DNA of 16,645 bases. Source: Candidatus Eiseniibacteriota bacterium. GTDB lineage: Bacteria; Eisenbacteria; RBG-16-71-46; JABDJR01; JAWXBZ01. A model generated the notes under the pieces. It saw nothing but the letters and a program-made list of their open reading frames with translations, was not told the DNA's origin and did not search any database. The number at the start of each line of letters is the position of its first letter. Positions within the stretch are counted from its first letter, which is position 1. The position numbers were made by a program, and so were the translations under genes. The stretch lies in contig JAWXBZ010000135.1 of assembly GCA_034440375.1 (NCBI GenBank), positions 1 to 16,645 on the forward strand. Reading direction: 5' to 3'. Positions 1 to 16,645 of the stretch are shown here, piece by piece.

Positions 1-1
1 C

Positions 2-1183
2 GCGCGCGCGCGTGTCATCGACTGCGCCGGCAAGACCATCATGCCCGGCATGATCGACACCCATGCTCATCTCCACTACAACGCCATGGATATCATCCCT
101 CAGAACCAGTGGAGCTACTGGTGCAATCTGGCCTACGGCGTCACCACCACCCACGACCCTTCCGCATCCACCTACGCCGTCTTCACGCAGAGCGAGATGG
201 TCGAGGCGGGCGTGATGAAGGGGCCGCGCACCTTTTCCACCGGTTACATCCTGTACGGCGCCGAAAGCCCCGGGAAGGCCGTGGTCAACAGCCGTGACGA
301 CGCGAAGCACCACATCAAGCGACTGAAAGAATTGGGCGCATTCAGCGTCAAGTCTTACATGCAGCCGCGCCGTGAGCAGCGCCAGTGGATCATCGAGGCC
401 GCGCGCGCCGAGTCGGTGCTGGTGATGCCGGAGGGGGGCGGCAAGTTCGAGGAGAACCTGTCGATGGTCCTCGACGGTCACACCTCCATCGAACACAGCC
501 TGCCGGTCACGCCGCTGTACGACGATGTGGCCCAACTCTTCGGCCGAAGCGGCACGGTGCAAACACCGACACTCCTGGTGGCCTACGGCGGCCTGTCCGG
601 CGAGCACTGGTTCTACCAGCACTATCAGCCCTGGGAGGACGAGAAGCTCCTCCGCTTCACGCCGCGTGGCATCATCGACAGCCGCGCCATCCGCCGCCCG
701 GTCATGACCATGGACGGCGACTGGCACCACATCAAGGTTTCCGAAGGATGCAAGAAGCTGGTCGATGCCGGCGCCAGGGTCACCGTGGGAGGCCACGGCC
801 AGCTTCAGGGCCTCGGCCCCCACTGGGAGCTGTGGGGTCTGCGCCAGGGAGGGATGACCACCCACCAGGCCCTCCAGTGCGCCACCATCAGCGGTGCCTG
901 GGAACTGGGCCTCGACAAGTGGATCGGCAGCCTCGAACCCGGCAAACTGGCCGACCTCGTCGTCATGGACATGAACCCGCTCGACAAGATCGAAAACTCC
1001 AATACCATCCGCTACGTCGCCAAGAATGGCGAGATCTTCGACGGCACCACCATGGACCAGGTCTGGCCGGTGGTGAAGCCGCGACCGAAATTCACCTGGG
1101 AAACACTGGGCGGGACTTACGCGGCAATGCCGGGGGCGGCAGCCGGTGGAGCCGGTGGCGGGGCCAGCGACAAGCGGGAGTAG
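2..1183 (+). CDS. Amidohydrolase family protein (metal-dependent TIM barrel), 5'-truncated; probably the type with an N-terminal TolB/PD40 propeller lying outside the window
   Basis: Frame is open from base 2 (ARARVIDCAGKTIMPGMIDTHAH), so ATG 41 is internal. Motifs: PGxIDxHxH, GVTTxxD, SIEH, GGHGQLQGLGPHWE, GSLEPGKLADLVV. Stop TAG 1181-1183. Confidence 0.9.
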   Translation, partial: ARARVIDCAGKTIMPGMIDTHAHLHYNAMDIIPQNQWSYWCNLAYGVTTTHDPSASTYAVFTQSEMVEAGVMKGPRTFSTGYILYGAESPGKAVVNSRDDAKHHIKRLKELGAFSVKSYMQPRREQRQWIIEAARAESVLVMPEGGGKFEENLSMVLDGHTSIEHSLPVTPLYDDVAQLFGRSGTVQTPTLLVAYGGLSGEHWFYQHYQPWEDEKLLRFTPRGIIDSRAIRRPVMTMDGDWHHIKVSEGCKKLVDAGARVTVGGHGQLQGLGPHWELWGLRQGGMTTHQALQCATISGAWELGLDKWIGSLEPGKLADLVVMDMNPLDKIENSNTIRYVAKNGEIFDGTTMDQVWPVVKPRPKFTWETLGGTYAAMPGAAAGGAGGGASDKRE

Positions 1184-1189
1184 GTTCGG

Positions 1190-1198
1190 TGCTAAGAT
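1190..1198 (+). promoter_or_regulatory. Candidate extended -10 promoter (TG-C-TAAGAT) for a leaderless PLD transcript
   Basis: TGCTAAGAT ends 8 nt before ATG 1207; no Shine-Dalgarno in the 23-bp gap. Confidence 0.5.
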
Positions 1199-1206
1199 CG
1201 CGTTCG

Positions 1207-2472
1207 ATGAAACACAACATTGCATACCAATCTAGGTACTTCCTGCTGGCGCTGTCGATTTCGCTTGCCGCTTGTGTCCATGCAGCGGACCAGGTCCATC
1301 CGCCGGCTGTCGACAATCCCCCACTCCTGGTCGAGTCGTTCCCGATCGGAACGACCCTCGACAGTGATCTGCCCGATGCAGCCGACACCTGGCTGTCCAT
1401 GATTCGTCGGGCCGAGAGCTCCATCGATCTGGCGGAATTCTATGTTTCCGATGACCCGAATGGTGCCAGTTCCCTGACGACCATTATCGGGGCAATTCGA
1501 GAGCGGGCTTCCAAAGGGGTCAAAGTCCGGTTGCTCGTGGAGGAGAAGTTCTACAGAACCTACCCCGCTTGGGTGGACCAGCTCGATTCGCTCCAGTACG
1601 TGGAGGCGCGGCGACTCGACTATTCCGCCGTTGCCGGCGGCGTGCTCCACGCCAAGTACTTCGTCGTCGATGACCGGGCCGCCTTTGTCGGGAGTCAGAA
1701 CTTCGACTGGCGGGCACTGGAACACATCCAGGAACTTGGGCTGGTCCTCACCGACCATCACTCGGCCGTCCGACTCGCCAGGCTGTTTCAATCCGACTGG
1801 GAACGCGGTGCCCCCGTCGCTTCGGCCGGCGTCGACTCCTCGGCTTCACGAACTCCCAACATTGCCTTGACGCGGGGGCATCTCAGCCGGGCCGGAGACG
1901 ACGCCACGAACTGGCAGTTGGTCGTCAGTCCGGAAAAGGATCGTCCCGAATTCATCGATTGGGACCTTCCCCATCTCATTGAGATGATTGACTCCGCCCG
2001 CGACTCGATTGCCGTGCAGCTGTTGACTTACAAGCCGAAGAGTCGCACCGGCGAGATGTGGGACGAACTGGACGGCGCGCTCCGACGGGCCGCGAAACGC
2101 GGCGTGGCGGTGCGGCTGCTGCTGGCCAACTGGGGCAAGCGCGCCGGGACCGTCGAGTACCTGCAGGAACTCAGCCAGTTGCCGGGGTTCCAGCTCCGCT
2201 TCATGAACATCCCCGAATGGTCCGGCGGCTTCATCCCGTTCGCGCGGACGGTTCACGCCAAGTACATGGTGGTGGACGGGCGCCGATTCTGGCTCGGCAC
2301 CAGCAACTGGGAACGGGACTATTTTTACAACAGTCGCAATGTCGGAATTGTCGGCGAGGGGCAGTCGCTGGGCGCCGAACTGTCGCAATTCTTCCGAAAT
2401 GGGTGGGATTCGGAGTACGCCGAAGTCGTGCGGGCAGAGGCGATATACGAGGCGCCCCGGATAGCCGAATAG
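1207..2472 (+). CDS. Phospholipase D superfamily lipoprotein, PLD3/PLD4/poxvirus K4-like, 421 aa
   Basis: Two HKD motifs (LHAKYFVVDDRAAFVGSQNFDW; VHAKYMVVDGRRFWLGTSNW). N-terminal LVESFP block. Signal peptide with lipobox LAAC. The ORF-track extension back to 385 overlaps the amidohydrolase and is discarded. Confidence 0.9.
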   Translation: MKHNIAYQSRYFLLALSISLAACVHAADQVHPPAVDNPPLLVESFPIGTTLDSDLPDAADTWLSMIRRAESSIDLAEFYVSDDPNGASSLTTIIGAIRERASKGVKVRLLVEEKFYRTYPAWVDQLDSLQYVEARRLDYSAVAGGVLHAKYFVVDDRAAFVGSQNFDWRALEHIQELGLVLTDHHSAVRLARLFQSDWERGAPVASAGVDSSASRTPNIALTRGHLSRAGDDATNWQLVVSPEKDRPEFIDWDLPHLIEMIDSARDSIAVQLLTYKPKSRTGEMWDELDGALRRAAKRGVAVRLLLANWGKRAGTVEYLQELSQLPGFQLRFMNIPEWSGGFIPFARTVHAKYMVVDGRRFWLGTSNWERDYFYNSRNVGIVGEGQSLGAELSQFFRNGWDSEYAEVVRAEAIYEAPRIAE

Positions 2473-2490
2473 CCTCTACCGGTATCTTAC

Positions 2491-4338
2491 CTACCTGGCG
2501 ATCACCATGCGCCCGCTCACCTCATGATTTTCGGATCGGAACCGGACCAGGTAGGTCCCCGATGCCACCGGCTGACCGGCATCGTCCTGACCGTCCCAAA
2601 GGAGGCGGATGGGTCCTTCGGGTCGATCCCCCTGAAGCAGGCGGCGGACAAGCCGCCCCTGGATATCGTAAACCTCGATCGAAACGGGTCCAGACTGCTG
2701 CATGGCAAAAGTCAGGCTGGTGGGGCCACGCGACGGGTTGGGGGCGATCATCCGGATGGCAATGGGCGCCTCCGCGGGCGCCAACTCCGAGGGCACGCCC
2801 ACGAATCGGAAGCGACGGAGTTCCGGGTGCCAGGAAACGAGCCCGTCGGTGTCCCGCGCGCGGGCTTCCATGGTGTGCCAGCCGGGGCTGGTAATGGAAA
2901 CCGCCCTGGTTCGCGATGGGTCGAACGGGGTCCAGGCGCCGCCGTCCCATCGCCACGAATAGGTCAACTCCTCGTGCCCTGTGGAGTCATCGGAGCCGTG
3001 GGCGGTCCACATCGGATTGGGATCCATTGTTTCCTCGTCGAATCCTGGTCCATCGACGAGCGAGATGGAGGGTGGAGATCCCGTCGGGCCGTGAACCACG
3101 TGGAAGGTAACCGGATCGATCGGGTCCGATTCGTCCCCCTCGTCGTCGATGGCACTCAGATGAAAGCGGTAGCTGCCTTGAGGGAGTGATTCAAAGTAGA
3201 GGTTCAGGTCATCCGACCAGTTGTCCGGGCTGGCCGCGATCGTGCCGGACCAATCGCCCACGCGGTGCTCGAGAGCATATCGATATCGAATCCGATCCAC
3301 CGGCGTTCGATCATCGGCACCCACCCAGGAAAGGTCCAGACCGATCGGGCCGGGTGACTCCGGCTCGGGAATGCCAAACAGTCGAAGTGTCGGCGCGAGA
3401 TTGCGCTCGCCGGTTGTCGTGAAAAACAGTGCCCCCTCACCCACCTGACCGCTGCGATCCAGGGCACGAACCCGAAAGATGTGGGCGCCCCGTTCCAGAT
3501 TAACCGTCGTGACCGGTTGCCACGGACTTCGATCGGCGAGTGACTGCCAGGGTCCGTCATCCACTTTCCAGGTCTGGGGAATGTTGCCCTGGTGCGGCAC
3601 ATCGTCGCTGACATCCCATTGGATGAGGACGTCGTCATCCTCAACGGACGACCCCTGGCGCGGGTGGGAGAACGTGATGATTGGTTCGGTTCCGCCCGGA
3701 GGTTCAAGGCAGGGATTGAAGCCATCGATATCGCCGGGATGAGCGGCAGTCCCGAAGCTGACCCATCCGAGCCGGCGAGGGTAGACATCGGTCGCGCTGG
3801 CATTACAGTCGGCAACTGCTGCGAGACCATCCACCGGTCGTGGCACCAGCCTCATCGTCGCAGGCGAGTAGGGCGTGACATAGAAGTAACCGGCGACGGC
3901 CAGTTCAGCCGTCTGGCAGCGATTGACTGGATCCCAGGTCATGAGGTTGCCCGATCCGGAGGCCGGCCAACTGGACCCCGGAAATTCCAGGCTGCCGCAG
4001 AATCGCCAGTCATTCACCTGGATCCCGACTCCCGGGCCGCCCTCGTACTCGATCCCGAACTGCAACCCGGCCAGGGTTTGGACGCCCGTCGAATCGGCGT
4101 TCCGCACCAGCACGTAGACGAAGTACCCCGCTGCCCCCGTCGGATCGCTCGGCGCGGCGGTCACCACTTCCTGGCAACGAACCTGGCCGGCGCCACAGGC
4201 ATTCTTGCCGGTTGGCGCGCCGATGTGGAGCAGGATCATGGGGTGATCGGCGGTTGCGCCCCGGGCGCCGGGCCCGGCGAACGCGGACAGAAGTGCGACG
4301 ACCACCAGGGGGGTTAGTGCCTTCCGCACCGGAGACAT
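2491..4338 (-). CDS. Secreted protein, 615 aa: signal peptide, Cys-rich unknown domain, three Ig/FN3-like (Y_Y_Y-like) repeats, C-terminal FlgD-Ig/T9SS-CTD-like domain (paralog A)
   Basis: ATG 4338 preceded by GGAGGGAG, 2 nt after the dusB stop. MSPVRKALTPLVVVALLSAFAGPGARG signal. Repeats of W.G.DD.T...Y...DG..W...G.H.F.VRA.D..G. C-terminal PNP...VYDIQGRLVR...WDGQDDAG..VASGTYLVR. Confidence 0.85.
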   Translation of the reverse strand: MSPVRKALTPLVVVALLSAFAGPGARGATADHPMILLHIGAPTGKNACGAGQVRCQEVVTAAPSDPTGAAGYFVYVLVRNADSTGVQTLAGLQFGIEYEGGPGVGIQVNDWRFCGSLEFPGSSWPASGSGNLMTWDPVNRCQTAELAVAGYFYVTPYSPATMRLVPRPVDGLAAVADCNASATDVYPRRLGWVSFGTAAHPGDIDGFNPCLEPPGGTEPIITFSHPRQGSSVEDDDVLIQWDVSDDVPHQGNIPQTWKVDDGPWQSLADRSPWQPVTTVNLERGAHIFRVRALDRSGQVGEGALFFTTTGERNLAPTLRLFGIPEPESPGPIGLDLSWVGADDRTPVDRIRYRYALEHRVGDWSGTIAASPDNWSDDLNLYFESLPQGSYRFHLSAIDDEGDESDPIDPVTFHVVHGPTGSPPSISLVDGPGFDEETMDPNPMWTAHGSDDSTGHEELTYSWRWDGGAWTPFDPSRTRAVSITSPGWHTMEARARDTDGLVSWHPELRRFRFVGVPSELAPAEAPIAIRMIAPNPSRGPTSLTFAMQQSGPVSIEVYDIQGRLVRRLLQGDRPEGPIRLLWDGQDDAGQPVASGTYLVRFRSENHEVSGRMVIAR

Positions 4339-4340
4339 GA

Positions 4341-5342
4341 TCAGACTCCCTCCAGGATGGTGATCTCCGGCGTGTGGAGCAACTCCTCGAAAAACGCCTC
4401 CACGGCCCGCATGAACCCTTCGCTGTCCGGAATGCCGTTGATCTTCTGACGGAGGCCCCGCCCGCCCGGGAGACCGTGCGTATACCAGCCGGCGAAGGTG
4501 CGGATCTTGTGGAAGGCGGTCTTTTCGTCCTCCCCGGCCAGCAGGAGGCGGAAGTGCTCCAGGATCAGGTCGCGGCGCTGCATGGCGGTCGGCTCGGCCC
4601 AGGTTTCGCCGCGGAGCTCGCTGGCGCACTGCTGGAAGATCCAGGGGTTCTTCATCGAGGCGCGGCCGATCATGACCAGGTCGCAACCGGTCTGACGGAA
4701 CATGGCCACGGCGTCGGCGGGTGTGTTGACATCGCCGTTGCCCATGACGGGGATCGTGAGAGCGTTTTTCAATTCGCTTATCCGATCCCAATCGGCGCGG
4801 CCGCCGAACATCTGCTTCGCCGTGCGGCCATGAAGAGCCACGGCGTTGACGCCCTCCCCTTCGCAGATCTTTCCGAGCTCGAGGAAGTTCAGCGCGGTCT
4901 CGCGGAGGCCAAGACGGAACTTGACCGTCAGCGGAATCGTTACCCGGCGGCGCACCGCGCGGATGATCTCCTTTGCGTTGTCCAGATCACCCATCAGGCT
5001 ACAGCCGGCGCACCCCTTCAGGATCTTGTTGGCCGGGCAGCCCATGTTGATGTCGACGATATCGGACCCTTCGTCCTCGACAAGCTGGGCGGCATCGGCC
5101 ATCCGGTCGGCGCGGCTGCCGTAAATCTGGATGGAGATCGGCCGCTCTTCCTCGGCGAACGTCATCATCCGCCGGGTCCGATCGATGCCCCGCGTCAGCG
5201 CCTCCGACGAAATGAACTCCATCGTCACGACGCCCACCCCGCCGATCCGCTTCAGGATCAGCCGGAAGTACTTGTCCGTGATCCCGGCCATGGGAGCCAG
5301 GACGAACGGCGGGTCGACGGGCACGTGTCCGATGCGAATCAT
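4341..5342 (-). CDS. dusB: tRNA-dihydrouridine synthase DusB
   Basis: LAPMAGITD, IQIYGS, DINMGCPANK (catalytic Cys), TVKFRLG, LHGRTAKQ, GNGDV, VMIGRAS..NPWIF. Confidence 0.93.
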   Translation of the reverse strand: MIRIGHVPVDPPFVLAPMAGITDKYFRLILKRIGGVGVVTMEFISSEALTRGIDRTRRMMTFAEEERPISIQIYGSRADRMADAAQLVEDEGSDIVDINMGCPANKILKGCAGCSLMGDLDNAKEIIRAVRRRVTIPLTVKFRLGLRETALNFLELGKICEGEGVNAVALHGRTAKQMFGGRADWDRISELKNALTIPVMGNGDVNTPADAVAMFRQTGCDLVMIGRASMKNPWIFQQCASELRGETWAEPTAMQRRDLILEHFRLLLAGEDEKTAFHKIRTFAGWYTHGLPGGRGLRQKINGIPDSEGFMRAVEAFFEELLHTPEITILEGV

Positions 5343-5350
5343 GGGGGGAG

Positions 5351-5356
5351 AGTATA
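5351..5356 (-). promoter_or_regulatory. Candidate -10 box (TATACT) for a leaderless dusB transcript
   Basis: Minus strand reads TATACT-CTCCCCCC-ATG; no SD-like purine tract in the 25-bp gap. Confidence 0.5.
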
Positions 5357-5367
5357 GCGCAGGGATG

Positions 5368-7473
5368 CTAACGGACGACCATCAGGGCCCGCGTGGCCAC
5401 CAGTCCCCCGGCCTCCAGTCGGACGTAGTAGGCCCCTGCCGGAGCGGCCTCGCCGGAGTCCAGACGACCGTCCCAGGCGACCAGGTGGGCACCGGCAGCC
5501 AGAACCGAAAACGGCAGCGTCCTCACCGGCCGGCCGGCAATGTCAAAGACAAGGACCGAGACCACCGATTCACGTGACAGGGCGAAGTGGAGCGTCGCGC
5601 CGCCTGGCGTCGGGTTTGGAGCCAGCGCAAGGATCCGAAACGTCGCGACGGGTGTATCGATGCTCACGACATTGGACCACCGCTGTCCGGCCCGCTCGAC
5701 CCAGGCCAATCGATAGTGAAGAGTCGTGGCCGGCGGAGCGGTCGCATCGCGCCACCGGAACTCGCCGCTCTTCGAGGCCGGAATGCGCGGACTGATGGCG
5801 ACGAAGGGTCCTTCCGAAGCCGGGGCGCGCTCGACCTGAAAATCAATGATCTCGTCGAGATTAGCCGTCCAATTCAACTCCACCTGGTCCGCCACGATGG
5901 CCGCCGACATCGTGGCCAGGGCCACGGGATCCGGAATGTCCCCCAGCCAGATGTGCCGGAAGGCCGGAGTTGGATCGATCCGGCCGCCGCCGTCCATGGC
6001 GCGAACCTCGAAGAAATGCAGTCCCCAATTCTGCAGCACGACATCGGCAGAAGTTTCGGGTACGAACGGTGTCCACGGCGCCCCGTCGAGACGCCACGAG
6101 AACAGGAGCGCCGAAACGGCCGTCGAGTCATCGGTGCCGGTGAATCCGTAGGTGACATTCGGGTTGTACTGAGAGCCGCCATCCCGCGGGCCGGCGATGA
6201 TGAAGGTTTCGGGAGGCGCCGGAGGCGGTGGCGGCGGCGGTTCGACCACTTCGACGCGGAAGTGGCGTGACGCCGCCGTGGGGTCCTTCTCGCCGTCCAG
6301 GTCATGCGCCCGGACCTGAAACTGGTAGATGCCCGGCTGGGAAATGCTGAACGTCGCCATCGTCACGGCGGTCGGAGCGGCCTGGTCCCAGTCGTTCGTG
6401 ATGCCGAACGTGTAGCGCAGATCCCCGACCGCGGTGCGATCGTCCTCACCGCTCCAGGTGAAGGTCACCGTGGCGGGCGCCGGGCTCACCACCGGCGGTC
6501 CGGTCAGGAGGATCGTTGCCGGGGGATCATTCAACGGGCCGAGGGTTTCGAACGTCACCGACGCTGAAGCTTCCGTGCCGTCCACGGCCCGGGCGACGAC
6601 ATCAACCTGGTGGTTGCCGATCGGCAGATTGGTGAAGGTACGCTGGCTCGACACCCTGTTGGTCAACCAGGCGCCGCCATCGATTCGGCTGTCGTATCGG
6701 AGCTCGTAGGGTTGCCACTCCGGCTCGACCATGGAAGCGTTCCAGTCGACCAGCACGTCGTCGTCAGCAATGACCTCCTGGTTCAACGGCTGAGCGATCG
6801 AGAGATCGATCGTGGGGGGCGGATATGGACTGATCTCATCACAGGAGTTGAACCCGTCGGTGTCCCCGGCGTGGGATGCTCCCCCGAAGCTGACAAATCC
6901 AAGGAGCGATGGCCCCACGGGAAATTCCACCGATCCGCAGTTCGCCGTCTTGGCAATGCCGTCAACCGGCCTGGGTGTCAACCACACGTTCGACGGGCCG
7001 TATGCCGAGAGATAGAAAAATCCGGCAACCGCCGTTTCTCCGCTCTGACAACGGTTCCAGGCATCCCACGTGATCAGGTTGCCGGAGCCCGAATCAGGCC
7101 ACGCCGGAGTTAGTGAGGCAAACTGAAGCGTGGCGCAGTTAGTCCATCCCCACATCCGGATCCCGGGGGTCGCACCATGTCGATCGAAAGCAATCCCACA
7201 CTGCAGGCCCCCCAGCGTGCCCGAGGTGTCCGGCAAACCACTCTTGGCCAGTAGGTAAACGAAATACGAACTGGAGCCGTCGGGATTACTGGTGCCGGCG
7301 GTGACGATCTGGTCGCAGGAGACCTGGCCATTCTGGCAGACGTTTTTGGCAACTGGTGCAGTCACATGAAGCATGAGAGCCGGGTAATCGATCGGGGTGG
7401 CGGCGGCGAGGCTGGACGACAGGACGATCGTCAGGCTGACAAGGGCCGGGAGTGCCAGGAAGCCAGCGCGCAT
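5368..7473 (-). CDS. Secreted protein, 701 aa: signal peptide, Cys-rich unknown domain, three Ig-like repeats, poly-Pro linker, pre-CTD FN3-like domain, FlgD-Ig/T9SS-CTD-like domain (paralog B)
   Basis: ATG 7473 with GGAG upstream. MRAGFLALPALVSLTIVLSSSLAAA signal. Colinear with 2491-4338. C-terminal PNP...VFDIAGRPVR...WDGRLDSG...AGAYYVRL. Confidence 0.85.
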   Translation of the reverse strand: MRAGFLALPALVSLTIVLSSSLAAATPIDYPALMLHVTAPVAKNVCQNGQVSCDQIVTAGTSNPDGSSSYFVYLLAKSGLPDTSGTLGGLQCGIAFDRHGATPGIRMWGWTNCATLQFASLTPAWPDSGSGNLITWDAWNRCQSGETAVAGFFYLSAYGPSNVWLTPRPVDGIAKTANCGSVEFPVGPSLLGFVSFGGASHAGDTDGFNSCDEISPYPPPTIDLSIAQPLNQEVIADDDVLVDWNASMVEPEWQPYELRYDSRIDGGAWLTNRVSSQRTFTNLPIGNHQVDVVARAVDGTEASASVTFETLGPLNDPPATILLTGPPVVSPAPATVTFTWSGEDDRTAVGDLRYTFGITNDWDQAAPTAVTMATFSISQPGIYQFQVRAHDLDGEKDPTAASRHFRVEVVEPPPPPPPAPPETFIIAGPRDGGSQYNPNVTYGFTGTDDSTAVSALLFSWRLDGAPWTPFVPETSADVVLQNWGLHFFEVRAMDGGGRIDPTPAFRHIWLGDIPDPVALATMSAAIVADQVELNWTANLDEIIDFQVERAPASEGPFVAISPRIPASKSGEFRWRDATAPPATTLHYRLAWVERAGQRWSNVVSIDTPVATFRILALAPNPTPGGATLHFALSRESVVSVLVFDIAGRPVRTLPFSVLAAGAHLVAWDGRLDSGEAAPAGAYYVRLEAGGLVATRALMVVR

Positions 7474-7568
7474 GAGATGTCTCCGGGTCGATTGCGGCGG
7501 TTCTATCGGGAGCGGGTTTCGGACGGAAGCATAGCCGCTCCGTGAGTGCCGGGTCCTGAAAAACCGCC

Positions 7569-8417
7569 CTACCGCCCTGCCGGCCGCGGGCGGATCGGCC
7601 CCGATTCCAGGAGCGCGAGCCCCGGTATCCGCCGCCCGTCGGCGATTTCGGTGCAGTTGAGCAGCACATGCTCCACGTATTCCCGGGCGCGGAGGCAGGC
7701 ATCGACCAGCGGATCGCCGAAGGAGAGGCGGGCGGCGATGGCGGCGGAGAGCATGCAGCCGGTGCCGTGGGTGCCGACACCAGTCACGCGGTGGCTGGTC
7801 CAGCGGTGGATCGTTTCCTTGTCCCAGAGGACATCGACCAGCTCGCGGCCGGCCAGGTGTCCGCCCTTGAGCAGCACGGCACATCGATGCTGCTGGCCGA
7901 GCTCACGGGCGGCGTCGGGCATGTCCCCGGCGTCACGCACGGCGTGGCCGAGCAGGACGGCGGCTTCGTCGAGGTTTGGTGTCAGCACATGGGCGAACGG
8001 AAAGATTCGGTCGACATAACCTTTGATTGCATCCTCGTTCAGTAGTCGCGCGCCGCTGGTGGCCACCATGACCGGATCGACAACCAGCCGGGTAATGACG
8101 TTCTTTGCCACGGCATCGCCAACGACGTCGACGATCTCCCGCGAGTAAAGCATGCCGGTCTTGACCGCGCCGACCGGAAAGCCGAGAAAGATGGCGTCAA
8201 TCTGCTGCGCAATGACATCCACCGGCACCGGGTGAATGGCACGGACCTCATCCAGGTTTTGCGCGGTGACGCAGGTGATGACGGTGGTTCCAACCGAACC
8301 CATCCGGGCAAACGTGATCAGATCGGCCTGGATACCCGCGCCGCCGCCGGAATCGGAACCGGCAATGCTGAGCGACACCGGCCGCTTGATCGGCTTGAGT
8401 CCGAGGTGAAGCACCAT
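7569..8417 (-). CDS. thiD: Hydroxymethylpyrimidine/phosphomethylpyrimidine kinase
   Basis: SIAGSDSGGGAGIQADL, VTAQN, VKTGML, VVDPVMVATSGARL, TPNLDEA, LKGGH, THGTGCMLSAAIAA. Start overlaps the upstream stop (TGATG). Confidence 0.95.
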   Translation of the reverse strand: MVLHLGLKPIKRPVSLSIAGSDSGGGAGIQADLITFARMGSVGTTVITCVTAQNLDEVRAIHPVPVDVIAQQIDAIFLGFPVGAVKTGMLYSREIVDVVGDAVAKNVITRLVVDPVMVATSGARLLNEDAIKGYVDRIFPFAHVLTPNLDEAAVLLGHAVRDAGDMPDAARELGQQHRCAVLLKGGHLAGRELVDVLWDKETIHRWTSHRVTGVGTHGTGCMLSAAIAARLSFGDPLVDACLRAREYVEHVLLNCTEIADGRRIPGLALLESGPIRPRPAGR

Positions 8418-9550
8418 CAGGTCGAGTCCTTCTGGCCCCCACCAATGATGCGGAAGGGCGGCGGACGTTCGGCCCTGGACGGTGTCTCGTCGGGAGGCGC
8501 ATCGAGTGCAGGTGCATCTGTCGATTCGGACGGAGTGGGGATCACCGGATGCGTCGGCCCCGGATCGGGCGCGTCTGACCCGCCGATCACCGGAACCGCG
8601 GGAATCGCGCCGGGCGGCAGAAACCCCGGATGCGTCAGAGCACGATGACGGCCCCGAAAGCCCTTGAATCCGTGGCGGCGTTCCGCATCGAGTTTCTCGG
8701 CCAGGTCACGGAAGCCGGCCGCCTCCTCGGAAAAGCCGGCCTCGACGGCCTTCATCGCCAATGTCGCCGCCAGGAGTGACAAATCGGCGAGATCGTGAAG
8801 ATGGCCGAGCTGGTCCTGCATTCCTTTCAGGAGGGCGATCCGCCGGACGATCGGGGGGGGGAAAAGCGGTGCGAAGAGCTCGAGCGCGTACCGCAACTTC
8901 TTTCCGGCAATCCGGAAGCGGTGCTGGGCCTCGGCGTCGTGAAGCTCCAGCGGCTCAAGCGGCAGGGCACGCACGGCCTCCCAGGCCTCGCGCAGGGCCT
9001 CGAGGGCCTGCTGGCAAAAGTCGGCCAGCGTCATGGGCGCCGCGTGATCCCTGGGCCAACGGTGGTCCTCGAGATCACGGATGACCCGCACGAGCCGCCG
9101 GCGCAGCCGGTTCAGTGCCAGCCGGTCGACGAGTTCCCCACCGGTCCGGTCGAAGTCGTCGCGACGCGATAGCAACTGGGCGGCCATCGATCCGGCGGCT
9201 CCGCGGGCAGCAGGAGAAAGTCGCTCTTTCAAATTGGCCAGAAGCGCGGCACCGACCTCGGCCTCGCGCGGTCCGCCCAGCTCACGCCGGATTGTTTTCA
9301 GGCGACGGGCCAGCCGACGAGCCGGCTTCCCGGCGATGAACTCGCGCCCCGCATCGAGGATGCCTCGCAACCTCCGGGAGGTAACCCGAACGTCGTGAAT
9401 GGCCTCGGTGTCCCGTTCGTCCGACTCCAGCCGGCGGAGCGCTGATTCAAGCGCCCCCCGCTGGGATTCAAGCGCAATCGCCAGCCACCGGTGCGGGCCA
9501 AGGACGTTGAATTCCGGTTCAGTCAGCCTGTTTCTTGGTGATCGGGTCAT
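8417..9550 (-). CDS. CHAD domain protein (polyphosphate-binding family) with Pro-rich C-terminal tail
   Basis: EAIHDVRVTSRRLR, LGGPRE, HRFRIAGKKLRYALE, LKGMQDQLGHLHD are CHAD His/Arg motifs; GAGG before ATG 9550. Confidence 0.88.
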   Translation of the reverse strand: MTRSPRNRLTEPEFNVLGPHRWLAIALESQRGALESALRRLESDERDTEAIHDVRVTSRRLRGILDAGREFIAGKPARRLARRLKTIRRELGGPREAEVGAALLANLKERLSPAARGAAGSMAAQLLSRRDDFDRTGGELVDRLALNRLRRRLVRVIRDLEDHRWPRDHAAPMTLADFCQQALEALREAWEAVRALPLEPLELHDAEAQHRFRIAGKKLRYALELFAPLFPPPIVRRIALLKGMQDQLGHLHDLADLSLLAATLAMKAVEAGFSEEAAGFRDLAEKLDAERRHGFKGFRGRHRALTHPGFLPPGAIPAVPVIGGSDAPDPGPTHPVIPTPSESTDAPALDAPPDETPSRAERPPPFRIIGGGQKDST

Positions 9551-9695
9551 TTTGCCCTCAGTAATGTCTCGTCATGATAAACCAGCGTGCCATCCCGGCG
9601 CCTCATGCTTGTAATGAGGTCGGAACGCCGTCTAGACTGGGCATGGCCCACTTCACAGCACTCCCAACGCGATGGCCGCCAGAGGAGACACCCCA

Positions 9696-11528
9696 ATGAC
9701 TACTCGACGGGCACAGGCCCTGATGGCGGGCACCGTTCTGGTCACGACCTGTTTCGCCGCCACGATGAGCTCCGCTGCCCTCCCCACCAATTTCGCCGAT
9801 CAATCCGTGGTTACGGGGCTCTCACAACCGGCCGGCATGGCCTTCCTTCCCGACGGCCGCATGCTGATCATCGAACAAAAGACGCGCAACGTGCGGCTGG
9901 TCCTGGCGGGCGGTGCAACGGCCGACACGACGCTGATTATTGCCGACGTGAACACCTCGGGCAATGAGCGCGGCCTCCTGGGGATGGCCATCGATCCGCA
10001 GTGGCCGACCCGGCCCAACATCTATTTTTACTTCGACCAGACGCCCTCGATCAAGAACTATATCGTGCGTTACACCGCTACGGGTGATCTGTCGAATGGC
10101 GCCTCCAGCAACCTGACGCTCGGGAGTCGCTACAACATCATGACCGACATCCCGGACGCGGCCAGCAATCACAACGGCGGCACACTCCGATTCGGCATTG
10201 ACGGCAAGCTTTACGCCAGCCTTGGCGAGGATGCCGATGCCTGTGGCGCGCAGAACAACACGCTGCTCAAGGGAAACATCCTCCGACTCGACATTGACAA
10301 CCTCCCGGCGGGCGCCGGCGGGCCGCCGGCCAAGAGCCTGATCACGCCGGTCGACAATCCGTTCGTCGGATCGGCCAACGCCAACACCAAGCTGGTCTTT
10401 GCCTTCGGCTTGCGCAATCCCTTTCGCTTCCAGATCGATTCGCTGACCGGAATCCTTTACATCGCTGATGTCGGGCAGAACACCTTCGAAGAGATCGACG
10501 AATGCGACGGCGGCGAGAATTTTGGCTGGCCGAATTTCGAGGGGAATGCCTTTTTCTCAGGGACCTGCCCGGCGGCCTCGCCGGTTGGACCGATCGCCAC
10601 CTATGACCGTACCGGGTTCGCCAGCGCCTCGATCATCAGCGGCCCTCGCTACCGCCGGGTCTGCGGCGGGCTGTATACCTTTCCCGCCGACTACGAGGGG
10701 GATGTCTTCTATTCGGAATACTACCAGGGATTTCTCCGCCGCCTGCGCAATACGGCCGGCACCTGGGCCCCCGCGCCCGGCGCGCCCGGACAGCCGAACG
10801 CCAACGACTGGGCCACCGCCACAACCAACGTCAGCGACTACGCCATCGGCCCGGATGGCGCGATCTACTACTGCAAGCAGTTCACCGCCGGCATCCGACG
10901 CATCGTTTACACCGGTCTGCAACCAGCCGGCATGGTGCCGACGGTCATGGCCAGCGCGGTATCCAGCAGCCGGATCGACATCACCTGGAGCGCCCCGCCA
11001 AACGGCGGCGCTGTCGTGTCCTATGACGTCGAGTGTCGTATCCCACCGGCGGCTTTCGCGCTGCGTGCCAATGTTCCTTCTGGCACGACGGCCTATGCCG
11101 ACACCGGCCTCATGGCGTCGACGATCTACGAATACCGGATCCTGGCGAAGAACGCCGCCGGCGCCTGGGGCTACAGCGGCACCGCATCCGACTCGACGCT
11201 GACCCAGAGCGGCGTAGGCGATCCGGCCCCCCGCCCCGCCATCCTGACGGCGTTCCCGAATCCGTTCCGGTCCGGCGGCGGCGTGACGATTCGGGCGGAG
11301 GCGGTAAACGGCTCACCGCTCACGCTTCGGGTTTTCGACACGGCGGGCCGCCGCATCCGCGATCTGTCGGTGGCTGCCACCCGGAACGACGTCCTTGGCG
11401 GCCCGGTCTTCGTCACCTGGGACGGCCGAAACGACGACGGCCGCCAGGCCCGACCCGGAGTCTACTTCCTCCGCTTCGAGGCGGGCGGCCGCGTGGCCAC
11501 GCATCGACTGGTTCTGGCCGGGCCCTGA
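9696..11528 (+). CDS. Secreted PQQ-dependent sugar dehydrogenase (glucose/sorbosone dehydrogenase beta-propeller) + FN3 + FlgD-Ig/T9SS-CTD-like domain, 610 aa
   Basis: AGAGGAG SD at 9681-9687 favours ATG 9696. Signal peptide; GLSQPAGMAFLPDGR, ERGLLGMAIDP, HNGGTLRFGIDGKLY, GLRNPFRF, ADVGQNTFEEID, NFGWP. FN3 (IDITWS...YADTGL...YEYRILAKN). C-terminal PNPF...FDTAGR...WDGRNDDG...GVYFLR. Confidence 0.88.
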   Translation: MTTRRAQALMAGTVLVTTCFAATMSSAALPTNFADQSVVTGLSQPAGMAFLPDGRMLIIEQKTRNVRLVLAGGATADTTLIIADVNTSGNERGLLGMAIDPQWPTRPNIYFYFDQTPSIKNYIVRYTATGDLSNGASSNLTLGSRYNIMTDIPDAASNHNGGTLRFGIDGKLYASLGEDADACGAQNNTLLKGNILRLDIDNLPAGAGGPPAKSLITPVDNPFVGSANANTKLVFAFGLRNPFRFQIDSLTGILYIADVGQNTFEEIDECDGGENFGWPNFEGNAFFSGTCPAASPVGPIATYDRTGFASASIISGPRYRRVCGGLYTFPADYEGDVFYSEYYQGFLRRLRNTAGTWAPAPGAPGQPNANDWATATTNVSDYAIGPDGAIYYCKQFTAGIRRIVYTGLQPAGMVPTVMASAVSSSRIDITWSAPPNGGAVVSYDVECRIPPAAFALRANVPSGTTAYADTGLMASTIYEYRILAKNAAGAWGYSGTASDSTLTQSGVGDPAPRPAILTAFPNPFRSGGGVTIRAEAVNGSPLTLRVFDTAGRRIRDLSVAATRNDVLGGPVFVTWDGRNDDGRQARPGVYFLRFEAGGRVATHRLVLAGP

Positions 11529-11549
11529 CGGGCGCGGGTCCGAATCAGC

Positions 11550-11861
11550 CTACAATCCCAGCGAGTTCTTCTTCTCCTCGGCCGTCGGCAGCGGATCGAC
11601 CTTCTGTGTAATGTTCGGCAGAGTCCCCGGGGCGGTCTTCTCGGTGTTCACGGCGATCCACTGCTTCTGGTCGTTCGGCACGTCGTCCAGCGAGAAGATG
11701 GCCTCCACCGGACACGCGGGCACGCAGGCATCGCAATCGATGCATTCGTCGGGGTTGATGTAGAGCATATTGTCGTCACCGTAGAAGCAATTCACGGGAC
11801 AGACTTCCACGCAGTCGGTAAATCGGCAATCCTGACAATTGCCGGTGACGACGTAGGCCAT
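11550..11861 (-). CDS. fdxA: 7Fe ([3Fe-4S]+[4Fe-4S]) ferredoxin, Azotobacter FdI/FdxA type, 103 aa
   Basis: GGAGG SD before ATG 11861. CxxCxxxxCxxxCP and CxxCxxCxxxCP motifs; C-terminal PNITQKVDPLP extension typical of FdI. Confidence 0.92.
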   Translation of the reverse strand: MAYVVTGNCQDCRFTDCVEVCPVNCFYGDDNMLYINPDECIDCDACVPACPVEAIFSLDDVPNDQKQWIAVNTEKTAPGTLPNITQKVDPLPTAEEKKNSLGL

Positions 11862-11926
11862 CGTTTCCTCCTGGAGAGTGTTCGGCCGCCCCTCTAGCCG
11901 GGCGCCGAATGCGCGGGGCGTCTCGG

Positions 11927-11954
11927 TTGCTGAATCGTTCCGATCGGCTAAGAT
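11927..11954 (+). promoter_or_regulatory. Candidate sigma70-type promoter for the adenosyltransferase gene
   Basis: TTGCTG (11927-11932), 16-nt spacer, TAAGAT (11949-11954) in the divergent intergenic region. Confidence 0.4.
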
Positions 11955-12004
11955 ACGGCAACTCGTTTCACGTCCACAAGTCCCGCCTCCGGCCGAGGAT
12001 TCCA

Positions 12005-12568
12005 ATGCCCCGAATTACCCGCGTCTACACGCGCTCCGGCGATGATGGATCCACCGGCCTCGGAGCCGGCCAGCGGGTGGGCAAGGACAGCCTCCGCATC
12101 GAGGCCTACGGTACGGTCGATGAGCTCAATTCGGTCCTCGGGGTGGCCCTGAACGTCGACCTGGATCCATTTCTGGCCGAGTGCCTTGGCCATGTGCAGA
12201 ACGATCTCTTTCACCTCGGTAGCGATCTCTGCATCCCGGAGTCCGACAAGGTCAACATGCCGGTACCGACGGTCGAGGACCGCCATGTGGCCGAACTGGA
12301 GGGGTGGATCGACCGGATGCAGGCGGAACTGGCACCTCTCGAGAATTTCATCCTCCCCGGCGGCACGCCGGGCGCGGCCCACTTGCATGTGGCCCGCACG
12401 GTCTGCCGGCGGGCCGAGCGACTGGCGGTTCACCTGTCACGGGTGGAACCCATCGGGCCCAGGGTCGTCCGGTACCTGAATCGGCTCTCGGACGCCCTGT
12501 TTGTCATGGCGCGCTTCGAGAACCTGAAAAAGGGCCGCCCGGACGTCAGCTGGAACAGCCGGGCCTGA
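12005..12568 (+). CDS. pduO: ATP:cob(I)alamin adenosyltransferase, PduO type, 187 aa
   Basis: VYTRSGDDGST, RIEAYGTVDELNS, QNDLFHLGSDL, FILPGG, LHVARTVCRRAER, YLNRLSDALFVMAR; GAGG before ATG 12005. Confidence 0.93.
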   Translation: MPRITRVYTRSGDDGSTGLGAGQRVGKDSLRIEAYGTVDELNSVLGVALNVDLDPFLAECLGHVQNDLFHLGSDLCIPESDKVNMPVPTVEDRHVAELEGWIDRMQAELAPLENFILPGGTPGAAHLHVARTVCRRAERLAVHLSRVEPIGPRVVRYLNRLSDALFVMARFENLKKGRPDVSWNSRA

Positions 12569-12713
12569 CGAAAGAAATTTCAACTCCCCCCAATCCAATC
12601 CCGGTGGGCCCTACGTAAGACTCGCAAAGCCGAAGGCGATGAGGGAAAGAGCCATCCCACCCAGCCCTTCGACGTTCCGCGAGTTTCCACTGTCCGCACC
12701 AAAGGGGAACGCC

Positions 12714-13622
12714 ATGATCTCGAAAGCGACCATACACCATGCAGTTTGCCGGGTCAGCCTGGCCCTGTCCGCGGCTTCGCTGGCCGCTGTTCTGACTGCT
12801 TTTTCACCCGCGCCGGCTGCCATGGCTGCCGAGGAACTCTTTGCGGTGACCACGAGCAATACGCTGGTCAACTTCAACAGCTCGACCCCGTGGTTTTTCT
12901 CCAGCCGGCCGATTACGGGCCTGATGGCGGGTGAAAACGCCTGCGGCATCGACTTCCGCCCGGCGCTGCCTGTTGGTCGCCTGTACGTCCTCGGCAGCAC
13001 GGGCCGCGTTTATCGTATCGATGACCCGTTCTCCGGCGTGGCCACGCTCGTGACCACGACGCCATTTGCCCTGTCCGGCACCAACTTTGGTTTCGACTTC
13101 AATCCGACCGTTGATCGGATTCGCGTGGTCAGTGATGCCGACCAGAATCTGCGGCTGCACCCCGACACCGGAAACCTGGTCCTGGCGGACACGCCGCTGG
13201 CCTATGCGGCCGCTGACGCCAACTTCGGCGTGAACCCGGGCGTGACCGCGGCTGCCTACACCAACAGCTTCGCCGGCGCCACGACCACCACGCTATACGA
13301 TCTCGACACCGACCTCGACAACCTGACCACCCAGACGCCGGCCAACGCCGGCACGCTGCAGACGGTTGGTTCGCTGGGCTTTGACGCCAATGGCGTCAAT
13401 GGCTTCGACATCTCCGGTGCCACGGGAGTGGCCTATGCCGCCCTGAACACCGGCGGTCCGCAGTCAAACCTGTACACGATCAATCTGATGACCGGAGCCA
13501 CCACCGATCTTGGCGTCGTCGGTTGCCAGGAGCCGCTCCGCGGCCTGAGCGTCTACCGCGAACTCCCGACGGCTGTTGAGGGGACGACCTGGAGCCGGGT
13601 GAAGACGTTGATGGGGAACTAA
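12714..13622 (+). CDS. Secreted DUF4394-domain protein with short C-terminal TTWSRVK tail, 302 aa
   Basis: AAAGGGG SD before ATG 12714. Signal peptide ending AMA. GIDFRPA, FGFDFNPTVDRIRVVS, QNLRLHPDTG, AAAYTNS, TTLYDLD, GFDI match my recollection of DUF4394. Confidence 0.82.
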   Translation: MISKATIHHAVCRVSLALSAASLAAVLTAFSPAPAAMAAEELFAVTTSNTLVNFNSSTPWFFSSRPITGLMAGENACGIDFRPALPVGRLYVLGSTGRVYRIDDPFSGVATLVTTTPFALSGTNFGFDFNPTVDRIRVVSDADQNLRLHPDTGNLVLADTPLAYAAADANFGVNPGVTAAAYTNSFAGATTTTLYDLDTDLDNLTTQTPANAGTLQTVGSLGFDANGVNGFDISGATGVAYAALNTGGPQSNLYTINLMTGATTDLGVVGCQEPLRGLSVYRELPTAVEGTTWSRVKTLMGN

Positions 13623-13644
13623 CCCATAAGTCGATCTGGAATGA

Positions 13645-13679
13645 GAAATCCCACCCGACGGATGGTCGGGTGGGATTTC
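13645..13679. terminator. Probable bidirectional intrinsic terminator between convergent genes
   Basis: Perfect 15-bp inverted repeat GAAATCCCACCCGAC-ggatg-GTCGGGTGGGATTTC; T-rich run-outs on both strands. Confidence 0.8.
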
Positions 13680-13697
13680 CTGTTCAACAGCGTTGGA

Positions 13698-13719
13698 TCG
13701 GCGTGCAACAGCACGCCGA
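13698..13719 (-). other. Second hairpin immediately after the bacilliredoxin stop codon
   Basis: Perfect 9-bp stem TCGGCGTGC-aaca-GCACGCCGA; no U-tract. Confidence 0.55.
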
Positions 13720-13720
13720 C

Positions 13721-14158
13721 CTATTGTGCGCTGGCGCCGGTGACGCAATGCTCCTGGAAAGCCGCATTGAGGCGATTCGCGATGGTCATCGCGTCGTTTC
13801 CCTCGATGTCGTGGCGTTCCATCATGAACAGCAGTTTGCCGTCACGAACCAGTCCGATTGCAGGCGAGGACGGCAGATAGCCGGTGAAGTAGCCGCGAGC
13901 CTTCGCGGTGGCTTCGACATCATTGCCGGCAAAGACGGTGATGAAGTTTTCCGGTTTCACTTCGGACTGCATGGCCAGGGCAATTCCGGGCCGGGCCTTT
14001 CCGGCGGCGCAGCCGCAGACGGAATTGACCACGACCATCGTCACGCCCTTCGTCGATTCCAGCTCGCGCTGGACATCCGCGGCGGTTTTGGTTTCCTTGA
14101 ATCCGAGCTGGGCCAGCTCTTCGCGCATCGGCGCCACGAGCGTTTCGTCGTAACCCAT
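13721..14158 (-). CDS. brxA: Bacilliredoxin, BrxA/BrxB (YphP/YqiW) family, 145 aa
   Basis: AGGAG SD before ATG 14158. LVAPMREEL, VVNSVCGCAAGKARP (CGC motif), TVFAGND.EAT..AR, PSSPAIGL, ERHDIEG. BrxA versus BrxB cannot be resolved by eye. Confidence 0.93.
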   Translation of the reverse strand: MGYDETLVAPMREELAQLGFKETKTAADVQRELESTKGVTMVVVNSVCGCAAGKARPGIALAMQSEVKPENFITVFAGNDVEATAKARGYFTGYLPSSPAIGLVRDGKLLFMMERHDIEGNDAMTIANRLNAAFQEHCVTGASAQ

Positions 14159-14216
14159 TGAAATATCTCCTCTTGGCGGGAATCGGCGGCCGAACATCCT
14201 ATTCGGCCCGCCACTT

Positions 14217-14235
14217 GCCTTCTATTATAGAAGGC
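14217..14235 (-). promoter_or_regulatory. Inverted repeat containing a perfect TATAAT box upstream of brx
   Basis: Minus strand GCCTTCTA-TAA-TAGAAGGC (8-bp arms); TATAAT at 14229-14224; no convincing -35. Confidence 0.5.
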
Positions 14236-16494
14236 TCAAAGTGTATCACGGTTCGCCGCCAGGCGATCCCGCGCCACCACCCGCCCCTGCAAGTCCACCT
14301 GGCCGAACGAAAGAACGCCGGTCGGGCACATCTGGACGCAGGCCGAGCAGCGGACACACTGCGGGTCGGCCATCGGCAACCCTTTGTTCGCGAAGCTCAT
14401 GATGTCGATCCCCTGGTGGCAGACGGAAGTGCAGACGTTGCAGGAGATGCACTTCTTCTTGTCGGCCAGGATCCGGAAACGGCCAAGCCGGGCGTACCAG
14501 TGCATGAGGGCGGCCAGCGGGCATGCAAATCGGCACCAGGTACGCCCGGAGTACCAGAAGTAAAGGCCGTAGCCGAGAACGCCGGCCAGGAAGACATCAA
14601 CAATCCACTTCCAGCCGTCCTTGAGAACCTGAAAATGGCTGGCGGCCCAGGAGTCCGGCCAGATCCACCCGATGATCCGGACGACCAGCATCAGGAACGC
14701 GACGGCGAGCAACCCCTGACCGATGAAATTGAGACGATTCCACTTCGGGCCGTGCGGCATCTTGTGGCGATGCGTATCACCCAGCGTTTCGGCCAGTGCG
14801 CCACACGAGCAGATCCAGCCGCAGTAGGCCCCTTTCCCCCAGAAATAAACCAGGATCGGGATGAGCACGAACGTCTGCACGAAGCCCAGGATCAGCCAGG
14901 CCATGAGCGGCTGGTCGGTGAAGATGTTGTAGATCATCAGCGGCCAGGCAAGGATCAGGCCGTAGGCGCGCCAGAACTCCCGGCCGTGGCCGTAGTCAAC
15001 TGCTGGAAAGAGCGCGTCGGCCAGCCCCACCGGAAGCCCGCCGTGGTAATTGAGCCAGGGGAGAATGACTTCGGGCAGCAGGAAGAGCGGCACGACCTGT
15101 ATCGCCATCAGCGTCAGCGTCTGGACCGTGACGTAGGGTGTCCTTCGGCGGCGAATGCGCTTGACGCCAAACACGACGACCGCCAGCGAGTAGGCCAGCG
15201 TGTACCAGAACGACGGGCCGGAGGCCGACTTGATCACGATGCCCGCGAGGCTCGTCGGTGCGATCGAAAGGCCAGCGGCAAGAGTTTCGAGATTCGTCGG
15301 GAACCACTGCTTCGCATACCAGAGATGGCTGAACCAGCCGTCTGATTTCCAGTTGTAGAGCCAGGCGCAGAAGAGCAGGAATACGCCCATCAAGACCCAG
15401 CTGGCCGGGCGCATCTCACCGGCGATTGGAAGGCCCGAACGGCGGAAGAAATCGAGTGGCGCCTCGCGTCCGATGAGGACGAAGACGGCATCGTTGGCGA
15501 TCGTCTCGGGCGCTCCGCTGGCGGCCCCCTTGACCGGCCCGATGGTGACGGATTCCGGGCGGATGACCCGGACCGACGTGCCAAGCGCGGAACGGATCCG
15601 GCCCGGGGCCGGCTCGCGGTCGGTTGTCCTCAGCCGACGATAGCGCACCAGGTTCTCGGGCTTCGGGCGCGAGAACCCGCTTTGTCGATACGACAGCGTG
15701 ACCGACGCCCCGGCCTCGGCCAGCGCCGTGGCCGCTTCGAGGGCAGAATCACCGCCACCCACGACGAGAACCCGGCGTCCGGCAAAATCAGCCGGGTCGT
15801 GAAGCCGGTTGGAAACCTTGTCGAGTTCCTCCCCCGGCACGCCGAGCATCCGGAAGTTGCCGCTCCGCCCGATGGCCACGATGACCCGTCGTGCCGGAAG
15901 CTTCTCGCCACCGGCGAGGTGGACCGTGAGGCCACCGCCGGTCCCGCGGCCGATCCGCTCCGCCCGATCACTCCGGGTGGTGACTCCGACGGCCTGAACC
16001 TGGGCCTCCAGCTCGTCCACCAGTGCTTCCTTGATCGTGGCCGACACCTGCAGATCGCCCACCGGGGTCATCGTCGTCGGATAGGTGAAGATCGGTTTTT
16101 TCTTCGGGAAATTGATCAGCGTGGCAAGCGGAACCGCGGACTCGATGACCCGGAAGGTCATCCCCTGCTTTCGGGCCTCGACCGCGGCCGAGAGGCCGGC
16201 CACGCCGGCACCGAGGATGACGAGATCGACCGGGCCGGAACCAGCGCCACTCGCATCCGTGCCGAGGGTCAAAGGAGGTGAGGGCGTCCCACTCCGCCAC
16301 CCCGGTTCGGCCACGATGGCTAAAACGGCGCGTGCGCCTCCATCAAGGGCGAACTTGAGGAGGGGAACTCCCGAGAGATCACCCACGATACGGACGCCGG
16401 GAATGGCGGTCGCGCCATCCCGGCCGATCTCGGGAAGCTTCTCGACCGAGCCGGCCGGCCACCCGAGATGAAGCCAGCGAGCCCAGGCGATCAG
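14236..16494 (-). CDS. FAD/NAD(P)-binding TrxR/YpdA-like oxidoreductase fused to a polytopic NapH/MauN-like 4Fe-4S membrane domain; start uncertain (CTG 16494 tentative, first canonical start GTG 16386)
   Basis: DLVILGAGVAG and VLVVGGGDSA Rossmann motifs. Several hydrophobic helices. CGWICSCG, CRFACP, CISCNVCTSVC and CVRCSACVQMCP motifs. The frame stays open and protein-like upstream of 16386 (AWARWLHLGWPAGSVEKLPEIGRDGATAIPGVRIVGD). Confidence 0.85.
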   Translation of the reverse strand: MIAWARWLHLGWPAGSVEKLPEIGRDGATAIPGVRIVGDLSGVPLLKFALDGGARAVLAIVAEPGWRSGTPSPPLTLGTDASGAGSGPVDLVILGAGVAGLSAAVEARKQGMTFRVIESAVPLATLINFPKKKPIFTYPTTMTPVGDLQVSATIKEALVDELEAQVQAVGVTTRSDRAERIGRGTGGGLTVHLAGGEKLPARRVIVAIGRSGNFRMLGVPGEELDKVSNRLHDPADFAGRRVLVVGGGDSALEAATALAEAGASVTLSYRQSGFSRPKPENLVRYRRLRTTDREPAPGRIRSALGTSVRVIRPESVTIGPVKGAASGAPETIANDAVFVLIGREAPLDFFRRSGLPIAGEMRPASWVLMGVFLLFCAWLYNWKSDGWFSHLWYAKQWFPTNLETLAAGLSIAPTSLAGIVIKSASGPSFWYTLAYSLAVVVFGVKRIRRRRTPYVTVQTLTLMAIQVVPLFLLPEVILPWLNYHGGLPVGLADALFPAVDYGHGREFWRAYGLILAWPLMIYNIFTDQPLMAWLILGFVQTFVLIPILVYFWGKGAYCGWICSCGALAETLGDTHRHKMPHGPKWNRLNFIGQGLLAVAFLMLVVRIIGWIWPDSWAASHFQVLKDGWKWIVDVFLAGVLGYGLYFWYSGRTWCRFACPLAALMHWYARLGRFRILADKKKCISCNVCTSVCHQGIDIMSFANKGLPMADPQCVRCSACVQMCPTGVLSFGQVDLQGRVVARDRLAANRDTL

Positions 16495-16507
16495 GAGCCC
16501 GGTGAAT

Positions 16508-16645
16508 TTATCGTCGCGTGACGTTGGCCAGGCCGCCGGCGAGGCGCCGGGCGCGCCCGGAGGAACTTCCGGCCGGACGGACGACGCGGGAGTGAAGGGT
16601 CCAGCGAGGATTGAGCAGAAAATCGGCCAGGAGCCGGCTCCAGGA
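16508..16645 (-). CDS. 3' end of an upstream gene, possibly a fatty-acid/sphingolipid delta-4 (DES1-like) desaturase
   Basis: Minus frame from 16645 reads SWSRLLADFLLNPRWTLHSRVVRPAG...NVTRR* (TAA 16510-16508). It resembles the SW...DF..D......SR..R C-terminus of DES1-type desaturases. Only 45 aa are visible and it is absent from the ORF track. Confidence 0.5.
   Translation of the reverse strand, partial: SWSRLLADFLLNPRWTLHSRVVRPAGSSSGRARRLAGGLANVTRR

Follow-up and report, generated by a model that had tools for sequence, protein, structure and literature searches.

What does a flavoprotein do when it is fused to a polytopic iron-sulfur protein and encoded directly upstream of a bacilliredoxin, and does such a neighborhood make it an enzyme of bacillithiol metabolism? 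The locus that raises this question lies in a window of 16,645 nucleotides (the whole stretch of DNA that was analyzed), whose minus strand reads, in order, as the 3′ end of a desaturase gene, the fusion gene and brx. Contigs from three other runs match positions 16130–16645 and the brx–fusion junction with zero differences. The preliminary description of this DNA saw in the pair a candidate membrane-coupled thiol-redox module and named feeding of the upstream desaturase as another possibility.

The fusion gene occupies 14236..16494 on the minus strand (stop codon 14236–14238) and would encode about 752 residues if it starts at the originally assigned position 16494, a CTG codon; residue numbers given here count from 16506 (756 aa). 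The frame is open from 14236 up to the end of the window, homologs start at the equivalent of open-frame residues 47–50, and no in-frame ATG, GTG or TTG lies between the desaturase stop (TAA, 16508–16510) and GTG 16386. In an alignment of 15 sequences, positions that never vary (15 of 15) lie upstream of 16386, which forces the true start to the neighborhood of 16494 and shows the database's 716-aa gene call P0001, which begins at GTG 16386, to be truncated at its N-terminus. The desaturase 3′ end (16508..16645, minus strand) is of the membrane fatty-acid/sphingolipid type, with Pfam matches to FA_desaturase (92 bits) and Lipid_DES, and its gene runs on into a neighboring contig that shares an exact 99-nt overlap with this one.

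Downstream, brx (13721..14158, minus strand; stop 13721–13723) encodes 145 residues from ATG 14158, its likely start, ahead of which stands an AGGAG ribosome-binding site; the longest reading-frame option starts at 14197. From this ATG to the fusion stop, the spacer (14159..14235, minus strand) reads as 77 nt, exactly the same-strand gap that had been reported. Within it, a perfect 19-nt palindrome, GCCTTCTATAATAGAAGGC (14217–14235), with TATAAT at its center, is followed by a GC-rich hairpin (~14185–14212) and the brx ribosome-binding site. The TATAAT is promoter-like in its letters; a consensus promoter scan of 13400–16645 returned 0 sites, and terminator-like sites in the same interval were no more numerous than in shuffles. 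Equivalent spacers in five relatives measure 145–363 nt, and because all of these spacers (77–363 nt) come with their own ribosome-binding site, a tight fusion–brx operon is argued against.

The fusion protein combines Pyr_redox_3/2, Fer4_5 and Fer4 dicluster domains in Pfam scans, its homologs run to 736–840 residues at 99% query coverage, and its AF2 model has a pLDDT of 93 and a pTM of 0.90 (pLDDT 94 for the membrane half). The cysteine-free flavoprotein core (residues 93–365; 15412..16230, minus strand) carries GAGVAG for FAD and GGGDSALE for NAD(P)H. The segment GVPGEELDKVSNRLHDPADF is found in this flavoprotein, and NRLH stands where thioredoxin reductase has its CxxC; no cysteine occurs in residues 1–366 of 756, in agreement with the earlier description of a CxxC-less flavoprotein. 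The YpdA/Bdr likeness proposed there also holds. YpdA is the best NCBIfam match (TIGR04018, 110–112 bits), below its cut-off of 339.9 and covering profile positions 1–265 of 316 only; the top PDB sequence matches are the Bdr entries 7a76 and 7a7b (E 1.4e-17), and the best Foldseek match is again Bdr (E about 1e-16, TM 0.66–0.68 on target). Low-Mr thioredoxin reductase (TIGR01292) scores 57.7 bits and does not reach its cut-off of 343, and the CxxC center of that family is not present in the NADPH domain of the fusion. The TrxR-type ferredoxin-NADP reductase structures 3ab1, 6gar and 2zbw match as well, ranking behind Bdr and several thioredoxin reductases.

By sequence comparison, this flavoprotein is circularly permuted, its C-terminal FAD segment having moved to the N-terminus. 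The N-terminal segment (residues 14–67; 16306..16467, minus strand) is the counterpart of the ‘GD’ strand-helix that binds FAD at the C-terminus of YpdA/TrxR: hhalign places it on positions 260–315 of 316 of an alignment of four YpdA-like proteins (probability 78%, E 1.8e-5). BLASTP against the genome’s own YpdA-like protein (31% identity over 283 residues) ends before the latter’s C-terminal segment. Taken alone, the N-terminal 80 residues match 0 families in Pfam and NCBIfam at E<=10 and nothing significant in that YpdA-like protein by BLASTP.

Residues 367–673 (14488..15408, minus strand) form a six-helix membrane module, with transmembrane helices at about 367–387, 431–453, 457–487, 535–556, 594–615 and 620–647 according to DSSP on AF2 models. 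From an RRIRRRR turn, and because the iron-sulfur motifs need the cytoplasmic side, we infer a topology in which the two conserved loops of the module would lie on the outer face. The first cysteine motif, C562-x3-C566-x-C568 (YCGWICSCG; residues 562–568; 14803..14823, minus strand), falls within the Fer4_5 match, and the second, C658-x3-C662-P (WCRFACP; residues 658–663; 14518..14535, minus strand), is invariant in 60/60 relatives. These are followed by a C-terminal 2x[4Fe-4S] ferredoxin domain (residues 677–747; 14266..14478, minus strand; Pfam Fer4_7/10/21) whose motifs, CISCNVCTSVCH and CVRCSACVQMCP, are two CxxCxxCxxxC sets with all eight cysteines invariant. The polytopic domain with two CxxxC-type and two ferredoxin-type motifs that had been noticed at this locus is therefore real, and its cysteines are strongly conserved: 12 of the 13 in the membrane half are invariant in all 60 relatives, and C568 is kept in 59 of them, down to 27% identity.

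NapH/MauN, suggested earlier for the membrane part, is indeed its best family match, at scores below the cut-offs (TIGR02163, 62 bits against 213, aligned across profile positions 42–253 of 255; NF007013, 44 bits against 234). Among 48,161 chains, VIA-align matches only the ferredoxin part, to bacterial-type ferredoxin domains (Z 5–6); for the transmembrane part it gives uninformative helical-bundle rows at Z<=4, and Foldseek finds no match of this module to solved structures at E<=1e-3.

We propose, with moderate confidence, that the fusion works as an NAD(P)H-FAD-FeS enzyme complete in itself, which delivers electrons to the membrane, probably to a quinone; Brx would be no more than a loosely linked neighbor. 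The cytoplasmic, cysteine-free, permuted Bdr/YpdA-type domain would bind FAD and NAD(P)H and pass electrons to the two [4Fe-4S] clusters. From these clusters they would enter the NapH-type six-helix module, whose CX3CXC and CX3CP motifs supply five more invariant cysteines, and would leave it most likely for the membrane quinone pool, or for another small membrane acceptor. We infer this direction of electron flow and this acceptor; no quinone site was identified in the fusion. Passages of PMC5928378 and PMC8238504 describe NapH-type modules as quinol/quinone-linked and modular in their use. Several observations count against our proposal: the nearest characterized relative of the flavoprotein is itself the bacillithiol disulfide reductase, fusion–brx pairs recur in two clades, canonical YpdA-like genes are scarce among relatives (below), and a disulfide role for CX3CP motifs is discussed in a passage of PMC5928378.

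The distribution of the family is wide. It accounts for 4748 of 8000 scored candidates at E<=1e-3, for at least 582 of the 599 pattern matches listed from one-genome-per-species contigs, and for 475 cluster representatives at E<=1e-30. Fusion-family clusters in the protein atlas bear automatic names only, and a keyword search of the literature, which cannot exclude such a paper, found none on this fusion. Conserved at 50–76% identity across several phyla, the protein mostly stands alone and has no family-wide conserved partner gene, the commonest neighbor family occurring at 10 of 80 loci. Neighbors instead vary by lineage and include FKBP, ferritin, PIG-L, NAD kinase, TauE, methyltransferase and radical SAM genes. 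We also considered that another thiol-redox gene replaces brx downstream and rejected this, as none of 16 downstream ORFs at 15 loci is thioredoxin-like (four are methyltransferase or radical SAM genes, two have weak dockerin/EF-hand matches and ten have no Pfam match).

An alternative, the thiol module first proposed for the locus, is that in this lineage bacillithiol or Brx is returned to its reduced state by the fusion, which would link low-molecular-weight thiol recycling at the membrane to NAD(P)H or the quinone pool; we consider this unlikely. Recycling might take place directly at the YpdA-like flavin or, in the manner of Fe-S-dependent disulfide reductases, through the Fe-S/CX3C cysteines. 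That Bdr/YpdA is nearest by HMM, by PDB sequence and by fold speaks for such a role, although the YpdA score, 110 bits, is far under the cut-off of 340. The bacilliredoxin itself was correctly recognized: its product is a true BrxA/B member (TIGR04191, 191.5 bits against a cut-off of 100, positions 1–136 of 136; PF06491, E 9e-57) with the active-site motif NSVCGCAAG, the CGC being invariant in 12/12 aligned relatives. The genome also encodes bshA (498 bits) and bshC (272 bits), both above cut-offs and both on contig C63. A search for a separate ypdA, recommended together with that for the bsh genes, recovered a canonical-order YpdA-like gene (305 bits), which counts against recycling by the fusion, as does the presence of such a gene in the fusion-bearing genomes G001 and G046 as well. 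The brx gene belongs to a bacillithiol system with bshA, bshC and a separate YpdA-like reductase. Across the phylum, bshC is found in 183 of 206 genomes, but of 41 relatives only four have a canonical YpdA-like gene at E<=1e-60; many of these genomes must therefore possess some other BSSB reductase, and this vacancy favors the recycling role. A complementary distribution of fusion and canonical YpdA was rejected, since three of the four relatives with a YpdA-like gene have the fusion too, and G046 has both genes.

Synteny and co-occurrence, which had been put forward as a check, give a divided answer. In the phylum, 124 of 206 genomes carry the fusion and 34 carry brx; where both occur (22 genomes), brx lies directly downstream in the same order and orientation in six, and these six pairs fall in two clades that are apart on the fusion tree. 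The second clade has only the fusion–brx pair in common with the window, its other flanking genes being different. The pairing is commoner than random placement would make it, and in these lineages it may point to a genuine functional link. The two genes are kept apart, however, in the other 16 genomes (in G049 and G076 this rests only on their being on different contigs), and brx is undetected in 102 of the 124 carriers; the fusion is present in 37 of 41 genomes of family f9 and 59 of 89 of family f10, and brx in 0/41 and 1/89. Beyond the phylum, brx was found within 6 kb of the fusion at 0 of 80 loci, with a positive control included. Nor is the family tied to bacillithiol synthesis genes: among 50 fusion-bearing genomes, taken from the fetched loci outside L017–L046 (several phyla by record title), bshC was not found in 23, brx not in 31 and neither in 21, two chromosome-level assemblies being included. 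A PIG-L deacetylase paralog stands divergently upstream of the fusion at 6/80 loci and would suit a bacillithiol locus, but it is not the genome’s BshB1. Its identification as BshB was rejected, as it scores 66–69 bits against 229–240 bits for genes elsewhere in three of five genomes checked.

The length range of the spacers likewise weighs against a bacillithiol role. What stands of the proposed thiol module is the YpdA-like flavoprotein, the NapH-like membrane part, the true bacilliredoxin, its pairing with the fusion in two clades and the presence of bshA and bshC; what does not stand is its extension to the family, most carriers of which lack a detectable brx. The position of brx beside the fusion is a loose, lineage-limited linkage, not the sign of a dedicated bacillithiol enzyme. 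A complex prediction of the fusion with Brx, FAD and two 4Fe-4S clusters returned a score of 0.00 against a mark of 0.32, which counts neither way.

Within the two brx-paired lineages, it is conceivable, though distinctly improbable, that the fusion represents a new kind of membrane-anchored reductase of the bacillithiol system. Such an enzyme would draw its electrons from NAD(P)H, or from quinol via the NapH-type module, and route them through the Fe-S clusters to either the YpdA-like flavin or the five invariant cysteines of CX3C type, where Brx or bacillithiol disulfide would be reduced. If true, this would wire cytoplasmic thiol homeostasis to the respiratory membrane, and the same scaffold in bacteria without bacillithiol would serve another disulfide or acceptor.

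There is also a small chance that the fusion reduces metals as CcoG does but carries its own donor, with NAD(P)H electrons passing through the Fe-S/cysteine module so that Cu(II) or Fe(III) is reduced at the membrane. A passage of PMC7558416 describes CcoG as a membrane protein of Fer4_5 type that holds two [4Fe-4S] clusters, reduces Cu(II) and has no known physiological donor, and this resemblance supports the idea. The iron-utilization oxidoreductase IruO is among the fold matches, and a ferritin gene lies directly downstream of the fusion at 7/80 loci (median 81 nt), but these loci are confined to one lineage group. Moreover, the membrane half best matches NapH/MauN, with no CcoG model among the best 25 of 43 rows; the ccoGHIS context is absent from the window, and no metal-binding site was identified in the fusion.

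Least probable of all, and very doubtful, is that in this genome the fusion serves the upstream desaturase, supplying its di-iron center with electrons as an NAD(P)H-ferredoxin reductase and a ferredoxin in one. Desaturases of the membrane type depend on an outside source of electrons, the fold matches include TrxR-type ferredoxin-NADP reductases, and the desaturase stop 13 nt before the fusion’s only plausible start, CTG 16494, suggests translational coupling given that a canonical start codon is missing, but a desaturase adjoins the fusion only here, with none beside it at any of the 80 loci or at 25 loci of relatives. In the closest relative, G001, the fusion comes directly after a 172-aa ORF, and in this genome it is the desaturase that this ORF precedes; the desaturase gene seems, then, to have been inserted recently.

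Membrane iron-sulfur modules of the NapH, NosR, RdhC and CcoG types are common, and the fusion hard-wires a NapH-type module to an NAD(P)H flavoprotein within one polypeptide. Because it is conserved across phyla, usually stands alone and brings its own donor, it offers a simple system for working out the role of such modules. It also presents the Bdr/YpdA fold in a circularly permuted form and in a membrane role. For the bacillithiol field there is a caution here: the fusion is widespread and its pairing with brx is limited to a few related lineages, and a YpdA-like domain beside brx is insufficient to infer a bacillithiol enzyme.

Compared with known systems, the bacilliredoxin is an ordinary one, a full-length BrxA/BrxB match with a CGC active site in a host with bshA and bshC, notable only for its place beside the fusion in two clades. 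With Bdr/YpdA (7a7b, 7apr, 7a76) the fusion shares the two-dinucleotide-binding FAD/NAD(P)H fold and the lack of a CxxC near the flavin. It differs in scoring far below the family cut-off, in carrying the C-terminal FAD segment at its N-terminus, in having Ala or Ser at the equivalent of YpdA Cys14 in 59/60 relatives and in occurring also in genomes where no bshC is detected. YpdA forms soluble tetramers, whereas the C-terminus of the flavoprotein here runs into six transmembrane helices and an Fe-S module. CcoG/FixG resembles the fusion as a membrane protein of the Fer4_5 kind that has further cysteine motifs besides its two [4Fe-4S] clusters; the fusion lacks its periplasmic Ig-like domain and has its own flavoprotein.

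The closest counterparts of the membrane half are NapH/MauN, NosR and RdhC/PceC (TIGR02163, PF12801), with which it shares the membrane module, the cytoplasmic CX3C(P)-type motifs and two 4Fe-4S motifs, an arrangement of two CX3C(P) motifs plus 4Fe-4S that a passage of PMC5928378 defines. No NapG/NapA or other periplasmic partner gene is present among the window’s ORFs, Pfam scans of its large ORFs gave no FMN-binding domain, and no neighbor is conserved across the 80 loci. The fusion further departs from these proteins in its two extra N-terminal helices, its two strongly conserved outer loops and the CX3CXC form of its first motif. The membrane module would take its electrons from the NAD(P)H flavoprotein fused to it, not from quinol.

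The window is a complete contig, and an exact overlap of 99 nt links its 3′ end to the neighboring contig of this genome. Toward that end, three consecutive genes lie on the minus strand: a membrane desaturase, the flavoprotein–polyferredoxin fusion and brx. The 3′ part of the desaturase gene (16508-16645; Pfam FA_desaturase and Lipid_DES) comprises its last 45 codons and a TAA stop (16508-16510). The fusion is a long open reading frame ending at 14236, for which the preliminary description gave a start at 16494. This assignment is reasonable and the stored gene call P0001 (716 aa, from GTG 16386) is truncated, without invariant N-terminal residues, because homologues of 736-840 aa span 99% of a query beginning at 16506, residues unchanged in 15 of 15 sequences are encoded upstream of GTG 16386, the first canonical start, and no in-frame ATG, GTG or TTG occurs between the desaturase stop and 16386. 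The sole start available where the homologues begin is CTG 16494, 13 nt past the desaturase TAA, and contigs of three other sequencing runs show zero differences across this stretch. Together, the lack of a canonical start and the closeness of the CTG to the TAA suggest a near-cognate start or termination-reinitiation. At 15749 within the gene, 2 extra nucleotides (CA) appear in a single contig of run X2 but not in runs X3 and X4, reflecting either strain variation or misassembly.

Downstream, brx (13721-14158) starts at ATG 14158 after an AGGAG, which makes the previously described 77-nt gap exact. Its identification as a BrxA/B bacilliredoxin is borne out by TIGR04191 (191.5 bits versus a cut-off of 100) and by an NSVCGCAAG motif unchanged in 12 of 12 relatives. 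The spacer begins with a perfect palindrome of 19 nt, GCCTTCTATAATAGAAGGC, whose centre reads TATAAT, followed by a GC-rich hairpin (together 14185-14235); these elements might form an operator overlapping a brx promoter, or a structure in the RNA. In G001, the closest relative, the spacer is 192 nt long, lacks a comparable palindrome and contains TGCTACAAT. Across the six genomes in which the two genes adjoin, the spacers measure 77, 192, 215, 200, 145 and 363 nt, and every one of them includes a separate ribosome-binding site.

Pfam recognizes Pyr_redox_3/2, Fer4_5 and 4Fe-4S dicluster domains in the fusion. That its flavoprotein half is YpdA-like and lacks the CxxC of thioredoxin reductase (TrxR), as proposed from the sequence, is supported: the top NCBIfam model is YpdA (110 bits versus a cut-off of 339.9, over profile positions 1-265 of 316; the TrxR model scores 57.7 bits), the nearest proteins of solved structure by sequence are 7a76 and 7a7b, both Bdr/YpdA, and residues 1-366 contain no cysteine. 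A Foldseek search with the AF2 model (pLDDT 93, pTM 0.90) ranks Bdr/YpdA first (E about 1e-16, TM 0.66-0.68 on the target), followed by TrxRs, TrxR-type FNRs and IruO. The fusion shares 31% identity over 283 residues with the genome's own canonical YpdA-like protein, in an alignment that ends before the latter's C-terminal FAD segment. In profile-profile comparison, fusion residues 14-67 align to exactly this segment (positions 260-315 of 316; probability 78%, E 1.8e-5). Because the N-terminus thus matches the segment left out of the core alignment, we conclude that the flavoprotein half is circularly permuted, an arrangement that leaves its C-terminus free to enter the membrane. A second YpdA-like paralogue was seen in three genomes (G034:C2:74301-75092, G028:C5:212571-213350 and G046:C18:31659-32441), scoring 144-158 bits over only profile positions 1-264/267. 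Its open frames span 453-470 aa, and it may represent a further variant, either permuted or with a substituted C-terminus, that lacks the NapH module.

The membrane half, predicted alone with pLDDT 94, is modeled as six long helices and carries the motifs CX3CXC and CX3CP, a pair of conserved loops on the predicted outer face and a 2x[4Fe-4S] domain, in keeping with the polytopic Fe-S domain with two CxxxC-type and two ferredoxin-type motifs first described. Across 60 relatives with identities as low as 27%, 12 of its 13 conserved cysteines never vary, and C568 is kept in 59. The suggested likeness to NapH/MauN also held as the best family match, though at 62 bits, below the cut-off of 213; the transmembrane part matched no solved structure. 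[quoted passage not shown] Based on this literature, we propose as likeliest a path in which electrons would pass from NAD(P)H through FAD and two [4Fe-4S] clusters into the cysteine-bearing module, and from there to quinone; we infer both the acceptor and the direction in which electrons flow. The fusion family is most likely a stand-alone enzyme, with predicted electron input and output within one protein. It does not need a conserved partner, and it occurs where bacillithiol genes are not detectable.

A low-odds alternative to quinone reduction is that the fusion would be a metal reductase resembling CcoG but carrying its own donor, a reading that draws on the CcoG literature (PMC7558416) and on ferritin neighbors. 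We clustered every ORF within 5 kb of 80 loci from several phyla by taxon label, some belonging to the window's own candidate phylum (the best 80 of at least 582 relatives in one-genome-per-species contigs). Cultured organisms carrying the fusion at these loci include Roseithermus sacchariphilus (L082) and Longimonas halophila (L065). A ferritin gene comes immediately after the fusion, in the same orientation (median 81 nt), in seven of the loci (L017, L027, L034, L056, L063, L068 and L084), those with taxon labels being Krumholzibacteriia or Latescibacterota. The most frequent neighbor family, an FKBP isomerase, reaches only 10 of 80 loci; a TauE exporter occurs at seven, a PIG-L deacetylase divergently upstream at six, and an NAD kinase divergently upstream at six Rhodothermales loci. 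Recurrent neighbors are lineage-specific; among relatives from the class to which the window belongs, the fusion is followed by methyltransferase, radical-SAM or unknown genes. The PIG-L gene was found not to be the BshB1 of the genomes concerned.

A second low-odds alternative, confined to the window's genome, is that the fusion would be the electron donor for the desaturase. G001 has a long syntenic block in common with the window that includes neither a desaturase nor a DUF4394 gene, and because it is absent at the equivalent place there, the sphingolipid-type desaturase (Lipid_DES + FA_desaturase) looks like a recent insertion. The DUF4394 gene lies at 12639-13622 on the plus strand, between a cobalamin adenosyltransferase gene and brx. 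In G001 a conserved ORF of 172 aa (L002:969-1487), matched by neither Pfam nor NCBIfam, immediately precedes the fusion; the stretches compared are 16508-16645 of the window and L002:1-1487. What remains of the window is taken up by genes for three large predicted secreted proteins (2491-4791, 5368-7884 and 9672-11528), whose domains are Y_Y_Y, FlgD_ig, fn3, Por_Secre_tail or GSDH, together with thiD, dus, a PLD-type gene and one encoding a CHAD domain (8417-9550).

The preliminary description instead joined the fusion and brx into a membrane-coupled bacillithiol redox module, which we consider a low-odds explanation kept alive by recurrence of the pair in two clades and by a YpdA structure preprint, which calls Cys14 buried and not universal and homologues in other phyla untested (10.1101/2020.12.02.408641). 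Where YpdA has Cys14, 59 of 60 relatives of the fusion carry Ala or Ser. The window's genome does contain bshA (498 bits) and bshC (272 bits), both over cut-off, but also a separate YpdA-like gene in canonical order (305 bits). Canonical YpdA-like genes were found in 4 of 41 relatives at E<=1e-60, and an alternation of that gene with the fusion was rejected, no such pattern appearing among the 41. Across the phylum's 206 genomes, the fusion occurs in 124, brx in 34 and bshC in 183 at E<=1e-20 (79 of those over cut-off); in two large families the fusion is common and brx all but absent (f9, fusion 37/41 and brx 0/41; f10, 59/89 and 1/89).

The proposed synteny stands only in part. Both genes occur in 22 of the 206 genomes, with brx directly downstream on the same strand in six (G000 and G001 of family f1; G028, G034, G046 and G050 of f15) and apart in 16. 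Two of the latter, G049 and G076, were scored non-adjacent solely since the genes lie on different contigs, and no conclusion rests on another, G081, flagged unpublished. The f15 loci have only the fusion-brx pair in common with the window. In a maximum-likelihood tree restricted to 26 fusion proteins, the brx-adjacent groups form separate clades (support 100/99 and 92/89) and the sisters of the second are non-adjacent, which implies that the pairing either arose twice or is old and was lost three or more times. In this tree, fusions of Latescibacterota, Planctomycetota, Acidobacteriota and Rhodothermales are interspersed with those from the phylum of the window, though the deep branches concerned have weak support; this nesting and the 50-76% identity across phyla may reflect horizontal spread or very strong constraint. 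Neither brx nor a desaturase lies within 6 kb of the fusion at any of the best 80 of at least 582 relatives, with a working positive control. Among the genomes of 50 of these 80 loci (L047-L096), bshC was found in 27, brx in 19 and neither in 21, mainly Planctomycetota and Verrucomicrobiota by label and including two chromosome-level assemblies; in one complete genome with both genes, fusion and brx are about 900 kb apart.

That bacillithiol is widespread beyond Firmicutes is already published (PMC6282198), and Brx and YpdA have been treated in earlier papers (PMC6591457, PMC8113031); our literature search found no paper on a permuted flavoprotein-NapH fusion. New here are the direct test of the brx/bacillithiol link, the permutation at profile level and the non-canonical start. 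Compared with known systems, the fusion combines familiar kinds, a permuted Bdr/YpdA fold and a NapH-type module, in one protein of predicted function.
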